A stretch of DNA of 64,000 bases. It comes from Promethearchaeati archaeon. GTDB lineage: Archaea; Asgardarchaeota; Heimdallarchaeia; JABLTI01. The notes beneath the pieces are model-generated. The model was not told the DNA's origin. It searched no databases and worked only from the letters and a program-made list of their open reading frames with translations. Numbering within the stretch: the stretch's first letter is position 1; each line of letters opens with the position of its first letter. Shown here one piece after another: positions 1-64,000 of the stretch. Position numbers and translations under genes: made by a program. The DNA lies in assembly GCA_013166835.1 (NCBI GenBank), contig JABLTI010000002.1, positions 594-64,593 on the forward strand, in the 5' to 3' direction.

Positions 1-210
1 ATCCAAAGACGAGAAAGTGATTCTTCAAGAAAACGTGATGAAGATACTGCTGATGTCTTGTTTGAGCATCAACTCATCAATAAAACCGTTGCTTCAACTA
101 TCTGTCAAAAAACAGGTGCCCTGCTCTCTGTCATAAAAAATGGTCACAGTAAAGCTGCTGAAGCAGGAAAAGAATTGCTTTTACAACTTATGACTTTGAG
201 ACAAGATTAA
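1..210 (+). CDS. C-terminal fragment of an unidentified protein (gene continues left of the window)
   Basis: Frame +1 is open from base 1 to TAA at 208-210 (...GKELLLQLMTLRQD*). No motif I recognise. Confidence 0.35.
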   Translation: MQRRESDSSRKRDEDTADVLFEHQLINKTVASTICQKTGALLSVIKNGHSKAAEAGKELLLQLMTLRQD

Positions 211-362
211 TACCATTATTACCTTTTCCTCATCTATTTTCTACAATCTTGTACTCCTTTTTCTTCTGTTCTTTTAATAGAAAGACCTAACATTTAAAAG
301 GTAAATTATATTATATGACCATAAAATAATGAAAACTAAAGGATAAACAGGTTGTAATTATA

Positions 363-1598
363 ATGGCAGGAATTTGGTTAATAGGTGCTTATGGTGCGGT
401 GTCAACCACAACTATGACTGGTTTGGCAGCAATAAAAGTAGGAGCAGCACCACGAGTACAAGCAGGAATAGTCACAGAAGATCCAGAATGTGATCCCATT
501 AGAAGTAAATTTCCATTAGAGGAAATAGCATTAGGTGGACATGAAGTTAGATTTCTAGATCGAAATGCATTCCAAGCTTCTGAAAAGATCTGGGAGGAAA
601 ATGTTCATTTTAAAAGATCGTTTCTTGATGCCGGAAAGAATGAATTGTCTAAAATAAAAGCTAAAAAAGGAACTGCTATTAATTGTGGTCCAGGTGTAAC
701 TGCTTTAGGTGAACTTGAAACCTTAGAAGGTGAAGGTTTGACTCTTTCTGAAATAGTTGGACGTTTAATGAAGGATTATGAGTCGTTCAAAAACAAAAAT
801 GGTGAAGTATGTGTTATTAATGCTGCATCCACTGAACCTCACATTCCACTCACAGAAGAGCATCAATCATTAGATGCTTTTGAAGGATTGATCGATGAAA
901 ACAAAACTGAAAAAGTAACTGCAAGTATGCTTTACGCTTATGCATCCTTCAAACAAAAAATTCCCTACGGAAACTTTACTCCTTCACATGGTGCAACTGT
1001 TCCAGCAATCAGGGAATTAGCAGTTAAGCAGCAGATGCCTTATATGGGTGATGATGGAAAAACTGGCGAGACTCTTATGAAAACTACTTTAGCTCCCATG
1101 TTTAAGATGAGAAGCCTTAAGATACTTGGTTGGGCTGGATTTAATATTCTTGGTGATGATGATGGGGTCACTTTGAGTAAAGACGCAAATAAGGAAAGTA
1201 AAATTGAAAGTAAAGATAAAGCAATTAGTAGTAGCATTGGTTATTCACCATTTTCAATAACTGAAATCAAGTACTTCCCACCACTAGCTGATCACAAAGT
1301 AGCCTGGGACTATATATCATATCGAGGTTTCTTAGGAACTAAGATGGCTTTGCAATTTACTTGGCATGGAATTGATTCTATCTTAGCCGCACCAGTAGCA
1401 ATAGATATCGCTCGCAGTTTAATGTTTGCAAAATCAAGAGGTGAATTCGGAGCAATTCATGAGTTAGCTTTCTTCTTTAAACATCCAATAGATGATATCA
1501 TTGGAAACACCTTCCTACAATATGAGCTCTATATGAACTGGATCAAAGAAGGAAAGAAAGTTCCGCTTAAAGACATGCAAGCAAAGATTGTAAAATAA
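363..1598 (+). CDS. ino1: myo-inositol-1-phosphate synthase (inositol-3-phosphate synthase)
   Basis: 411-aa ORF. N-terminal dinucleotide-binding start (IWLIGAYGAVSTT). Conserved core GNFTPS...MGDDGKTGETLMKTTLAPMF...LGWAGFNILGDDDG matches the archaeal/bacterial MIPS family as I recall it. Confidence 0.85.
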   Translation: MAGIWLIGAYGAVSTTTMTGLAAIKVGAAPRVQAGIVTEDPECDPIRSKFPLEEIALGGHEVRFLDRNAFQASEKIWEENVHFKRSFLDAGKNELSKIKAKKGTAINCGPGVTALGELETLEGEGLTLSEIVGRLMKDYESFKNKNGEVCVINAASTEPHIPLTEEHQSLDAFEGLIDENKTEKVTASMLYAYASFKQKIPYGNFTPSHGATVPAIRELAVKQQMPYMGDDGKTGETLMKTTLAPMFKMRSLKILGWAGFNILGDDDGVTLSKDANKESKIESKDKAISSSIGYSPFSITEIKYFPPLADHKVAWDYISYRGFLGTKMALQFTWHGIDSILAAPVAIDIARSLMFAKSRGEFGAIHELAFFFKHPIDDIIGNTFLQYELYMNWIKEGKKVPLKDMQAKIVK

Positions 1599-1625
1599 AA
1601 GTCAATGAGTAAGGGATAATCCCTT

Positions 1626-2756
1626 ATGGACTTTCTTTTTTTAGATGAAAAACACAAAAGGAACATCATGAAAAAAAAGAGTCTTGTAGGGTTGATATAT
1701 GTGACTGAAACAAGTGGCTCAGAAAAGGAAGAAATCAAAGATTTGCATCAAATAGAAATGATGCTTAAATCAAATGTAAGTGCAAAAAGAGTTCAAGCAA
1801 TTCATTTACTACGGCAAAATGATTTCCCAGAATCAATTGATCTTTTACAAAATATCGTTTTAACTGATTCTCAAGTTCCAATTCAAGAATTAGCTTTAAT
1901 TTCCTTAGTTGTAACTAACCCACAAAATCTCATGCAATTACTAAAGAAACTATATAATGATTCATCAGAGAAGAAAGAAATTCGCGCTCGCGTAGTTTGG
2001 GCTCTCAGTCAGATCAAAACTGAAGAAGCATTTGAGCTTCTAAAAGAAGCCTTGGATGATAAAACTGAAGAAGTACTCTATTGGGCTATAGTTGGTTCGA
2101 TTTCTTTTGAAAGTTTTCCCGAAGTTTTGTCAAAGATAAGAAAGCTCTTAGCTGATAGTCGTCAATCTTTTATTCGTCAGACTGCTGCTTGGGCATTAGG
2201 ATCAATTCGTGATTCCGATGCGAAAGAATTATTCGAGAAACAATTATTGCATGATCCTCATCCTTCTGTCAAGCTTTTGTGTGCATTAGCTCTAAGTAGA
2301 TTAGATAATTTCACCTCAGTACCAACATTAAGTGAAGCTCTTCAAAAAGATGCTAATGAAATGACTCGAAGAGAAATTGCATATGCACTTGGGTCAATTT
2401 TAGCTTATCAAAAAATCAAATCTCAGAATTTGGAGAACCTCTTAGTAAGAGATTCTATAACAACTGCGGTTCGTTCCCTCTCAAAAACACTCTTGAGAGA
2501 TCAATCTTATATTGTCCGTAGATCTTGTGCTGAAGCATTGGGAAAAATTCGGGATAAATCTGCTGTAAAACATCTCATCAATGCAATGACTATGGACACA
2601 AATCAATTCGTTCGAAGTGAAATTGCTCGTGCTCTAGGTATAATGGGAGATTCCAGTGCAATTGAAATCCTAACTAAAGCATCACGAAGTCAATATCGAA
2701 AAATAGTTGAATCAGCAAAGAAAGCTCTTCAACAAATACGAGAAAGTAGTGAATGA
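1626..2756 (+). CDS. HEAT-repeat (PBS-lyase-like) protein
   Basis: Repeated ~30-aa units of the form VR..A..ALG.I.d..A...L...L.D (e.g. IRARVVWALSQIKTEEAFELLKEAL, VRRSCAEALGKIRDKSAVKHLINAM, VRSEIARALGIMGDSSAIEIL). The start is uncertain (alternative M at 1668). Confidence 0.75.
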   Translation: MDFLFLDEKHKRNIMKKKSLVGLIYVTETSGSEKEEIKDLHQIEMMLKSNVSAKRVQAIHLLRQNDFPESIDLLQNIVLTDSQVPIQELALISLVVTNPQNLMQLLKKLYNDSSEKKEIRARVVWALSQIKTEEAFELLKEALDDKTEEVLYWAIVGSISFESFPEVLSKIRKLLADSRQSFIRQTAAWALGSIRDSDAKELFEKQLLHDPHPSVKLLCALALSRLDNFTSVPTLSEALQKDANEMTRREIAYALGSILAYQKIKSQNLENLLVRDSITTAVRSLSKTLLRDQSYIVRRSCAEALGKIRDKSAVKHLINAMTMDTNQFVRSEIARALGIMGDSSAIEILTKASRSQYRKIVESAKKALQQIRESSE

Positions 2757-2859
2757 GTTTCAAACGTTCATTTTATTTTGAATTTTAAATTAAATCAAAA
2801 CAATTTTAATAGATGGGATAATTGGTAAGTAGAAGCAAGAATCTTGAGTGATTAAGTAG

Positions 2860-4674
2860 ATGCATCCAATTCTAAGAGTATTTAGTTTTATGAAAAGAAA
2901 AACTTGGTTTGCCCTGATTGTAGTTATTTTCTCTGCTATTCTTGATTCTGGTTTTACTCTATTTACTCCTTGGATTATTAAGATTTTAATCAATGATGTC
3001 TTTTATGGAAAGAATTATGATCAAATGATTTTATGGTTACCCATTTATGTTGGTGTAGGTTTATGTGCAGCAATTTTTCGTTTTCTTCAACGATATATTA
3101 ATGAGTACGTCTCGCAATCTCTTATCTTTGATTTGCGAAATCAGTTGTACACAAAAATCCAGAAACAATCAATTGATTTCTTTGATCGAATTGAAACTGG
3201 CCAATTAATCTCTCGAGGAACAAGTGATGTTGAAGCAATTAGACGATTGCTTAGTATAGGTATGCGTATTTTCTTGCGTGCAATCATGCTGTATTTTGGA
3301 ATTTTCATCTCGATTGGTCGAATGGATTGGCAGCTTCTCTTAATTGTTATTGGTATTGCTCCTGTGATGTTTGTAATCATGTTTTCTTATGCGAAACGAG
3401 CAAGACCTCTCATGAGGGAAATTCAGAATAAATTCGGAGATATGAATTCAGTTCTAGCAGAAAATGTTTATGGTGCTCAAGTTGTTAGAGCTTTCGCTGC
3501 AGAAGATTTTGAAGTTAGAAAATTTGAAGATGAAAACCAATTATATCTTGATTTGAATATGAGGATGGCTCGGTTACGGGCTTTTCTAACAACTATCTTT
3601 CCATTTGTACTTGGTCTTGGTTCTTTTTTCCTTCTGTATTTTGGAGGAAAAAGTGTTATCACTGGAAACCTCCTTGTTGGTGATTTAATTGCAATTAATA
3701 GTTTCTTGATCTTAATGCAGATGCCTACTCGATTCCTCTCATTTGCAATTCTCCATTTTCAAGAGGGAACAGCTTCACTCAACAGAATATTTGAGATTAC
3801 AGACATGGAGAAGAAGATACAAGAAAAATCTGATGCTATTGAAATGCCTAAAATAGCTGGCTTAATATCTTTTGAAGGAGTAACTTTTGCTTATGTAGAA
3901 GATAATCCTCCTGTTCTCAAGAATATTAATTTAGAAATCCCCGCAGGGGAAACTGTCGCGTTTCTTGGAACAACAGGGTCCGGTAAAAGTACAATTGTAA
4001 GTTTAGTTCCAAGATTTTATGATCCTCAGGAAGGTTCTGTGAAAATTGATGGAATTAATATTAAGGATGTAAAAATTGATTCTTTGCGACAGCAAATTGC
4101 TATCGTTCAACAAGAAGCTTTTCTTTTTGCTCGGACAGTTAAAGAGAATATTGCTTTTGGGAAACCAGATGCTACAGACGAAGAAATCATCCGAGTAGCC
4201 AAAATCGCTCAAGCTGATGAGTTTATAACCACATTTCCAGATGGTTATGATACCGTTGTAGGCGAACGAGGAGTTACACTTTCCGGTGGACAAAAACAAA
4301 GGCTTACAATTGCTCGAGCATTACTGCTAAATAATCCTCTCTTAATAATGGATGATTCTTCGAGTGCTCTTGATTTTGAGACGGAACATCAATTCCAAAA
4401 TGCAATTGATGAATTGATTAAAAACAGAACTACTTTGGTAATCACTCAAAGATTGTCAACGATTAAATATGCAACTTTAATCATAGTTATGGATAAAGGG
4501 GAAATTGTTGAACAAGGCACTCATGAAAAATTACTTGAGAAAGGTGGATTATACAGACATTTGTATGAAACTCAACTATTGGAACAAGAATATCTCACAA
4601 TAAATGAGATGTCTCAAATCTCTAGTGAAGAAGCCACATCTGTCATCAAAGAAAGTACTGGAGGTAAAAAATAA
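2860..4674 (+). CDS. ABC exporter, fused permease/ATPase half-transporter (MsbA/multidrug type)
   Basis: Six predicted TM helices, then Walker A GTTGSGKST, signature LSGGQKQR and Walker B LLIMDDSSSALD. The stop overlaps the start of the next half-transporter (TAATG at 4672-4676). Confidence 0.9.
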   Translation: MHPILRVFSFMKRKTWFALIVVIFSAILDSGFTLFTPWIIKILINDVFYGKNYDQMILWLPIYVGVGLCAAIFRFLQRYINEYVSQSLIFDLRNQLYTKIQKQSIDFFDRIETGQLISRGTSDVEAIRRLLSIGMRIFLRAIMLYFGIFISIGRMDWQLLLIVIGIAPVMFVIMFSYAKRARPLMREIQNKFGDMNSVLAENVYGAQVVRAFAAEDFEVRKFEDENQLYLDLNMRMARLRAFLTTIFPFVLGLGSFFLLYFGGKSVITGNLLVGDLIAINSFLILMQMPTRFLSFAILHFQEGTASLNRIFEITDMEKKIQEKSDAIEMPKIAGLISFEGVTFAYVEDNPPVLKNINLEIPAGETVAFLGTTGSGKSTIVSLVPRFYDPQEGSVKIDGINIKDVKIDSLRQQIAIVQQEAFLFARTVKENIAFGKPDATDEEIIRVAKIAQADEFITTFPDGYDTVVGERGVTLSGGQKQRLTIARALLLNNPLLIMDDSSSALDFETEHQFQNAIDELIKNRTTLVITQRLSTIKYATLIIVMDKGEIVEQGTHEKLLEKGGLYRHLYETQLLEQEYLTINEMSQISSEEATSVIKESTGGKK

Positions 4675-6548
4675 TGGGTTGGAGAAGAAGCGGTCACTTT
4701 GGCTCTTTAATAGAAGATGAAGAAAAGAAAGAAAGACCAAAAATTGCCTCAGACTGGGTCTTAGCAAAATGGATTTTGAAATACCTCTTTAGAGATTTCA
4801 AAGTATTAGCTATTGCGGCTCTTTTCTTAGTTACAATTGGTTCTGTCCTTGCCTTAGCCTCTCCAAAAATAATTCAATGGTTAATAGATGGTGTTTTTGA
4901 CAAAAACATCTTAACCAATGAGGAAAAGTTTCTCCATTTACTTTACTTAACCTTAATGCTTTTAGCTGTTGCATTAATTACTGCAGTAATACAGATTTTT
5001 AGAACAATTCTCTTGTATAAAATTGGATATAACACTGTGAAGAAAATTAGAACAGATACATTTACTCACTTGCAAAGTTTGTCTCTCAAATATTTTGATA
5101 CTCAGGAATCTGGGAGATTAATTTCAAAAGTAACAAATGATTGTGATAAAATCAATGAGCTTATGAGTGGTGGAATTATTACTTCTCTCATTGATTTCTT
5201 AACTTTGATTGGAATTTCAATTATGTTGCTTGTTATGAATTGGCAATTAGCTCTTTGGTGCTTTTTATTCACTATCCCTACTACTCTTCTCATTAGTTTC
5301 TTCTTTAGAAGACGTGCTCGAAAAGCATATAGAAAGACAAGAAAAACAATCGCAAATGTGACAGCTAATCTCTCAGAAAGCATCTCAGGTGTTAGAGTAT
5401 CAAAATCCTTCACACGTGAAACAAGGAATATACAGGAATTTCGTACTGTTAATGAAGAGAACAGAGTGGCAAATATGAAAGCAGTTGCTGTTTTTGCTAC
5501 AACATTCCCATTATTTAATTTCATGGCATCAGCTGTAGTTGGATTTGTATATCTCTACAGTGGGACAACATTGATTTTTGGCTCAACAGCCATATTCAAA
5601 GCTATAACCATTGGTACTGCAATTGCCTTCACTCAGTATATTGGCAACTTTTTCAGACCTATTCTAAATCTTACAATGTTCTACAACACTTTCCAATCAA
5701 CCATGGCAGCAACAGAAAGGGTTTACGAGTTAAATCATACAACATCTGATGTTGTAGAAAAAGAGGATGCTTTTGTGTTACCAGAAATAAAAGGGCATGT
5801 CTCTTTTGAAAAAGTTGATTTCGCCTATAAGGAAAATGAACCTGTACTGAAGAAATTTAGTTTGGAGGTAAAACCAGGGGAAACTATTGCTATAGTTGGT
5901 CCAACGGGTTCAGGAAAAACGACGATTATTAATTTATTATCTAGGTTTTATGAGATACAAAATGGAACAATCCAAATTGATGGTCATAATATTCAAGATG
6001 TTACCTTAGACTCTATACATAGTCAAATGGGAATTGTGCTTCAGGATCCTTATTTATTCTCTGGAACTATTGCTGAAAATATAATTTTCAATCAAAAAGA
6101 AGTTCCATTTGCTGAGATACAAGTTGCAGCTGAATCTGTTAATGCTCATGAATTTATTGAACGGATGCCTAAAGGTTATGATACTGAAGTGGGTGAACGA
6201 GGAAGCAAATTATCAGTAGGTCAGAGACAATTGATTTCATTTGCTCGAGCATTATTACCTAATCCAAAAATCTTGGTTCTCGATGAAGCAACCTCTTCTG
6301 TTGATCCATATACTGAAATTCTGATTAAACAAGCTCTAAACAAACTTCTTTATGGTCGAACCTCTTTCATTATTGCTCATAGATTATCAACAGTTAGAAC
6401 TGCAGACAGGATTATAGTCATTAAGGATGGCGAAATTATCGAAGAAGGGTCTAATGATGTTCTTCTCGCTAAGAAAGGAGAATATTATCGCTTATACCAA
6501 TTACAATTCAAGGATCAAGAAAACGGATCTAATAATAACAACTTGTAA
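4674..6548 (+). CDS. ABC exporter, fused permease/ATPase half-transporter (heterodimer partner)
   Basis: TM domain plus Walker A GPTGSGKTT, signature LSVGQRQL and Walker B ILVLDEATSSVD. Translationally coupled to the upstream paralog. Confidence 0.9.
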   Translation: MGWRRSGHFGSLIEDEEKKERPKIASDWVLAKWILKYLFRDFKVLAIAALFLVTIGSVLALASPKIIQWLIDGVFDKNILTNEEKFLHLLYLTLMLLAVALITAVIQIFRTILLYKIGYNTVKKIRTDTFTHLQSLSLKYFDTQESGRLISKVTNDCDKINELMSGGIITSLIDFLTLIGISIMLLVMNWQLALWCFLFTIPTTLLISFFFRRRARKAYRKTRKTIANVTANLSESISGVRVSKSFTRETRNIQEFRTVNEENRVANMKAVAVFATTFPLFNFMASAVVGFVYLYSGTTLIFGSTAIFKAITIGTAIAFTQYIGNFFRPILNLTMFYNTFQSTMAATERVYELNHTTSDVVEKEDAFVLPEIKGHVSFEKVDFAYKENEPVLKKFSLEVKPGETIAIVGPTGSGKTTIINLLSRFYEIQNGTIQIDGHNIQDVTLDSIHSQMGIVLQDPYLFSGTIAENIIFNQKEVPFAEIQVAAESVNAHEFIERMPKGYDTEVGERGSKLSVGQRQLISFARALLPNPKILVLDEATSSVDPYTEILIKQALNKLLYGRTSFIIAHRLSTVRTADRIIVIKDGEIIEEGSNDVLLAKKGEYYRLYQLQFKDQENGSNNNNL

Positions 6549-6604
6549 GTTTAAATTAACTTGATATAGCGAAAATTTAAATCTAAATTCTCTGGTGAAT
6601 ATAA

Positions 6605-7990
6605 ATGGAAGAAGAAAAAAATCGTACATTGAAAGAACTTCTACCACCTGTGAATTTGTTACCTTTACTATTTTCATATACTATAGATCACATAGCTGTT
6701 TCATCTTATTGGATATTTTTCGGTATTTTTCTTAGTGAAGAAATTTCTGATTCATATCTAGATGTCGCAGTTATTCTAGCAATCCCAGCTATAATATCTG
6801 TTTTTGGAACTACAGTACTTAGTTCCTTTTCAGATAAAACTGGTCGTCGAAAACTATTGATATTTGTCGCAAAAATCGCATTAATGATGCAGTATGTCTT
6901 GTTATTGCTTTTTGGGACAAAAGTCTGGAATATATTGCTAATTCTTACACTCTTTGGTATTTTCGCTCAAATCTATTATACTCAAGTTAGTGCACTTATT
7001 ACTATTATTTGTCCACCAGATAAAAAAGGACAAGTCTCAAGTTATCTAATATTTTTCGCCAGCTTAGGATGGATGATTGGTAGTAGTTTATCAGATATAA
7101 TTTATGATTGGCAGGGAATTACTGGTAGTCTTGGATTTGCTGCTGGTTTTGCTCTAGTTGCAGGTCTAATAGCAATGCTTTCAACTTCGAAACCTTATAG
7201 TAAACAAGTTGAAGTAGATCATGCTGAAATTACTCATGAAAAGGAAATTAAGACATGGGTTTTGGATCATAAACCTCGGATAGTTGAACCTATAAAATCC
7301 ACAGAGAAATACGCATCATACTTTGAGATTTTCAAAAGACGGAAAATACTAGTTCTTTTATTAACGCTAGCTATTTTGGATTTCGGATTTGGTCCATTTA
7401 ATGTTATAAGTTCTGTTTATATGAAGAATGTTTATTTGACGCATTTCGGTGATGAGATCTTGGCAAATACCTTAATAGCCAAATCAAACACAATAGCAAC
7501 AGTTCTTGGTATGGTTATATTATTTACCAGTGGTTCAATCCTGGATAGAACAGGACGTAAACCAATCATTATCTTTTCGATTCTTTGTTATCCAATTCTG
7601 TATACGTTTATGTTCTTCTTTTCGAGTCATCCTTGGGCATTGTTTGCAATATATTTGTATCCTCTTTATGCATTGAAAGCTCCTACAGCAAATACAATTA
7701 TGGCAGATTTGACTTCAGATAATGAACGAGGAAGAGGTATAAGTTTAGTTCAAATAGAACAAATTGTCTTTGGGAACTTAGGTGCAATATTAGGTTGTTA
7801 TATTGCTGATATCTTTCCAGGCGATTTAATTCCACGATTTGTTCCAGAGGGTATATATATAATTCCAATATTCCCGATGGTACTTGGTCTTGTAGCACTA
7901 TTATTATCGATATTTCTAATAAAAGAATCAAATCCAAAAGTACTTGCTAAAATTGCTGGAATAGAAAAAATGAGTGTCGGCCCTAAATAA
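6605..7990 (+). CDS. MFS-type transporter
   Basis: About 12 hydrophobic helices in two halves split by a charged loop. MFS-like loop motifs SDKTGRRK and LDRTGRKP follow TM2 and TM8. Confidence 0.75.
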   Translation: MEEEKNRTLKELLPPVNLLPLLFSYTIDHIAVSSYWIFFGIFLSEEISDSYLDVAVILAIPAIISVFGTTVLSSFSDKTGRRKLLIFVAKIALMMQYVLLLLFGTKVWNILLILTLFGIFAQIYYTQVSALITIICPPDKKGQVSSYLIFFASLGWMIGSSLSDIIYDWQGITGSLGFAAGFALVAGLIAMLSTSKPYSKQVEVDHAEITHEKEIKTWVLDHKPRIVEPIKSTEKYASYFEIFKRRKILVLLLTLAILDFGFGPFNVISSVYMKNVYLTHFGDEILANTLIAKSNTIATVLGMVILFTSGSILDRTGRKPIIIFSILCYPILYTFMFFFSSHPWALFAIYLYPLYALKAPTANTIMADLTSDNERGRGISLVQIEQIVFGNLGAILGCYIADIFPGDLIPRFVPEGIYIIPIFPMVLGLVALLLSIFLIKESNPKVLAKIAGIEKMSVGPK

Positions 7991-10900
7991 TTAAGAGCCA
8001 ATTGCACTTTCAACTACTTCTTCACAGGAAATTTCGCGAAGTATTTCTTTGATAATATCAGGTGGGATACGCATTTCATTTGCAACTTGCATTGGATCAA
8101 AAATCGCTGCTTTCTTTCGCTCGCGATTCAAGATGAGGGAAATTTCAGCTTTCAACCTATCTGAGGAATAGAACGTTTTTTGATCATTATCAAGAATTCC
8201 CATATAGAGTGATGATAAGAATTCTCTTCGGACAATTGAAACAGAATCATTATGCTGAATACTAAATTCTTTTGTGATTGCTTCTAAATCAATTCTACCC
8301 CAAAGTTGGTATTCAGAGTAGAAGTACGAACGAATAGCTTGGATTTTATTTAATGATATGAAGACATCTTTGTTAATTGGTTGTCCTTCGATTTTTCTAG
8401 CAATGATTAGACTTTCAAGTAAATAATCTGAGAGTGGTAGTGATCTATCTGTTGATGAGAAGAGTGTTCGGTCGAATGTTCCTTTCTGTGACAGATCATA
8501 TATTATTCTGTTTTTAGTAGAGCTCATTATTTTCCTAAGCCTACCATGCGAAATGAAAGGAAGAGAAGCTATCAAGTCCCACGCAGCACCAACCTTTGAT
8601 GAATTTACTAACTTTAGGGTTCTAGCAATTGTCTTTGTGAACTTAGATTTCTTTAATTCAGCAAGCTCCATAATTCGTATGAAAATTGTTTCAAGCGAAT
8701 CCATGTCACAACCTGCCATTCTATTTACAGCAGTTTTTGTTAATAATTCAATAACAACTGTCTCAACATTCTTTCTTGTTTTCATTAATCGTAAGAATTT
8801 TAAAATTGCATTATCGTAAGCATTTGCTGCATCTTTGTTTGCTCCGATATCTTCGAAAATTTTTCCAGCTAATGCGATGAATTTTGTAGAAAGGTGTACT
8901 GGAATACGTGGTTGATCTATAAACGCAATACCTCTATTGAAGCATTTATTAGCAATTTCGTGTGCTTTCTGGAAATTTCTTACTCTTACTGCAGAATCTG
9001 ATGCAATTTTATAGCATTTATATGCAATATTTACATCTGCATCCCATTCTCGTGTTTGAAAGATTCGATTAATTAATCGATTTGAGCTTTCATCATCGTT
9101 TGCTTTATCAAAAGCTTCCACAGCTATTTCATAAAAGGTCATGGATTCAGGGATTTTTGTTTCTGTGACTAATCTGTCTCCTGCACTCAATGCAAAAAGC
9201 CCTATGTTTTTCAATTCTGTTGCCATAGATAATTTTTCATTGAGTTTCAAAGAGCTATCTAAGAAACTTATTGAATCACTATATTTCTTCTTCTCAAATT
9301 GTGCTTGAGCTGTTTTGAAGGAGGTTTCTGCAACTTCATTTGCTACATCAGAATTTCTTAAATCAATTAAAAGCAGAGCAGTGTGTTTCAAACGATAAGC
9401 TGCATCTTTATTCGCTCTTCTAAAAAGCTTCTGGAAGTCCCTTTGGTTATCAGTCAATTCCCTCTCAATAGCAGTTTGATTCTTTGATAATGTCAGAACT
9501 CGCATACATAATTCTACAATTTTCTTTCCTAGCGCATAATTATTATCATCTTTGCTTTCTTTTTCACCGAAAGAAATGATTGATTTTATGTAATCCGAAA
9601 TAACTTTGTAATCCACTTCTGCTCTATTTGAGTGTGGGACTTCAAATGCTTCAAGTCCTTCTATTATGTCTTCCAAAGTAGTTTGGGTAGTTCTTGCATT
9701 ATTTGTTGATAGTTGCTTGGCAAAATCTAGTAATGCTAGAACAACTGTTGTCATTAATGAGTCATTCTGTGTTTGAACCGCAATATCACGACTAGTTAAT
9801 AATGCATCATATCCTCTCACAGATTGCATATTAATAATCAAATCTTTAGATCCTAGCTTGAGAAATTCCTTCCCAACTTTTTCTATTGCATCCATATTTT
9901 GAACTTCTTGAAACATCTGGTAACAATAGCCTAGCAATTTGTATCTAATATCTAGGTCTGATTCTTGATCTAGAATTAATAATTGTTCAAAAGATTCACT
10001 GCCAATTAACGATAATAATTGCTGGCTTTCCGCATCTCTTGCTAATCTAATTGCAAAATCTAAGAAATAGAATCCTAATTGTGGTTTATTTAACATTATA
10101 TCTGCATTCGCTCTCTTAGTTAAAATTGATATTAGTTGATTGATTTTTTCTTCTTGTTTTGTTGCTTTAAAGAACTGCATAGCATCTCGAGTTATTTTAC
10201 CAATCATATTCCATTCGACATCTAGTGTTATTTTTATTCCTACTATGTAGGTTTCTGAAACATATGGTAGAAGCGCTCTTTTCGAGATATCGTGATTTCC
10301 CACAATCTCCAAAACCTTGGCACCTGCAATTGAATTCTTCTTACTAATTATATCGATAGCAAGTTTCAATGACAAATCAATAATCCTCTTAATTTCCTCT
10401 GGGTCTGGACTGCTATTCGCTAGATCTAAAGCTCTATTCAAGAAGAAAATTCCAATAGATGATTTTCTATTTGGTAAGAATTGGTTTGCAGCAGAAAGGT
10501 AAATACTAACAATTATTGCGAGAAGATCAAATCTGGAAATTTTCTCAACTAGTAATCTACCTTTCTCTAGAATATGAACGGCTTTAGTTAATTCATTTCC
10601 TTCCAAAAATCTTCTTGCTGATTCAAGAATTTGTTTTGTTGTCCCTACAGCACGCTCAATATTTTTATCTTTAAGATAAAGCTCAACTGCTTTTTGTGCA
10701 TTCTTGACAGCTTCATTTGCCTTACCTACACTTAGATGATTTCCAATAACTGTAGATGAAGTCTCTCCTGCTTTTGTATAAGCACCTGCTTTTTCAAAAA
10801 TTGTTACAGCTAGTTCATAAATATCATTTGCTTTTTCCAAGTCACTCTGAGCTAATTCAACAGCTTTAGCAAGTGTAATATCGCCAAGTTCATTACAACC

Positions 10901-13900
10901 AGCCATATTTTTAGTTTGCAATTCAATCTCAATTGCTTTATCTATAGCTAATCTCCCGCTTTTTTGATGCCCTAATTCAACTAAAATGAAACCTGAAATT
11001 AGATAGATTTTAGCTGCTTCATGTGAACCTAAAATTTCATTAGCAATGTTGGCAGCATAATCGATCAATTCTATACCGTTTACCTCGTCTCCTTTCTCAA
11101 TGAATCTATGACTCATTGATAAACAGAGATTTTTTGCATGTTCATGGTTTTCAGATTTCCGATAATACTCAATTGCAGTTTGAATAAAGCTCTTGGAGAG
11201 CTCCAATTCATTTTTATCATATAATTCACCAGCAATATTAGCTATTATATTTCCTTGTTCTAACATTCGCTCATTATTCTCTTCCAAGATTGGAAGTATT
11301 TGCGTAAACGCATTATTCATGGAATTATACATTCCAGCAGCTCGCAAACTTTCGATTCGCATACCATTGATTTCTAAAGCAAATTCTAGACTTGTTGAAA
11401 CACTGTAGTTTGCAACTTCTTCCCATAATTGCTCACCTTCCATAATTTTACCATTAGCAATTACATCTTGAGCATTTCCAACTAATTTGTGAATTGCTTT
11501 TTTCTGTTCATCTATATTCCCAGTTTTTTGATGTACTGTAACAATTTGTCCGGTAACTATGGAAGCATTCTGGTAATCCTTCATATCAAATAAGAGATCA
11601 GCAATTTCCTCTAAAATTTTTGCAGCTTGTTCGAATTCATTAGCAACCATTAAAGTGTCTGAAGCAAGCAGAACTAGTTTTACTCCCTCAACAATTCTAT
11701 TTTGTTTCAAAAGCGAATTGCAGGATTTCATATATACTTCAGAAGCTTTTATTGGTTGACTGAGTCGAAGATAGATGCCTGTAGACAAGTCAGCAATATG
11801 CAATCCAAGTTCAGTTTCTTCTTCCAATATGAAACTTGTAGCATAATTGGAAAGTTCCTCAGCAACACTCGGTGATTTCACTTTCTCATCTTGTTGCTCA
11901 AGTAAATTGACAGCTTGTAGAAATAGGTTGTATGTTGTTTGATGATCTTTGATTGAAGCAAAAGCTCTTGCTTCGAATAGGTAGACATCAATTGTTGTTT
12001 CAATAAGCTGTGATTCTTGAGCAATAGTAGAAGCTATTTCAAAACAGCTTAATGCATATTCTCTATTTCCGTCAGGGTTATTAATTAGTGATTTAGCTCC
12101 AATTTCAGCAGTTTTCAAAATGGAATTTGCTAGTTTCTCAGGGAGATTTGCTTGTTGATATGATTTGTTTGATAACTGTATTTGCCTTAATGCATTTACC
12201 CAATTTTCACGGCGAATATTGACATCAGCTAAAGCTTGAAATGCATCACCTGATCTTTCTGAATCGTTTGTTTTGATGAAGATCTGTGCTCCTGTCTCGA
12301 TTAGTTCCTCACCAAAGATGTAATTACCTTTCTCAATGAATAATTTTCCTTGAGCAAGTGCTGCTTCTCCAGCTTCCGTCAGCATTCCAATTTGATTTAA
12401 TATTGTAATACCGTTTCTAATGAATTCGGAAGCCTCATCAAACATTTCTTTTTGATCTCTCAAAATTCCTCCTTGAACGATGATTAATCTTCCTAGTTTT
12501 GCTAGATAGTCCTTCTCACCCTCAAGATTGTTTCTCGCAAAATCATGGAATTCCCTAACAGCATATAAATCGCCTAAATCAAGGAAAACGGTAGTTGAAT
12601 CATGAAGAATTTGATCTTGTGTTTCCAGATTTACTAGTGAACTAAATTCCATAGCAGTAATAAACAAGTGTTTAGCATGAATAGTTTCATTATTACTGAG
12701 AGCTCGTTTCGCTTTATCTGCACAATAAAATGCTATCTGTATAACAGGTTCATTTGAACCCAAACTTAAGTAAGATCCAACCGCTTTTCTTAATAGTTCA
12801 ATTCCGTCTTCAATGAAATTATAATCTACGAGAATTTTTGCTCCAAAGGAAACTTTTTGTGCGAAAATATCTGGGTTATTTTCACCTGTAATTATTTTAG
12901 TTAATTGAACTAACAGATCCTTAGCCAAATCATTTTGATTATTATCGAATAAAAGCTGACTATGTTCTATTAATAGGTTGGTTGCATCAAGACTTTCGCC
13001 AAGTAATGCTAAAGTATTGATACCTGTTTCAATGAAACTTTTTCCTAAAGTAAAATTCTGATCAGAGATTATTAATTGCTTCCCTGTTGAAAGCAATTTA
13101 TTAACAATATTCTTGTTTTCTTCTGGATAGTTTTTCCCCAGCACCCTTGTTGCATAAGCCAAATATTCAAGAGCAAGTTCAGGAAAACCAGTGAAAATTG
13201 CATGATCAGTAAATTCAAGAACAATGGTTGTTTCTGATATTGGATCCTTTTGTTGCGCACACTGAGCAGCGCCATTGAAAAGTTGTTTTGCTAAATTCAC
13301 ATTCTTTTCATTTAGCTTGTTTTTTGCTGCAATCACTAAGGGTGTAATTGCTCCAAGTATTTCTTCCTCAGCTTTTGCGCTTTTATATAATTTCGATGCT
13401 TCAATCATACGGAAAATTGATGCTTCATATTGTTCTAACCCTAATAATGATTCTCCGAAAGCTTTGTGCGATTTTGCAGCTCCTACTACATCACCAGCTT
13501 TTATTAGGTTCTCAACAGCTTTTATTGAGAGATTTTCTGCTTCTTTTATCTGATTTGCTTTACTTAATGCCACAGAAATTTGACTTAAGTTAGTACCTAA
13601 TTGATCAAATGCTTGGACTCCCTCTAATATTTCTTGTCCACTTTCAGTGTATTTTGTAGCTATCTCAATTTTTTTATTTGCAATTAATTCAACCGCTTTA
13701 GCAAAAATCTCATCTACAATAGCGGTAAACTTCTCGAGTAGTTTTCCAAAGAGATATGCTTTAGTAGAATTCTTGTAATCTTCTAATGCAATTTCAATTC
13801 TTCCTCTCAAAAACATGTTTTGAGCTTTTACTTGATAAAATGCTCCTATGTATTCCAAATCTATCTTTTCTATTTGGTGAATGCTTGCAAAATAATTCAT

Positions 13901-14941
13901 ACCAGTTGCAAACATTCCTTTCATACCCAAAAGAGCATAAGCATTCTTAACAATTCCATCAGCTAGTTTTAATGCTGAATCTTTTTGACCAATTTCAACA
14001 AGTAATTGTAATGCTTTATTATAGACCTCGAGAGCTGCGTCATATTTTTTCTTCGCATAAATTAATTGTGCATACTCAGAAAGAATTAGCGCAATTTCAG
14101 CAATTGTCTCAGTTAGACCAATATCTCTGCCTTTTTCAATTCCAAGATCTAATAGTTCTCCACCTGGATCTGTTTCATTTAATTTTTCTTTTATGGCTTT
14201 CAATAATTTCTTTGAACCCTTCCCAACGAGAATTTCTTGTGCTTGTGTAATTACAATCTTTATTGCATCTGCTGCTTTCCCTAACAATCTCTCAGCTTTA
14301 CAGTATTCAATCAATCCATCAAAAATAAGAAGTCCTTCTTCCAAAAAACCTTCCTCTAAAAGAAGTGTAAAAGCTTCGATTTCACCCTGAACTTTCTCTT
14401 CTTTCTTATTAATTTCTAGTAATGTTTCAGATGCTTCTTTAAGGTAATTGTTTCCTAATTTCCTATCTTCATCTTTTTTACTTGCGAGAATTAATAAAGC
14501 AATTTTTTGCAGATACTTCCCCTTTTCTGTTTGTGCTTCTTCAACATCTTTCTGAATTGCTTTTGCAGTAATTACCTTTTTATCAACAAAATCAAGTAAT
14601 AAATTATATCTCTTCTTTTTTTCTGCTTCTTCAATTAACTGATTTAATGGTTTTATTGCTTTCAAAAGGACTATCTTTTTTTCTGCTTCAGAAGTAATAC
14701 TTTCAAAAATAAATATGATTTCTACTAATAATGATGGAATATCTTCTTTCTCTGCATTCTCAATAGCTTTTAGTAGGGGTTCTTTAGCACTTTCTGGTTT
14801 ACCAGAATCAATGAATTCATTTGCAGCTTTAAGAAAAGTCTCCGCTGCATTTTTCCATTTGCTTTTTTCTTCTAATGCTATTGCTTTTTCCAATAATTGG
14901 GACATAATAACTTGCCTCTTAAATTCTTTAAACACGTACAA
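7991..14941 (-). CDS. giant (about 2,300 aa) cytoplasmic helical-repeat (TPR/SNAP-like alpha-solenoid) protein with a winged-helix-like C-terminus
   Basis: Uninterrupted 6.95-kb ORF. There is no signal peptide or TM segment. Degenerate antiparallel-helix repeats rich in A/L/E/K run throughout (e.g. WKNAAETFLKAANEFIDSGKPESAKEPLLKAIENAEKE; ALEVYNKALQLLVEIGQKDSALKLADGIV). The annotated start at 14941 is TTG. The first ATG, at 14905 (MSQLLEK...), has GAGG 9 nt upstream and is the more likely start. Confidence 0.8.
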   Translation of the reverse strand: MYVFKEFKRQVIMSQLLEKAIALEEKSKWKNAAETFLKAANEFIDSGKPESAKEPLLKAIENAEKEDIPSLLVEIIFIFESITSEAEKKIVLLKAIKPLNQLIEEAEKKKRYNLLLDFVDKKVITAKAIQKDVEEAQTEKGKYLQKIALLILASKKDEDRKLGNNYLKEASETLLEINKKEEKVQGEIEAFTLLLEEGFLEEGLLIFDGLIEYCKAERLLGKAADAIKIVITQAQEILVGKGSKKLLKAIKEKLNETDPGGELLDLGIEKGRDIGLTETIAEIALILSEYAQLIYAKKKYDAALEVYNKALQLLVEIGQKDSALKLADGIVKNAYALLGMKGMFATGMNYFASIHQIEKIDLEYIGAFYQVKAQNMFLRGRIEIALEDYKNSTKAYLFGKLLEKFTAIVDEIFAKAVELIANKKIEIATKYTESGQEILEGVQAFDQLGTNLSQISVALSKANQIKEAENLSIKAVENLIKAGDVVGAAKSHKAFGESLLGLEQYEASIFRMIEASKLYKSAKAEEEILGAITPLVIAAKNKLNEKNVNLAKQLFNGAAQCAQQKDPISETTIVLEFTDHAIFTGFPELALEYLAYATRVLGKNYPEENKNIVNKLLSTGKQLIISDQNFTLGKSFIETGINTLALLGESLDATNLLIEHSQLLFDNNQNDLAKDLLVQLTKIITGENNPDIFAQKVSFGAKILVDYNFIEDGIELLRKAVGSYLSLGSNEPVIQIAFYCADKAKRALSNNETIHAKHLFITAMEFSSLVNLETQDQILHDSTTVFLDLGDLYAVREFHDFARNNLEGEKDYLAKLGRLIIVQGGILRDQKEMFDEASEFIRNGITILNQIGMLTEAGEAALAQGKLFIEKGNYIFGEELIETGAQIFIKTNDSERSGDAFQALADVNIRRENWVNALRQIQLSNKSYQQANLPEKLANSILKTAEIGAKSLINNPDGNREYALSCFEIASTIAQESQLIETTIDVYLFEARAFASIKDHQTTYNLFLQAVNLLEQQDEKVKSPSVAEELSNYATSFILEEETELGLHIADLSTGIYLRLSQPIKASEVYMKSCNSLLKQNRIVEGVKLVLLASDTLMVANEFEQAAKILEEIADLLFDMKDYQNASIVTGQIVTVHQKTGNIDEQKKAIHKLVGNAQDVIANGKIMEGEQLWEEVANYSVSTSLEFALEINGMRIESLRAAGMYNSMNNAFTQILPILEENNERMLEQGNIIANIAGELYDKNELELSKSFIQTAIEYYRKSENHEHAKNLCLSMSHRFIEKGDEVNGIELIDYAANIANEILGSHEAAKIYLISGFILVELGHQKSGRLAIDKAIEIELQTKNMAGCNELGDITLAKAVELAQSDLEKANDIYELAVTIFEKAGAYTKAGETSSTVIGNHLSVGKANEAVKNAQKAVELYLKDKNIERAVGTTKQILESARRFLEGNELTKAVHILEKGRLLVEKISRFDLLAIIVSIYLSAANQFLPNRKSSIGIFFLNRALDLANSSPDPEEIKRIIDLSLKLAIDIISKKNSIAGAKVLEIVGNHDISKRALLPYVSETYIVGIKITLDVEWNMIGKITRDAMQFFKATKQEEKINQLISILTKRANADIMLNKPQLGFYFLDFAIRLARDAESQQLLSLIGSESFEQLLILDQESDLDIRYKLLGYCYQMFQEVQNMDAIEKVGKEFLKLGSKDLIINMQSVRGYDALLTSRDIAVQTQNDSLMTTVVLALLDFAKQLSTNNARTTQTTLEDIIEGLEAFEVPHSNRAEVDYKVISDYIKSIISFGEKESKDDNNYALGKKIVELCMRVLTLSKNQTAIERELTDNQRDFQKLFRRANKDAAYRLKHTALLLIDLRNSDVANEVAETSFKTAQAQFEKKKYSDSISFLDSSLKLNEKLSMATELKNIGLFALSAGDRLVTETKIPESMTFYEIAVEAFDKANDDESSNRLINRIFQTREWDADVNIAYKCYKIASDSAVRVRNFQKAHEIANKCFNRGIAFIDQPRIPVHLSTKFIALAGKIFEDIGANKDAANAYDNAILKFLRLMKTRKNVETVVIELLTKTAVNRMAGCDMDSLETIFIRIMELAELKKSKFTKTIARTLKLVNSSKVGAAWDLIASLPFISHGRLRKIMSSTKNRIIYDLSQKGTFDRTLFSSTDRSLPLSDYLLESLIIARKIEGQPINKDVFISLNKIQAIRSYFYSEYQLWGRIDLEAITKEFSIQHNDSVSIVRREFLSSLYMGILDNDQKTFYSSDRLKAEISLILNRERKKAAIFDPMQVANEMRIPPDIIKEILREISCEEVVESAIGS

Positions 14942-15049
14942 TATTAAATATTTGGAAATATGAACTTGCTAAATATTCGCACTTAGACAATATGAATAGG
15001 AAAAAACAACTCATAAGTTTTTAGTAGTAGGTATGTTTGTAGAATTCTA

Positions 15050-17236
15050 CTAGAAAGTATCATCAGGGGGTGGTGGTAAGGGAATTAACATACCATTTTC
15101 TAGATATTTTATTAATACAATTAATGCTTCTTCTTTCGAAAGATTGATTTCAGGATTTTGATAGGCTACATCTATCAATTCTGTAACATAAAATACTTCA
15201 TCCTCTGTTTTTGTCAAAAATTCAGTGTAAGTTTTAGCTAATTTCTTTTCGTTTTGAGTAATTGCTGTTAACCTCATTCTTTTGACGTCTGGTTTCAATG
15301 GATAAAGATATTCGAGTCTCAAATGCTTTTCAAGCAAGTCTGTTGCACCAGTAAATGTAGAAATAAACCCTGTGAAATTCAAAAGATCTTTCTTATAATT
15401 AGCTTCGAATTCATTCATGAAGAATTTTATTCGTTTCTTTAATAGAGCTCCTAACTTTTCAGTAACTAATAAAGCTGTTTTAGAATGTTCTCCTTCGTAG
15501 ATTATAATCCAAAAACCTTCACGACCAATCTCACTGAAAACACCAATACGTTTTTCTGTTTCTCCGGACATTTCTTCAGTAAATGTACCAACTGCACTCA
15601 AGAATCCACTTGTTAAAGAAACATCAATATCCTTGCCAAAACCTTGACTGAATAAGGGAACACCAGATTGTGAATGAATAAGTATAACATGTCTGATTTT
15701 CAAAATATCATTGAAAAATTCTGCCCCTGCTTCAGGATCAGCTTCCAAATCTAATGGTAGAAAGTAATTAGCTTCTGGTTCGACCTCTGCAGGTTGTTCT
15801 TTATCTTCTTGCCATTCAATTTCTTTACTTTCACCCATGCCTGCAAGGGAGCTTTCCACTTTTGATTTTACTTTGTCAATTCCTTGTTGTGTTTGGGTTT
15901 GACCATCAGTTTGAGCAGCATAAGGTGGATATGGTTCATAAGGTGAACCAATAGAATACGGACTACCATGAGTTTGAGCATCAATTTGTGGTTTTCTAGT
16001 AGCTGATTCTTGCTTGCTTACGGGAGCAACATATTGACGACAACTATAGCAATACCAGCGTCTATACTGTTCTATGAATCGGACTTGTGATTGGCAATTG
16101 GGACAGAAATTATTTGTAACATCAGGTGAATGTGGGGCAGGTGGTTTTGTTCCAGCTGGTGCAACACTTTGATAGGGTAGTAATTCTGCATTTGGTTTTT
16201 CTCTTGTTTTATCTCTCATAAAACTAAATGCTACAATTCTTCTCTTATCAATTGAGAAAACCAAGTCATTTGAACTATTGCCATTTAAATCTCCAATGCG
16301 AAGATCGTTAATATTACTATAACCCTCATAGCTTTCCATGGTGTTTTTACGGAAGATATGAAATGAACCATTAGCAGTTCCAACAACTACTTCTAGTTGT
16401 CGATCATTATCAACATCACCCACAGCGCCACAAGTTATTGCTCCATCCAAATTATGAATAGACATTAATCTATTTCGTTTGAAGATGCTCAGTCTTCCAG
16501 AGTATTCTCCAATCATAACTTCTGAAATACCATCTCGGTCAATATCTCCACTAAAGCAAAAACTAGGTTCTGTTTCTACTCTGAATTCACCTATTAAATC
16601 AAATTTCTGTAATTGTGGCCTGAATTCAATTTCTTTGAACATACCATCTTTGGATCCCGCAATAAATCCTATTTGTCCATTTCCATTGAAATCTCCAGTT
16701 ATTACATTGTTTACTGGTTGCTGGTAAACTTTACCTAATGAGAATCCTCTGATTTTATCCCAGCGATGTTTTTTCCCGGGGATTCTCTCAACCATAACTA
16801 CTTCACCATTTGCACAACCAACAACTATCTCAGAAAGTTTATTTCCATTCATATCCCCAGGTGCTGCTCGAAGAACAGCAGAGGGCAGACGAATTCCATC
16901 CTTAATATCTTTACTAAAGAAAGGTTTGCCATTTCGAGAATTAATTCGAACAACACCTTTGATATCACCCGTTACTAACTCAAATCCTCTATCTAAACTT
17001 GTTTGAGCGACACACATTGTGTTGATTTTCTCATTAATTTTTACCCCATAGTTAGCCATATGCTTGGGGTGTATGATGCATACTTCTGTTCCTCCCTTTC
17101 CTAATCTAGCCGCCATTATTTCTGATATACCATCTATATTGAAATCATGAGTTAATAATGAATGGAAATTTTGTGTTACTTCCTCAAGAGTTTGTTGCAA
17201 TGATACAAACGACCAATTAGTTAATTTCTCTCTCAT
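15050..17236 (-). CDS. multidomain protein: 7-bladed FG-GAP-like beta-propeller, zinc ribbon, low-complexity linker, longin-like domain, winged-helix-like tail
   Basis: Seven spaced blade motifs: HDFNIDGISEI, GDIKG, GDMNGNKLSEIVVG, GDFNGNGQIGFIAG, GDIDRDGISEVMIG, GDVDNDRQLEVVVG, GDLNGNSSNDLV. Zinc ribbon CPNC-x16-CYSC. P/Q/Y/T-rich linker. A beta-beta-alpha-beta-beta-beta-alpha pattern (IRHVILIHSQSGVPLFSQGFG..DVSLTSGFLSAVGTFTEEM...FWIIIYEGEHSKTALLV...). No signal peptide or TM. Confidence 0.8.
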   Translation of the reverse strand: MREKLTNWSFVSLQQTLEEVTQNFHSLLTHDFNIDGISEIMAARLGKGGTEVCIIHPKHMANYGVKINEKINTMCVAQTSLDRGFELVTGDIKGVVRINSRNGKPFFSKDIKDGIRLPSAVLRAAPGDMNGNKLSEIVVGCANGEVVMVERIPGKKHRWDKIRGFSLGKVYQQPVNNVITGDFNGNGQIGFIAGSKDGMFKEIEFRPQLQKFDLIGEFRVETEPSFCFSGDIDRDGISEVMIGEYSGRLSIFKRNRLMSIHNLDGAITCGAVGDVDNDRQLEVVVGTANGSFHIFRKNTMESYEGYSNINDLRIGDLNGNSSNDLVFSIDKRRIVAFSFMRDKTREKPNAELLPYQSVAPAGTKPPAPHSPDVTNNFCPNCQSQVRFIEQYRRWYCYSCRQYVAPVSKQESATRKPQIDAQTHGSPYSIGSPYEPYPPYAAQTDGQTQTQQGIDKVKSKVESSLAGMGESKEIEWQEDKEQPAEVEPEANYFLPLDLEADPEAGAEFFNDILKIRHVILIHSQSGVPLFSQGFGKDIDVSLTSGFLSAVGTFTEEMSGETEKRIGVFSEIGREGFWIIIYEGEHSKTALLVTEKLGALLKKRIKFFMNEFEANYKKDLLNFTGFISTFTGATDLLEKHLRLEYLYPLKPDVKRMRLTAITQNEKKLAKTYTEFLTKTEDEVFYVTELIDVAYQNPEINLSKEEALIVLIKYLENGMLIPLPPPPDDTF

Positions 17237-17519
17237 ACCGAGAAGCTTAGCTCTATTTCATTATTTTCTTTTTAGTTAATCTATAAATTCCTTTTGTTTC
17301 AGTACCTTTTCTACTAAATATCCTTAGTCTATGTTGGTTCTTTTTTTTAGAAAAAATATTAATTTACTATTCAATTCATAAATAATTAGAAACTTAATAC
17401 TCAACAAGACAAATTGAAAGATTCAAAGGGAATTTATTCTCTAATATTAAGTTTTTAATCAGTAACTATTTTAAAAAACAACGAGAATCATTGATTAGAA
17501 ATACTAGGAGTATATTGTA

Positions 17520-18194
17520 GTGTCAGCATTAATGGATGAAAGTTTGAAATCGGTTGTCTCACAGCGATTTACTAATATGATAGAGCCTGTTACATTGAAG
17601 GTCTTTTCTAATAAGAATCATTGCTTATTCTGTAATGAAATGATTTCTTTAGTGAATTCTGTTGCAGAATTATCTGATAAGATCAAAGTTGAGATTTGTG
17701 ATTGTGAAGAAAATGATCTTAAAGCAAAGGAATATGGGATAGAAAGACATCCTGCAATATCGATTGATGGGGATAAGGACTATGGAATTAGATTCTATGG
17801 GGTTCCTGCAGGTAAAGAATTTACTACATTCATTGAATCAATTATGTTAGTTTCCGGCAGAAAACCAGTACTCACCTCGGAAGCAACAGAATTACTGTCT
17901 AAAGTGAACCACAAGGTAAATCTAAAAGTCTTTGTTACTTTAGAATGTCCCTACTGCCCAGCAATGGTTATTCGAGCTCACAAGTTAGCTTTAGCCAATG
18001 ATTACATAACAGCGGAAATGATTGAGTCCTCGCAATTTGCTCAGCTAGCTGCAGATTTCGATATCTTTGGTGTGCCAAATACTATAATTAACAACGGCTT
18101 AGGAAGTGTGGAGGGTTTGGTAACAGAGGAAGTTTTGCTTCAACAAATACTTGCTGCTTTGGAAAGAACCGGAGAAAAAAGCCCTTTCACATAA
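17520..18194 (+). CDS. protein disulfide oxidoreductase (glutaredoxin-like, two thioredoxin folds)
   Basis: 224 aa with two CxxC sites in two Trx-like halves (CLFC and CPYC), ending in GVPNTIIN. This is the architecture of Pyrococcus-type PDO. GTG start with AGGAG upstream. Confidence 0.8.
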   Translation: MSALMDESLKSVVSQRFTNMIEPVTLKVFSNKNHCLFCNEMISLVNSVAELSDKIKVEICDCEENDLKAKEYGIERHPAISIDGDKDYGIRFYGVPAGKEFTTFIESIMLVSGRKPVLTSEATELLSKVNHKVNLKVFVTLECPYCPAMVIRAHKLALANDYITAEMIESSQFAQLAADFDIFGVPNTIINNGLGSVEGLVTEEVLLQQILAALERTGEKSPFT

Positions 18195-18348
18195 ATCGAA
18201 TAATTGGTTGTAAAAAAAATTAATTTTACAACTACTCTTATCATTCCAAATCTTAGAAAATAAGCAATCTTTAATAAATTAGTTCACTTTTTTTTGCGAT
18301 ATCTTTTTCAAGAAGATGAAATTCAAACTATATTCGAGGTAAAAAAAA

Positions 18349-19536
18349 TTGGTTAGCCAAGAAATAAAACCTAACATTTTTTATGTTGGAGCAAAGGATT
18401 ATGATAGGCGACTCTTTGATGATTTGATACCTTTACCTGATGGAACAACCTATAATTCTTATCTTGTCATTGGTAGTAAGAAAACAGCTTTAATTGATGC
18501 TGTAGATGCAACAAAATTCTATGAACTAAAAGCGAATATTGCCAAAACTCCTGTCAAAACTATTGATTATCTTGTATCAAATCACTCTGAGCAGGATCAT
18601 TCAGAAAGCTTAGTTAAACTCACTAAAATGTATCCTGATGCTAAAGTTGTTACTAATCCAAAAGGTAAAGAACATCTTATGGTTCATTTACATATTCCAG
18701 AAGAAAAATTCATTGTTAAAAAGGATGGAGAGACTCTTTCTCTAGGTGACAAGACACTTCAATTTATTGAAGCTCCTTGGGTTCATTGGCCTGAAACCAT
18801 GTTCACCTTAGTTATAGAAGACAAGATTCTTTTTTCATGTGATCTTTTCGGAACCCATCTCGCACAATCAGAGACTTTTGTAACTGATGAAGCAAAAACC
18901 TATGAGTCTGCCAAAAGGTATTATGCTGAAATTATGATGCCTTTCAGGAAATTGATTGTTAAACATTGTAAGAAACTTGAAGATTATGATTTTGATATGA
19001 TTGCTCCAAGTCATGGTCCGATTCATAAAAATCCTAAGCATATTATTAATGCTTACAAGGATTGGATTTCTGATAATGTGAAAAATGAAGTAATACTCCC
19101 TTATGTTTCAATGCATCACTCCGTTCGAGAAATGGTGGAGTATTTAACTGAAGCTCTTATTGAACGTGGTATTGTTGTTAAACCATTCAATTTAACAGCT
19201 ACCGATTTAGGCGAATTAGCTATGGCTCTTGTCGATGCTGCAACAATAGTTGTCGGTGCACCAGCAGTTCTTACAGGTGCTCATCCAGTTGCAGCCTATG
19301 CTGTTTTCTTAACCAATGCTTTGCGACCAAAAGCTAAACATCTTACAATAATTGGTTCTTTTGGTTGGAAATGCCAGATGCTTGAACAACTTACAGGTAT
19401 GCTTACTCGTCTAAAAGCTGAAATACTTGAGCCAGTTATTGTTCGAGGAAAAGTAACTGATGAAGGTAAAAAGAAACTAGATGCACTAGCAGATACTATT
19501 CAGAAAAAACATAAAGAATTAGGCATTTTAAGCTAG
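18349..19536 (+). CDS. fprA: flavodiiron protein (FprA / A-type flavoprotein; O2 or NO reductase)
   Basis: Metallo-beta-lactamase-like N-domain with the FDP diiron motif H-x-E-x-D-H (NHSEQDHSE), plus a C-terminal flavodoxin-like domain. About 395 aa, as in the family. Confidence 0.85.
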   Translation: MVSQEIKPNIFYVGAKDYDRRLFDDLIPLPDGTTYNSYLVIGSKKTALIDAVDATKFYELKANIAKTPVKTIDYLVSNHSEQDHSESLVKLTKMYPDAKVVTNPKGKEHLMVHLHIPEEKFIVKKDGETLSLGDKTLQFIEAPWVHWPETMFTLVIEDKILFSCDLFGTHLAQSETFVTDEAKTYESAKRYYAEIMMPFRKLIVKHCKKLEDYDFDMIAPSHGPIHKNPKHIINAYKDWISDNVKNEVILPYVSMHHSVREMVEYLTEALIERGIVVKPFNLTATDLGELAMALVDAATIVVGAPAVLTGAHPVAAYAVFLTNALRPKAKHLTIIGSFGWKCQMLEQLTGMLTRLKAEILEPVIVRGKVTDEGKKKLDALADTIQKKHKELGILS

Positions 19537-19666
19537 AATTTCAAAATTTTCAGAGAATTCTAGTTCCATTTTTCTTTTTTCATCGCTTTATAGATTTTCC
19601 ACTTTATAATTTATAGAAAAATTATTAATAAGACTCTTATTTAAAATTCTTAATGGAGTTCTCGTT

Positions 19667-20059
19667 ATGGCTAAAAAGTTAGAGATTTATAAATGCGAGA
19701 TATGTGGCAATATAATTGAAGTTCTCCATGGTGGTCAAGGCCAACTTGTATGTTGTGGTCAACCAATGATTCTCCTTGAAGAGCAGACTGCTGATTGGAA
19801 AAATGAAAAACATGTTCCAGTAATCAAAGAGAAGAAAGACGACGAAGGCAATTTAAAAGGCATCAAAGTCGTTGTTGGTAGTACCCCTCACCCGATGGTA
19901 GATGATCACTATATTGAGTGGATCGAAGTTATCAAAGACGGCAAGGCTTATAGAAAGTTCTTGAAACCTGGGGATGATCCAAAAGCTAAATTCAAAATGA
20001 AAGCTGATGGAGTCATTGCTCGAGAATACTGTAATAAGCACGGCTTATGGAAAAACTAA
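19667..20059 (+). CDS. dfx: desulfoferrodoxin (2Fe superoxide reductase)
   Basis: N-terminal desulforedoxin site CEIC...CCG. The SOR centre II motifs [16 protein letters not shown] and CNKHGLW are all present. Confidence 0.9.
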
Positions 20060-20074
20060 ACGAGTGGATACGAT

Positions 20075-20614
20075 ATGGGTAAATCAGTAAATGCTGGAGA
20101 ATCACAAGCAAGAAACCGCTATACAATGTATTCCAAAATAGCTTTCAAAGAAGAATATGTACAAATTGCTGCATTATTTACTGAAACAGCAGATAATGAA
20201 TATCAACATGCTAAACAATTCTTTAATTTCCTTGAAGGTGGCATGGTGGAATTCACAGCAGCTTATCCAACTGACATTGGTACTACAGAAGAGAATCTAA
20301 AATTCGCTGCAATGGGCGAAAACGAAGAGCATACAATACTTTATCCCGGATTTGCTAAGGTTGCTGAAGAAGAAGGTTTTCCAGAAGTTGCATTGAAATT
20401 CAAAAATATTGCTAAAGTTGAAGTTGAACATGAAAAGAGATACCTTGCACTTTTAGAGAGTATTAAAGAAGGTACAGTATTCAAAAAATCAAAGAAAATG
20501 CGATGGAAATGTCGCGTTTGTGGTTTTGTATACGAAGGTGAAGAACCACCAGAAATATGTCCAGTATGTGGACATGATCATCATTTCTACGAGCTCATTT
20601 GCGAAGAATACTAG
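20075..20614 (+). CDS. rbr: rubrerythrin
   Basis: Ferritin-like diiron ExxH motifs ([29 protein letters not shown]) followed by a C-terminal rubredoxin-like CRVC...CPVC. Confidence 0.9.
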
Positions 20615-20637
20615 ACGTGAAGGAAATCTCTTTGTAG

Positions 20638-20681
20638 ATTGCAGTTTTAATTCTACTGCAATACTTTTTTTCTTTTATTTC
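20638..20681 (+). terminator. hairpin plus T-tract downstream of rbr
   Basis: ATTGCAGT (20638-20645) pairs with ACTGCAAT (20655-20662), followed by ACTTTTTTTCTTTTATTTC. Confidence 0.4.
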
Positions 20682-20761
20682 TCAGTCAATTTCTATTTTT
20701 TGCAAAGGCATATATATCGCTATACCATTATACTATTCATGAAATTATTTGTGGGAGAATA

Positions 20762-21148
20762 ATGGCTGCTACAAAGATTAAATGCCCAAATTGTGGAAAG
20801 AAAATCGAGAATTGGCTAGTTTATTGTGAATTTTGTGGGCATCTACTTGATAAGAAAAAAGCTCCTAAAATCAGCACTCCTACTTCTAATTTAAAATCAA
20901 ATGTTGCTGTTTCATCCTCAACTATTGATCCTGTTACAGGTGAGAAAAAACTCATTGTTAAAGTATCCGAACAAAAGAAACAAAAAGTGAAATGGTATAC
21001 TCCTCCAAAACGAGAGCGTCCTGCTTATCATCCTCTTGAGTGGTTTTTCTGGATTGGTTGGGGTCTCTATGTTTTCTTTCGTTTTCTAGTGAAAGAAACA
21101 ATTCGTTACTTTAAATGGTGTTGCTATTGGGGGCCATCAAAAGATTAG
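20762..21148 (+). CDS. zinc-ribbon membrane protein, function unknown
   Basis: N-terminal CPNC-x12-CEFC ribbon, a basic linker, and a C-terminal hydrophobic helix (WFFWIGWGLYVFFRFL). Confidence 0.5.
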   Translation: MAATKIKCPNCGKKIENWLVYCEFCGHLLDKKKAPKISTPTSNLKSNVAVSSSTIDPVTGEKKLIVKVSEQKKQKVKWYTPPKRERPAYHPLEWFFWIGWGLYVFFRFLVKETIRYFKWCCYWGPSKD

Positions 21149-21158
21149 AAAATTCTGT

Positions 21159-22409
21159 TCATGTGAACAAGACTTTTTCTCTTTCAATTGATTTTCGTGC
21201 TAAGAAAACCATACCACCTAAGAGTAGTACTATTAATCCAAGAAATATTCCATCAACCCATCCAAATGATAGATCAACCATTGAAAGGAAGGAATGATAA
21301 ATCCAGTAAAAGGGATTGATCTGGGCATAGAACATCGTTGTTCCAGGATCAAATGCAACGGTAAAATAGAATAGCAAACCAAGACCCATTACAACTGTAA
21401 TTCCAACTCGTTCAGCAACAGTCTTTGAAAACATGGTGTCAACTGTCATTAAAGCTAGCATAGTTAAGACTAGTGCAATTACAATTCCTAATAGCAAAAC
21501 TATTCCTTGTATTGAAATCAAATCTTGTATTGAAAGAGATAAGATTCCTTCAACGCCTACGCTTTCACCAGGATCACCAAGAACTTGTAAGCTAATCAAA
21601 CCAGCAAAAGCAGAACCAGCAAAGTACGCTAAAATGCTGAGTAATGATGCTATGAATCCAACTATTAACTTTGAGAAAACTAAGTTAGACCTGTTCCTTG
21701 TAATAGACAGCATCGTTTCAAATGTTCCATCTTCTTTTTCCTTAGAAAATCCTATAGTTCGACCCATATTGCCAACAAGTGTCACAAGAATAAACATCGC
21801 GTAAGCAAATGGAGCTGCTAGTTTCATTGTATCTTGGGACCAGCCCGAATCTGAGTCTCCTGCTGGAGGTGTATAACTTATTTGTTCTAATCGTGGTAAA
21901 TTTTCTTGAGTAACATTGTTCATAAATAGTATCGTCCCATCAACAACTTCCTGAATCTTTAGAACGATTTGATCAAAATACACACCTTGAATTGAAATTT
22001 CACTTGATGATTTCCGTGATTCAATTTTCGAGATTCCATCGAATGTTGTCTCTGTAAAATTAGCGGGGATGTAAATACTGTTCGTTGCATTTAATGCTTC
22101 TTCTCTTGTATCTACTATTTCAATTACTAAGTTAGATGTGTTTTCAGCAAAATATTGCATGTTGAATATAGCTGATTCTCCCAGATTTATTTCAAAGAGA
22201 GTCCCATTAACATGTTGTTCGATTGAACCTAAATCATCAGAACAAACTGTAATTACAGTATCAGCTGTCCCAAGAAATAAGGTGGGTAAGCTAACTATAA
22301 GAAACATCATGATGAATGGCACAAAGACAGTTATGAGAATTGTTTTCCAAGTAAAGACAAGTCTCAAATCTTTTCTTAATATTGCTCCAAACTGACTTTT
22401 CTTTTTCAT
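21159..22409 (-). CDS. ABC-2 type exporter permease
   Basis: N-terminal TM helix, a large extracytoplasmic loop, then five C-terminal TM helices. Its start overlaps the stop of the upstream ABC ATPase gene by 4 nt. Confidence 0.7.
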   Translation of the reverse strand: MKKKSQFGAILRKDLRLVFTWKTILITVFVPFIMMFLIVSLPTLFLGTADTVITVCSDDLGSIEQHVNGTLFEINLGESAIFNMQYFAENTSNLVIEIVDTREEALNATNSIYIPANFTETTFDGISKIESRKSSSEISIQGVYFDQIVLKIQEVVDGTILFMNNVTQENLPRLEQISYTPPAGDSDSGWSQDTMKLAAPFAYAMFILVTLVGNMGRTIGFSKEKEDGTFETMLSITRNRSNLVFSKLIVGFIASLLSILAYFAGSAFAGLISLQVLGDPGESVGVEGILSLSIQDLISIQGIVLLLGIVIALVLTMLALMTVDTMFSKTVAERVGITVVMGLGLLFYFTVAFDPGTTMFYAQINPFYWIYHSFLSMVDLSFGWVDGIFLGLIVLLLGGMVFLARKSIEREKVLFT

Positions 22410-23209
22410 TTGCCTTCCTCCAATACAGACTCCTTTAGAGTTTTTGCTGTGTTAAGTTGTCTTCCTATTTTGAAAGCAGAAATAATTGCTTCCTCAAAAT
22501 CTGAATCTGGAGCATACGCTTGAATAACTTCTCCCTTTGTTCCCTCAAATACTAACTCTCCATCCTTCAAAATCCCTGTATGTGTTGCTAAATCTTCTAA
22601 ATCAGAAGTAATGTGCGAGGACATAACTACTGTTCTTCCTTCTTTTTCTACCAAATCATGTATTATATCTCGAACCATCTTTGCTCGTGCAATATCAAGA
22701 CCTGTGGTTGGTTCATCTAAAATTATTAAATCGCCACTTGAGATGATAGTTCTTACCAAACTAATAACTCGTTTTTCTCCTCCAGATAATTTCCCGAAAT
22801 TGAGATCTAGTTTGTCTTCCATCTCTAATAATCTGAGAAGTTTCTCCATATTTATTGTTGCTTCAATTTTATCCACGCCTACAATGGAAGTAAACAAGAG
22901 AATATTATCTCGAGTTTTGAAATCCTTATAACCAGCACTTAATTGAGACAAGATGCCAATTTCTGATCTAACAAGTTCAGGATTACTAACAACATCGATA
23001 CCTTGAACAAAAACTTCTCCGGAAGTAGGTTTGAGTATTCCAGTTAAAATTCTAATAGTTGTAGTTTTACCAGCACCATTTGGACCTAAGAGTGCATAAA
23101 TACACCCTTTGGGAATATTTAATGAAACATTTTTCAGAATTTGTTTAGATCCAAAGTTTTTGCACAAATTCTTTGTTTCAATAATGAATTCATTTGACAT
23201 TTCAATCAC
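22406..23209 (-). CDS. ABC transporter ATP-binding protein
   Basis: Walker A GPNGAGKTT, signature LSGGEKR, Walker B LIILDEPTTGLD, H-loop SSH. Confidence 0.9.
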   Translation of the reverse strand: MIEMSNEFIIETKNLCKNFGSKQILKNVSLNIPKGCIYALLGPNGAGKTTTIRILTGILKPTSGEVFVQGIDVVSNPELVRSEIGILSQLSAGYKDFKTRDNILLFTSIVGVDKIEATINMEKLLRLLEMEDKLDLNFGKLSGGEKRVISLVRTIISSGDLIILDEPTTGLDIARAKMVRDIIHDLVEKEGRTVVMSSHITSDLEDLATHTGILKDGELVFEGTKGEVIQAYAPDSDFEEAIISAFKIGRQLNTAKTLKESVLEEGK

Positions 23210-23334
23210 ATATCATGGATTTTACGAATTAGGGTAAGTGAATAAATTTAATCCTACTTGATTTGAATAGAGAGATTGAGTATAAAAACAAGTTCAAATC
23301 TCTAAAAATTCTTTTGTATGGAAATTTCGTAATG

Positions 23335-24396
23335 TTATTTCTTCAAATAGAATTTATATCTTGGGGTTTTTTCAATTCCTCCTTCCCAGACAAATTCTAG
23401 TCTTCTTTCTATGATTTTTTTCTTTTCGAGCTTTTTCAAATAATCATAAATTATTGGACTGAAGGACAACCCATTAATTGGTGAGAGATCACTGAATTCC
23501 TCCTTTGTTAATCCAATCTTCTCACTGTTATTCATAATAAACACCCAAATACCCGCAACATCATTTTGTTGATTTTTTATTGCTTCAAGAACTATCTTTG
23601 TGAATTCATCCTTTTTGGGGGAAAAATCTGGGGGAGATCGATGATGTAGTAATTGTTCAACTGAAATATTGTTTCTCTCTAGAGTAATTAACACATTCTG
23701 TGGTGGTTCAAACTTGCAAGGGAGAAGTGTTTTCACAGCTTTAAATCCAACTTCAAATGAACTGAAAAAGGAACTGTGTTGAGAACAACTCAAATACAGT
23801 GGTTGCATCCAATTTGCTATGAAAATTTGGTTTGGATAATATTTATGTAGAACAACAAAGGCGAATTGTCCTTGGAAGTTTTCACAAGATTTCTTTATTG
23901 CTTCCTTAATATCATCCGTTTTGTGAAGATTTTCTTCTAGAAGAAACCCGAAAATTTCACTATCACAATAATCTACAACAATTTCTTTTGTTTCCTTATC
24001 ATAGTATTCCGATTTTGATTTAAATTCATAACCCTTTGCTTCTAAATCATCTATGTACGGCTTATAATTTGTTATAGTGCCATTATGCATAGTTACGAAT
24101 GTTTTATCGTTGTTCCAGAAAGGGTGTGCTTTATCTACAGTATTAGTTTCAGCATTTTTCACATTCTTTATTGCATACCTTGTATGACCAATCCCAATCT
24201 CTGGTTCTTCTTTTATTTGAAAGAGTTCCTTAAAATTCTTCATTGGTCCTACTGTTTTATACATTGTAATTCCTGCATCATTCATAGTTGCTAGCCCTGT
24301 TGCTTGGGCTCCAATAATTGGTTCTTGGACTTCTAGCGAATCAAGTATGATAGGTATGCAGTTTTTATTTCCGATATAACCAGCTAAATGACACAT
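23335..24396 (-). CDS. class-II (Ntn) glutamine amidotransferase domain protein, GlmS-N-like, with winged-helix-like C-terminus
   Basis: Starts MCHLAGYIG (catalytic Cys2). GIGHTRYA and HNGTITNY parallel GlmS MCGIVG / GIAHTRWA / HNGIIEN. There are no SIS domains. The C-terminal ~120 aa end in a wH-like LKKLEKKKIIERRLEFVWEGG. Confidence 0.65.
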   Translation of the reverse strand: MCHLAGYIGNKNCIPIILDSLEVQEPIIGAQATGLATMNDAGITMYKTVGPMKNFKELFQIKEEPEIGIGHTRYAIKNVKNAETNTVDKAHPFWNNDKTFVTMHNGTITNYKPYIDDLEAKGYEFKSKSEYYDKETKEIVVDYCDSEIFGFLLEENLHKTDDIKEAIKKSCENFQGQFAFVVLHKYYPNQIFIANWMQPLYLSCSQHSSFFSSFEVGFKAVKTLLPCKFEPPQNVLITLERNNISVEQLLHHRSPPDFSPKKDEFTKIVLEAIKNQQNDVAGIWVFIMNNSEKIGLTKEEFSDLSPINGLSFSPIIYDYLKKLEKKKIIERRLEFVWEGGIEKTPRYKFYLKK

Positions 24397-24423
24397 TTTT
24401 TTCCTCTATTTATGGTTTGATAA

Positions 24424-25395
24424 TTATATGCCGATTTCAACCTTTTGGTGTTTAAGGAATTCCTGAAGATCCTCTCGAGTAGGTAAAGATGTCATTGCGC
24501 CTTTTTTCTGAACAACTAGAGCTCCTACAGCATTACCAATGATCCCTGCTTCCTGTATTGATTTCTCTTCTAACAAGCCAAAAATGAACCCAACATTAAA
24601 TCCATCACCAGCGCCGGTTGTATCTAAAACTTGGACATCAAATGATGGAACTGCAAGAAAGAAATCTTCTCTTTTCTTAATGAGACATCCTTCCTTTCCT
24701 CTTTTAAGTGCAACAATATCAATAGGATACTTTTTCATGATTAAATCAACGGCTTCTTGCTCTTCAATATCTTCTCTTTGTAAAATGAATTTTAATTCTT
24801 CTAAAGAAGGATATAAGATATCTGTTTTTTTCAAAACCTTATCCATTATCTCCCTCAAAGTCTTGAGATTATCCCATAAATCTAAACGAAGATTCGGATC
24901 AAAACATGAGATCCCTCCTGCTTCTCGACATTTATCTATAGCAGAGATTGTTGCTGTTCTACTTGGCTCTTCAGTTAATGATACTGTTCCAAAGTGAATG
25001 TATTTAGCATTCGTTAAATATTCTAATTTTAATTCCTTCTCTGTTAACTGTAAATCTGCGGCATTTTTTCTATAAAATACAAAATCCCTTTCGGCATCTT
25101 CATCCAATGAAACGAAAGCAAGGGCTGTCCGTTCATTTTTCTGTGCTTTTATTACATTCTCAGTGTTAACTTTCTCATTTTTCAATACTTCAATGAGATA
25201 TTCTCCAAATGGATCATTACCAACTTTACCAACAAAAGCTACATCTACTCCTAATCTTGCTAATCCAACTGCAAAATTTGCAGGAGCACCACCAGGACAC
25301 TTTTGAAAACTTTTTACTTTATTTATAACCCCTACTTCCTCAGAGATAAAATCAATGAGCACTTCACCTATAGAAAGCACAACAGGAAAACCCAC
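24424..25395 (-). CDS. PfkB-family sugar kinase (fructokinase/KDG-kinase-like)
   Basis: N-terminal GGAPAN motif and C-terminal DTTGAGDGFNVGF anion-hole/catalytic motif. Confidence 0.85.
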   Translation of the reverse strand: MGFPVVLSIGEVLIDFISEEVGVINKVKSFQKCPGGAPANFAVGLARLGVDVAFVGKVGNDPFGEYLIEVLKNEKVNTENVIKAQKNERTALAFVSLDEDAERDFVFYRKNAADLQLTEKELKLEYLTNAKYIHFGTVSLTEEPSRTATISAIDKCREAGGISCFDPNLRLDLWDNLKTLREIMDKVLKKTDILYPSLEELKFILQREDIEEQEAVDLIMKKYPIDIVALKRGKEGCLIKKREDFFLAVPSFDVQVLDTTGAGDGFNVGFIFGLLEEKSIQEAGIIGNAVGALVVQKKGAMTSLPTREDLQEFLKHQKVEIGI

Positions 25396-25580
25396 TTTAG
25401 ATCACGGGTCAATTATTTGTTTTACTTTTGAAAAAGATTTTCCTCATAAAACTGTATTGAATTTCATTTCAATAAATTTAAAATTCGTAAAAGCTAACCT
25501 TATTAAGTAAAAATACCTTATGTAGATAAATCAAATATATAATTCGATTTTATCTCTAATACCCTTGGAGTAAATGAATC

Positions 25581-26102
25581 TTGAGTGAAATATTCCTAGA
25601 CTGTGATTCCCCTTGTGTGAGTTGCCCGTTCAATAGAATTTTCAAGATTGGCAACTTTAATGGCAGGCATCTTCGAGGTTCTTATTATTGTGTAAATGAT
25701 GGTATTTTGTACCTCTGTAAAAGAGGAGTTGGTTTTAGAATGGTTAAGGGGCAATTACGACCATTCTGTCCAAGATGTGATAGGGAATTAGGGCAAATCA
25801 TTCTAAGTTATAATCAAGGAAAAGACTTCCGTCCTTTTGAAGACGATATTTTACTTGTTGTTCGTATTCCTCTTCAATCGAGATTTGACATCACAAAGGT
25901 TCTAAGAGGATCCTATTTCAAAGATCTTTCAGAGGTCTTACTATACATCTATTTCAATGAAGGCGAAGGTGAGTTTAATATTGTCAGATACAGAAAATCT
26001 GATAATCAATACTCTGTGATCTTCTCAGGTAGAATAAGTTCAGATGATATAGAAATTGAAATTATTAGAACAGAAGTAATCGAACCTCCTCAGCTACGAT
26101 GA
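25581..26102 (+). CDS. hypothetical Cys-rich protein
   Basis: 173-aa ORF with GGAG upstream of a TTG start. CxxxC..C and CPRC pairs suggest a Zn site. No family recognised. Confidence 0.4.
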   Translation: MSEIFLDCDSPCVSCPFNRIFKIGNFNGRHLRGSYYCVNDGILYLCKRGVGFRMVKGQLRPFCPRCDRELGQIILSYNQGKDFRPFEDDILLVVRIPLQSRFDITKVLRGSYFKDLSEVLLYIYFNEGEGEFNIVRYRKSDNQYSVIFSGRISSDDIEIEIIRTEVIEPPQLR

Positions 26103-26170
26103 AAAAAATATACTATCTTTCTTGTGAAAATCTTTTTAATGGTACTAGCTGAAGTAGGATTTGTGATACA

Positions 26171-26407
26171 ATGTCCCAAACAAACAAATTGTTTCATATT
26201 TGCCATGTAATGTTCTCCAATGGTGTTACTAAACCTGAAATGTCACGAACTTTACAAGAGCTACAAGGCATCATCGAACATGTTGAAGACTATGATATGC
26301 CGGTTATTATGAAGGATCTTATTGAACAAGGATACGTTGGGGAATTTGAAGGAAAATATTTCCTTCTAGGGAAAGGTATCATTGCAGTAGCAGCGATATT
26401 TACCTAA
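26171..26407 (+). CDS. hypothetical small protein (winged-helix-like)
   Basis: 78-aa ORF. MKDLIEQGYVGEFEGKYFLLGKG resembles a recognition helix plus wing. Confidence 0.35.
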   Translation: MSQTNKLFHICHVMFSNGVTKPEMSRTLQELQGIIEHVEDYDMPVIMKDLIEQGYVGEFEGKYFLLGKGIIAVAAIFT

Positions 26408-26471
26408 TAACTTCAATGTGCTCTACTACACGTTGTTGGGATAAACTACAACAAGTTTTTAGAGAACAAAA

Positions 26472-27206
26472 ATGAAAGTTATTAGTTGTACGAATGAAAA
26501 TGAAAACATTACATATGAAAATTATGACCTACTAGGAGAAATTAAGGTGTCAAAGAGTAAGAAACCAAAAGGAATTATCCTTGTCTCTTTTGAATATCCC
26601 CCAAGGAGATTAACTAAAACTAGCGATGTAGTTTTCAAGTTAGCTCAGCACCTTACAAAACAAAAAGTGAAAACACATGTTATTACTTTTGATGATTGGC
26701 GTTCCGGTACAGAAGTAGAAAAGAAAATTATTGTTACTCGTATTCCGAATCATATACCAAATAATATTTCACCTTTTTCGACTATTATGAATTTGAAACC
26801 TGCCTATCAAAGTGCTATTACATCTGTTTTACAGAAGGAACAAATTGATGTGATTCATTTCTTTAATTGGCAAACACTTCCGTTATTGATTCCATGGGGG
26901 TCAAGTTTGGATGCTGCAAAGATGTATACAGCTTCATCTGTTCAATTAACTCGAGATGCATCTTCATCCCCACAAAATGATGGAATTAAAAAAGTAGAGC
27001 AAAAGAGTTTGAAAGAATTAGATTTTATTCTAGCGGATTCAATAGCTGTAATGAAATTTCTACATAATGATTATGAAATTGATGAGAAAAAAGTCTTATT
27101 GCAGCCTTTAATTGACATAAATTACTCGAAAAATGTTTACTTAATTTATCAGAAAATGGTTGAAAAAGCTGAATTAAAAAAAGAAGAAAAGAAGGGTAAA
27201 AAATAA
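26472..27206 (+). CDS. half-glycosyltransferase paralog (GT-B N-terminal Rossmann half only)
   Basis: Aligns by eye with the N-terminal half of the downstream GT (GIILVSFEYPP vs LNVLMLSWEFPP; IDVIHFFNW vs IDIIHAHDW). It stops before the nucleotide-sugar-binding half, and its stop lies 1 nt before the next start. Confidence 0.5.
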   Translation: MKVISCTNENENITYENYDLLGEIKVSKSKKPKGIILVSFEYPPRRLTKTSDVVFKLAQHLTKQKVKTHVITFDDWRSGTEVEKKIIVTRIPNHIPNNISPFSTIMNLKPAYQSAITSVLQKEQIDVIHFFNWQTLPLLIPWGSSLDAAKMYTASSVQLTRDASSSPQNDGIKKVEQKSLKELDFILADSIAVMKFLHNDYEIDEKKVLLQPLIDINYSKNVYLIYQKMVEKAELKKEEKKGKK

Positions 27207-27207
27207 A

Positions 27208-28446
27208 ATGTCTCTAAACGTGCTAATGCTAAGTTGGGAATTTCCTCCATTCAAGGTTGGCGGTTTAGCAGCACATGTTTATGATTTATCGAAAATGCTT
27301 GTTAAAAAAGGCTATAATATTCATGTTGTTACTTGTAGCTTTCCAGGAACTGCTGATTATGAATTAGTTGATGGAGTTCATGTCCATCGTTTTGATGCTT
27401 ATGAAATTCCTGCTCCTGAATTTCTTCAATGGGATTTGAACATGAATGTCCTAATGGAAAAGAAAGCTATAGAGATTATCAATGAACATGATATAGATAT
27501 AATCCATGCTCACGATTGGTTAGTTGCTTCTGCAGCAATTGGCTTGAAGCATTTATTCAGAAAACCTATGATAGCTACTATTCATTCGCTAGAACGAGGT
27601 CGAAGAAATGGTCTTTCAAATGATGGTCAACACATGATTGATCAGATCGAGAATTTCCTTATTCAAGAAGCATGGCACAACATAGTTTGTAGTCAATATA
27701 TGCAGTCACTCTGTCACTTTTCCTTTAGATTTCCAAATGATAAAATGACCATTATACCAAATGGTGTTAGATATGATGATTTCTCTGTTGAGCTTTCAAA
27801 AGGAGATGCAGTAAAGCATCATAAGAAATATGCGCAAATTGAAGAGCAAATTGTTGCGTATATTGGAAGATTAGTCCCTGAGAAAGGTGTTAATATTTTA
27901 CTTGGTGCGGTTAAACCTGTTCTTGAGAAAATGCCTAACACAAAATTCGTTATTGCTGGAGAAGGTTGGCATAGAAATGAATTACAGCGAATTGCAAAAG
28001 AATTGAACATTGAAGAAAAGGTTCTTTTCACCGGATACTTGCCTGAGGAGGATTTCCTAGCTTATTTCAATGTATCAGATATTTTAGTTGTCCCCTCCAC
28101 TTATGAACCATTTGGGATTGTTGCTCTTGAAGGGATGGCTACAAAAACTCCTATAATTGTTTCTGACGTAGGAGGATTATCAGAGATTGTGGATCATCAA
28201 TGGACAGGAATGAAAGTTCCAGCTGATAATTCACAAGCCTTAGCTGATTCTATTATTGAATTACTTACAAATGAAACATTAAGAACTCGAATTGTCTCAA
28301 ATGCCATAGACAAGCTAAAACATGTCTATGACTGGTTCATAATTGCTGATCATACAATCAAGGTCTACCAAAATGTCTTTGATGAATGGAAAGATCATTC
28401 CTGGAAAACTAAAGAAGATTCACTCAAATATAAGATAAAGAAATAA
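27208..28446 (+). CDS. GT-B glycosyltransferase (GT4/glycogen-synthase-like)
   Basis: SWEFPPFKVGGLAAHV N-terminus, GRLVPEKG, and the E-x7-E motif (YEPFGIVALEGMA). Confidence 0.8.
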   Translation: MSLNVLMLSWEFPPFKVGGLAAHVYDLSKMLVKKGYNIHVVTCSFPGTADYELVDGVHVHRFDAYEIPAPEFLQWDLNMNVLMEKKAIEIINEHDIDIIHAHDWLVASAAIGLKHLFRKPMIATIHSLERGRRNGLSNDGQHMIDQIENFLIQEAWHNIVCSQYMQSLCHFSFRFPNDKMTIIPNGVRYDDFSVELSKGDAVKHHKKYAQIEEQIVAYIGRLVPEKGVNILLGAVKPVLEKMPNTKFVIAGEGWHRNELQRIAKELNIEEKVLFTGYLPEEDFLAYFNVSDILVVPSTYEPFGIVALEGMATKTPIIVSDVGGLSEIVDHQWTGMKVPADNSQALADSIIELLTNETLRTRIVSNAIDKLKHVYDWFIIADHTIKVYQNVFDEWKDHSWKTKEDSLKYKIKK

Positions 28447-28452
28447 TTCTTT

Positions 28453-29676
28453 TTAGACAGAAAGGTAAATTTCTTTTTGGGCCTCAAAAATCTCATTAAA
28501 GATTCTTTTTACTGTCTCAATTTCATTATTATCTGTACAATTTTTCAAAACAACTTTTAGAGCTTCGGATGAAGCAAGAATCAATTGATTTAATCCTTTA
28601 AGGATCATTTCTGAAGAATACCAAGGTCTTCCTGAAGCCCACCATAGTTGACAGCTATGCAATCCCATGTCTAACCATGACCGAGCATTTTCGTATCTCG
28701 TAACAATTTCCTTTGGTTGTTTATGATTATTATTGAAATATCTTTGAGCTTTCCCAACTAGAAAAAGTGTATGATTCATAACAGTTAATTGTAAATTGTG
28801 TATACGGTTATTCGGATCAGACCACAGAGGAAATGGCACTCCTTGTTGTAAATCTTCTGCAGTTGTAGACCAAGTACTTGGCACAGGATTTACTTTTCTC
28901 TCTTGAGAGAAGTATTGAGGTAACTCAGCGATTTTTACTAGCTTAACCTCTGAATCTTGATTTATCTTTGCAATCAATGGTTCGAAGAACTTCTCAATTA
29001 ATCCCTTGATATGGTGTCCATAAGTTTCCCCATCCATTGCTAAAATAACATAATAATCATCATTTTCAGGTTTTTTTGTACCCTTTAATTCTTGATAAAA
29101 CTCTTCCACAGTTGGATCCTTAAATGAAATTAAATTTGATAGTAAATCATTTCTAAAATAAATCTTGAAATTTGACTTTACAAATGGTATAAAGTCGTCT
29201 GGGAGTTCAACTTCTGGTGTTGCAACACTTGAGATAACTGTCCATTCGAAATTTTCAGCTATTAATGGTTCTATTACTCCATATTCATATGCCATTTCTG
29301 GTAACCAGAAACCTTTTGGTCTGAAGACATTTTCACCTAAAACCTTGTTGTATATTTCCTCATTGAGTTTTATCTGTCTGATTATTTCCTCTTGAGGTAT
29401 TAACGGTAAAATAGCATGATAACAACTAGAACCTATCAAATCTATTTGTTCTTTTATTACAAGAGATTTTATTGCATCAAGTAATTTGTTTTCTTCATAT
29501 AGATTTAGCAATTCAATTAGTGAACCATTTATGTTGAAAGTTATTCTTGTTTCAGGATTTTTTGCTATTACCTCAAATAGCGGTAGGTAAGATTCTTTGA
29601 TTATTTGCTTTAGAATCGCAGGTGTTTGAGTGGGTGGTTGATAAATATGTAGTACTAATGCAACGTATAATGTCAT
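28453..29676 (-). CDS. glycoside hydrolase family 57 enzyme (alpha-amylase / amylopullulanase / branching-enzyme-like)
   Basis: GH57 signatures: LHIYQPP (the HQP region), GFWLPEMAY (nucleophile Glu region), AMDGETYGHH (acid/base Asp region). Confidence 0.8.
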   Translation of the reverse strand: MTLYVALVLHIYQPPTQTPAILKQIIKESYLPLFEVIAKNPETRITFNINGSLIELLNLYEENKLLDAIKSLVIKEQIDLIGSSCYHAILPLIPQEEIIRQIKLNEEIYNKVLGENVFRPKGFWLPEMAYEYGVIEPLIAENFEWTVISSVATPEVELPDDFIPFVKSNFKIYFRNDLLSNLISFKDPTVEEFYQELKGTKKPENDDYYVILAMDGETYGHHIKGLIEKFFEPLIAKINQDSEVKLVKIAELPQYFSQERKVNPVPSTWSTTAEDLQQGVPFPLWSDPNNRIHNLQLTVMNHTLFLVGKAQRYFNNNHKQPKEIVTRYENARSWLDMGLHSCQLWWASGRPWYSSEMILKGLNQLILASSEALKVVLKNCTDNNEIETVKRIFNEIFEAQKEIYLSV

Positions 29677-29879
29677 TTATTCAGGTTCCATCTTGAGTTT
29701 GTTATATTTTTCTTTAATCTTGGTGATATAGGTTAAAAGATTTTAGATTGTCATAAAATTAACTAAAATTATTTTTTTACTTTCCCCCAAATTACAAACT
29801 CATACTTTATGGATTTAACCGAAAGTTTCTTTAAACCCTCACAAAGTTGTTGAATTATTACAAAATCGGAGGAAAAATT

Positions 29880-30233
29880 GTGTCAAAAGGCATTAGTCCC
29901 CAATTAGAAGATAAAATAAAAAGATACCAATCTTTGCAACAGCAAATGGGTTCCCTTCAACAACAAATACAAGCTGTAAAACTTGAACAACTTGACATTG
30001 ATAAAGCTCTAAAAGAAATTGAAGAATTACCAGATAACGAAGAATGTTATCGTAGTATTGGTAGACTTCTAGTTAAAAGTACAATTAAAGAAACTAAAGT
30101 GAAGCTAGGTGAACAAAAGGATCTTTATGATACTCGAGTAAAGCTTGCAGAGAAAAGCTACGAAAAGATCAAGAAGCAATTTGAAGACCTTGAAAAAGAC
30201 ATTAAGGCTGCTTTAGAAACTGGTGAAAAATAG
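29880..30233 (+). CDS. pfdB: prefoldin beta subunit
   Basis: About 118 aa in coiled-coil / beta-hairpin / coiled-coil layout (QLEDKIKRYQSLQQQ...CYRSIGRLLVKSTIKE...). I chose the in-frame GTG at 29880, preceded by GGAGG, over the upstream ORF-track start at 29847. Confidence 0.8.
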   Translation: MSKGISPQLEDKIKRYQSLQQQMGSLQQQIQAVKLEQLDIDKALKEIEELPDNEECYRSIGRLLVKSTIKETKVKLGEQKDLYDTRVKLAEKSYEKIKKQFEDLEKDIKAALETGEK

Positions 30234-30251
30234 TTTTTTTAGATTTTTTGG

Positions 30252-30578
30252 GTGATTCTTTTGAGTGACGAAGAAAGTCCCCAAACAACTTTTGTTGGTT
30301 TAAGAGAACTCACTGAGGTAGATATTGAGCAATTGTCTGATGAAGTATTACAATTAGTTCGAAAATTCCTTAGTGAGAAGATTCCCCAACACAATATAGA
30401 CCAATATGATATTATTATTGATATTGATAATTCTAAAGAAGATCTCAGTATAGATATTGATATCAATTTAGATTTACCTCCTCGGTTTGATCTTGATGAG
30501 GAAAAAATCATTCAAGAAACAATGGATAAAACGTTTATTGAACTGGAAAAAATACTAAAGGAGAATTTTTCTAGTTGA
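30252..30578 (+). CDS. small acidic hypothetical protein
   Basis: 108-aa D/E/I-rich ORF between pfdB and the DHH gene, overlapping the latter by 4 nt. Family not recognised. Confidence 0.4.
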   Translation: MILLSDEESPQTTFVGLRELTEVDIEQLSDEVLQLVRKFLSEKIPQHNIDQYDIIIDIDNSKEDLSIDIDINLDLPPRFDLDEEKIIQETMDKTFIELEKILKENFSS

Positions 30579-31585
30579 GCATAAAAGGAAAATTCCTGAA
30601 AAGAATGAAAAAAGGGAATTATGATAATATAGCTATTGTTGGACATTCAAGTATTGATCCTGATTCAATTGCTTCTGCTTTTGGGATGGAATTTATTGTT
30701 AAAAAATTACATTCACCCATAAATGTTGATGTTTTAGTAGATGGTATTAGTAAACATACATCTAAAGTAATGGAATATTTTGATAAAGAATATAAAGTTG
30801 AATCAAAGAAAAAATATGATCTTATTATAATTGTTGATGTTAATGTCCCCAGTCAATTAGGCAAATTTTTAGAATTAATACAATCTCATGATAAAGAAAA
30901 CATTATTCTTATCGATCATCACTCTCACACTGATTTTGCAGAATCAAATACCTCTATTGCTTATATTGATGAAAGTAGGACTTCAACTGCTGAGATGGTT
31001 TTGGAACTAATTCTTGAACTCTCATTAAAACCACCAGACAATCTCCTCAATATTCTGCTTTCAGGCATTCTATATGATAGTCGGAGATTTTATTCTCTAA
31101 ATCAAAAAACTCTCGACCTCGTGAATAAGATGTTTCAGCTGGGGGTTGACTATGATTTTGCTGTAAGTCTAATTCAGAAGCGTCTTGAGGATTCAGAACG
31201 GATTGCAAGAATTAAATGTGTTTCGAGAATCCAATATGAAAAAATACAAGATTGGATTCTAGTATGGAGTAGAGTGGGATCACATGAAGGTTCTTCCGCT
31301 CGAGCAATTTTGGAAGTGGGGGCAGATGTTGCATTAATTTATTCTACAAGAGCTAAAGAAACACGACTTAACGTTAGAGCTACTCACGCATTTCATCGAA
31401 AAACTAACATTCATTTTGGCAAAGATATCATGAAGGAATTAAGTGTTGAATTCAAAGGTGATGGAGGAGGTCATTCAACAGCAGCTGCATTGAATATACC
31501 AGCGATAGTTAGTGAAGAGAAACTAAAGAAATCAACTCTAGAACTTTTAAAGAACCTTATACAGAAAAATAGAAGCGAAACTTGA
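30575..31585 (+). CDS. DHH/DHHA1 phosphoesterase (NrnA-like)
   Basis: Motifs HSSIDPDS, IIVDVN, DHHSH and C-terminal GGGH. The size (336 aa) fits NrnA-type enzymes. Confidence 0.8.
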   Translation: MSIKGKFLKRMKKGNYDNIAIVGHSSIDPDSIASAFGMEFIVKKLHSPINVDVLVDGISKHTSKVMEYFDKEYKVESKKKYDLIIIVDVNVPSQLGKFLELIQSHDKENIILIDHHSHTDFAESNTSIAYIDESRTSTAEMVLELILELSLKPPDNLLNILLSGILYDSRRFYSLNQKTLDLVNKMFQLGVDYDFAVSLIQKRLEDSERIARIKCVSRIQYEKIQDWILVWSRVGSHEGSSARAILEVGADVALIYSTRAKETRLNVRATHAFHRKTNIHFGKDIMKELSVEFKGDGGGHSTAAALNIPAIVSEEKLKKSTLELLKNLIQKNRSET

Positions 31586-31598
31586 TGGAGGATTATTT

Positions 31599-32486
31599 TT
31601 GCCTAAGAAAGTGGTACAATTCAATCGAGTAACATACAAGTATCGCAGCAGTTCATTTCACGCTTTAACTAATGTTTCACTTGATATTAATGAAGGTGAT
31701 TTTCTCTTATTAGTGGGTTTTAGCGGTTCAGGAAAATCTACTCTGTTAAAAACCATAAATGGTCTTGTTCCGAATTTCTATGCTGGTTCATTTGGTGGAG
31801 AAGTTAGTGTTTATGATGAAAAAGTAGCTGAGAAAGACACTGCTTTATTAGCTAAAAAAGTGGGTTTTGTATTTCAGAATCCTGAAAATCAATTATCTAA
31901 TCTCACCATTGAACGAGAAATTGCTTTTCCCTTAGAGAATTTTGGTGTTCCTAGAGATGAAATGATTGCCCGTATTGATGAAATAATAACCTTACTAGAT
32001 ATCGAAAAAATTAGGTTCAAATCCCCATTTGCTATCTCAGGAGGAGAACAACAACTTGCAGCTATTGCTGCTGCATTAGCACTTGATCCCCCTATTTTAG
32101 TACTAGATGAAGTTACTGCTCATCTCTCACCTAAAAGCGCCAATGAATTATTAGCTAAATTATATGAGCTCAATCAAGAATATAATAAAACAATCATAAT
32201 CTCTGAGCATCGCTTGGATAGATGTATTCATTTTGCAAATAAAATGGCATACATCGAAAACGGACATTTGAAAGCCTTTGGTAAACCTCAAGAAGTGTTA
32301 GAAAATCCAAATTATCCTAGAGAGCTTTTACCAAAGATTCCAGCTATTTATTTGAAACTCCAAGAAGAAACTAAAGATTTCTCAACTTTATCAAAACATT
32401 ACTCCTTTATCTCTAAAAGAGACTCTGTCCCATTAACTACCAACGATTTCATGTCTATATTTAGTAAGGAGGGTGAGAGAAAGTGA
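31599..32486 (+). CDS. ecfA: ECF transporter ATPase component (EcfA-type)
   Basis: Walker A GFSGSGKST, Q-loop FQNPENQL typical of ECF/Cbi ATPases, signature ISGGEQQ, Walker B ILVLDEVT. Confidence 0.85.
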   Translation: MPKKVVQFNRVTYKYRSSSFHALTNVSLDINEGDFLLLVGFSGSGKSTLLKTINGLVPNFYAGSFGGEVSVYDEKVAEKDTALLAKKVGFVFQNPENQLSNLTIEREIAFPLENFGVPRDEMIARIDEIITLLDIEKIRFKSPFAISGGEQQLAAIAAALALDPPILVLDEVTAHLSPKSANELLAKLYELNQEYNKTIIISEHRLDRCIHFANKMAYIENGHLKAFGKPQEVLENPNYPRELLPKIPAIYLKLQEETKDFSTLSKHYSFISKRDSVPLTTNDFMSIFSKEGERK

Positions 32487-33313
32487 TCGAGTTTATTGAT
32501 GTTTCATTTAGTTATGACAAAAAAGGAACTACCGTTCTAAACAATCTCACTTTCAAAATTGAAAAGGGTGAGTTTGTTGCTGTTGTTGGTAAAAATGGAG
32601 CTGGAAAAACTACCCTTCTAAAACACATTAATGGTCTATTAAGACCGACAATTGGTCAAGTCAAAATTGAAGATGAAGACATTGTCAAGAAGCCACTTTC
32701 TGAGATGGCTATGACAGTTGGTCTTGCTTTTCAAAATCCTGATCATCAATTATTTGCTGAAACAGTACTGAAAGAACTTGAATTTGGCCCTAAGAATCTG
32801 GGTTCAGATCCCGAGAAAATCGAAGAGAAAATACAAGAAATTGCAGAGCATTTCGGGATAACCCATTTACTCGAGAGAAATCCCCTTGAATTATCTGGTG
32901 GAGAAAGAAGACTTGTCTCTATTGCTTCAGTTTTGACAATGAATCAAAGTATATTAGTCTTAGATGAACCTACCTTTGGTCAGGATTATCGTCAGAAAAA
33001 GAGATTGGGAAATTTTCTTAAAAGCCTTTCAGAAAAAGGAATTACTATTATTGTTGTGTCACATGATCTCAATTTCATATTGGATTTTGCCCAGAGAATT
33101 ATTGTTGTATCTAATGGTGAGGTCATTAAAGATGAAAGTACTTTCGATGTACTTAGTGATGAAACTCTTCTTGAGAAATCTGATTTAGCGCAACCTGTTT
33201 TGTTGAATTTAGCTACTAACCTAAGAAAGCGATTCGATGATTTCCCTCTGAGTTACAATTCTGAGGAGTTTGTTGAAAATCTAAAGCAAATTCTGCAAAA
33301 AGGAGAAAAGTGA
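32483..33313 (+). CDS. ecfA: ECF transporter ATPase component (second EcfA)
   Basis: GKNGAGKTT, FQNPDHQLF, LSGGERR, ILVLDEPT. Overlaps the upstream gene by 4 nt. Confidence 0.85.
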   Translation: MIEFIDVSFSYDKKGTTVLNNLTFKIEKGEFVAVVGKNGAGKTTLLKHINGLLRPTIGQVKIEDEDIVKKPLSEMAMTVGLAFQNPDHQLFAETVLKELEFGPKNLGSDPEKIEEKIQEIAEHFGITHLLERNPLELSGGERRLVSIASVLTMNQSILVLDEPTFGQDYRQKKRLGNFLKSLSEKGITIIVVSHDLNFILDFAQRIIVVSNGEVIKDESTFDVLSDETLLEKSDLAQPVLLNLATNLRKRFDDFPLSYNSEEFVENLKQILQKGEK

Positions 33314-33323
33314 GGGTAAAACG

Positions 33324-34166
33324 ATGAGTATGAAATTACTAGAGTATTTCAATTATGATTTACAGAAATCACTTCTACATCATCTGGATCCTCGAGGAAA
33401 GATGCTTTTCATTATCGTTGTAACCTGTTTTACAATTTTATTCCGAGAACTGGTTCCTTTACTTATTTTACTTGGTATTGTAATTCCTTTAGTGCTCATG
33501 GGTAATTTTATGAGAAAATGGTTGAAGACTCTTCTACTTCTTCTCCCACTTTTGATAATCATCATACTAGTTGATGCTTTAGTTATAAATACAGAGTATC
33601 CAACTACTTTTGCCTTTGCCATTGCTTTGAGGTTAATAGTACTAACCGCTATTTTTGGATTATATTTCCAAACTGTTTCGCCTGATGACCTTTCCCAGAT
33701 GCTGAGGAAATTTGGATTACCATATGCTTTTGCATGGGCAGTCAGTACTGCTTACAGATTTATACCAACTTTAGCTAAGGAAACAGAAATTATCTTTGCT
33801 GCTCAGAAATCACGTGGTTTACAAATAGATAGAGGAAACATATTCAAAAGAGTCAGGAAAATGCTTCCCTTACTTATTCCTATTTTTGCTTCTGCAATGA
33901 GACGTTCTTGGCAATTAGCGGAAGCAATAGAATCTCGTGGTTGGAACGCAATTAAAAAGCGAACCTACTTGTATTCTTTGAAATTGAAGTGGTGGGATTA
34001 TCTGTTAATCATATTCTCCCTTGCATTATTTGCTTTATTCCTCTTGCAAGCCATTAAACAATATCCCTATCCTGCTTGGGTTACCTGGCATATTCCTGCA
34101 AAGTATGAGCTTGAAAGACTCTTAGGGATAGCTTGGAGCTGGTTTAAGGGTCTTTTTCAGAAGTGA
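33324..34166 (+). CDS. ecfT: ECF transporter transmembrane (T) component, CbiQ family
   Basis: Polytopic membrane protein with the two coupling-helix Ala-Arg-Gly-like motifs (AQKSRGLQI and AIESRGW). Confidence 0.8.
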   Translation: MSMKLLEYFNYDLQKSLLHHLDPRGKMLFIIVVTCFTILFRELVPLLILLGIVIPLVLMGNFMRKWLKTLLLLLPLLIIIILVDALVINTEYPTTFAFAIALRLIVLTAIFGLYFQTVSPDDLSQMLRKFGLPYAFAWAVSTAYRFIPTLAKETEIIFAAQKSRGLQIDRGNIFKRVRKMLPLLIPIFASAMRRSWQLAEAIESRGWNAIKKRTYLYSLKLKWWDYLLIIFSLALFALFLLQAIKQYPYPAWVTWHIPAKYELERLLGIAWSWFKGLFQK

Positions 34167-34251
34167 ATCTTCCGGAGTAATTCTAAATAATCAAAACTAC
34201 TAAATAACTTGAGTTTTCAATATTCTATGAATTAAAAAGGTGAATATTTAG

Positions 34252-35172
34252 TTGTCACAATTAACAGATGAAGAGCTTGAGAAGTATCGAGAAGCTGGGA
34301 AAATTGCGGTAGAAGTTATGCGAAAAGCTAAGAAATTGGTTTCTAAAGGTAGAAAACTCCTCATTATCTGCGAAACTTTAGAAAAGGAAATAATTCGTTT
34401 GGGAGCCAAACCGGCTTTTCCTGTCAATATTTCTATAAATCAAATTGCAGCTCATTATACTTCTCCAATTGATGATGAATTAAAAATTCCTGAACGAGCT
34501 ATTGTTAAAATTGATTTAGGAGCTCATATCGATGGTTATATCTCTGATCATGCTAAGACGTTTCTAGTTGGTGGTACAAAAACTTATCAGAAATTAAAGA
34601 AAACTGCTGAACTAGCACTTCAAAATGCCGTTGATTTTGTTAAACCAGGTGTACGACCGAGTGATATAGGGGAGGTTATAGAGAATACCATAAGAAACGA
34701 AGATTTAATCCCAATAACTGATCTTACGGGGCATGTTATCGAAAGGTGGAAGCTTCATACCGGCACTAGTATACCCAATTATAAACCAAAATTAGATATT
34801 TTTGGCTCAAAATTAAAACAAGGTCAAGTTTTAGCTATTGAACCATTCGTAACAACATCAGAAGGAACTGAAAAAATCTATGATGAATCCTATAGTTTCA
34901 TCTTTTCACAAATAGGAAAGAAGGCAAAATCAGAAGATGGGAAGATTTTGTTAAAAGAAATTGAACAATATAATAAATTGCCATTTGCTTTAAGGTGGTT
35001 AGAAGGGTTATTCCCTCAGACAAGACTTTTTGAAGCATTAAAGGAACTTATCTCATTCAAAACATTAAATCGATATCCTATGCTTGTAAGTAAAAGCCAA
35101 ACTCCTGTAGCTCAAGCAGAGCATACTATTATTATTACCAAGAATGGGAACGAAGTTATAACAAAACTCTAA
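34252..35172 (+). CDS. map: methionine aminopeptidase, type 2 (archaeal/eukaryotic type)
   Basis: Pita-bread metal ligands in DLGAHIDGY, GHVIERW.LH, AIEPF and AQAEHT, with the type-2 helical insert. Confidence 0.9.
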   Translation: MSQLTDEELEKYREAGKIAVEVMRKAKKLVSKGRKLLIICETLEKEIIRLGAKPAFPVNISINQIAAHYTSPIDDELKIPERAIVKIDLGAHIDGYISDHAKTFLVGGTKTYQKLKKTAELALQNAVDFVKPGVRPSDIGEVIENTIRNEDLIPITDLTGHVIERWKLHTGTSIPNYKPKLDIFGSKLKQGQVLAIEPFVTTSEGTEKIYDESYSFIFSQIGKKAKSEDGKILLKEIEQYNKLPFALRWLEGLFPQTRLFEALKELISFKTLNRYPMLVSKSQTPVAQAEHTIIITKNGNEVITKL

Positions 35173-35256
35173 ATGTTTTTCTTTTAGCTTGCTGTTGTAC
35201 AAATAAAAACCTACAAAAGGAACATTGAACATGAATCTTTCAGAGGTTAGTTTATA

Positions 35257-36072
35257 ATGTCAAAAATGTTTCAAAGAAAAATTGTTTTACTTGGAGATCC
35301 AGGAGTTGGTAAGACAAGTTTAGTACAAAGATACATTTTTGATTCTTTTAAGAAAGACTATATGACTACACTTGGTCTAAATTTCTATGTAAGAACATTC
35401 GAGTATCCTGGAGCTAAAGTTAAGCTAATGATTTGGGACATAGCTGGTCAACAAAGCAGAAGAAAAATAGGTTTAAGATATTTACAAGGAGCTTCAGGAG
35501 CTATCCTTGCATATGATTTAACCAAAGAAGAAACTTTTGATAATTTGCCTGGTTGGTATGATGATTTAAAGGAAGCAAATGGTAAAGATGTCCCGGTTAT
35601 TGTTGTTGGCACTAAATTAGATTTAGCAAAATCAAATCGTCTTCCATTAGCTTATAATGTTAAAAAGCTGGGTGATACACCTGCTGCCAAAGCTAATTTA
35701 ATTTTCACAAGTGCGAAAACTGATACTAATGTAGATGCTGCTTTCAATTTAATCATCCAAGAAATTGTAAGTGGTTTAATACCAACACCAGATATTTCTC
35801 CAAAAATTCTAGAAGAAATAGCTACAAAGATTTTATTTTTTGTTAAAAAAGGTGATGCTTGGTCTAAAGTGGCATTAAATCATATTGAGAAAGTTGGCAA
35901 GAAATACGCTTTAGAAGTCGAAACGATAGATGCTGAAAAGGATCCTAATATTGCTGAAGCATATGGGATAACTGCATTGCCCACCATTCTTGTTGCTGGA
36001 CGTCAGTTGGTTGGTATAATACAAATTGCTCATCTCGAGAGTATTATGCACCAAATTATCGAAAACAAGTGA
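35257..36072 (+). CDS. Rab/Ras-like small GTPase fused to a C-terminal thioredoxin-fold domain lacking CxxC
   Basis: G1 GDPGVGKTS, G3 WDIAGQQ, G4 GTKLDL, G5 TSAK. Residues ~185-271 read like a small archaeal Trx/Grx (ILFFVKKGDAWSKVAL...ETIDAEKDPNIAEAYGITALPTILV.GR..VG), with DAWS where the CxxC would be. Confidence 0.8.
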   Translation: MSKMFQRKIVLLGDPGVGKTSLVQRYIFDSFKKDYMTTLGLNFYVRTFEYPGAKVKLMIWDIAGQQSRRKIGLRYLQGASGAILAYDLTKEETFDNLPGWYDDLKEANGKDVPVIVVGTKLDLAKSNRLPLAYNVKKLGDTPAAKANLIFTSAKTDTNVDAAFNLIIQEIVSGLIPTPDISPKILEEIATKILFFVKKGDAWSKVALNHIEKVGKKYALEVETIDAEKDPNIAEAYGITALPTILVAGRQLVGIIQIAHLESIMHQIIENK

Positions 36073-36074
36073 GA

Positions 36075-36881
36075 TTATTTGTATTTTTTCTGTATTTTCC
36101 CATCGGGACTGTACCCTTCTCTCATTCTATGACCAGCAATATATTGAAAAATTTTCCCTTGACAAGTTGTAAGTTTTTGTTGGATTTCAAATTCATTTGT
36201 GAAATTAATAAATTCATCAATTCTTGTTGCCAAATCCTCTAATTCATTTCTTGACAAACGGTTTCCTGCACTAGTAATGCATTGTACAAGTCCATCTGAA
36301 ACCTGAGTAAGTATTTCCTTCCCTGGAAAGAATGTAACTAGTCCAATGATTTCCCATAAAATGTTGTAGGTGATATCCTTGTTTTCTTTTTCAGAGAAAT
36401 ATTCGGCAACTTGTGATAAAGCCATAGCATAATTAAACTGAACGAAAGGATTGGTTTGATGTTTTCTCGCAAAATTACCAAGTTTAGTTAGTGTTCTATG
36501 AACATTTTTGTCCATTTCATTCATAATATAATGATAAATTAAAGCCCCTAATGCTTCACCGTAAAATTCTTGCAAATCCTCTGATTGTGACTGTGATTTT
36601 AGAATTGCTTCAATTTTAGCAATCATCTGTTCACAATCTCTGAATTTCTTTGCAACTCCAAATGGTTCCAAAGCATGTCTATAAGCTTCTGCTAATAACA
36701 ACTGAATTTCAGCATCCCCTCTATGATGCTTCACTTCTTTTTCAAAATCGCTGAGAGTTTGCACGACTGATCTGAGATTGCCAGTTTTTCCGTTCGAAAT
36801 GATTACATTAATCAAAGCTTTGAGGTTACTCGTTGAAGGCTTTGGCGACATTGTTCTCCAATCTCCGAATCTGCTTTTCAT
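36075..36881 (-). CDS. all-helical hypothetical protein downstream of a small GTPase gene
   Basis: 268-aa ORF made of helix-loop-helix repeats. No TM and no recognised motif. Confidence 0.5.
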   Translation of the reverse strand: MKSRFGDWRTMSPKPSTSNLKALINVIISNGKTGNLRSVVQTLSDFEKEVKHHRGDAEIQLLLAEAYRHALEPFGVAKKFRDCEQMIAKIEAILKSQSQSEDLQEFYGEALGALIYHYIMNEMDKNVHRTLTKLGNFARKHQTNPFVQFNYAMALSQVAEYFSEKENKDITYNILWEIIGLVTFFPGKEILTQVSDGLVQCITSAGNRLSRNELEDLATRIDEFINFTNEFEIQQKLTTCQGKIFQYIAGHRMREGYSPDGKIQKKYK

Positions 36882-36994
36882 ATTTTTTAATTAATCCATC
36901 TATTCATAATTAACTAATTAGTGTTAATAAAGATAGAGGTGATTCAAATAGGACCTTGTGCTATATATTCTGGATATGTCTCTTAAATAATTAA

Positions 36995-37555
36995 TTATTT
37001 AGGTATAGTTGTGTCTTGTTTTGGGCCGTTCAGCTTCTTTTCGATTGTAGTGTCTATGATAACATTAGCAATTGCTTGAAAAACATCATCCACACCATCA
37101 CCTGTAGCTGAAGAGGTTTCAAGATATGTCTCGAAGTTATATTTTTCGTTGAGTTCTTCAAAGGAATCCAATTCAAAGGTTATACCTTGTGCCAAATCCT
37201 TTTTTCCGCCTACTAAAATTAGTTTAGTATTACTAGAATTTAAAGCTAGATCAGCCCATTCAGGAATACTATTCAAAGTATTTAGTCTTGTCAAATCAAA
37301 CATAATTACCGTAACAGTAGCACCTTTGAAGTACTTGTCAAAGATTCCCATCTGTTTGAATTGCTCTTGTCCTCCCAAATCCCATATTTGAACTAAAACA
37401 GAATGCTCCCCTGATTGTATTTCATGAGTGTGAAATGCAGCACCTATAGTTAGCTTTGTAGAATCGATAAAACTATTAGTAATATAGCGATGGATTAATG
37501 TTGTTTTGCCAACTCCACCATCTCCTGCTAAAACTACCTTTGCTAATAGTCTCAC
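36995..37555 (-). CDS. Rab/Ras-like small GTPase
   Basis: G1 GDGGVGKTT, switch-I T (KLTIGAAF), G3 WDLGGQEQF, G4 GGKKDL, G5 TSSATG. 186 aa. Confidence 0.85.
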   Translation of the reverse strand: MRLLAKVVLAGDGGVGKTTLIHRYITNSFIDSTKLTIGAAFHTHEIQSGEHSVLVQIWDLGGQEQFKQMGIFDKYFKGATVTVIMFDLTRLNTLNSIPEWADLALNSSNTKLILVGGKKDLAQGITFELDSFEELNEKYNFETYLETSSATGDGVDDVFQAIANVIIDTTIEKKLNGPKQDTTIPK

Positions 37556-37735
37556 TGCTTTCCACCTATTAATATTTCAGACTGTCATTTTTGACCTTTA
37601 GTCATCTCTTTGCTTCGTAAGTTTATTCTTCTAATAAAAAAACTTGTTGATTTTAGCAAAACAGATGAAAATTCATTAAAAATTTACTTTTTTTTATATT
37701 ACGGGTGTTTTAATAGAGATTTACTATAATTCTCT

Positions 37736-37963
37736 TTGATAACAATGTCTAAGCACCAAGAAGCAAAGAAAATTCAAGAGCCCTTACTTGAGAACTCAGC
37801 TGAAATTAATGATCTTATAAATTCACCAGATTTTATTGAATTTGTACGAACAATAAGTGATACTATTGATGACGATACAACATTTAATGAAATGTTTTCT
37901 TCTCGTATTATTCTACAAAAAGCATTAGCTATTTTGAAGAAGCTAAAAAAAGAATCTAAGTAA
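37736..37963 (+). CDS. small hypothetical protein
   Basis: 75-aa ORF (a likely ATG start at 37745). No motif. Confidence 0.3.
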   Translation: MITMSKHQEAKKIQEPLLENSAEINDLINSPDFIEFVRTISDTIDDDTTFNEMFSSRIILQKALAILKKLKKESK

Positions 37964-38010
37964 GAATGATCTGAAAAAATTTTATTCTACAAATTTCTTG
38001 GTGTATAATT

Positions 38011-39132
38011 ATGACATTTGATTCCTTACAAAAAACACTGCCACAGAGCAAAGAAACAATCGACCAAAGCTTTTTTGTTAAGAAGTGTTTAACAAATAGT
38101 GGACTTGAATTGAGTACAAATGAATTGGAATCCGAAATCGTTCGTTGCGAACAATGTAATTTTCCATTGAGATCTGGGATTACTACAGAAGATAGTTCAG
38201 AAGAAGATCATGAGGAACTATCTAATTTATCAGATAGACTAACGAGAAAGGGAACATACGAAGTTTGTAAGATTTGTTGGCGAGAAAGAATCTTCAATTA
38301 TGTTTTAATTGGAAGTTATGTTGTTTTTGGGCTTTTGTTCATTGTTTGTATAATCGGGGTAGTATATGATAAACTCTCAATAAATATTTGTCTAATTATA
38401 GGTTGCCTTGAAATAATTTTCCTATTATTTTTCGGTCGATTTTTAGAAGATGCTGTTTTCTTTGGTTTGACAAAACGAGAGAAACTTCTTGCTGCATTGT
38501 ATCGATATTCATTAACTGCGGAAATGCAAGCATTTGATATTGTGTTAAAGTATTTTGGAAAAAACATAAGTGTTGATTCTGAATTAATTCGCGGATTATT
38601 ACAAGTAACTATTTTTCAACCAACAAATTTACCTACAAATTGGTTTGTCGATATTAGTCACAGAATAGACTCTAATCCAAAAGAATTCATAAAATTACTT
38701 GTTGCAGAGATTGATGAACCAAATGAAGAAAAATATATTCGTGAAGTAATTGATCAAGCACCACCCTCAGGAATTTCTCTTTTAGTTGAACTTTTTCTGA
38801 TTACAGAAAATAAATATGGTATAAAATTATTACAGGAGCGAATTACAAAGGAACTCTCCAATGATTCTATTGATAATAAATTTTTGAATGAATTCTATAT
38901 CTATAAACAAAAGTATCAGAAAGCATTACTAAATATCGAAAAACAAGACACTTACTCACAAATAGAAGAGAGTTTAACAGACTTTCATGAACCCAAAGTC
39001 CCAACAATAGATGTTATTGAAAGCAGTAGAAATATCATTCAAAGAAATCCCTTTCTACGCTATATCTTTAGGATTTTTCTTTACATATTTTTAGCCTTCA
39101 TTTTAGGCTTATTGTATCAGTTATTTGATTAG
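38011..39132 (+). CDS. zinc-ribbon membrane protein, function unknown
   Basis: CEQC...CKIC pair, two central TM helices, a ~200-aa soluble region, and a C-terminal TM helix (IFRIFLYIFLAFILGLLY). Confidence 0.5.
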   Translation: MTFDSLQKTLPQSKETIDQSFFVKKCLTNSGLELSTNELESEIVRCEQCNFPLRSGITTEDSSEEDHEELSNLSDRLTRKGTYEVCKICWRERIFNYVLIGSYVVFGLLFIVCIIGVVYDKLSINICLIIGCLEIIFLLFFGRFLEDAVFFGLTKREKLLAALYRYSLTAEMQAFDIVLKYFGKNISVDSELIRGLLQVTIFQPTNLPTNWFVDISHRIDSNPKEFIKLLVAEIDEPNEEKYIREVIDQAPPSGISLLVELFLITENKYGIKLLQERITKELSNDSIDNKFLNEFYIYKQKYQKALLNIEKQDTYSQIEESLTDFHEPKVPTIDVIESSRNIIQRNPFLRYIFRIFLYIFLAFILGLLYQLFD

Positions 39133-39181
39133 TGAGGAAAAACTCTATAATCTGAATTTTCTAATTCTTTTGTTGATAATA

Positions 39182-40741
39182 ATGACAATTGAAATTGATC
39201 TTGTTGTGAAAAATGCCTTTATTGTGACTATGAATAAAAAACAACCTCAAGCTGAAGCATTAGCAGTAAATGAGGGAAAAATTATTGCTGTTGGTAATAA
39301 TTCTGAAATTTTAAAGGAATTTTCAAAAGCGAAAAAAATTCTTGATTTAAAAGGAAAGTTTCTGTGTCCAGGTTTTAATGATACTCATACTCATTTACTT
39401 AGTATGGCTTCAAAAACCAAGGATGTATTATTAGATAAAGTGAAATCTCCAAAAGAAGCTCTCGAAAAAATCGAAGAAAGAGTGAAAATAACACCAAAAG
39501 GTAAGTGGGTCTTCGGAGATAGATGGGATGAAAGCAATTGGGAAGATAAGCGTTATTTAACTATGGCAGAATTAGATGAAATTGCTCCCAATAATCCTTT
39601 GTATATCAGACGAGTTTGTGGACATATGGCTGTTGCAAACAGTCTTGGTCTCAAAGAACTAGAAATCTCTTGGGATGAACCTGATTTGGAGATTGATCAA
39701 GAAACAAAGAAACCTACAGGAGTTATCGCATCACCTCTTAGTCATCGTGTTGCTGATAATCCTAAATTAAAGAAGACACAGGAAGATTTGGATGAAGCAA
39801 TTCCTATAGCTAATGAATTAGCAAATTCCTTGGGTATTACCTCAATAACTGATAATTTGCCTGTTATGTGTGTGAGATCCTATATCTCTGCTCATAATAA
39901 AAATCAACTCACAGTTAGAGTAAATATGAATATCCCTCGAGATTCTTTTGATCACTATCTTGAAGCTGGTTTAAAGTCTGGTTTTGGTGATGAAATTCTA
40001 AAACTAGGCGGAGTAAAAATATTCACAGATGGCTCACTAGGAGCAAGAACTGCCAAACTTTACGAACCATATTTTGATGACTCTTCAACATCAGGTGATT
40101 TCTATATAGAGAAGGAAGTCTTGTTTGAAACTTATCAAAAAGCAGTTGACAATAATTGGCAACTAGTTACTCATGCAATTGGAGATGAAGCCATTGATAT
40201 GGTTCTTGATGCATTTGAGAGAATCAACAAACCAGAAATAATATCCTTAGGAAGACATCGCATTGAACATGCAGAATATTTGTTAGATGAAAAATTAGCG
40301 AGAGCAAACAAGCTAGGGCTCGTTTTATCTATGCAACCAAACTTCCCAGGAAGATGGGGTAAACCCGGTCAGCTATATGAAATCAGATTGGGCTCAGAAA
40401 AGTATAAACTGTTAAACAATTTCCGGAAAATCATTGATTCGAAAGCTAGGCTTTCTTTTGGTTCTGATAATATGCCTTTAAGTCCACTTTTTGGGATATG
40501 GTCTGTGGTTACCCATCCGATTGATGACATAAAGATCACTGTTGAAGAAGCAATTTACCATTATACTTTGGATGCAGCATATTCCAGTTTTGAAGAAAAT
40601 ATCAAAGGTTCTTTAGAAGTAGGGAAACTAGCTGATTTTGTTGTTTTAGAGAAGAATCTCTATCAAATAGAACCTGATGTAATAAAAGATGTTCAGGTTC
40701 TTATGACCTTTTTAGGTGGAGAATTAGTCTACGAACAGTAA
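39182..40741 (+). CDS. metal-dependent amidohydrolase (YtcJ-like, TIM-barrel)
   Basis: DLVVKNAFIVT start, HxH metal motif (FNDTHTHL), later H/D ligands (THAIGD, RIEHAE, FGSDN). The ATG at 39182 is preferred over the TTG at 39125, which would add a hydrophobic leader. Confidence 0.8.
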   Translation: MTIEIDLVVKNAFIVTMNKKQPQAEALAVNEGKIIAVGNNSEILKEFSKAKKILDLKGKFLCPGFNDTHTHLLSMASKTKDVLLDKVKSPKEALEKIEERVKITPKGKWVFGDRWDESNWEDKRYLTMAELDEIAPNNPLYIRRVCGHMAVANSLGLKELEISWDEPDLEIDQETKKPTGVIASPLSHRVADNPKLKKTQEDLDEAIPIANELANSLGITSITDNLPVMCVRSYISAHNKNQLTVRVNMNIPRDSFDHYLEAGLKSGFGDEILKLGGVKIFTDGSLGARTAKLYEPYFDDSSTSGDFYIEKEVLFETYQKAVDNNWQLVTHAIGDEAIDMVLDAFERINKPEIISLGRHRIEHAEYLLDEKLARANKLGLVLSMQPNFPGRWGKPGQLYEIRLGSEKYKLLNNFRKIIDSKARLSFGSDNMPLSPLFGIWSVVTHPIDDIKITVEEAIYHYTLDAAYSSFEENIKGSLEVGKLADFVVLEKNLYQIEPDVIKDVQVLMTFLGGELVYEQ

Positions 40742-40762
40742 TCTAAAATAAATTACTTGGTA

Positions 40763-41365
40763 TTAACTTGTAGAAGATTTATCTTTAACCGGTAATTCTT
40801 CTTCAATTTCTTCTATATCTTGCACTGTTTCCGTAGTTATCATACCTGCAATTTGTTTTGCTATGTAATGAGCAATGATTCCTCCAATATTCCCAGTGAG
40901 TAATGCAATCAATGATATGAATAGCGTTAATCTCCATTCTAATCTAAAAATCAAAATGAGCACCGAAAGTGAACCTACGAAATTAGCAATAGCTCCTTCT
41001 ACTAATGAACATATGACTGTATTATTTTTTGATCGAAAAAGTAAATCAACAAAATCAACTGCTAAGCCGGGGAGAGAATAGGTAATTATTGTGAAAATAC
41101 CATGTGAACCGAAAGGTAAAATCATTACAACTAACGCTTGAGTTAATCCAAAAAGAAACCCGGACCCTGTCTTTGGAGCAAGTCTTTTTGTGAGGACTAA
41201 CCAAAGCATGTAAAATCCTCCAACTATTGCTCCACCAGGAATACCTAATGGAACACTAATTAAGGATACTAATGGTCGTACGATTTGTTTTGTACCTAGA
41301 CCTATGGCTGCCATTATTGCAATTATTATTAGATCAGAGGTACTGTATCTTTTCATATTTTCCAA
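40763..41365 (-). CDS. ECF-type substrate-capture (S) component-like membrane protein
   Basis: 200 aa with about 6 TM helices and Gly-rich helices (GIPGGAIVGGFYMLW), as in S components. Last gene of a five-gene operon that contains a CbiQ/EcfT homolog. Confidence 0.55.
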   Translation of the reverse strand: MENMKRYSTSDLIIIAIMAAIGLGTKQIVRPLVSLISVPLGIPGGAIVGGFYMLWLVLTKRLAPKTGSGFLFGLTQALVVMILPFGSHGIFTIITYSLPGLAVDFVDLLFRSKNNTVICSLVEGAIANFVGSLSVLILIFRLEWRLTLFISLIALLTGNIGGIIAHYIAKQIAGMITTETVQDIEEIEEELPVKDKSSTS

Positions 41366-41392
41366 ACCAACTTGTTTTGTTTCTAATCTTTG

Positions 41393-41920
41393 CTACTGTT
41401 CACCTACTATTATCTCAAGAACTACGACAAACTTCACGCAGAATTGCCCATTGTATTCCCCTGGAAATTTTTGTGGAATTACTAGTCTAAGAGGTCCTTC
41501 ACCATCAAGCGATTTTCCATCCATATACTCTCCATTTTTCTTGTAGGCAATGATAATATCACGAGTTTGATTAATATCGTCAAAACTTAGAGTATACGCA
41601 AAATTATCACTAGCAATCACTCTTACGGTTATATTTTCAGTATAGTTAGCAACTTGAGTCACAAGGTAAAAAACAGAAACGCCTGTATAATTTGCTGAAA
41701 ATGACTCACTACCTTGTAAATAGTATTCTTGAGAGATATTTGGAAAACTCTCTAATTGGGTGATGTTCAGCTTGATATCCTCTGTTGGTAGCCCAGTTAT
41801 CGTTAGGAATCCATCATCTCCACTACTTGAAGGGAGCCAAACTGTAAAATATAAGGTAACAATCGTAGTGACTAGAACAACATTGATTCCTATAATTATT
41901 GCTAATGTTTTCCTATTCAT
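41393..41920 (-). CDS. membrane-anchored protein with molybdopterin-oxidoreductase (SUOX/YedY)-fold-like ectodomain
   Basis: N-terminal TM anchor. Then LTITGL...L..L..FP...Y.GVSVFYLV...ASDNFAYTLSFDDI...IIIAYKKNGEYM....GEGPLRLVIP......NGQFCVKFVVVLEI, matching the YedY/MsrP-type domain pattern. Confidence 0.5.
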   Translation of the reverse strand: MNRKTLAIIIGINVVLVTTIVTLYFTVWLPSSSGDDGFLTITGLPTEDIKLNITQLESFPNISQEYYLQGSESFSANYTGVSVFYLVTQVANYTENITVRVIASDNFAYTLSFDDINQTRDIIIAYKKNGEYMDGKSLDGEGPLRLVIPQKFPGEYNGQFCVKFVVVLEIIVGEQ

Positions 41921-42698
41921 TATTTTTCACTTTCTTTGGTTCATACGAAATTTGGATTTCAACACTTGAGAGTTCTTCTTCTTCAACTTTTAAAGAGGTA
42001 AGAATGCCAGAAACCACATTTTTGATGAGATCTTGAATAAAAGGTTTGCAGGGAACATTCTTATCATTTGCTTTGAGAATTACAAAGGAATCTTCAATCC
42101 CTAAAACTACACAATCTTCCATATTTTTCTTCCCATGAATAACTTCTTTCATTAACTCTTGGCATGTGCTATATCCACAGTGTTCACAATCTAATTCAGG
42201 AAAAAGCGGCAACGCCTTTTCTTTCACTGTATCTGCTAATTTAGCATACTGAATAAATAAGTCATGTTTGCTTTTTATAGAAAACTCCGGAATGGAGGAT
42301 AAAGCAACAGTATAATCACCTATGAATTCCTCTTCTTGCCCTGCTTCTTTTAACATAGTAATTTGTGGTATTCCCTCTAAATTCTCCTTAAAACCCTCGA
42401 GAAGAACAATATCTAAATCTTTACTGATAATTTTTAGAGCTTCTCTCAATGAATGCTTTTCATTTCTGAAAATTACTGTTTCAATCCCTGATTTAAATAA
42501 AGTCAATTTAGGTGAACTTTGTCTATGTCTAATAACATCATAATGCTCTTGATCAACATCAATAGAAACATCTCTAAAAGCAACTTTAACTGTACCAATT
42601 CGAAGATTCTTCTTCTGTAGAATTGGTACCAATGCTTCTATTGTTGTAGTTTTCCCCGATTTTTTCGGGCCAGTTATTCCAATAAATCTTGTTAACAT
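41913..42698 (-). CDS. MobB-like P-loop NTPase fused to a putative Fe-S cluster domain
   Basis: Walker A GITGPKKSGKTT with a MobB-like N-half. The C-half has DCEHCGYSTCQELMKEV...C, resembling the RnfB/CdhD-type Fe-S domain (C-x2-C-x4-C...C). Confidence 0.7.
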   Translation of the reverse strand: MLTRFIGITGPKKSGKTTTIEALVPILQKKNLRIGTVKVAFRDVSIDVDQEHYDVIRHRQSSPKLTLFKSGIETVIFRNEKHSLREALKIISKDLDIVLLEGFKENLEGIPQITMLKEAGQEEEFIGDYTVALSSIPEFSIKSKHDLFIQYAKLADTVKEKALPLFPELDCEHCGYSTCQELMKEVIHGKKNMEDCVVLGIEDSFVILKANDKNVPCKPFIQDLIKNVVSGILTSLKVEEEELSSVEIQISYEPKKVKNNE

Positions 42699-42710
42699 TA
42701 TTATTCACTC

Positions 42711-43580
42711 CTAGCTAAAACCTAACCATAATCCTGAGAAAAATGTCACTAATTCCATTCGAAACACATAGCAAATCCCTGCAATCAAACTAAGAACTAA
42801 AATTGTAATGAAGATATCAAAAAGACCAAATTTTAATTTCCGGTAATAGGTGCGTTTTCTCCTGGAATTGAATCCACGAGACTCTAAAGCAATTGCTTGA
42901 TATTTTGATTTCTCAATAAAATTCATCAGAATTGATGTAGCGAGAATCTTGAAATTCTTTAATCTAGAGATAATATTTCCTCTATTAATACTAACTCCTC
43001 TGGTTTCCAAAGAAAGTCTTATTTCTGTGGCCTCTGAAATTACTAAAGGTAAGAAATAAATAACAAGCCCAGTCGTAAAAGCAATTTCAAATGGGAACCC
43101 AATTTTTGTCAATGACTGTAAATAATCATTTGAATTCGTTGTTAAACTGAACAAACTGGAACCAACTGCCAAGTTTAGTATTCTTAGACATGAGTTTGAT
43201 GCAAATATTAGCGCATTAACACTAATTGAAATTGTCCTATCATTTATTGTCATATGGGATGAAAAACCAAAGTCCAAAGGGATAACAATAAAATTGCCTG
43301 TAAGACTATCCCAGGCTAGTAATTGAATGATAAAAATAGTTGGAATTAACCAAAAAGTTGGCTTTACGTATCTTATTATTTTCCTAATATCTACTCGAGA
43401 GATTATTACTAAGATTAGCATAATATTGAGCAGAAACAGCAGTAAGTACATATTTTCAATCATAAATGAAAAGACTGATACTGCGAAAAGCATAAGCAAT
43501 TTAGTTCTAGGGTCAAGTGTAAGAGTTTTTCTAGTTTGAACTCTTGAAGAACTTTGAATGAAAGCCAATTTATTATTCAA
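42711..43580 (-). CDS. CbiQ/EcfT-family transmembrane component
   Basis: Polytopic membrane protein with LETRGVSI and ALESRGF coupling motifs, like the EcfT at 33324. Confidence 0.75.
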   Translation of the reverse strand: MNNKLAFIQSSSRVQTRKTLTLDPRTKLLMLFAVSVFSFMIENMYLLLFLLNIMLILVIISRVDIRKIIRYVKPTFWLIPTIFIIQLLAWDSLTGNFIVIPLDFGFSSHMTINDRTISISVNALIFASNSCLRILNLAVGSSLFSLTTNSNDYLQSLTKIGFPFEIAFTTGLVIYFLPLVISEATEIRLSLETRGVSINRGNIISRLKNFKILATSILMNFIEKSKYQAIALESRGFNSRRKRTYYRKLKFGLFDIFITILVLSLIAGICYVFRMELVTFFSGLWLGFS

Positions 43581-43628
43581 CCAAACAATCAGTATTAAAT
43601 TAATAGAATCGAAGATGAACTTCGATTT

Positions 43629-44186
43629 CTATTCGAAATACATTTCTATTGTGTTTTTCACACATCTTTGACCATTGAAATCAAATTCATCATAATTTGG
43701 GACTATTAACCATAGGTAACCGTTACCACCATCGTCAAAGCTATCGAGATATTGATTGTTTTGCATATATGCTAAGATGTATGTATTGTTGTTTTGTATT
43801 TCAGCTATTGGAAATGTCCATTGATAATCATCTACTGCAATGAAAGTAACATTTTCTGCACTAGGATCAATAGTAATCTCATCTTGGAAGAGATTCGCTA
43901 AAATAGCTCCTTGAAAAAGATAAATTGTATTTGTTTTGGCTCTTACTTCATATTCAGCTTTATACGCAGGCATGTTGAGGATTTCACTCATAGTTATGGT
44001 GGTATTTCCACCTTGAACATTGCCATTTATATTAAGAGTCCACCCTGGATCTGGATGCAAATTTGATTTAACACCAAACCAGATACCAATTCCCGTTCCC
44101 ACAATAATCATTGAACTAATGACTATAACTGCAATCATTACTCCAACTTTCTTTGTACTTGCTACCATTATTCTTTCCAAACTCAC
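43629..44186 (-). CDS. membrane-anchored SUOX/YedY-fold-like ectodomain protein (paralog of 41393..41920)
   Basis: TM anchor followed by WTLNINGNV...ITMSEILNMP...GAILANLF...AVDDYQWTFPIAEI...ILAYMQNNQYL....GNGYLWLIVP...NGQRCVKNTIEMYF. Confidence 0.5.
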   Translation of the reverse strand: MSLERIMVASTKKVGVMIAVIVISSMIIVGTGIGIWFGVKSNLHPDPGWTLNINGNVQGGNTTITMSEILNMPAYKAEYEVRAKTNTIYLFQGAILANLFQDEITIDPSAENVTFIAVDDYQWTFPIAEIQNNNTYILAYMQNNQYLDSFDDGGNGYLWLIVPNYDEFDFNGQRCVKNTIEMYFE

Positions 44187-44366
44187 ATTTTTTTTTCTCT
44201 TTCATTAGTTGTTCTTACTAATTAAGAGATATCGTTATGTTTGAACGAACATTTCGATAAAAAAACTTTTCTTAAGATAGAAGAAATATAAAAGTCCTAT
44301 AAGGCAAAATATTAAACCTCAAAAGAAGAATTTAATACAAGTAACAGCTCAAATATATCGTAGAAA

Positions 44367-45707
44367 TTGCTTAAGTTGGAGAAGAATAGCTTGATAAAAA
44401 GAGTGTTAATTATAAAAAATAATCTCCCATTAGTCTATAGAAATTATGAACCTGGTGCAGATCAAAGTCTAGGAACCTCTTTTGGGGATTATCAATCATT
44501 AGTAGAGTCAATTGCAAGTAAAGCTATACATGGTCAACAGAGAGAAGAAATTTCAGGAAATAATAAATTAGTGTATGAATTAGATGAATCGATTCTTTTC
44601 CTTGTTAGTACTGATACAAATGAAGTTGGTGTAATTGAAATCCTCATTCCAGAGCTTAAAAACCTCTTTTTCGCAGTATTTCCCAAAGATTATGTTTTAG
44701 GGTGGACTGGAGATGATACCTCTGTTTTCAAAGGATTTGATTCCAAATTAGATCAATTAAGAAGTGCTTTTGAAAATAGAATTATGACGAAACCAGGGAG
44801 TAGAAGAATTATAGATACACTAAGTGTTATGGAGTTACCTCAAAGATTACAAAAAACAGCCTTAAAAATCCTTGATGCAAAAATAGCTTCCTTTGAGGAA
44901 ATCATTGAAACAACAAATGTTTCACCTCAAGAAGCAGTTGCAAATATACAAGAAATTCTGAATGCTGGATTTCTTTACACGACAAAGATAGGTAATAAGG
45001 TATTTTATTCAGTTAAATCCTTTGGTGAAGCAGCTCCCTTAGTAGCACCACCAAGTATTGCTCCAAGTGTAACACCAACAGCTCCTATTGAACCTGTTCA
45101 AGCAACAACGGCTTCTGATGCCACGATAGGAGTTGAGGTGACAAAGCGAGATGTTAACAAAGGTAATATGCCTTTCTTAATGAAGCAATTCAAGAAGGAA
45201 TTGGATAAAGTCTTTAATACAATCATAAATGGGGAATTGCTTCTCATTGTGCTCGATCCGGAAACTGATAAGAACCAAGTTTTGTTAAATATGATTTTGG
45301 ATACTTTCCAATGTTTTGTCCCTGAACGTGAATTACGTATTGTGAATTTTGCTAATGATTTCATTCACCCTAGAGATGCCGATATTATTCGTATAGATAG
45401 AAACCTGATACAATTTTACTCAAATGAAACATTGCTAGATATGGATAGCAAGAAAATCATAAATGGTGATAATTCCATTTATTTAGCAGACATAATAAAA
45501 GAAATGTTGAAATTGAAACATCATTCAGAATGTGTTTCTCTTCTAATAAATCGTGTCGCTCTCATAGAGAAACTTGCTCAAGATTGGGCTAAAATAAAGA
45601 AGTTAAATCTTCCATCTGAAGATTTCATAACAAATGTGAGAACAAAACATAATCCAGCAATCATTGAAGTTATGGATAATGTTGCTGTTAATCTCTTTAT
45701 GGACTAA
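44367..45707 (+). CDS. hypothetical protein: N-terminal longin-like domain, winged helix, A/P/T-rich linker, unknown C-terminal domain
   Basis: IKRVLIIKNNLPLVYRNYEP...YQSLVESIASKAI...LVYELDESILFLVSTDT...IEILIPELKNLFFAVF gives a beta-beta-alpha-beta-beta-beta-alpha pattern. wH segment: TALKILDAKIASFEEIIETTNVSPQEAVANIQEILNAGFLYTTKIGNKVFYSV. Linker: APLVAPPSIAPSVTPTAPIEP. The start codon is uncertain. Confidence 0.5.
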   Translation: MLKLEKNSLIKRVLIIKNNLPLVYRNYEPGADQSLGTSFGDYQSLVESIASKAIHGQQREEISGNNKLVYELDESILFLVSTDTNEVGVIEILIPELKNLFFAVFPKDYVLGWTGDDTSVFKGFDSKLDQLRSAFENRIMTKPGSRRIIDTLSVMELPQRLQKTALKILDAKIASFEEIIETTNVSPQEAVANIQEILNAGFLYTTKIGNKVFYSVKSFGEAAPLVAPPSIAPSVTPTAPIEPVQATTASDATIGVEVTKRDVNKGNMPFLMKQFKKELDKVFNTIINGELLLIVLDPETDKNQVLLNMILDTFQCFVPERELRIVNFANDFIHPRDADIIRIDRNLIQFYSNETLLDMDSKKIINGDNSIYLADIIKEMLKLKHHSECVSLLINRVALIEKLAQDWAKIKKLNLPSEDFITNVRTKHNPAIIEVMDNVAVNLFMD

Positions 45708-45750
45708 TAGTTCACTTAAGAACTATTATCGTCTATTTTTATTTTTTTCA
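45707..45750 (+). terminator. hairpin plus T-tract
   Basis: ATAGTTC (45707-45713) pairs with GAACTAT (45720-45726), then TATCGTCTATTTTTATTTTTTTC. Confidence 0.4.
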
Positions 45751-45894
45751 TCTAATTTTCAGCTAATTGTGCACTATGTGCTTTAATGCTAAAAGTTATA
45801 ATTAATAGTGAAGAATCATAATATTAGTTGAAAAGGTAAATATCGAAATCTTTTTCACAGAATGAGGATTTAATCATAATTAAGGTGTTGAAAT

Positions 45895-46641
45895 ATGACT
45901 GATATTTCAGAAGTTTTGTCAGCTCTGAAACGTGGGGATTTAACCGTTGAAGAAGTCCTGAAAGAGCTGAACGATTTGTTAACAACTGTTAAGAAAGGTA
46001 TAGATGAACTCAAACAACCAATAGAGAATCTAGTTGAGTTTGAAAAAAGACAGAGTGATGAAATATTACAATTTGAATCAGGCAATTTGTCATTGTCACA
46101 AGAAATAGCTTCACTAACTGAAGAAAAAGCTACTAGTGAAAATTCACTTCAAAGAACTCAAGAAGAGTATACTGAGACAACAGAAAAAAGGGTGAAACTT
46201 GAGACAAAGGTCAGAGAGTTATCAACAGAATTGTCTAACACAAAGAAAAGGTTAGAAGCAGCAAATGCAGAACTAGCTGTTGAAACTGAAACTAATCAGA
46301 AAATAGTAGCTGAATTAAGTACTATTGTTGAATCTGCCGAACAAAAAGTTTTAGGAATTGAAAATCAAGCAGAAAAGGAAAGAGATATCATACGAAAATC
46401 AAAAGGTGAACGTATGGCTCTTGAATTTTTGATAAAGAAAAACCACATTGAATTCAATGAAATTAAGGTTATCAACTCATTAGATGGTAGAACTAATACT
46501 GATATGGCAACTATCTCAAAAATTACTGGTTTATCTGAAGCTTTAATATCAAAAACTCTACAAGGTTTAGAAAAAAGAAATTTGATTTCCTATGATGGCT
46601 CAACAGGAGCTATAACCGTGACAGGGAGTATGAAACTTTAG
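45895..46641 (+). CDS. coiled-coil protein with C-terminal winged-helix-like domain
   Basis: About 170 aa of heptad-like E/K/L/T-rich sequence, then a wH-like tail (MATISKITGLSEALISKTLQGLEKRNLISYDGSTGAITVTG). AAGGTG lies upstream of the ATG. Confidence 0.55.
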   Translation: MTDISEVLSALKRGDLTVEEVLKELNDLLTTVKKGIDELKQPIENLVEFEKRQSDEILQFESGNLSLSQEIASLTEEKATSENSLQRTQEEYTETTEKRVKLETKVRELSTELSNTKKRLEAANAELAVETETNQKIVAELSTIVESAEQKVLGIENQAEKERDIIRKSKGERMALEFLIKKNHIEFNEIKVINSLDGRTNTDMATISKITGLSEALISKTLQGLEKRNLISYDGSTGAITVTGSMKL

Positions 46642-46652
46642 GAGGGAAAAAA

Positions 46653-47402
46653 ATGACTGATTTTGTAAATATCCGAAGAAACATAATCGCTGAAAAAGAA
46701 CGACTTGAGAGATTAGCAACTAGCTCAAATCAGAAAATAGCTGATACTGTTAATGAACTTCAGAATGCAGTGGAATTCTTAGATAAAACTGAAGCCACTT
46801 TTAAAGAAATGTCTCAAAATCTTGCTGATCGTAAGAGAGATGAAATTAATAGCAAAGATCAAAGGAAAGAATTGCTTTCAATTATTGACACATTGAAAGA
46901 AAATATAGAAAGAACGCGAATTTCAATCAAAGATGAAGAAGAAAAAAATGACTCACATGAAAAAGAAATCTCACAACTATCAATAGATCTTAGCAACACC
47001 CAGAATGAACTCTCATCTACTCAACACAAAATTACAAACATAAAAGAAAATAATGCTCTAAAAACTCAAGAGAAAACTGATGTAACAGCTAGATTGGAAA
47101 ACCAGTTGACTGAAGCTCAAAGAATTCTAACTAATCTTTCTGAGGAAAAAGAGAAAGAGGTACAACTAAGCCCTATTTTAGATTTCCTTTTGAAAGAAGT
47201 AAGAATAGACATTCCTGAAGTAGAGATATTATCCGTTTTAGCCTATCGAAATCAAGCAATGGGATTGGATGAACTAAAACAAGCGGTTTCAAAAACACCT
47301 CCAGTTATTATCTTAAAAGTAATAAGAAGCCTTGATAGTAAGGGTGTCATCAAATATGATGAGAGATTAGACACTATAGAGCTAACAGCTAATTTAGTTT
47401 AG
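46653..47402 (+). CDS. coiled-coil protein with C-terminal winged-helix-like domain (tandem paralog)
   Basis: Same length (249 vs 248 aa), the same MTD start and the same layout. wH-like tail: ILSVLAYRNQAMGLDELKQAVSKTPPVIILKVIRSLDSKGVIKYDERLDTIELTA. Sits 11 nt after the upstream stop, with GGAGGG. Confidence 0.55.
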   Translation: MTDFVNIRRNIIAEKERLERLATSSNQKIADTVNELQNAVEFLDKTEATFKEMSQNLADRKRDEINSKDQRKELLSIIDTLKENIERTRISIKDEEEKNDSHEKEISQLSIDLSNTQNELSSTQHKITNIKENNALKTQEKTDVTARLENQLTEAQRILTNLSEEKEKEVQLSPILDFLLKEVRIDIPEVEILSVLAYRNQAMGLDELKQAVSKTPPVIILKVIRSLDSKGVIKYDERLDTIELTANLV

Positions 47403-47406
47403 GATT

Positions 47407-47438
47407 GGATTCGACAAAAATTGAATCCCTTTTTTTAT
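47407..47438 (+). terminator. hairpin plus T-tract
   Basis: GGATTC (47407-47412) pairs with GAATCC (47423-47428), then CTTTTTTTATC. Confidence 0.4.
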
Positions 47439-47545
47439 CTTATGATTCAAAATATGACAACAAACTTGATACATTAGATGGATTTATTAATATAATTCAT
47501 GAATATGATTTCGTAGTAAAATATTGACAAAAAACTAATTCATCA

Positions 47546-48103
47546 TTGAAGAGGAAGATTTGTGTGAGCTTCTTACAAAGACTATTCCGGCAAAAAAAAC
47601 AATTCAAAATTGCAGTCGTAGGATTAGATTCTGCTGGAAAAACTACAATGTTAAATTTCTTACGTTTTGAAAAAAACATTGAAACATTGCCTACAATTGG
47701 TGTAAATGTTGAAGTTCTGAAAAGAGAAAATGTTAACTTGAGTATTTTTGATCTCGGTGGACAAATGCATTTTCGAAGTCTTTGGGGAACATTAATGCGA
47801 GGGGCAAGTGCGATTATTTTTGTGGTTGATTCCGCAGATAGTGATCGATTAGAAGAAGCGAAAACTGAATTATGGAAAGTATTACTTGATCCTCAATATC
47901 CTGATGCTCCACTTCTTATTGTAGCGAATAAACAAGATAAAGTAGGAGCAATGCCTGTTGAGGAGATTGTTCGAGCCTGTAATCTAGATGACCCAGTAAA
48001 AATGGGTAGACGTAGCTGGCATATTCAACCAACAGTAGCAACTACTGGACAAGGTGTTGAAGAAGCGATTAAATGGATCGTAATAGAATTAGACAAATTA
48101 TGA
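47546..48103 (+). CDS. Arf/Arl-family small GTPase
   Basis: KIAVVGLDSAGKTTMLNFL, TIGVNVEVL, FDLGGQMHFRSLW, IFVVDSAD, ANKQDK and WHIQPTVATTGQGV are collinear with human ARF1 as recalled (RILMVGLDAAGKTTILYKL, TIGFNVETV, WDVGGQDKIRPLW, IFVVDSND, ANKQDL, WYIQATCATSGDGL). The likely real start is GTG 47564 (GAGGAAG 6 nt upstream), giving the N-terminus (M)SFLQRLFRQKK. Confidence 0.85.
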   Translation: MKRKICVSFLQRLFRQKKQFKIAVVGLDSAGKTTMLNFLRFEKNIETLPTIGVNVEVLKRENVNLSIFDLGGQMHFRSLWGTLMRGASAIIFVVDSADSDRLEEAKTELWKVLLDPQYPDAPLLIVANKQDKVGAMPVEEIVRACNLDDPVKMGRRSWHIQPTVATTGQGVEEAIKWIVIELDKL

Positions 48104-48122
48104 TAGTTGGGGGTATTGTTGA

Positions 48123-48422
48123 ATGGTAGAAATCTCAAGACCTATGATCCTTCGGATTGGAACACCGAAAGTTGAAAAAGATATCAAAAAAGTACATAAA
48201 TTGCTAATTAGTGCAGGATACCAGAAAATTGAGGAAGGAAAATATGCACATAATGCAGAACCTACACTTTCAGCATTGCTACACTTAGATACGATTAAGG
48301 ATCAAGAAGGAAATCCTTTGGAAGAAGTTATAGAATTAATTCTTTCAGATGCTGATAGTTATGTCAATCAAACAATTTATAATGCGTTGGCAACTGTTTT
48401 TCCACTAGAATTAACAAAATAA
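48123..48422 (+). CDS. small hypothetical protein co-transcribed with the Arf-like GTPase
   Basis: 99-aa ORF starting 19 nt after the GTPase stop, preceded by GGGGG. Mixed alpha/beta pattern, no recognised motif. Confidence 0.4.
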   Translation: MVEISRPMILRIGTPKVEKDIKKVHKLLISAGYQKIEEGKYAHNAEPTLSALLHLDTIKDQEGNPLEEVIELILSDADSYVNQTIYNALATVFPLELTK

Positions 48423-48547
48423 CCAAATAATTGTTCTTTTCTACTGGACTTATCATTTATTCTTTTATTTCAAGCAGAATTTTTTAAACCGAATAGTGGA
48501 AACTGAATATAGAGATGCAGTAAAACACAATTAAGGTCTAAGATAAA

Positions 48548-49561
48548 ATGCCAGAAGAGGATTTCATAATCTCATTAGGTATCGAGAGCACCGCACATAC
48601 ATTAGGTATAGGTATAATTGATTCTACAGGGAAGGAATACAGTGATGTAAAATCCTCCTATATGCCCCCGTTTGGTGAGGGAATTCATCCTCGAGAGGCT
48701 GCGAGACACCATAGTAATAAGGCATCATCTCTGATCGAAGAGGCTCTGAAAGAAGCAAAACTCAAACCAATGGATTTAACATTAATATCATTCTCAAGAG
48801 GTCCTGGAATGGGTCCATGTTTGAGAACAGGAGCAGTGATTGCTCGATCTCTCTCTGGCTTCTATAACATTCCATTAGTTGGAGTAAATCATGTAGTTAG
48901 CCATATAGAAATTGGAAAAATATTAACAAAAGCAAAAGATCCTGTAATTCTTATGGTGAGTGGAGGAACTACACAAATTTCATCACTTGTTGATGATCAC
49001 TATACAATTTTCGGAGAAACCCTGGATATTTCAATAGGCAATTGCTTCGATAAATTCTCTCGAGAAGTAGGAATACATGACCCTAATAATCCGTGGCCAG
49101 GACCTGTATTTGATAAAATCGCTGCAAAAGGAAAAGAGTATTTTGAACTTCCCTATAGTGTGAAAGGTATGAGCGTAAGTTTCTCTGGATTATTAACTGC
49201 TGCAATACGCCTTGTTAAAGAAGAGGCTATATCAATAGAAAATGCTGCTTACAGCTTACAAGAAACAGCTCTCTCAATGCTAACAGAGATAGCTGAAAGA
49301 GCTATAGCCCATACTAGAGCAAAGGAATTATTAGTAGTAGGAGGATTCGCTCGAAATAAAAGATTTCAATCAATGCTTCAAGAAATCTGTGATGATTGGA
49401 ATTTGAAAATGCTTGTTTGCCCGTATAGATATGCAAGTGATAATGGAACAATGATAGCTTGGGGAGGAATTTTACAATATAAAGCAGCTGGCAGTCTTAA
49501 ACCAGAAGAATCTTTAGTTTTACCTGATTGGAGAAGTGATGAGGTAAAAATCATCTGGTAA
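48548..49561 (+). CDS. kae1: Kae1, tRNA N6-adenosine threonylcarbamoyltransferase (KEOPS catalytic subunit)
   Basis: ASKHA-fold start LGIESTAHTLGIGI, metal-binding NHVVSHIE, VSGGTTQ, GNCFDKF, and C-terminal SDNGTMIAW. Not fused to Bud32. Confidence 0.9.
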   Translation: MPEEDFIISLGIESTAHTLGIGIIDSTGKEYSDVKSSYMPPFGEGIHPREAARHHSNKASSLIEEALKEAKLKPMDLTLISFSRGPGMGPCLRTGAVIARSLSGFYNIPLVGVNHVVSHIEIGKILTKAKDPVILMVSGGTTQISSLVDDHYTIFGETLDISIGNCFDKFSREVGIHDPNNPWPGPVFDKIAAKGKEYFELPYSVKGMSVSFSGLLTAAIRLVKEEAISIENAAYSLQETALSMLTEIAERAIAHTRAKELLVVGGFARNKRFQSMLQEICDDWNLKMLVCPYRYASDNGTMIAWGGILQYKAAGSLKPEESLVLPDWRSDEVKIIW

Positions 49562-49590
49562 AAACTAAGTTTCAAATTTAATAATCATGA

Positions 49591-50268
49591 GTGGTTGAAA
49601 TGATAATTAAAGTAGACATTCGCAAACCAAAGAAAGAGACAATTGAAAAAGCTGTAAAGATACTGAAGAAAGGAGGTATCATAGTTTATCCTACTGAAAC
49701 AGCTTATGGTTTAGGATGTGACAGTTTCAATGTTCAAGCGATTAAGAAAATTTATGAAATTAAATCAAGACCACTAGATCAACCTCTTTCAGTAATAGTA
49801 GATAGTCTAAAAATGATTGAAAGAATAGCTTTTATGCAAGAAAATGCAAAGCTTCTGATTGAAAAATTCCATCCTGGTCCTTTAGTGATTGCTCTAAAAA
49901 AGAAAAGTCTTGTCCCTGATGTTTTAAATAAAGATAGAATTGCTTTTCGTATTTCAAATAATGAATTTGTTCAGAACATTGTAAGAAATTTAGGAAAACC
50001 AATTGTGTCAACAAGTGCAAATCAAACTGGCTTTAATTCTCCATATTCAATTGATGATGTTTTGGAATCAATAGCTGAAAAGGCTGTTGATTTGATTTTT
50101 GATGCAGGATCCTTAGAAAAAAACAAACCATCAACTATTATAGATTTCGTCATGCAATCTTCCCCTCAGATAATAAGAGTTGGAGCAATATCTGCAAAAG
50201 AAATTTTTCAAACATTAAAAATAAAAGAAGAATGCTGGGATCAACATCTAACACTCACAAAAGAATGA
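49591..50268 (+). CDS. tsaC: threonylcarbamoyl-AMP synthase, YrdC/TsaC-type (no Sua5 C-domain)
   Basis: KILKKGGIIVYPTETAYGLGCD, PL.VIV, RISN, STSANQTG. 225 aa means the YrdC domain only. Confidence 0.85.
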   Translation: MVEMIIKVDIRKPKKETIEKAVKILKKGGIIVYPTETAYGLGCDSFNVQAIKKIYEIKSRPLDQPLSVIVDSLKMIERIAFMQENAKLLIEKFHPGPLVIALKKKSLVPDVLNKDRIAFRISNNEFVQNIVRNLGKPIVSTSANQTGFNSPYSIDDVLESIAEKAVDLIFDAGSLEKNKPSTIIDFVMQSSPQIIRVGAISAKEIFQTLKIKEECWDQHLTLTKE

Positions 50269-50284
50269 TCTAACAATTGTCCTA

Positions 50285-51268
50285 TTACTTCTTTGCTTTG
50301 TCAGAAATTCCTTTTTCAGTGACGAAGAATACACATTCTCTATCAGGTAATCGTGAGGAATCATACATTCTAGCAATACGAGCTTGATCTCTACCTTTAC
50401 GCAAAAGTATTCTTTGATGTGGTCGGTGCGCCCAAGCAAAACCAAGCGCAGGATGCGGTGATTTGTCAAAAAGACTATCATCCATGGTAGCAATTACTTG
50501 ATTTGTTACTACAATAGCTATATCAAACCTCTCTATCAATTGCTTCATTGTTTCAGCTAAGCGCATAACAGCTTGTTGTCTCGAAACCAATCTATCTTCG
50601 CCAACATATTCTGCTCGAAAATGAGATGCTATTGAATCAATTATGAATAATTTGATATTCCTTTCTTTAATTATCTTTTCAACATTCATTATTAGGAAGG
50701 TTAAATGATCAGAATTGTATGTTCTTGTTACAGCAATGTTATTAAGAAATTTAAGTGGCTTTAAACCATTGCTCTGAGCAATTTGTACTATTCTTGTAGA
50801 AGAAAATGTTCCTTCAGTATCAATATAATATACTCCTCCCTCTAAACCTCCTTGTTCTGGAGGTAATTGAACATTTATACATAATTGGAAACATAGTTGG
50901 GTTTTCCCAGTAGCAAATTCACCAGATACTTCAGTTATTTCTCCTGTGAAAATACCTCCTCCAAGGAGGTTATCTAATTCTGTTGAACCAGTTGAGATCT
51001 TTAGACGCTTCTCTTCCTTTACCAATAAATCTGCAGCAGAAATAGGTTTTTGATCTATCTTAGAAATTGCTTCAGTTATTATTTTCTTAGCAATTTCAAG
51101 GTCAATCTTGATTTTTTCAGATAATTCTTCAGGAGTTAACCAACTAAGAGATTCAACTGTTGAAAATCCTGCAGATTCTAATTTGTCAAGAAGCTCTTTT
51201 GTTACTGATTGTAAATCTTCTAAGTTCTTCTGAAACAAATCCAAACACCTAATAGCTCTTTTTCCCAC
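50285..51268 (-). CDS. radA: RadA recombinase (Rad51/Dmc1 homolog)
   Basis: N-terminal HhH domain (LESAGFSTVESL), GGIFTGEITEVSGEFATGKTQLC Walker A, Walker B LFIIDSI, and NQV...HA motifs. Confidence 0.9.
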   Translation of the reverse strand: MGKRAIRCLDLFQKNLEDLQSVTKELLDKLESAGFSTVESLSWLTPEELSEKIKIDLEIAKKIITEAISKIDQKPISAADLLVKEEKRLKISTGSTELDNLLGGGIFTGEITEVSGEFATGKTQLCFQLCINVQLPPEQGGLEGGVYYIDTEGTFSSTRIVQIAQSNGLKPLKFLNNIAVTRTYNSDHLTFLIMNVEKIIKERNIKLFIIDSIASHFRAEYVGEDRLVSRQQAVMRLAETMKQLIERFDIAIVVTNQVIATMDDSLFDKSPHPALGFAWAHRPHQRILLRKGRDQARIARMYDSSRLPDRECVFFVTEKGISDKAKK

Positions 51269-51384
51269 ACTAGTGTTTTTTTATAGGAAATATCTTCTTA
51301 ATAACTATTTGTGATATGAGGTATAAAATCCCATCTCATACCCTCTAGGTTAAGAAAGTTGATTATCACCATTGATATTCGCTA

Positions 51385-51726
51385 TTAACTTAATGGTGGA
51401 TAAAGGATTAATACCAAAATTACAGCAATTACCATTAGAATAAAAATAATAGTCCATACTATGAAAGTATTTCTCAATGTATCCGGTTTGTCAAGTAGTC
51501 TTAATCTTAAAGAGATTGTAATCACAACCATGATGAATGGCAAGAGAACAATGGGAAAAACTCGTACATTTATTTCTGTTCCAATTAAATTGAAAATAAT
51601 TTCAATGATTCCAACTACTAACCATGCTAAAGTTGCGAGGTCCATAATTTTGATTTCAAGTGGGTATTCTCTCCAAGCTGCGAATCGTATAGTTTTCTTA
51701 GGTTCGGAAATTTCGGTGCTGCTCAT
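51385..51726 (-). CDS. small membrane protein
   Basis: 113 aa with three hydrophobic helices. Confidence 0.4.
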   Translation of the reverse strand: MSSTEISEPKKTIRFAAWREYPLEIKIMDLATLAWLVVGIIEIIFNLIGTEINVRVFPIVLLPFIMVVITISLRLRLLDKPDTLRNTFIVWTIIFILMVIAVILVLILYPPLS

Positions 51727-51823
51727 AGTTATTCCTCACTGTTTATGTTCAGTTCTAGAATCGAATTTTCTTTAATAATCTTTAAATCTTTTTATGGGAT
51801 TTTCTTTTAGATTTTTTAGAATA

Positions 51824-52741
51824 TTATATTTCTCCACCAACTAATTCCCTTCTTTTTCTCAATCTATAGATAATTGTCCCCACAATAACGACTCCGTAAA
51901 ATGTAATTGTAATGCTAAAGATTGTGTTTTGATTAATATTCTTAAGTGGGAGAAGTTCAGCATTTGTATCTCTAAGTTTGAAGAAAACAGCCATTCTCCT
52001 GTCAGTGACAGGTTCTACAAAATATCCAGCCATATAAAATAATACTCCATACCAATCACTACTACCATGTCTCGCATATCCATATAACAAAGTCATGTTT
52101 AGTGTGCTACCAAAAGTCCTGAACATAATAACCTCGTAATATTTGTCTAATATAGAGATGGATTCACTTCTTGTTGTAGTAGAAGTATAATTCTGAATTT
52201 TAACCGTGGAATTAAACGCAAGATCCTGTGGGAAAACCCACATAGGTGTCGGAATGATTTCTTCAGTTCTGTCGAAAAAGTAATCCCAAAACAACCAGAT
52301 GATATAGGTGTTTTCAGTTGCGATATCTAAATGTCGAGTAAGTAAGTCTTCACTTCCACCTGTGGTTTCATTATAGAAATCTAAAGGTGAAACAACTTCA
52401 ACATGGAATTCTCCATAAATATGGGTGTCATCTAGCATTGTTAAATATTCAATGGATAAAGTTCCGGATGCAGCAATAATACTGCCAGTAGACTGTGTGA
52501 TATCATAAAGTAATTCCATCCCAACAAATGGAAATAGTTCCTCATCTTCCTGAGCATTAACTGTCAAAGGGTTTATCTCAACGAGTTTGCTGGTTAAATC
52601 TACAAAGAAAATACAGAGTACGATTAGTGAAACTTTAATGAAAATTTTACTTGGAATTCTTTTTCTAACCAGCATGATATATCTCACATTCACAAATATA
52701 CTTACTAACTTGTCAGTATTTATTGTTTCTATTATTTTCAA
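51824..52741 (-). CDS. membrane-anchored extracytoplasmic protein, unknown function
   Basis: N-terminal signal anchor (IFIKVSLIVLCIFFVDL), a ~220-aa Y/T/F-rich domain, a C-terminal TM helix and a basic tail (VVIVGTIIYRLRKRR). Confidence 0.45.
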   Translation of the reverse strand: MKIIETINTDKLVSIFVNVRYIMLVRKRIPSKIFIKVSLIVLCIFFVDLTSKLVEINPLTVNAQEDEELFPFVGMELLYDITQSTGSIIAASGTLSIEYLTMLDDTHIYGEFHVEVVSPLDFYNETTGGSEDLLTRHLDIATENTYIIWLFWDYFFDRTEEIIPTPMWVFPQDLAFNSTVKIQNYTSTTTRSESISILDKYYEVIMFRTFGSTLNMTLLYGYARHGSSDWYGVLFYMAGYFVEPVTDRRMAVFFKLRDTNAELLPLKNINQNTIFSITITFYGVVIVGTIIYRLRKRRELVGGEI

Positions 52742-52856
52742 GTAAAAGAAAGCAAATGTATTAAAGATTATTACTCGACTTTCCTAACAACTAGGAAGAA
52801 TTTTAACTTTGAAAAACCATTAACTTATAGTTTACGCAAAATTATGAGGAACATGA

Positions 52857-53795
52857 ATGGACCCAATAATTAAGGTGGAGAATGTATCAAAAATATTCGG
52901 TCGATACATATCCCGAGCTAGAGTAACTTCATTACGAGATATTGATTTCACAATCAAAAAAGGTGAAAGAATTTGTTTATTCGGTCCAAATGGTGCTGGA
53001 AAATCAACTTTAATGAAAGCAATAATGGGCTTACTCAAGCCAACAGAAGGGCAAATCTACATTAAAGGTTATAATGTTCGATGGAACCCACTAAAAGTAA
53101 AACAAAGCATAGGTTACTTGCCTTCTGAGTTAGATTTCTATCTGAATACCCCATGTAAAGAATCGCTATTTCATTTTGGAATTTTGAGAGGCCTTCCCAG
53201 AAAAGTAGCATTGCAAGAGACTGATAGATTATTAGAATTAATTGGCTTAGCAAAATGGTGGGATCTACCTCCAAAATTAATGTCATCAGGTATGAAACAA
53301 AGATTTAGTCTTTCATTAGCAATTATTGGAGATCCGGAGATAATTCTCTTTGATGAACCAGTCGCCTTTATAGATGTTCAAGGAAAATTGAAAGTCTATC
53401 AATTAGTACAAGATTATGTTAAAGACAAAGCAAAAACAGTCATCATGTCCACACATAATATCCAAGATGCTCTAGTAATGAGTGATCGTTTAATCCTCAT
53501 GGATAGAGGACGAATAATAGTCGATGGACCAATTACAGAAGTTATTACAAAACGATGTAAGTCTATGGAAATTATCCTATCACAAGACGTTCCCTCTAAA
53601 AAGGAAATAGTAAAAGTTATTGGAGAAGAGGATTTCGAGCTCTCGGGCCGAAAAATCTTGGTACGATCAGAAAATGCTTTGCAAATTAGCACCTCAATTG
53701 TAAATAGACTCCAAGAGAATAAAATCTCGGTGTTTTCATTCAGACCTTTTGTAGAACAGAGGAGAACTAAAAACGATGCGGAGGAAGCAACCTAG
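52857..53795 (+). CDS. ABC transporter ATP-binding protein
   Basis: GPNGAGKST, MSSGMKQR signature, IILFDEP Walker B, STH H-loop, plus a C-terminal extension. Confidence 0.85.
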   Translation: MDPIIKVENVSKIFGRYISRARVTSLRDIDFTIKKGERICLFGPNGAGKSTLMKAIMGLLKPTEGQIYIKGYNVRWNPLKVKQSIGYLPSELDFYLNTPCKESLFHFGILRGLPRKVALQETDRLLELIGLAKWWDLPPKLMSSGMKQRFSLSLAIIGDPEIILFDEPVAFIDVQGKLKVYQLVQDYVKDKAKTVIMSTHNIQDALVMSDRLILMDRGRIIVDGPITEVITKRCKSMEIILSQDVPSKKEIVKVIGEEDFELSGRKILVRSENALQISTSIVNRLQENKISVFSFRPFVEQRRTKNDAEEAT

Positions 53796-53805
53796 GTGAT
53801 GCATT

Positions 53806-54693
53806 ATGGGAACAGAACCTCTTGAACCTCAAAAAAAGAACTTTTTCAGTCGTTTATTTATGCAAATAACAGAAAGAAATCCCCTCTTAGAAATCCGGGA
53901 AACAAGTGAAATAGTAAGATACGAATTCAAAAGAATAATTCTAACATTAAAATTCTTTATTGCCTTATCTTTTGTTTTGCTTCCCGCAATAATATTCTTG
54001 AATTCAATTGCAAGCGATTATGAAGCATTACTACTAGATTTTGGAGTAGATGCATTTAGAGCTTTCAGCGCAGCAGGATTTGTGAATATTGGACAATTCC
54101 TCCTACAAATGATTGGAATTATGTTGACATTAGACAGTTTTGGAAAAGTAGCTGATGATAGTATGAAGAGATATTTTGCATTACCAGTAAGAAAAAATAA
54201 TCTATACATTGCTCATGCAATAACTGCATTTTTGGGGACCATTTTAACAGGACTACTTGGCATAATAGTATTCAATCTAATACTCTGGATTTGGACAGGA
54301 GTCTCGTTAACATTCTTGCTAATAGTAAAATCATTCTTTTTAATATCAGCAGGAGCATTTCTAGCAATATCAATAACCACTTTATTTGTTATAATCGCGA
54401 ACTTTTTCGGTTTCGCAAGTTCTATAGCCATAGTTCCAACACTCTTTATTTTCTATATTATCCCCTTCCTAGTTAATTTCGTAACATCTTTCGCATTTGG
54501 TTTGCCAGAAGCATATCAATGGACGTTTATGTATCAACTGGCAGTCGCAACGGATTTCATGATAGAACCTTTCATCGGACTGCAACTGAGTCTGGAACAA
54601 GTAACAAATAGGAATGCATGGTTAATAATTGGAATAATCAGTGGTATCACACAAATACTATCACTAATTATTTTTGCTGGAAGTGAAAAATAA
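53806..54693 (+). CDS. ABC-2-like permease partner
   Basis: 295 aa with six hydrophobic helices, starting 10 nt downstream of the ATPase gene. Confidence 0.55.
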   Translation: MGTEPLEPQKKNFFSRLFMQITERNPLLEIRETSEIVRYEFKRIILTLKFFIALSFVLLPAIIFLNSIASDYEALLLDFGVDAFRAFSAAGFVNIGQFLLQMIGIMLTLDSFGKVADDSMKRYFALPVRKNNLYIAHAITAFLGTILTGLLGIIVFNLILWIWTGVSLTFLLIVKSFFLISAGAFLAISITTLFVIIANFFGFASSIAIVPTLFIFYIIPFLVNFVTSFAFGLPEAYQWTFMYQLAVATDFMIEPFIGLQLSLEQVTNRNAWLIIGIISGITQILSLIIFAGSEK

Positions 54694-54706
54694 AAGAAAG
54701 AGGAAA

Positions 54707-56128
54707 CTAAATTCTTGGTTTTATGTAGTTAGTTTCCATTAATAGATCTGTTAAGTTACGAGCATATTTTATCTTTTCCGAAACGATTTTGTAAAGCTCT
54801 TCTTCTTCCATTTCATTTCGAGCGATCCCTTGTTCAATAGCTTTCATTCCTACTCGTGTAGCCTCGAGTAAATAGACTTCAGTTTCACTCATTTTGGGTA
54901 TCACATAGTCTTCCTTCAAACCATTCTTCTCTGCAACTTCAACTAGAGCATGTGCAGCAGCAATACACATTTCATCTGTAATTGTTTTCGCATGAACATC
55001 CAATGCTCCACGGAAAATAGCTGGAAATCCTAAACTATTGTTGATCTGATTTGGAAAATCACTGCGTCCAGTGCCAACTACTTTAGCACCAGCATCTTTA
55101 GCATCCCAAGGCCAAATTTCAGGAAGCGGATTTGCACAAGCAAATACAATGGAATCTTTAGCCATATGAGATATCCATTCTTCCTTTATAGTCCCAGGTT
55201 TAGAACGAGCAGCAGAAATTACAACATCAGCACCTTTGGTAGCATCACCAAAATCACCACTAATGTCATCTTTATTTGTTTTATGAGCCAAATCGTATTT
55301 GAATGGGTCATATTCCTTTTGTGCAATAACATCTTGACGTTTATCATTGAGAATGCCTTTTGAATCACACATGATAATGTTATTCGGATCAGCACCTGCA
55401 GCTATTAACAAATATGCAGTCCTAGTGTTTGCTGCACCAACACCAAGCATAGCAATTTTAGCTTGATCAAGTTCTTTACCAACAAATTTCAGAGCACCAA
55501 GAACACCTGCAAGAACAACAGTGCCAGTTCCTTGAGCGTCATCGTGAAAAACTGGGATTTCAACTTCAGGATCATTTCTTAACGCTTCAAGCACTTTGTA
55601 GCACTTGGGTTTAGAAATATCCTCTAAATTAATACCTCCAAATGATGGTTGAATGAGTTTAACTGTTCGGATGATATCTTCAGGATCCTTAGTATTCAAA
55701 CAGAGAGGAACTGCATCAACACCACCCAAGTATTTGAAAAGTAAGCTCTTCCCCTCCATTACGGGCATTGCAGCTTCAGGACCGATATCCCCTAATCCTA
55801 ACACTCGGGTTCCGTCAGAAACGACTGCAATAATATTGGATTTGTTAGTGTGCTCATAAACTTGTTCTTTGTCCTCTTTAATTGCTAAACAAGGAGCAGC
55901 AACTCCTGGAGTATACCACACACTGAAAGCATCAAATCCCCATATAGAACATTTAGGAACAGTCTGCATTTTACCTTTGTAATATGGATGTAGTTTCATA
56001 GCTTCTTTCTCAGGTCTCTTAGCCTTCTTTATCAATTCTTCTTCAGTAACTTTTTTCTCTGTCAATCCTTTCATCTTCTCAGAATAAGTTTTATGAATGG
56101 AATAGCTTGAACTATTTAAAATATCCAT
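54707..56128 (-). CDS. NAD(P)-dependent malic enzyme (short prokaryotic type)
   Basis: YYKGK...VWYTPGVAAPC, VSDGTRVLGLGDIG, VFHDDAQGTGTV, LGVGAAN. The true start may be an internal Met (e.g. MKGLTEKK). Confidence 0.85.
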   Translation of the reverse strand: MDILNSSSYSIHKTYSEKMKGLTEKKVTEEELIKKAKRPEKEAMKLHPYYKGKMQTVPKCSIWGFDAFSVWYTPGVAAPCLAIKEDKEQVYEHTNKSNIIAVVSDGTRVLGLGDIGPEAAMPVMEGKSLLFKYLGGVDAVPLCLNTKDPEDIIRTVKLIQPSFGGINLEDISKPKCYKVLEALRNDPEVEIPVFHDDAQGTGTVVLAGVLGALKFVGKELDQAKIAMLGVGAANTRTAYLLIAAGADPNNIIMCDSKGILNDKRQDVIAQKEYDPFKYDLAHKTNKDDISGDFGDATKGADVVISAARSKPGTIKEEWISHMAKDSIVFACANPLPEIWPWDAKDAGAKVVGTGRSDFPNQINNSLGFPAIFRGALDVHAKTITDEMCIAAAHALVEVAEKNGLKEDYVIPKMSETEVYLLEATRVGMKAIEQGIARNEMEEEELYKIVSEKIKYARNLTDLLMETNYIKPRI

Positions 56129-56232
56129 CGCTTCAAACTATAAAAGAAATATTTAACAAGAAATGATTTTATCAAAAAAAGAGAAATGCTTAAAACAGAT
56201 GAGGAAAAGAACAAAACAAGCTAGGTATACGA

Positions 56233-56379
56233 GTCGAGGTAGCCTAGCCTGGTTTCGGATGTCCATGCGTGTTCATTCGCCAGAATGGGCGCCTGACTCA
56301 TAATCAGATCAATGAAAATCAGGGCCAGATTTGATGGGACATCAGGAGGTCGGGGGATCAAAGCCCCCCCTCGACACCA
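56233..56379 (+). tRNA. tRNA with CAT anticodon (elongator Met, or Ile2 if C34 is modified), two introns, encoded CCA
   Basis: 7-bp acceptor GTCGAGG/CCTCGAC, discriminator A, CCA. D-stem GCCT/GGGC. Anticodon arm CCTGA-CTCATAA-TCAGG, completed only after removing 56303-56340 (the canonical 37/38 position). T-arm GGGGG-ATCAAAG-CCCCC. The D-loop is about 32 nt too long, and the extra sequence folds (CTGG/CCAG and CGGATG/CATTCG). It is not initiator-like (G1:C72, no GGG/CCC in the anticodon stem). Confidence 0.75.
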
Positions 56380-56395
56380 TTAATTTCAATGTTTA

Positions 56396-56900
56396 AAACA
56401 ATTTTCGAGTTTTTTTTAATTCAGAAGCATGTGTGATAGTATAATAAAAATCTAAAACTCAAATTATACGATACTATTCATCATATTGGATATCAGATGC
56501 GGTTTGTGTTATTACGTCAGAATACTTACTTAAAACACGTTTTCTCTCTTCATGCAACATAAGAAATATGTTTTATATGAATTTAACATAGCAAGCTTCT
56601 GAAATATCACTAGCTCTTTTTTTTATACTAATTATTTTGCTTATAATTGGTATCGATTTCTTAACTTCATCTGTATATAGTTTTGTAATAAGCTTGTCTG
56701 ATTTGAAAAATATCTTAGCTATGCGTCCATATAACGTTTCAGAGGCTGTTTGACCTATTTTAACTCACTTGCCTGCTTGAATAATCAAACCATTCTTTTT
56801 AAAAACAACAAGATATTTCTAATTGGTTTTTCCTCTAAGCTCCTTTTTTTTTTAATTTCTAATAGCATTTTTTCTTTGAAAAAAGTCATAACCATTCTCA
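56396..56900 (-). pseudogene. degraded partial copy of the wHTH gene at 58158..58862 (C-terminal two thirds only)
   Basis: Nucleotide similarity to 58158-~58680 is visible by eye over ~500 nt (e.g. TACTAATTATTTTGCTTATAATTGGTATCGATTTCTTAA vs TACTAATTATTTTTGCAATAATTGGTATTGATTTCTTAA). No ORF of 60 aa or more survives on either strand. Boundaries are approximate. Confidence 0.6.
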
Positions 56901-56957
56901 AATAAATTAGAATGTATGTAAGGAATATTTAAGAATAAGTTAGATTACCACATAATT

Positions 56958-57839
56958 ATGAATCAGTCCAAATTAAAAGAATTAACAAGTAAGATCTATT
57001 ATTTACCTTTTGGTGAAAATTATCGCCCTAATTTGGTAGCAATAGTAGGAGCACAAATTACTTTATTAGTAGATGCAGGGAATTCTCCAAAACATGCAAA
57101 ATTGTTTTTAGAAGAATTATCTAAATGTGATATCGCACCCATAAAATATGTAGCTTTAACTCATTGGCATTGGGATCATCATTTCGGATTAGCAGCAATG
57201 AATTTTACAAGTATAGCTCATTTCAAAACAAAAGAGAAAATGGTAGAACTAAGTCACTTTTCTTGGGATGATGAGTCAATACAAAAAAGAGTGGAAGAAG
57301 GAACAGAAAATATCTTTGTGAGAGATGGTATCAAACAAGAATTTCCTGAAGCAAATAGAACAATTCAAATTGGTACCATAGATATTTCATTCACTGAAAA
57401 ATTAGAAATTCAGCTTGGTGATCTCTTTTGTATAATAGAGAACGTTGGAGGAGATCATTCATCCGATTCTAGTATAATATTCGTTCCAGAAGAGAAGGTT
57501 GTCTTAACCGGTGATTGTTTATCTCCAAATCCTTATAGAAAAGACGGCAAAATTGAATATCGAACCGAAAAATTATTTCCTTTGATTGACAAGCTTAAAA
57601 GCTATAATGCTGAATATTATGTCAATTCACATGGTTTACCAATGACTAGAACGACCTTTGAAAAGTGGTGTCAGGAATTTATTTTAATTGGTTCGTTAGT
57701 AGAGAAACAGAATAAGCAATTCGAAGAAATTCTAAGTGAATTAAAAAACAAAGCTCACAAAGAAAACAAAGCTATTGATGATAGTTGGCTCGAAGAAAAA
57801 AGTTTTATTATTCAAGCATTTCTGAATGGTTTAGATTGA
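56958..57839 (+). CDS. metallo-beta-lactamase-fold hydrolase
   Basis: HxHxDH motif (LTHWHWDHHFG), later GDHS and TGDC...H ligands. 293 aa. Confidence 0.75.
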   Translation: MNQSKLKELTSKIYYLPFGENYRPNLVAIVGAQITLLVDAGNSPKHAKLFLEELSKCDIAPIKYVALTHWHWDHHFGLAAMNFTSIAHFKTKEKMVELSHFSWDDESIQKRVEEGTENIFVRDGIKQEFPEANRTIQIGTIDISFTEKLEIQLGDLFCIIENVGGDHSSDSSIIFVPEEKVVLTGDCLSPNPYRKDGKIEYRTEKLFPLIDKLKSYNAEYYVNSHGLPMTRTTFEKWCQEFILIGSLVEKQNKQFEEILSELKNKAHKENKAIDDSWLEEKSFIIQAFLNGLD

Positions 57840-58096
57840 ACTAAAAGGAGAAATGTTTGTGTTCGAGCTATTTCTTCTTTTGAGTAGTTCTTTTGTTTTT
57901 ATTTTTTGGGTAATATTATGATTGAGATATAAGTTATTGCTAGGTTACTTTTTTTAAAGCTATAAAATCTGGAAAAGATTAGGTAATAAAATCGCAACCC
58001 AATTCGAGCTCAACATATTGCTTGAATACTTTAGCAAGTTTACAACCCTTTACAATATACTCTCCTTTATCATTTTGAAAAACGTCTTCATGAAGA

Positions 58097-58151
58097 CCAA
58101 ATTTGATGTGACGTCAGGAGGTCGTGGGATAAAAGCCCGCCCTCGACACCA
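58097..58151 (+). repeat. orphan copy of the tRNA 3' part (end of intron 2, then exon through CCA)
   Basis: 49 of 55 positions are identical to 56325-56379 by hand alignment. It lacks the 5' two thirds of the tRNA, and the invariant T-loop C56 is changed (ATCAAAG to ATAAAAG). Confidence 0.7.
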
Positions 58152-58157
58152 TTCATT

Positions 58158-58862
58158 CTAGGATTTTATGCAATCATTAAGTAATTTTTTCAATTCTGAT
58201 GCATGTGTTATTAAGTAGTATATATCAAGAAATTGATTAACAAGATTCAATTCATTATATTTAGCATCAACTGCAGTTTTGGTAATTTCTTCTGAATATT
58301 TACTTAATACTCGTTTTCTTTCATTATGCAGCATAATATAACACTCTTTTACAAATTTAGTAAGGCACTCTTCTGAGATTTCTTTTGCTTTTTTTTCCAT
58401 ACTAATTATTTTTGCAATAATTGGTATTGATTTCTTAATCTCATTTACACGTAGTTTTGTAAAATCCTTATCTGATTTGAAGTAAACCTTAGCTGTACGA
58501 CCATATAATGTTTCAGATGCAGTTTGACCCATCTTAACTCGTTTACCTGCATGAACTACTAATCCTAATTTTATCAAGATATCAAGATATTTGTAAAGTG
58601 TTTTACCTTTTCGTTCAGCTTTTTCTCTAATTTCCTTCTTCTCTTTATCTTCTAAAGGCATCTTTTCGATTTTTTTAGCAATAATCAAATTATATTCTCT
58701 TTCCAATTCTTTAACAGACATGGGTCCTTTTCGTAAAGCAATTAAAATTGGTTCATATCTTGGATCTTCTATTACTTCCCAAATTTTTTTGTCACCTAAG
58801 ATTTCAAATGCTTTTTCTTCTGTAGTTACAAAATCTCGATAATCCAATTTCATCACATGCAT
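58158..58862 (-). CDS. winged-helix (ArsR/PadR-like) DNA-binding protein with long helical C-terminal domain
   Basis: N-terminal wHTH pattern (YEPILIALRKGPMSVKELEREYN...GKTLYKYLDILIKLGLVVHAG.RV). 234 aa. Parent copy of the pseudogene at 56396-56900. Confidence 0.55.
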   Translation of the reverse strand: MHVMKLDYRDFVTTEEKAFEILGDKKIWEVIEDPRYEPILIALRKGPMSVKELEREYNLIIAKKIEKMPLEDKEKKEIREKAERKGKTLYKYLDILIKLGLVVHAGKRVKMGQTASETLYGRTAKVYFKSDKDFTKLRVNEIKKSIPIIAKIISMEKKAKEISEECLTKFVKECYIMLHNERKRVLSKYSEEITKTAVDAKYNELNLVNQFLDIYYLITHASELKKLLNDCIKS

Positions 58863-58998
58863 TTAATAATTATTTAATAATGCTAAAGGATTAAAACTTT
58901 TCTCCAGTTATGAAAAAATGTTTCTCTAGTTATAGAAACATTAATATATAGAATTAGAGAATTATTTCTCTATAATTGGAGAAAATTGTCTGTGATAA

Positions 58999-60381
58999 AT
59001 GATGTTGGAAACAGAAACTAAGCAACCAAAAATACAATCAAATATGAAAGGTTTCATGTTTTTCTGGTCTGGCCAATTAGTATCAATATTAGGATCTACT
59101 ATTATACAATTTGTATTAACATGGTGGATCACTATTGAAACATCGAGTCCGCTTTTATTATCATTAGCTATGTTTGTTGGTTTTATACCAACGATAATCT
59201 TAACTCCTATTGCTGGAGTATTTGTTGATAGATGGAATAGAAAAGCACTAATTGGTACTGTTGATTTTCTACAAGCAGCAGTAACCGTAGTATTACTGTT
59301 CCTTTTCAGATATGATTTTGTTACTATTCCTATTTTATTGATCTTCTTAGCTGTTCGAGGAGTGTTTCAAGCGTTTCATCAACCAAGTCTTATGGCCTTA
59401 ATTCCCATTATGGTTCCTCGAAAACATCTTGGTCGAGTAAATAGTATTGCTTTTTTCTTCAACAGCATCATATTCCTCATAGGTCCTATCATTGCTGCTT
59501 TCTTGTATAAATTTCTAGCAGTTTACCATATTCTGTGGATAGATGCTGCAACATTTTCTATTGCTGTCATTCCATTAATCTTCATAAAAATTCCAAAGAT
59601 TATCAAAGAGAAAGTAGAGACCAAAGAAAAGAAGAAGTTTTTTGCAGACCTTAAAGTAGGATTTGCCTTTATTAAAGAGAAAAAAGGATTGCTTCCACTC
59701 CTAGGTGCATTTACAGGAGGAAATTTCTTTATGATGCCTTTGTTCACCTTACTCAATCTTTTTATTTATTCTACGCATGCTGGAACTGAAACAAATTTAG
59801 CTTTTGTTCTTGCATTTAATCAAGCTGGAGTGATCGTCGGATCAATACTCTTTATAATATGGAAAGGATTTAAGAAAAAAGCACTTGGTGTCATAATTGG
59901 TCTTCTCTGCATGTATTCTGGTTTCATGTTTCTAACATTCGCTCCGAGTCAGTGGTTCTGGTTTATAGGCATAGGTTTTATGATAATAGGATTCGGTTTG
60001 CCAATGGCGAACATCTCAAGTCAAACCATTTGGCAATCTGTAGTTCCAAAAGAGAAGTTAGGTAGAATTATGTCAGTAAGAATGGCTATTGCTCAATTTA
60101 CTGCGCCTCTTGGTATGATATTGAGTGGCGTTATAACTGATGCTATTGCTAGAAGACTTGCTAAGAATGTTGCTCAAGACGTTGCTGATGCATTATCAAT
60201 AAAGTACATCTTCATCGGAGCGACGGTTTTAGGCATAGTTTTTCTAGCAATTTCATGGTTATTCACCTCAATGAGACATGTTGAACAAGGAATTATTCCC
60301 ATAGAAGATGATGCATTGAAGTTAGAAACAGATGATCTTTTTGATGTAGAACCTTCCACAAAATTAACAACAGTGGATTAG
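58999..60381 (+). CDS. MFS transporter (EntS/macrolide-efflux-like)
   Basis: 12 TM helices. GVFVDRWNRK loop after TM2 and a charged central loop. Confidence 0.8.
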   Translation: MMLETETKQPKIQSNMKGFMFFWSGQLVSILGSTIIQFVLTWWITIETSSPLLLSLAMFVGFIPTIILTPIAGVFVDRWNRKALIGTVDFLQAAVTVVLLFLFRYDFVTIPILLIFLAVRGVFQAFHQPSLMALIPIMVPRKHLGRVNSIAFFFNSIIFLIGPIIAAFLYKFLAVYHILWIDAATFSIAVIPLIFIKIPKIIKEKVETKEKKKFFADLKVGFAFIKEKKGLLPLLGAFTGGNFFMMPLFTLLNLFIYSTHAGTETNLAFVLAFNQAGVIVGSILFIIWKGFKKKALGVIIGLLCMYSGFMFLTFAPSQWFWFIGIGFMIIGFGLPMANISSQTIWQSVVPKEKLGRIMSVRMAIAQFTAPLGMILSGVITDAIARRLAKNVAQDVADALSIKYIFIGATVLGIVFLAISWLFTSMRHVEQGIIPIEDDALKLETDDLFDVEPSTKLTTVD

Positions 60382-60430
60382 AATTCAAACCTATATGTAA
60401 TAGGTTTGAATAATCCACTTTCTTTTTTTA
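60373..60430 (+). terminator. long hairpin plus T-tract overlapping the MFS stop codon
   Basis: GTGGATTA/TAATCCAC (8 bp), a 3-nt bulge, then TTCAAACCTAT/ATAGGTTTGAA (11 bp) with a 5-nt loop, followed by TTTCTTTTTTTA. Confidence 0.5.
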
Positions 60431-60600
60431 TAAAACTCAATAATTATTTGATATTTTTTGCGAGTAAAAAAAAGATACCTTTTAATGTAATGTGTTTGCT
60501 AGTTCTTGAATGTAAAGAAAACATTTATACAAAAGCGGTAATATTTCGTTTTATACGTTTAAATCGAAATTTCGACAATGAATAACAGGAGATTTGTTCC

Positions 60601-61764
60601 TTGAGCGAAAAAAGTAATAGTGGTCGTCGAAGAAAACAGAAAAAAAGAGTGGGTATTCCACGTGGTCTACTTTACTATTACTTTGATACTATGTGGGAAA
60701 GCTTTTTTGGAGCTTTAGGAGCAGAAGTGGTTCTTTCATCTGAATCAAATAAGAAGATAAAAGATACTGGTGTGCTGGAAACTCTTGATGATGAATGCTA
60801 TTCTACCAAGCTATATCATGGTCACGTTTTAGATTTAGTAGATGAAGAGCTTGATTACTTGTTTGTTCCTAGATTTGCAAGTCGTAATAAGCAAGAAGTG
60901 GGTTGCCCGAAATTTGTTGCTCTCGCTGATGTTCTCCAACATACCAAGGAGAATCTTCCACCAATCATTGGACCTTATTATAGTACTTCTCGAGAAAAAC
61001 ATGGTTTTTGGCGTCTCGTCAGAATAATCTTCGAGATTGGATTTAAATTCACAAAAAATCCTCTACGTATAATCTATGCTGCTCTTAAATCTCTGAGAGA
61101 TCATAGAAAATCAAAGAAAGAACTCGTAAAAAGTGAATATATTCTGAAGAAATGGGAACGATCAGAAATTTTACTGAATGATCCTCCTTTGAATACTAAC
61201 GGAGATGAAATACTGAAGGTAGCACTTGTCGGCCATTCCTATGTTATTAACGATAGTTTTGCTTCTCTAGGTGTTCGTAAAAAACTTCAAGAACTGGGGA
61301 TTGACATTGTAACCTCTGAACAAATGCCAAGAAATCTCATTAAGAGACAGCTCCTTCGATTATCCATGAGAAATTATGGCTTAGAGTTTCCTGAACCAGA
61401 AAAACTTCCTAAAAAAGAATTACAGAAGCAATTTGTTGGAAGGAATGATTATCTTTACTTTGAATTTGAACACGAAATAGTTGGAACAGCAATGCATTTC
61501 CTCGAGACAAACTCGATAGATGGGATATTAATGCTTGTTAATTTCATCTGTGGTCCAGTCTCAGTCACAACAGAATATGCAAAACAATTTGCTAAGAAAA
61601 TAAAGGCAGAAACCCCACTAGCCATACTTACACTTGATGCTCATACTGGTGAAGCAGGTTTCCAAACTAGATTAGAAGCATTTAGCGATATTCTTAGAAT
61701 GAAGAAAAGTACCGGCACACTCTCTGAATCTGTAAAGGAGAAATCTGAATTTATAATATTTTGA
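60601..61764 (+). CDS. DUF2229-type domain protein (CoA-enzyme-activase-associated, 2-hydroxyacyl-CoA dehydratase-like fold)
   Basis: VGIPRGLLYYYFDTMWESFFGALGAEVVLS...LDDECYSTKLYHGHVLDL matches the N-terminal pattern of the uncharacterised domain usually fused to BcrAD/BadFG activases. Confidence 0.65.
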   Translation: MSEKSNSGRRRKQKKRVGIPRGLLYYYFDTMWESFFGALGAEVVLSSESNKKIKDTGVLETLDDECYSTKLYHGHVLDLVDEELDYLFVPRFASRNKQEVGCPKFVALADVLQHTKENLPPIIGPYYSTSREKHGFWRLVRIIFEIGFKFTKNPLRIIYAALKSLRDHRKSKKELVKSEYILKKWERSEILLNDPPLNTNGDEILKVALVGHSYVINDSFASLGVRKKLQELGIDIVTSEQMPRNLIKRQLLRLSMRNYGLEFPEPEKLPKKELQKQFVGRNDYLYFEFEHEIVGTAMHFLETNSIDGILMLVNFICGPVSVTTEYAKQFAKKIKAETPLAILTLDAHTGEAGFQTRLEAFSDILRMKKSTGTLSESVKEKSEFIIF

Positions 61765-61781
61765 AGGAGTAGAAAGAAAAT

Positions 61782-62924
61782 ATGTCTATAGTTACTTACC
61801 CCCATTTTGGTCCTCTAACAAGACTCTTTAAAGCGGTTTTTCAAGTATTAGAAGTTCCAGAAGAACGAATTGTTGCTCCTTCAGTTCCTAACAAACGAAC
61901 TCTCGATATTGGATCAGAGCATTCTCCTGAATGGATGTGCACTCCCTTCAAATTAAGTTTAGGTTCACTCATTGAAAGCTTGGAAAGAGGGGCTAATCAT
62001 GCTTTTCAGATTGGAGGAATCGGAACTTGTCGTGCAAGTTGTTATGGTCCAGTTCAAAGAGTAATAATCGAAGATCTTGGTTTTAGTGCTAAGTTTTCTA
62101 ATATTGATTATCATTTACCCATTGACATGTTAAAGGATTTCAAATCGGTTAGTAATGGTTTTACTTTTTTGCAAACAGTAGCAGCTATCCGTAAGATTTG
62201 GGTGAAAAATTATTCTCTTGACTTAACCGAGAATTTGATTAATTTTTATCGAGGAGTAGAAATAGAGAAAGGGCAGACAGATAAGGTTGCTAGTGAAGTA
62301 TATGATAAATTATTCGATATTCATCGTGTTCGAGAAATTAAGAAATACCACAAAGAAATACCAAAAATCTTTAAAGAGAAAATTCCAATTGATGAAGATG
62401 CCGATCCCTTGAAAATCGGTGTTATCGGTGAAATCTACGTTGTTCTAGAACCAATGCTTCACTTGGATTTGTATCGACGATTGAATGATTTGGGAGTCAT
62501 TTGTCGAAATACTGTTTCATTAAAGAAATTCACAGATATCCCTGCGAAGTTTAATCCATTTGTTAAAGAATACTATAAAGTTTATAGAGAAAAAGCACGG
62601 CCCTATATTCAACAATACTGTGGTGGGGATGGACAGGAAAGCATCGGAGCAACAATCTTGTTACGGGAATTAGGTTGGGATGGAATGGTCCATATTTGGC
62701 CATTCAGTTGTATGCCTGAATTAAGTGCTCAAACTGTCATTCCTGTTGTTTCACATGATACTGGAATGCCTGTTCTTCCAATGGTTGTAGATGAACAAAC
62801 AGGTGAAACAGGATATCAAACAAGATTAGAAGCATTTGTTGATATGTTAAAAATAAAACGCGAAAAAGAACGAGCTGGAAAACCACCAGAAAAAATATCT
62901 TGGGAGAAATTTAATTATGACTAA
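61782..62924 (+). CDS. DUF2229-type domain protein, second half
   Basis: SPEWMCTPFKLSLGSLIESLERGAN and a C-terminal DEQTGETGYQTRLEAF that parallels DAHTGEAGFQTRLEAF in the upstream ORF. Confidence 0.65.
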   Translation: MSIVTYPHFGPLTRLFKAVFQVLEVPEERIVAPSVPNKRTLDIGSEHSPEWMCTPFKLSLGSLIESLERGANHAFQIGGIGTCRASCYGPVQRVIIEDLGFSAKFSNIDYHLPIDMLKDFKSVSNGFTFLQTVAAIRKIWVKNYSLDLTENLINFYRGVEIEKGQTDKVASEVYDKLFDIHRVREIKKYHKEIPKIFKEKIPIDEDADPLKIGVIGEIYVVLEPMLHLDLYRRLNDLGVICRNTVSLKKFTDIPAKFNPFVKEYYKVYREKARPYIQQYCGGDGQESIGATILLRELGWDGMVHIWPFSCMPELSAQTVIPVVSHDTGMPVLPMVVDEQTGETGYQTRLEAFVDMLKIKREKERAGKPPEKISWEKFNYD

Positions 62925-64000
62925 AAATTGTAATTGTCCAACTGAACCAGAATTAGTTATCACTGAATCCCCTACTGGCGAGGAATTAATTGAAAATATC
63001 GAAGAAGAACTCTCAGTAAAAGATGAATCTGAGAAGTTCTATTTAGGAGTAGATGTGGGTTCTATAAGTACAAATCTTGCAATTATTGATGGGCAGAAGA
63101 GGCTAATTAAGTCTGTTTACATTCGTACAGAAGGACGACCAATACAATCAATTCAAAAAGGAGTTACTCTCTTAAAAGAGATGGTTGGCGAGGATTTTCA
63201 AATCGTTGGCGTAGGTGCAACTGGAAGTGCAAGGCAATTAACAGGATTATTAGTCGGTGCTGATGTAGTAAGAAACGAGATTACTGCTCATTCACTTGCT
63301 TCTCTCCATGAGAATTCTGAAATACAAACAATTATGGAGATCGGAGGACAGGATAGTAAAATCATACTAATTAGAAATGGTGTTCCTGTCGATTTTGCCA
63401 TGAATACTGTTTGTGCAGCAGGAACAGGTTCATTTCTGGATCAACAAGCAAATCGTCTTGAAATACCAATCGAGGATTTTGGAGGATTAGCAAGTAAATC
63501 AGATAACGCTGTTGCTATTGCAGGGCGTTGCACAGTTTTTGCAGAATCAGATATGATCCACAAGCAACAACTTGGTCATCCAGTTGAAGATATTATTCGT
63601 GGATTGAGTGAAGCATTAGTACGCAATTATTTGAATAATGTTGGAAAAGGAAAGGATATTCGTGGTCCGATTATGTTTCAAGGTGGAGTTGCAGCTAACA
63701 TTGGTATAAGGGATGCCTTCAGACGATCTCTCATAAAATCAGGAAAGATAAGCCATAAAGATGAATTAATCGTTCCTGAAAACTTTTTTGTTATGGGAGC
63801 TATTGGTGCTGCTATTCTCGCATTGAATAAAATGGTTAAAAATCCTGAAGCAAAAACGAAATTCGTTGGTTGGCAAATTCCAGATATTCAATATAAAACA
63901 AAGGGATTTGAGTGCAAAGATTGTCCAAATATCTGTGAAATAATTGAGGTTTATATGGACGAAGAAGTAATCGCTCGATGGGGTAGTAAATGTGGGAAAA
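62917..64000 (+). CDS. BcrAD/BadFG/HgdC-type ATPase (CoA-substrate-specific enzyme activase), partial, runs off the right edge
   Basis: Frame +1 is open from ATG 62917 (8-nt overlap with the upstream gene, 62917-62924) to the window end. ASKHA motifs LGVDVGSISTN, EIGGQDSK, NTVCAAGTGSFLD and RCTVFAESD (cluster-ligand Cys region). Absent from the ORF track because there is no stop in the window. Confidence 0.85.
   Translation, partial: MTKNCNCPTEPELVITESPTGEELIENIEEELSVKDESEKFYLGVDVGSISTNLAIIDGQKRLIKSVYIRTEGRPIQSIQKGVTLLKEMVGEDFQIVGVGATGSARQLTGLLVGADVVRNEITAHSLASLHENSEIQTIMEIGGQDSKIILIRNGVPVDFAMNTVCAAGTGSFLDQQANRLEIPIEDFGGLASKSDNAVAIAGRCTVFAESDMIHKQQLGHPVEDIIRGLSEALVRNYLNNVGKGKDIRGPIMFQGGVAANIGIRDAFRRSLIKSGKISHKDELIVPENFFVMGAIGAAILALNKMVKNPEAKTKFVGWQIPDIQYKTKGFECKDCPNICEIIEVYMDEEVIARWGSKCGK

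What the first reader, a model, noticed from the sequence alone, without database searches (positions are those of the whole stretch)
47546..48422. Arf-family GTPase with an Arf-like basic-hydrophobic N-terminal extension and a co-transcribed 99-aa unknown partner
Similarity to eukaryotic ARF1 extends beyond the G motifs to the interswitch (TIGVNVE ... FDLGGQ..FRSLW) and the C-terminal WHIQPTVATTGQGV. With the SD-supported GTG start, the N-terminus is (M)SFLQRLFRQKKQFKIAVVG. This parallels the ARF1 membrane-inserting helix region ...ANLFKGLFGKKEMRILMVG, but has no Gly2 for myristoylation. A 99-aa ORF follows after 19 nt with its own GGGGG motif. It is the obvious candidate for a cognate regulator or effector.
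Basis: partly seen in the sequence, partly recalled or inferred. Interest (0 to 1): 0.7.

Follow-up and report, generated by a model that had tools for sequence, protein, structure and literature searches.

The report
Asgard Arf GTPase with small partner
This gene encodes an archaeal relative of the eukaryotic Arf membrane switch whose close ortholog has already been crystallised and shown to bind membranes; the only undescribed part is a small gene of unknown function that always sits directly behind it and may be one of its missing native partners.

Summary
Window 47564-48103 (+) encodes a 179-aa Arf-family GTPase (Pfam Arf, E=3e-51). It is 86.5% identical to GerdArfR1, a Gerdarchaeales (Asgard) protein. 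GerdArfR1 has published GDP and GTP crystal structures (8OUN/8OUM). Published yeast assays show that its N-terminal amphipathic helix and GTP are both needed for membrane binding. The GTPase, its helix and the missing Gly2 are therefore already known.

They suggest the published construct starts two codons too early.

The 99-aa ORF (48123-48422) is a real gene under purifying selection (dN/dS about 0.15). It follows the GTPase after 12-19 nt in every orthologous locus that covers the junction, including the GerdArfR1 locus itself. A conserved 17-nt element lies upstream of the pair. The protein is restricted to this clade, has no Pfam or PDB match, and has an almost invariant C-terminal loop-helix. 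No paper I could search mentions it. Its role as an Arf partner is inferred, not shown: its distances do not co-vary with the GTPase, and its one distant homolog stands alone.

Three genes upstream lies a longin-domain protein with a C9orf72/DENN-like architecture, which is an a priori better regulator candidate.

The parts
47474..47490 (+). Conserved 17-nt upstream element TTAGATGGATTTATTAA. It contains a TATA-like TTTATTAA and is a probable promoter/operator of the GTPase-p99 unit.
   Evidence: It occurs once in the window as an exact match. The 15-nt core is exact, once per locus, in 19 orthologous loci on the + strand. With up to 2 mismatches the 17-mer is found in 18 of 20 loci (17 plus the window), 81-142 nt upstream of the start codon. 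It stays with the GTPase in L002, where two genes are inserted upstream. Promoter function is inferred.
47550..47558 (+). Shine-Dalgarno-like AGAGGAAGA, 5-13 nt upstream of the GTG start
   Evidence: Conserved as A/GAGGA(A/C)G at the same spacing in 12 orthologous loci.
47564..48103 (+). ArfR GTPase gene (179 aa, GTG start, TGA stop); ortholog of GerdArfR1
   Evidence: Pfam Arf E=3.3e-51. PDB 8OUN_A E=1.5e-102. 154 of 178 residues are identical to GerdArfR1. The start is confirmed by comparison. dN/dS is 0.08.
47567..47605 (+). N-terminal amphipathic helix region SFLQRLFRQKKQF (residues 2-14). The hydrophobic face is F3, L4, L7, F8 and F14; net charge is +4.
   Evidence: Sequence. muH is 0.46-0.53. 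F3, L4, L7 and F8 are invariant in 10 orthologs. The equivalent residues are buried in the GDP-form crystal structure of the ortholog, and the helix is required for membrane binding in yeast.
47621..47644 (+). P-loop GLDSAGKT (G1)
47684..47764 (+). Switch I / interswitch / start of switch II: TLPTIGVNVE ... FDLGGQ, with catalytic Gln67
   Evidence: Sequence. The interswitch register shift is shown crystallographically for the ortholog.
47927..47938 (+). NKQD (G4) guanine-specificity motif
48104..48122 (+). 19-nt spacer with GGGGG(T) at 48109-48113, an SD-like site for the 99-aa gene. It is too short to hold an archaeal promoter.
   Evidence: The spacer is 12-19 nt in 13 of 13 loci. Purine-rich SD-like strings occur in most of them.
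48123..48422 (+). p99: a conserved, clade-restricted 99-aa alpha/beta protein of unknown function, co-operonic with the GTPase
   Evidence: 41 homolog clusters at 60-97% identity. dN/dS is 0.15. AF2 pLDDT 88, topology b-a-b-b-b-b-a(-b). No Pfam, NCBIfam or PDB match. No significant Foldseek match.
48342..48404 (+). Almost invariant loop plus C-terminal helix of p99 (LSDADSYVNQTIYNALATVFP, residues 74-94); the candidate interaction surface
   Evidence: Mean major-residue frequency is 0.97-0.99, against 0.57-0.90 in the rest of the protein. It is not conserved in the distant stand-alone homolog P0042.
47407..47438 (+). Terminator-like hairpin plus T7 run after the upstream gene; the upstream boundary of the unit
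   Evidence: Present only in the closest relatives (window, L003-L005, L021), so it is weak evidence.
44391..45707 (+). p446/P0047 (438 aa): N-terminal longin domain, winged helix, disordered linker, then an alpha/beta plus helical C-terminal half with a C9orf72/DENN-like architecture. A candidate GTPase regulator in the same conserved block.
   Evidence: AF2 pLDDT 76 with bbabbbaa topology at residues 1-128. Foldseek hits: 7MGE_B (C9orf72 in the ARF1 complex) E=1e-4, and longin domains of Ykt6, Sec22b and VAMP7 with TMt 0.6-0.73. It co-varies with the GTPase, r=0.91.
45895..47402 (+). cc248 and cc249: two paralogous coiled-coil proteins with C-terminal winged-helix domains, 11 nt apart
   Evidence: Pfam coiled-coil and MarR/TrmB hits below threshold. 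Colinear 23% identity between the two. Conserved in all loci. They co-vary with the GTPase, r=0.90.

Best explanation
Shown by identity to a characterised ortholog: the gene at 47564-48103 is the Gerdarchaeales ArfR GTPase of the GerdArfR1 orthogroup. It should work as a nucleotide-controlled membrane switch.
- In the GDP form, the N-terminal helix (F3, L4, L7, F8) is tucked into a pocket formed by the interswitch tip and the C-terminal helix.
- GTP binding shifts the interswitch by two residues. This closes the pocket and releases the basic-hydrophobic helix, which then binds membranes without myristate.

Inferred strongly: the gene is transcribed from its own conserved upstream element as a two-gene operon with the 99-aa gene.

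Inferred weakly: p99 is a dedicated binding partner of this ArfR and uses its invariant loop-helix surface (residues 74-94). Because it is a 99-aa single-domain protein with nothing else attached, I favour a regulator of the nucleotide or helix state over a downstream effector. The arrangement would be analogous to the bacterial mglBA pair, in which a small GTPase is co-transcribed with its small GAP. The mglBA comparison rests on my own knowledge.
For: GTPase identity:
- Pfam Arf E=3e-51.
- 8OUN/8OUM are the top PDB hits at E=1e-102 over the full length, including the N-terminus.
- The L001 product equals the 8OUN chain at 179 of 179 residues, and the window protein is 154 of 178 identical to it.

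Operon:
- The spacer is 12-19 nt in 13 of 13 loci.
- The GTPase is followed by p99 in every locus that covers the junction.
- A 17-nt element upstream of the GTPase is conserved although synonymous sites are saturated (dS about 1.5).
- In L002, two inserted genes separate the GTPase from the upstream genes, yet the 17-nt element, the GTPase and p99 stay together.

Partner hypothesis:
- The phyletic ranges match: 35 ArfR and 41 p99 clusters, all from the same clade.
- More distant ArfRs lack p99.
- p99 is under purifying selection and has an almost invariant surface that includes polar residues.
- The field states that native regulators of Asgard Arfs are unknown and probably structurally novel.
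Against: - All the linkage evidence comes from one narrow clade, in which Kae1, Sua5 and RadA are equally syntenic. Adjacency therefore carries little independent weight.
- The p99 distance matrix correlates poorly with the GTPase (r=0.52, bootstrap 0.27-0.63). The three upstream genes give r about 0.90 and Kae1 gives 0.71.
- The single distant homolog, P0042, is encoded away from any GTPase.
- p99 has no similarity to roadblock, longin, ArfGAP, Sec7 or any other GTPase-regulator fold. The best Foldseek hits are generic split beta-alpha-beta proteins with TM about 0.5.
- No complex prediction could be run.
- Co-transcription is inferred from spacing only.
Confidence: 0.45

Rival explanations
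1. p99 is a lineage-specific small protein that merely shares a transcript or neighbourhood with the GTPase. It may be functionally independent, or it may belong with the downstream t6A genes Kae1 and Sua5 as a small KEOPS-type accessory subunit.
For: The whole block p446-cc248-cc249-ArfR-p99-Kae1-Sua5-RadA is syntenic in all loci, so adjacency alone does not discriminate. p99 does not co-vary with ArfR: r=0.52, about the same as with Kae1 (0.53) and Sua5 (0.57). The distant homolog P0042 stands alone beside DUF389 and CCG-domain genes. Small KEOPS subunits are of similar size (own knowledge).
Against: The gap to ArfR is 12-19 nt with an SD-like site. The gap to Kae1 is about 92-224 nt and contains at least one T5+ run in all but the L004/L021 sequence. 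There is no Pfam hit to Pcc1, Gon7 or Cgi121 at E<=0.1, and no KEOPS chain among the top 50 Foldseek hits. p99 is confined to exactly the clade that has this ArfR orthogroup, whereas Kae1 and Sua5 are universal.
Confidence: 0.3
2. The cognate regulators or effectors of this ArfR are the three upstream genes: the longin/DENN-like p446, possibly a GAP or GEF platform like C9orf72-SMCR8, FLCN or DENN proteins, together with the cc248/cc249 coiled-coil pair. p99 would be at most an accessory. This rival is not exclusive of the best explanation.
For: p446 has a canonical longin topology, and its full-length Foldseek top hit is C9orf72 from the C9orf72:SMCR8:WDR41-ARF1 complex (E=1e-4, prob 0.99). 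Other hits include DENND10, Mon1-Ccz1 and many longin domains. ArfR distances correlate with p446, cc248 and cc249 at r=0.90-0.91. With only 99 random p446 columns the median r is still 0.85, against 0.71 for Kae1. Heimdallarchaeial FLCN/SMCR8-type longins have been proposed as GAPs for ArfR or Rag.
Against: These genes are separated from ArfR by 141-228 nt, and by two inserted genes in L002. In the window and its close relatives a terminator-like T7 hairpin also intervenes, and ArfR has its own upstream element. Full-length TM-scores are only 0.2-0.3, so the DENN-like assignment of the C-terminal half is architectural rather than residue-level. There is no sequence-level match. The GP motif described for GAP longins is absent from the beta1-beta2 loop. 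Mirror-tree correlations are confounded by shared phylogeny and saturation. The winged-helix domains could equally mean DNA binding.
Confidence: 0.3
3. p99 is a downstream effector or adaptor that ArfR-GTP recruits to the membrane, rather than a regulator.
For: The linkage evidence is the same as for the best explanation. An invariant surface is equally compatible with effector binding.
Against: A 99-aa single-domain soluble protein has no second functional module to deliver. There are no membrane, enzymatic or oligomerisation signatures.
Confidence: 0.15

Closest known systems
GerdArfR1 (GenBank NHJ47629.1; PDB 8OUN GDP form, 8OUM GTP form), Vargova et al., bioRxiv 10.1101/2024.02.28.582541; cited as Nat Microbiol 2025
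   Same: Same orthogroup: 154 of 178 residues identical. It has the same N-terminal SFLQRLFRQKKQFK, the same G motifs, no Gly2, and the same 8-gene neighbourhood, including a 103-aa p99 ortholog 18 nt downstream.
   Different: It comes from a different MAG or species, with 13.5% substitutions, mostly in helix alpha3-alpha4 surface positions. The published 181-aa construct starts at an ATT two codons upstream of the conserved TTG/GTG start, so its 'Leu3' is probably the native initiator Met. The preprint has no hits for operon, neighbour or genomic context.
Eukaryotic Arf1/Arf6 (and Sar1, Arl8, which also lack myristate)
   Same: 40-47% identity to Arf1, Arf4 and Arf6, which are the next-best hits after the orthogroup. 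The motifs GLDxAGKT, PTIGxNVE, DxGGQxxxRxxW and NKQD are shared. It has an N-terminal amphipathic helix and, in the ortholog, an interswitch toggle.
   Different: There is no Gly2 and no myristoylation. The helix is more basic (net +4 against +1 for ARF1 residues 2-13) and less hydrophobic. The hydrophobic triad residues are V, F, L rather than F, W, Y (sequence; own knowledge of Arf1). No Sec7 GEF or ArfGAP domains are known in Asgard genomes.
Asgard AArfs of Zhu et al. 2025 (PMC11914678), e.g. Heim12F4_9-5
   Same: A membrane-binding AArf clade from Gerd-, Heimdall- and Hodarchaeales, with GTP- and helix-dependent binding to liposomes, including liposomes of archaeal lipids. L006 is from the same MAG (12F4_9) and carries an 85%-identical ortholog of the window protein.
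   Different: I could not verify that Heim12F4_9-5 is the L006 gene. No supplements are held, and the published numbering (T28, Q68) is offset by one.
Bacterial mglBA operon (MglA small GTPase plus MglB roadblock GAP)
   Same: This is an analogy only: a prokaryotic small GTPase co-transcribed with a small single-domain protein that regulates it (own knowledge; context).
   Different: p99 is not a roadblock/LC7 protein. There is no Pfam hit, and the topology is b-a-b-b-b-b-a rather than a-b-b-a-b-b-b. No activity has been shown.
C9orf72-SMCR8 / FLCN-FNIP / DENN family longin-DENN proteins (for the upstream p446)
   Same: An N-terminal longin domain followed by an alpha/beta plus helical C-terminal half. 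The top structural hit is C9orf72 in its complex with ARF1.
   Different: A winged-helix domain and a disordered linker are inserted between the halves. There is no GP motif and no assignable Arg finger. There is no sequence similarity, and full-length TM-scores are low.

Membership tests
Arf family (Pfam PF00025; ArfR clade of Asgard archaea) | Matches the Arf family profile above the curated threshold, and better than other small-GTPase families | tested here: met
   Arf 173.6 bits (cut-off 22.3), against Roc 52, Ras 44, SRPRB 40 and Gtr1/RagA 25. Two Ras-type GTPases in the same window score the other way round.
Arf family (Pfam PF00025; ArfR clade of Asgard archaea) | Arf-type G motifs: GLDxAGKT, T in PTIG (switch I), DxGGQxxxRxxW, NKxD | tested here: met
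   GLDSAGKT, TLPTIGVNVE, FDLGGQMHFRSLW and NKQD.
Arf family (Pfam PF00025; ArfR clade of Asgard archaea) | N-terminal amphipathic helix preceding the G domain | tested here: met
   A 14-residue extension, SFLQRLFRQKKQF, with muH 0.46-0.53 and the hydrophobic residues F3, L4, L7, F8 invariant. The moment is not significant against shuffles (p about 0.09-0.2). Helicity and burial are shown by the 8OUN structure of the 86.5%-identical ortholog.
Arf family (Pfam PF00025; ArfR clade of Asgard archaea) | Interswitch two-residue register shift coupling GTP binding to helix release | not testable with these tools
   Shown crystallographically for GerdArfR1 (8OUN against 8OUM) and HodArfR1. The interswitch sequence of the window protein matches that ortholog at all but one position, E55 for Q (alignment).
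Arf family (Pfam PF00025; ArfR clade of Asgard archaea) | Phylogenetic placement inside the ArfR plus eukaryotic Arf/Arl/Sar clade | not tested
   No outgroup set or tree software was used here. The placement is published for the ortholog. In support, after the orthogroup (>=74% identity) the next-best hits in 5.8e9 proteins are eukaryotic Arf1, Arf4 and Arf6 at 40-47%.
Arf proper (Arf1-6 type) | Gly2 for N-myristoylation | tested here: not met
   Residue 2 is Ser in all 13 orthologs. Published work also notes no Gly2 and myristate-independent binding.
Roadblock/LC7 (MglB-type GTPase regulators), tested for p99 | Profile match and a-b-b-a-b-b-b topology | tested here: not met
   No Pfam or NCBIfam hit at E<=0.1. 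The predicted topology is b-a-b-b-b-b-a(-b). No roadblock chain appears among the top 50 Foldseek hits for p99.
KEOPS small subunits (Pcc1/Pcc2/Gon7), tested for p99 | Profile or fold match to Pcc1/Gon7 | tested here: not met
   No Pfam hit, no PDB sequence hit with the single sequence or the profile, and none among the top 50 Foldseek hits.
Longin domain, tested for upstream p446 | b-b-a-b-b-b-a-a topology and a structural match to longin domains | tested here: met
   DSSP elements E2-9, E12-18, H32-44, E50-55, E58-65, E68-74, H81-96, H99-128. Foldseek hits Ykt6 3BW6, Sec22b 1IFQ, VAMP7 2VX8, sigma-adaptins and zeta-COP with prob 1.00 and TMt 0.5-0.73.
Longin-DENN GAP proteins (C9orf72/SMCR8/FLCN), tested for upstream p446 | Longin plus DENN two-lobe architecture | tested here: inconclusive
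   Full-length hits to C9orf72 (7MGE_B E=1e-4; also 6LT0_C, 7O2W_B) and DENND10 (8P0V_M). However, TM is 0.2-0.3 and rmsd exceeds 16 A because of domain orientation. No domain-level search was possible.
Longin-DENN GAP proteins (C9orf72/SMCR8/FLCN), tested for upstream p446 | GP motif in the beta1-beta2 loop and a catalytic Arg finger (PMC12290439) | tested here: not met
   The loop reads K-N-x-x-P (for example KNNLP, KNGVP) with no GP dipeptide. No Arg could be assigned as a finger.

The most novel reading that the evidence does not exclude
The five-gene stretch 44391-48422 is a native regulatory module of an Asgard Arf. It comprises the longin/DENN-like p446, the coiled-coil/winged-helix pair cc248/cc249, the ArfR, and p99. 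On this reading p99 is a new, archaea-specific class of small Arf-binding regulator with no eukaryotic counterpart, and p446 is a pre-eukaryotic relative of the C9orf72/FLCN-type longin GAPs acting on an Arf. These would be the first native GAP, GEF or effector candidates for any archaeal Arf, and they sit beside the very protein whose crystal structures already exist.
Probability: 0.2. Interest if true: 0.75.

Novelty: new member of a known kind. Interest (0 to 1): 0.4.

Why it matters
The GTPase itself adds nothing new. Asgard ArfRs with a functional N-terminal amphipathic helix, including this exact orthogroup, were published with structures and cell assays.

What is useful is the context. 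Both experimental papers and a review leave open what regulates Asgard Arfs in their own cells. One states that native GEFs and GAPs are probably structurally novel and escaped structure-based searches. Another notes that Asgard GTPases are generally not in operons with regulators, which makes partners hard to predict.

Here the crystallised GerdArfR1 has an invariably co-operonic 99-103-aa partner and a longin/DENN-like neighbour. That gives laboratories that already hold the purified GTPase two concrete, cheaply testable candidates. A secondary practical point is that the published construct probably carries two non-native N-terminal residues ahead of the membrane helix.

Tried and rejected
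- Complex prediction. No interface prediction exists.
- p99 function by homology. Pfam, NCBIfam, PDB sequence searches (single sequence and profile) and Foldseek against PDB all failed. The best fold hits (ZipA, PII-like SbtB, MoaD-related; TM about 0.5, E>=3.5e-3) are generic split beta-alpha-beta sandwiches. I draw no function from them.
- Distant p99 relatives. A profile search of 1.84e9 representative proteins found only the family's own cluster plus P0042. The remaining hits (a repeat protein and a peptidoglycan-binding-repeat protein) look spurious. The metagenome scan returned only close relatives.
- Mirror-tree test for ArfR-p99 co-evolution. The result was negative (r=0.52), and instead pointed to the upstream genes. 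I treat it as exploratory: 13 taxa, non-independent pairs, different saturation between genes.
- Hydrophobic-moment significance test of the helix. It is not significant for such a short peptide, so I relied on the crystal structure.
- The TTG start at 47546 given by the ORF listing. Rejected on comparative grounds.
- Identification of Heim12F4_9-5 with the L006 gene. This could not be checked because no supplements are held.
- Bacterial-type promoter scan. Not informative for an archaeon (22 found, 19 expected). Rfam found nothing in the window.
- The Nature Microbiology version of the ArfR paper is not held. Absence of any mention of the neighbour was checked only in the preprint and in PMC11914678.
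Full report
**1. What is there**

The window has about 33% G+C. Around the finding it carries archaeal housekeeping genes: Kae1/TsaD at 48548-49561, Sua5 at 49591-50268 and RadA at 50285-51268 on the minus strand. One is a GTPase ORF ending at 48103. After a 19-nt spacer, TAGTTGGGGGTATTGTTGA, comes a 99-codon ORF at 48123-48422.

**2. The GTPase**

The GTPase matches Pfam Arf at 173.6 bits (E=3.3e-51) over almost the whole profile, against 44-52 bits for Ras and Roc. Two other small GTPases in the same window, at 35257-36072 and 36995-37555, score the other way round (Ras 140 and 122 bits, Arf 48 and 42 bits). This serves as an internal control. The Arf-type motifs GLDSAGKT, TLPTIGVNVE, FDLGGQMHFRSLW, NKQD and PTVATTGQ are all present.

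**3. It is already known**

A sequence search of the PDB returned 8OUN_A and 8OUM_A at E=1.5e-102 and 2.9e-95. The alignment runs end to end and includes the N-terminal SFLQRLFRQKKQFKIAVVG. These entries are GerdArfR1 (GenBank NHJ47629.1, Gerdarchaeales) from Vargova et al. That paper reports the following:
- the GDP-bound full-length structure and the GTP-bound truncated structure;
- the N-terminal amphipathic helix folded back into a hydrophobic pocket in the GDP form;
- the interswitch rearrangement between the two forms;
- loss of ER and plasma-membrane binding in yeast when the helix is deleted or GTP binding is blocked;
- explicitly, the absence of Gly2.

Zhu et al. (PMC11914678) independently showed GTP- and helix-dependent, myristate-independent liposome binding for a related clade of Asgard Arfs. 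Locus L001 (VIKN01000081.1) encodes a protein identical to the 8OUN chain at 179 of 179 aligned residues. The window protein is 154 of 178 (86.5%) identical to it.

A search of 5.8e9 proteins shows a tight orthogroup of 35 clusters at 74-91% identity (one fragment at 95%), followed by a gap to 47% or less. The next hits are eukaryotic Arf1, Arf4 and Arf6. The best of them, P0124, sits on a contig whose neighbours hit the eukaryotic mitochondrial families Pam16 and MMM1.

**4. Start codon**

In 12 orthologous loci the position equivalent to 47564 is always GTG or TTG, and a conserved A/GAGGA(A/C)G lies 7-9 nt upstream. In L006 and L010 a stop codon directly precedes it, and in L002 a stop lies one codon further upstream. 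The codons before it are not conserved.

The deposited GerdArfR1 (181 aa) begins at an ATT two codons upstream of the TTG in L001. This looks like an annotation artefact. The 'Leu3' described as buried would then be the initiator Met. With Ser at position 2, Met removal and N-acetylation are plausible; this last point is inference from general knowledge.

The helix has a hydrophobic arc formed by F3, L7, F14, L4 and F8, and a net charge of +4. Its muH is 0.46-0.53, comparable to ARF1 residues 2-17 (0.42). It is not significant against shuffles at this length.

**5. The 99-aa gene is real and tightly linked**

The gene has 41 homolog clusters at 60-97% identity. Most are about 99-112 aa, and all come from Heimdall-, Gerd- or Asgard-labelled MAGs or from metagenomes. 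Median pairwise dN/dS is 0.15, against 0.08 for the GTPase, with dS about 1.5.

I examined loci from three directions: starting from p99, starting from the GTPase, and the GerdArfR1 locus itself (L001). In every locus that covers the junction the order is ArfR then p99, and the spacer is 12-19 nt in the 13 loci measured. That is too short for an archaeal promoter, and it usually holds a purine-rich SD-like string. More distant ArfRs, such as L013 (Hodarchaeota, 44%) and L014 (42%), have no p99.

**6. A conserved element upstream of the pair**

The 17-mer TTAGATGGATTTATTAA lies at 47474-47490, 90 nt before the GTG, and occurs once in the window as an exact match. Its 15-nt core is exact, once per locus, on the coding strand, in 19 orthologous loci. 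With up to 2 mismatches the 17-mer is found 81-142 nt upstream of the start in 18 of 20 loci (17 plus the window). The surrounding intergenic sequence is not alignable.

In L002, two bPH_2 genes are inserted between the upstream genes and the GTPase. The element, the GTPase and p99 nevertheless remain together. I read this as the promoter/operator of a bicistronic ArfR-p99 unit, with TTTATTAA as a TATA-like box. This is inference.

A hairpin plus T7 at 47407-47438 follows the upstream gene, but it is found only in the closest relatives.

**7. What p99 looks like**

AlphaFold2 with a 30-sequence alignment gives a confident model (pLDDT 88, pTM 0.77). The topology is b1-a1-b2-b3-b4-b5-a2 plus a short terminal strand.

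There is no Pfam, NCBIfam or PDB sequence match, either with the single sequence or with the profile. Foldseek against the PDB gives nothing below E=3.5e-3. The top hits are generic split beta-alpha-beta proteins such as ZipA and PII-like SbtB, with TM about 0.5. The protein is not roadblock, longin or Pcc1-like.

Conservation is strikingly uneven. The loop at 75-79 and helix at 80-92 (SDADSYVNQTIYNALATVF) are almost invariant, including polar positions that should face outward. Strands b4 and b5 vary freely. This pattern suggests an interaction surface, but that is inference.

A profile search of 1.84e9 representative proteins found only one credible distant relative, P0042 (106 aa, E=1.4e-5; hhalign probability 97%, 31% identity). 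P0042 lacks the conserved helix sequence. It is encoded alone, next to DUF389, CCG-domain, PAP2 and Rio2 genes, and not near a GTPase.

**8. Is p99 the partner?**

Arguments for:
- the operon structure;
- the matching phyletic range;
- the invariant surface;
- the field's expectation that native Asgard Arf regulators are structurally novel.

Arguments against:
- All loci belong to one narrow clade, in which the entire block p446-cc248-cc249-ArfR-p99-Kae1-Sua5-RadA is syntenic.
- The stand-alone distant homolog is not linked to a GTPase.
- An exploratory mirror-tree test on 13 taxa gave r(ArfR,p99)=0.52 (bootstrap 0.27-0.63). That is no better than p99 against Kae1 (0.53) or Sua5 (0.57).

I therefore put direct partnership at about 0.45. 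If it is true, I favour a regulator over an effector, because p99 has no second module.

**9. The upstream genes**

p446 (P0047, 438 aa, 44391-45707) is also restricted to this clade, with 42 clusters. Its AF2 model (pLDDT 76) shows four parts:
- a canonical longin topology at residues 1-128;
- a winged helix at about 143-207;
- a disordered linker at 211-245;
- an alpha/beta plus helical C-terminal half.

The Foldseek top hit is C9orf72 in the C9orf72:SMCR8:WDR41-ARF1 complex (7MGE_B, E=1e-4, 501 aligned columns). SR-alpha, other C9orf72 entries, DENND10, Mon1-Ccz1 and many isolated longin domains follow, the latter with TMt up to 0.73. Full-length TM-scores are low (0.2-0.3), so the DENN-like call for the C-terminal half is architectural only.

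The GP motif reported for GAP-type longins, including heimdallarchaeial ones, is absent from the beta1-beta2 loop. There is no sequence-level PDB match.

cc248 and cc249 are paralogous coiled-coil proteins with C-terminal winged helices. In the mirror-tree test the GTPase correlates with these three genes at r=0.90-0.91. With only 99 random p446 columns the median r is 0.85, against 0.71 for Kae1. This is suggestive, but it is confounded by phylogeny and saturation.

**10. Literature check on the neighbour**

The ArfR preprint and PMC11914678 contain no occurrence of operon, neighbour or genomic context, and the single 'adjacent' hit refers to protein structure. No held paper combines ArfR, Asgard and operon. 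Tran et al. state that Asgard GTPases are generally not in operons with regulators. Zhu et al. report two C9orf72-SMCR8-like candidates that lack the Arf-interacting regions. I could not tell whether p446 is one of them. The Nature Microbiology version of the ArfR paper is not held.

**11. Verdict**

The 99-aa gene is a genuine, invariably co-operonic, clade-specific protein, and its link to the GTPase is plausible but unproven. The added value is a set of concrete candidates for the unknown native partners of a structurally characterised Asgard Arf: p99, and the upstream longin/DENN-like protein with its coiled-coil pair. Interest is moderate (0.4).

Noticed in passing
window 44391-45707 (+): A clade-restricted 438-aa protein with an N-terminal longin domain, a winged helix, a disordered linker and an alpha/beta plus helical C-terminal half. 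Its best structural match is C9orf72 from the ARF1-bound C9orf72:SMCR8:WDR41 complex. A highly conserved RSAFENRIMTKPGSRR motif follows the longin domain, partly in a low-confidence loop.
   Followed up: partly
window 45895-46641 and 46653-47402 (+): Two paralogous proteins of about 250 aa (23% identity, colinear), each an N-terminal coiled coil plus a C-terminal winged-helix domain. They are 11 nt apart and conserved in all orthologous loci, so they may form a heterodimer.
   Followed up: partly
window 44391-48103, compared across 13 loci: Pairwise protein distances of the ArfR correlate much better with p446, cc248 and cc249 (r about 0.90) than with Kae1 (0.71), Sua5 (0.41) or p99 (0.52). 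This hints that the three upstream genes and the GTPase evolve in concert. The result is exploratory and confounded by phylogeny.
   Followed up: partly
window 36887-36903 (-): A 2-mismatch copy (ATAGATGGATTAATTAA) of the 17-nt ArfR upstream element lies 6 nt before the ATG of an unannotated 268-aa ORF (36075-36881, no Pfam hit). That ORF sits directly downstream of a Ras/Rab-type GTPase gene (36995-37555, -). It may be chance: 5 matches at up to 3 mismatches against 1.4 expected.
   Followed up: partly
window 35257-36072 (+) and 36995-37555 (-): Two further small GTPases of the Ras/Rab type lie about 10 kb from the ArfR. The first carries a C-terminal extension of about 100 aa after the G domain.
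   Followed up: no
L001 5437-5982 (GerdArfR1 locus, VIKN01000081.1): The deposited, crystallised GerdArfR1 (181 aa) starts at an ATT codon two codons upstream of the conserved TTG/GTG start, leaving almost no spacing to the SD. The native protein probably starts MSFLQ..., so the construct likely carries two extra N-terminal residues ahead of the membrane helix.
   Followed up: yes
L002 3369-5126: In one divergent ortholog locus, two bPH_2 (bacterial PH domain) genes, one on each strand, are inserted between cc249 and the ArfR. The 17-nt element, the ArfR and p99 remain contiguous.
   Followed up: partly
L016 1164-1484: The only credible distant homolog of p99 (P0042, 106 aa, 31% identity) is a stand-alone gene on an archaeal-looking contig, beside DUF389, CCG-domain, PAP2 and Rio2 genes. 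It shares RxPMI, (A/S)GY, H and LSDA(D/E) but not the C-terminal helix sequence.
   Followed up: partly
window 47407-47438 (+): A hairpin (8 bp) followed by T7 lies directly after the cc249 stop codon. It is conserved only in the closest relatives.
   Followed up: yes
window 47497-47679 (-): A 60-codon antisense ORF overlaps the ArfR start region. I have no evidence that it is a gene and treated it as a chance ORF in AT-rich sequence.
   Followed up: no

What the first reader, a model, noticed from the sequence alone, without database searches (positions are those of the whole stretch)
56311..58680. Diverged direct duplication of (tRNA 3' part plus 3' two thirds of the flanking wHTH gene) bracketing an MBL-fold gene: scar of a Campbell-type integration or segmental duplication
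The segment 56311-~56900 holds the end of tRNA intron 2, the 3' exon with CCA, and a decayed copy of the downstream minus-strand gene. It recurs at 58088-~58680, where the tRNA piece is orphaned and the gene is intact. The tRNA part is 49/55 identical. Both partners of one T-stem pair changed together (G:C to T.G), but the invariant C56 is lost. The gene part is much more diverged, and the copy next to the functional tRNA has no surviving ORF. The ~1.2 kb between the repeats carries only an MBL-fold hydrolase gene. tRNA 3' ends are classic integration sites. A direct repeat extending beyond the tRNA into the neighbouring gene fits single-crossover insertion of a circular DNA carrying a homologous segment better than a short att site does. 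No integrase is present.
Basis: seen in the sequence. Interest (0 to 1): 0.65.

Follow-up and report, generated by a model that had tools for sequence, protein, structure and literature searches.

The report
Insertion scar in archaeal tRNA gene
A 1.8-kb patchwork of foreign DNA (a dead gene copy, a metallo-hydrolase gene and a scrap of a third gene) was recombined into a two-intron tRNA gene of a Heimdall-group archaeon. It pushed the tRNA's old 3' end downstream as an orphan: a clear but ordinary scar of homology-driven gene insertion at a variable spot in the genome.

Summary
Window 56318-56859 and 58090-58634 are direct repeats (398/547 identical, E 3e-98). The tRNA 3' motif occurs exactly twice, against 0 expected.

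The upstream copy completes a two-intron tRNA-Met(CAT) gene and carries a dead, N-terminally truncated copy of the wHTH gene. That copy has six in-frame stops and no frameshift. The downstream copy is an orphan tRNA piece next to the intact wHTH gene.

Contigs from four sequencing runs in three studies carry the same structure, so it is not an assembly artefact. Every relative sampled has an empty site with a single copy: tRNA, then wHTH directly. These include a strain whose wHTH is 98.6% identical. The difference is exactly 1,772 bp.

I make three corrections:
- The insert is a patchwork, not only an MBL gene. It holds the wHTH pseudogene, a ~1-kb MBL cassette, 133 nt of unknown origin and a 112-nt internal piece of an ATC-hydrolase-like gene that normally lies 7.2 kb downstream.
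- The true orphan is 58103-58151.
- The orphan's T.G pair derives from the resident C:G. The working tRNA's G:C is a foreign covariant.

I found no integrase and no viral relatives.

The best model is integrase-independent insertion of DNA from a related lineage. It needs one homologous exchange in the tRNA and one microhomology joint. The site is a hypervariable slot beside the tRNA. This is a new example of a known kind, of modest interest.

The parts
56233..56379 (+). Working tRNA-Met(CAT) gene with two introns. Exon 1 is about 56233-56252. Intron 1 is about 56253-56285 (D-loop; limits +/-3 nt). Exon 2 is about 56286-56302. Intron 2 is 56303-56340 (canonical 37/38 position, bulge-helix-bulge). 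Exon 3 is 56341-56379 with encoded CCA. From T-stem position 50 (56353) onwards it is of the incoming type (G50:C64).
   Evidence: ARAGORN and Rfam miss it. ARAGORN calls tRNA-Met(CAT) after in-silico splicing. RNAalifold gives a cloverleaf plus a BHB with bulges TAA 56301-56303 and ACA 56339-56341, and covariation at pair 50:64 (CG 4, GC 2, UA 1).
56331..56866 (.). Repeat copy R1: the last 10 nt of intron 2, exon 3, the 3' flank and the decayed gene copy.
   Evidence: BLASTN 56318-56859 against 58090-58634, 72.8% over 547 columns, E 3e-98. The left limit is corrected to 56331 because 58090-58102 belongs to another gene fragment.
56393..56878 (-). Pseudogene of the wHTH regulator. It covers residues 73-226 only, in one frame, with six internal stops at 56852, 56819, 56765, 56573, 56474 and 56459 (first base of each codon on the + strand). 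The first two helices of the wHTH are missing.
   Evidence: tblastn gives 93/156 identical, E 2e-41. Stop codons are listed. Differences by codon position are 0.28/0.22/0.42. The nearest known allele is only 61.5% identical.
56867..57857 (+). MBL-fold hydrolase cassette (CDS 56958-57839, 293 aa, with about 90 nt upstream and about 18 nt downstream). Its left edge is joint J1, at about 56860-56867.
   Evidence: Pfam Lactamase_B, 6.8e-15. The cassette is 90% identical to metagenome contigs L012 and L013 over exactly this span, and their flanks are unrelated.
57858..57990 (.). 133 nt of filler of unknown origin.
   Evidence: No match in the window or in any fetched locus.
57991..58102 (-). Internal fragment of an ATC-hydrolase-like gene ('X'). 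The full copy lies about 7.2 kb downstream, at window-equivalent ~65.36 kb, outside the window.
   Evidence: The same X1 and X4 contigs align a second time to 58010-58102. tblastn and BLASTN match L016 7322-7441, inside ORF 7129-7842. The L022 orthologue hits PF14196 at 4e-07. Identity is 80% to the strain's own gene, 78% to L016, 73% to L022 and 93% over 60 nt to L023.
58103..58151 (+). Orphan tRNA piece: the last 10 nt of intron 2 plus exon 3 with CCA. This is the displaced resident 3' end. Joint J3 lies at 58102|58103 in the microhomology CCA[A/G]AT. It differs from the resident-type tRNA at 58109 (breaks the BHB helix), 58113 (A38G), 58125 (C50T) and 58131 (C56A).
   Evidence: Its 3' flank is identical to the flank of the complete tRNA in L001-L003. 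The loose-end consensus shows gene X continuing differently after 58102.
58158..58862 (-). Intact wHTH regulator gene (234 aa) of repeat copy R2. The repeat reaches about 58634-58650.
   Evidence: ORF. The family has 39 members, all Asgard and mostly Heimdallarchaeota. ArsR/TrmB-type wHTH is supported only at family level: P0018 hits HTH_5 at 3.4e-06 and P0004 hits TrmB at 7.8e-04.
58999..60381 (+). MFS transporter gene, transcribed divergently from wHTH. It is the other half of the resident cassette.
   Evidence: Pfam MFS_1, 1e-41. The pair is conserved in L001, L004-L009 and L010.
58132..60290 (.). Block mostly 93-100% identical to strain L001 (a dip to 88-92% in the 58850-59050 intergenic region). 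The flanks are only 61-95% identical. This is a recent homologous exchange of the wHTH-MFS cassette between lineages.
   Evidence: Sliding identity. Pairwise identity by segment.
56380..60465 (.). The variable slot between the tRNA 3' end and the conserved right flank that starts at GTAAAAAAAAGATACC (60464).
   Evidence: Slot contents differ between lineages: wHTH-MFS (L001, L004-L009), nothing (L020, L021), a 237-aa membrane protein (L022, and the same flank in L017), a truncated gene X (L023).

Best explanation
**What happened.** In the window's lineage, 1,772 bp of DNA from a related but clearly diverged Heimdallarchaeial lineage was recombined into the 3' part of the tRNA-Met(CAT) gene. 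No integrase was involved.

**What came in.** The incoming DNA was a rearranged version of the same tRNA-proximal region:
- the tRNA 3' part with a G50:C64 T-stem;
- that lineage's own wHTH allele, already or soon truncated;
- an MBL-hydrolase cassette;
- 133 nt of filler;
- a fragment of the ATC-hydrolase-like gene X.

**How it joined.** One end joined by homologous exchange inside or just upstream of the tRNA, somewhere left of T-stem position 50. The other end joined illegitimately at a 6-nt microhomology, CCA[A/G]AT. That joint links the gene-X fragment to a point 10 nt before the 3' splice site of the resident tRNA's canonical intron. This is homology-facilitated illegitimate recombination. 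Single-crossover (Campbell-type) integration of the same DNA after circularisation at that joint gives the identical product.

**Result.**
- The working tRNA is a chimera whose 3' end was supplied by the insert.
- The resident 3' end, with the resident wHTH-MFS cassette, was displaced 1.77 kb downstream.
- The orphan and the truncated gene copy have since decayed.
- The MBL gene is the only intact cargo.

**Shown:** the repeat, the empty sites, the patchwork content, the joints, the absence of an integrase, and the mosaic recombination at the locus.

**Inferred:** that the insert is foreign, the direction of the event, and the recombination mechanism.
For: **The insertion is specific to this lineage.**
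- Empty sites occur in every relative, with a 1,772-bp difference.
- The structure was assembled independently in four runs from three studies.

**The downstream copy is the resident one.**
- The orphan's 3' flank and the wHTH gene are 98.6-100% identical to L001-L003, where they adjoin a complete tRNA.
- The orphan's G64 matches the C50:G64 state of those tRNAs.

**The upstream copy is foreign.**
- G50:C64 is found otherwise only in L020 and L021.
- The pseudogene differs from the resident allele by 30% of nucleotides, with a third-position excess (0.28/0.22/0.42). Intact orthologues differ in the same way. That is allelic divergence plus some decay, not decay of a recent local copy.
- The gene-X fragment is 20% different from the strain's own X gene but 93% identical over 60 nt to L023's.
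- The MBL cassette is 90% identical to L012 and L013, which have unrelated flanks.

**The backbone is continuous around the insert.** L022 matches at 82-98% on the left and 84-98% on the right, mostly 95% or more beyond 61064.

**No site-specific machinery.**
- The Pfam tables of the neighbourhood contain no integrase or transposase.
- There are no IMG/VR or phage matches.

**Homologous exchange is rife at this locus.** A block about 98% identical to L001 sits between flanks that are 61-95% identical, and the slot has several alternative contents.

**Precedent.** Homology-facilitated illegitimate recombination that leaves displaced orphan 3' modules is described in PMC5361080 and the references it cites.
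Against: - The donor lineage has not been found. No database protein is more than 61.5% identical to the pseudogene, and no contig shows the proposed donor arrangement.
- The X gene of the window's own genome lies outside the window. I inferred it from near-identical contigs of run X1.
- One read laying row gave 0 differences for the X4 copy. I treat that row as unreliable, because X1, X2 and X4 show the same 130 differences to L016.
- Alleles at this locus are swapped so often that a local duplication followed by allele replacement cannot be excluded.
- All four changes in the orphan lie in its left 29 nt (4/29 against 10/731 in the gene, Fisher p = 0.0013). This could instead mark a second recombination boundary inside the orphan.
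- There is no experimental evidence for this recombination route in Asgard archaea.
Confidence: 0.55

Rival explanations
1. **Local tandem duplication.** A unit of about 7.2 kb was duplicated in place, from 10 nt before the end of tRNA intron 2 to the middle of gene X. J3 is the duplication joint. Most of the upstream copy (wHTH N-terminus through the gene X C-terminus) was later deleted and replaced by the MBL cassette plus filler. The downstream wHTH-MFS and X alleles were then replaced by homologous recombination with other lineages, which made the copies look foreign to each other.
For: - J3 joins the right end of such a unit to its left end, exactly as a tandem-duplication joint would.
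- The left limit of R1 coincides with the insertion point.
- Allele replacement does happen here: a block about 98% identical to L001 lies between 88% flanks, and the slot has several contents.
- The orphan's four changes sit left of 58132, where identity to L001 becomes complete. That fits a later import ending inside the orphan.
Against: - It needs more events: a duplication, a 6.5-kb replacement and at least two allele replacements.
- The G50:C64 against C50:G64 difference needs a further exchange or a double substitution.
- The pseudogene's codon-position pattern shows long divergence under selection.
- No relative retains any intermediate stage.
Confidence: 0.25
2. **Reverse direction.** The window's ancestor had the reduced locus (tRNA(G:C), truncated wHTH, MBL, filler, then a 3'-truncated gene X). 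It later regained the 7.2-kb block from the tRNA 3' fragment through wHTH, MFS and onwards to X from another strain. The homologous anchor was in or beyond X, and J3 was the illegitimate joint.
For: - Reduced slot states exist: L020 and L021 lack wHTH-MFS and carry G50:C64, and L023 has the tRNA directly next to X.
- The wHTH-MFS block is about 98% identical to L001.
Against: - The region 61064-64000 would be part of the regained block, yet it is closest (95-98%) to L022. L022 is also the nearest relative on the left side of the tRNA. The backbone therefore looks continuous across the site.
- The L001-like block ends at about 60290, inside MFS, not at gene X.
Confidence: 0.08
3. **Decayed integrative element.** The structure is the remnant of a virus, plasmid or other element that entered the tRNA gene by site-specific recombination, with the two tRNA 3' copies as attL and attR.
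For: - tRNA 3' ends are classic integration sites (Williams 2002, cited in PMC8813620).
- Heimdallarchaeum viruses and aloposons integrate next to tRNA genes (PMC8813620).
- The working tRNA is completed by incoming sequence, as in such integrations.
Against: - There is no integrase or other mobility gene within about 10 kb on the left or 6 kb on the right.
- The repeat extends 0.5 kb beyond the tRNA, into a chromosomal gene conserved at this position in relatives.
- The right-hand joint is made with a fragment of a chromosomal gene, at a microhomology inside the intron.
- There are no matches in IMG/VR or phage records for the att-like motif or for the MBL protein.
- MBL composition is like that of its neighbours (GC3 0.21 against 0.18-0.28).
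Confidence: 0.05
4. **Artefact or old paralogy.** The structure is an assembly chimera of co-occurring strains, or two old paralogous loci.
For: The sample holds several related strains, and the locus is a mosaic.
Against: - The same structure appears in contigs of 39.5 kb, 22.4 kb and 5 kb, and in overlapping small contigs. These come from four runs in three studies at even depth.
- The joints share no long exact repeat that an assembler could mis-join.
- Every relative has a single copy.
Confidence: 0.02

Closest known systems
Homology-facilitated illegitimate recombination and module displacement (Acinetobacter, Streptococcus, Pseudomonas transformation; Rhs C-terminal displacement; orphan immunity-gene arrays in Vibrio T6SS clusters, PMC5361080)
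   Same: One conserved anchor recombines homologously, and the other end joins at a few bases of microhomology. The old module is pushed downstream and kept as an orphan that still shares a homologous stretch with the new one.
   Different: The anchor here is a tRNA gene in an Asgard archaeon. The displaced part includes a piece of the tRNA itself. The mechanism is inferred from sequence only, and no uptake route for the DNA is known.
Integrase-mediated integration into tRNA genes (Williams 2002; archaeal SSV-type and pNOB8-type elements; HeimV1 and aloposons of Heimdallarchaeum, PMC8813620)
   Same: The target is the 3' part of a tRNA gene. The incoming DNA restores a working tRNA. A partial tRNA copy remains as a direct repeat at the far end.
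   Different: There is no integrase and no mobility genes. The repeat is 0.5 kb long, 73% identical and runs into a chromosomal gene. The insert is only 1.77 kb. The joint lies inside the intron against a chromosomal gene fragment.
Flexible genomic islets next to tRNA genes that are swapped by recombination in conserved flanks (population genomics of marine bacteria; from my own knowledge)
   Same: The limits are sharp and conserved (tRNA 3' end on the left, 60464 on the right). Alternative gene contents occur in closely related strains. Alleles are far more divergent than the flanks.
   Different: This is described here for Heimdallarchaeia. The window shows an untidy, duplicative outcome rather than a clean swap.
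Split tRNA genes of Nanoarchaeum and Caldivirga (3' halves preceded by intron-like leaders; from my own knowledge)
   Same: A separate 3' tRNA piece begins within the canonical intron.
   Different: A complete gene stands upstream. The orphan has lost C56, A38 and a BHB helix base. It has no 5' partner and no evident promoter, so it is a relic and not a half-gene.

Membership tests
Site-specific integrative element at a tRNA gene | A tyrosine or serine recombinase gene within or beside the insert | tested here: not met
   Pfam scans of the window's own ORFs from 52857 to 62924 found none. The precomputed Pfam tables of the collinear loci L001, L004-L009 and L022 also show none. The 1.77-kb insert has one intact ORF, the MBL gene.
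Site-specific integrative element at a tRNA gene | Short, near-identical att repeats confined to the tRNA 3' part, bounding the element | tested here: not met
   The repeat is about 535 bp, 73% identical and extends into the wHTH gene. The right joint is with a gene-X fragment, 10 nt inside the intron.
Site-specific integrative element at a tRNA gene | Relatives of the element, or its attP, on viruses or plasmids | tested here: not met
   The tRNA motif is absent from IMG/VR. The MBL protein has no relative in IMG/VR or phage records, and plasmid matches are 40% identity or less, in Bacillales.
Homology-driven duplicative insertion (Campbell-type single crossover or homology-facilitated illegitimate recombination) | An empty site in close relatives that differs by exactly the insert length, with one repeat copy | tested here: met
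   L001-L003, L004-L009, L011, and strains in X9 and X11. The joint 56359>58132 skips 1,772 bp.
Homology-driven duplicative insertion (Campbell-type single crossover or homology-facilitated illegitimate recombination) | Direct repeats made of one resident and one incoming homologous segment | tested here: met
   R2 matches L001 at 98.6-100%. R1 carries G50:C64 and an allele 30% diverged with a selection-like codon pattern.
Homology-driven duplicative insertion (Campbell-type single crossover or homology-facilitated illegitimate recombination) | A novel joint at microhomology | tested here: met
   J3 at 58102|58103: gene X reads GACCAAAT and the tRNA intron reads GGCCAGAT.
Homology-driven duplicative insertion (Campbell-type single crossover or homology-facilitated illegitimate recombination) | Identified donor sequence or circular intermediate | tested here: inconclusive
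   No donor-like contig appeared in the protein collection, the GTDB representative genomes or the JGI metagenomes. No circle-type joint appeared in contigs. Raw reads were not available.
Recent local tandem duplication | Copies near-identical, or diverged only by neutral decay | tested here: not met
   Nucleotide difference is 30%, with a third-position excess. The X fragment is 20% different from the strain's own gene. The T-stem pair differs on both sides.
Archaeal intron-containing tRNA gene | A cloverleaf after intron removal and a bulge-helix-bulge at the splice sites | tested here: met
   ARAGORN calls tRNA-Met(CAT) on spliced forms. Intron 2 has a BHB with 3-nt bulges and a 4-bp central helix. 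Intron 1 has only a relaxed motif, and its exact limits are not fixed.
Split tRNA gene (functional 3' half) | Intact T-arm and splice-motif bases, plus a complementary 5' half | tested here: not met
   The orphan carries C56A, C50T, A38G and a broken BHB helix base. The motif occurs only twice in the window, and the other copy is the complete gene.

The most novel reading that the evidence does not exclude
The slot beside this tRNA may be a general, integrase-free landing pad in Heimdallarchaeia. Gene cassettes would be captured and exchanged there using the conserved tRNA, including its intron, as the homology anchor. The orphan that begins inside the canonical intron would then be a natural snapshot of how tRNA genes break at introns, the step proposed to lead to split tRNA genes.
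Probability: 0.12. Interest if true: 0.55.

Novelty: new member of a known kind. Interest (0 to 1): 0.3.

Why it matters
The locus is a well-resolved example of how a relative of the eukaryotic ancestor gains a gene without any mobile-element machinery. Both the before and after states are sampled, the joints are resolved to the base, and several alternative slot contents are available for comparison. It shows that homologous exchange between diverged Heimdallarchaeial lineages is frequent enough to make a mosaic of a 10-kb region.

It also warns annotators on two points. The tRNA is invisible to ARAGORN and Rfam because of its two introns. The orphan piece and the pseudogene could be mistaken for an att site or for a small gene.

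It does not reveal a new mechanism or system.

Tried and rejected
- **tRNA detection.** ARAGORN and Rfam on the raw window found no tRNA. I had to splice it in silico (one search failed on a parsing error).
- **Malic-enzyme tract.** I first took the divergent malic-enzyme tract (54650-56130, 63-82% identical to L021, L004 and L007) for part of the imported DNA. I rejected this because L022, the nearest backbone relative, shares that allele (82-98%) while carrying a C:G tRNA and a different slot content.
- **Bases 58090-58102.** I first read these as diverged intron sequence. I rejected this because the same contigs align 58010-58102 to gene X, 7.2 kb downstream, and X continues differently after 58102.
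- **The X4 row.** A read laying row suggested that the X fragment is identical to X4's own gene. I set it aside because X1, X2 and X4 show the same 130 differences to L016 over that gene.
- **Donor search.** No wHTH homologue is closer than 61.5% to the pseudogene. The G:C tRNA pattern found only L020 and L021, which lack the gene altogether. GTDB representative genomes hold only C:G types.
- **MBL on mobile elements.** None found in IMG/VR or phage records, and plasmid homologues are distant.
- **RNA evidence.** No RNA runs were listed.
- **Composition.** No anomaly in the insert.


Full report

BLASTN of 56100-57000 against 57900-59000 gives a single strong plus/plus alignment: 56318-56859 against 58090-58634, 398/547 identical, E 3e-98. 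Every other hit has E > 0.05. The 38-nt tRNA 3' motif occurs exactly twice in the 64-kb window, with none in 100 shuffles.

- The tRNA part is 49/55 identical.
- Pair 50:64 is G:C against T.G.
- C56 has become A at 58131.

The upstream gene copy (56411-56878, minus strand) aligns to residues 73-226 of the intact 234-aa protein at 60% identity, in one frame. It has six internal stops of all three kinds, no frameshift and no N-terminal third.

The window has 33.6% G+C. Its proteins' nearest relatives are annotated Heimdallarchaeota.

**2. The tRNA**

ARAGORN and Rfam find no tRNA in the window. After removing two introns in silico, ARAGORN calls tRNA-Met(CAT) for most splice variants.

Eight sequence variants of the same gene, each with both introns, come from other contigs. 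RNAalifold on seven of them gives the acceptor and T arms and a standard bulge-helix-bulge for intron 2 at the canonical 37/38 position. The bulges are at 56301-56303 and 56339-56341, so the intron is 56303-56340. Intron 1 sits in the D-loop.

T-stem pair 50:64 covaries among lineages:
- C:G in most;
- U:A in L011;
- G:C in the window, L020 and L021.

**3. Empty sites**

The wHTH family has 39 members, all Asgard. Fetched contexts in L004-L009 read MFS, wHTH, tRNA, malic enzyme, with no MBL gene and one wHTH copy. The partial contigs L001-L003, L010 and L011 show the same single-copy layout as far as they reach.

In L001-L003 the wHTH gene is 98.6% identical to the window's. The complete tRNA there is followed by a flank identical to the flank of the window's orphan. 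Strains in runs X9 and X11 show the empty joint directly; in X9 it skips exactly 1,772 bp.

Contigs from runs X1, X2, X4 and X5 (three studies) carry the window's structure. They include contigs of 39.5 and 22.4 kb, at even depth.

This is therefore a real, lineage-specific insertion. It is not an ancient paralogy and not an assembly artefact.

**4. Which copy is resident?**

- The orphan, wHTH and most of MFS (58132 to about 60290) are mostly 93-100% identical to L001. The flanks are only 61-95% identical.
- The orphan's G64 is the resident state, and its T50 is one transition from C50.
- The working tRNA is identical to L001 up to position 49. From there it carries G50:C64 and an unrelated 3' flank.

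So the downstream copy is the displaced resident. The 3' end of the working tRNA came with the insert.

**5. What the insert contains**

| Span | Content | Evidence |
|---|---|---|
| 56353-56379 | tRNA 3' end | |
| to about 56866 | wHTH pseudogene | |
| 56867-57857 | MBL-hydrolase cassette (Pfam Lactamase_B, 6.8e-15) | |
| 57858-57990 | 133 nt with no match anywhere | |
| 57991-58102 | internal fragment of gene X, minus strand | |

- The MBL cassette is 90% identical to contigs L012 and L013 over exactly this span, and their flanks are unrelated.
- Gene X is an ATC-hydrolase-like gene (PF14196 in the L022 orthologue). Its full copy lies about 7.2 kb downstream in the same contigs.
- The fragment is 80% identical to the strain's own X, 78% to L016, 73% to L022 and 93% over 60 nt to L023.
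- After 58102, gene X would continue CTTGGTAAG. The window continues instead with the last 10 nt of tRNA intron 2.
- That joint lies in the microhomology CCA[A/G]AT.

**6. Foreign or local copy?**

The pseudogene differs from the resident allele at 28%, 22% and 42% of first, second and third codon positions. Intact orthologues at similar distance differ in the same way, although the pseudogene shows some excess at second positions. It therefore diverged mainly as a working gene and then decayed. No database allele is closer than 61.5%.

Four lines together point to DNA from another lineage rather than a recent local copy:
- the pseudogene's pattern of divergence;
- the both-sided T-stem difference;
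- the 20% divergence of the X fragment;
- the separate history of the MBL cassette.

The backbone around the site is continuous. L022 is the nearest relative on both sides (82-98% on the left; 84-98% on the right, mostly 95% or more beyond 61064) and shares the window's unusual malic-enzyme allele.

**7. The setting**

The interval between the tRNA 3' end and 60464 is a variable slot:

| Loci | Slot content |
|---|---|
| Most lineages (L001, L004-L009) | wHTH-MFS |
| L020, L021 | nothing |
| L022 (same flank in L017) | a 237-aa membrane protein |
| L023 | a truncated gene X directly after the tRNA |

wHTH alleles differ by 26-35% between lineages whose flanks are about 90% identical. The wHTH-MFS cassette has recently passed between the L001 lineage and the window's lineage. 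Homologous exchange in the conserved flanks is evidently common here.

**8. Mechanism**

I found no integrase, transposase or other mobility gene in the neighbourhood. The tRNA motif and the MBL protein have no relatives in IMG/VR or phage records. Plasmid homologues are 40% identical or less, in Bacillales. Composition is unremarkable.

The repeat is far too long and too diverged for an att site, and one joint is a microhomology joint with a chromosomal gene fragment.

The simplest account needs two joins:
- one homologous exchange in or near the tRNA, left of position 50;
- one illegitimate joint at 58102|58103.

This is homology-facilitated illegitimate recombination. The equivalent alternative is single-crossover integration after circularisation at that joint. 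Displacement of an old module that survives as an orphan sharing a homologous stretch is known from Rhs loci and Vibrio T6SS clusters (PMC5361080). Integrase-driven insertion next to tRNA genes is known in Heimdallarchaeum (PMC8813620), but its defining features are absent here.

**9. Rivals**

- **Local 7.2-kb tandem duplication.** It would have J3 as its joint, followed by internal replacement and two allele swaps. It explains the topology equally well but needs more events. I give it 0.25.
- **Reverse direction** (a reduced locus regaining the 7.2-kb block). The continuous L022-like backbone argues against it: 0.08.
- **Decayed integrative element:** 0.05.
- **Artefact or paralogy:** 0.02.

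**10. Decay since the event**

The orphan has four changes in 49 nt relative to the resident-type tRNA:
- a BHB helix base (58109);
- A38G (58113);
- C50T (58125);
- C56A (58131).

All four lie in its left 29 nt (4/29 against 10/731 in the adjoining gene, Fisher p = 0.0013). This may reflect neutral decay of a useless piece, or a later import whose left end lies inside the orphan. I could not decide between these.

**11. Verdict**

The finding is correct and its interpretation essentially right. It is a clean example of a known kind of event, in an interesting organism.

Noticed in passing
window 56233-56379: A two-intron tRNA-Met(CAT) gene (D-loop intron plus canonical 37/38 intron) that both ARAGORN and Rfam at gathering thresholds miss. 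Standard annotation would therefore lack this tRNA.
   Followed up: yes
window 56258-56264 with 56337-56343: The 5' part of intron 1 (GATGTCC) is complementary to the 3' end of intron 2 plus the first exon-3 bases (GGACATC). L018 keeps the helix through two both-sided changes. In 10 of 500 shuffles the covariation measures reached the observed values. The helix overlaps the BHB central helix, so it would be an alternative fold. Support rests on one divergent sequence.
   Followed up: partly
window 56380-60465; L020, L021, L022, L017, L023: The interval after the tRNA is a variable slot with a sharp right limit at GTAAAAAAAAGATACC (60464). At least five different contents occur among related lineages, including a completely empty state.
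   Followed up: partly
window 58132-60290: Block mostly 93-100% identical to GCA_029856285.1 (L001), set between flanks of 61-95% identity. The break is abrupt, at about 60290, inside the MFS gene. Inside the block, the wHTH-MFS intergenic region (58850-59000) drops to 88-92%.
   Followed up: partly
window 54650-56130: The malic-enzyme gene is a divergent allele. It is 63-82% identical to L021, L004 and L007 although upstream DNA is about 90% identical. It carries a 21-residue N-terminal extension (473 against 452 aa). Only L022 shares it (94% protein identity).
   Followed up: partly
window 56958-57839; P0040-P0125: Homologues of the MBL protein carry precomputed hits to PF23023 (Anti-Pycsar Apyc1) beside Lactamase_B. 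My own hmmscan of the window protein listed only Lactamase_B families. Outside Asgard, the nearest relatives are Bacillales proteins at about 40% identity.
   Followed up: no
L023 8382-8680: In this more distant lineage a 5'-truncated copy of the ATC-hydrolase-like gene lies 35 nt from the tRNA 3' end. Its sequence is 93% identical over 60 nt to the fragment in the window, although the two genomes are only about 75% identical overall.
   Followed up: partly
L014 6001-7962: A Hodarchaeales homologue of the MBL gene (56% identity) sits next to IS110-family transposase fragments and a VapBC pair, that is, in another variable region.
   Followed up: no
window 60601-62924 and beyond: Downstream of the slot lies a conserved cluster: two DUF2229 (CoA-enzyme activase-like) genes, then, outside the window, BcrAD/BadFG, a flavin reductase, DUF3788 and the ATC-hydrolase-like gene (from L001, L007 and L022).
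   Followed up: no
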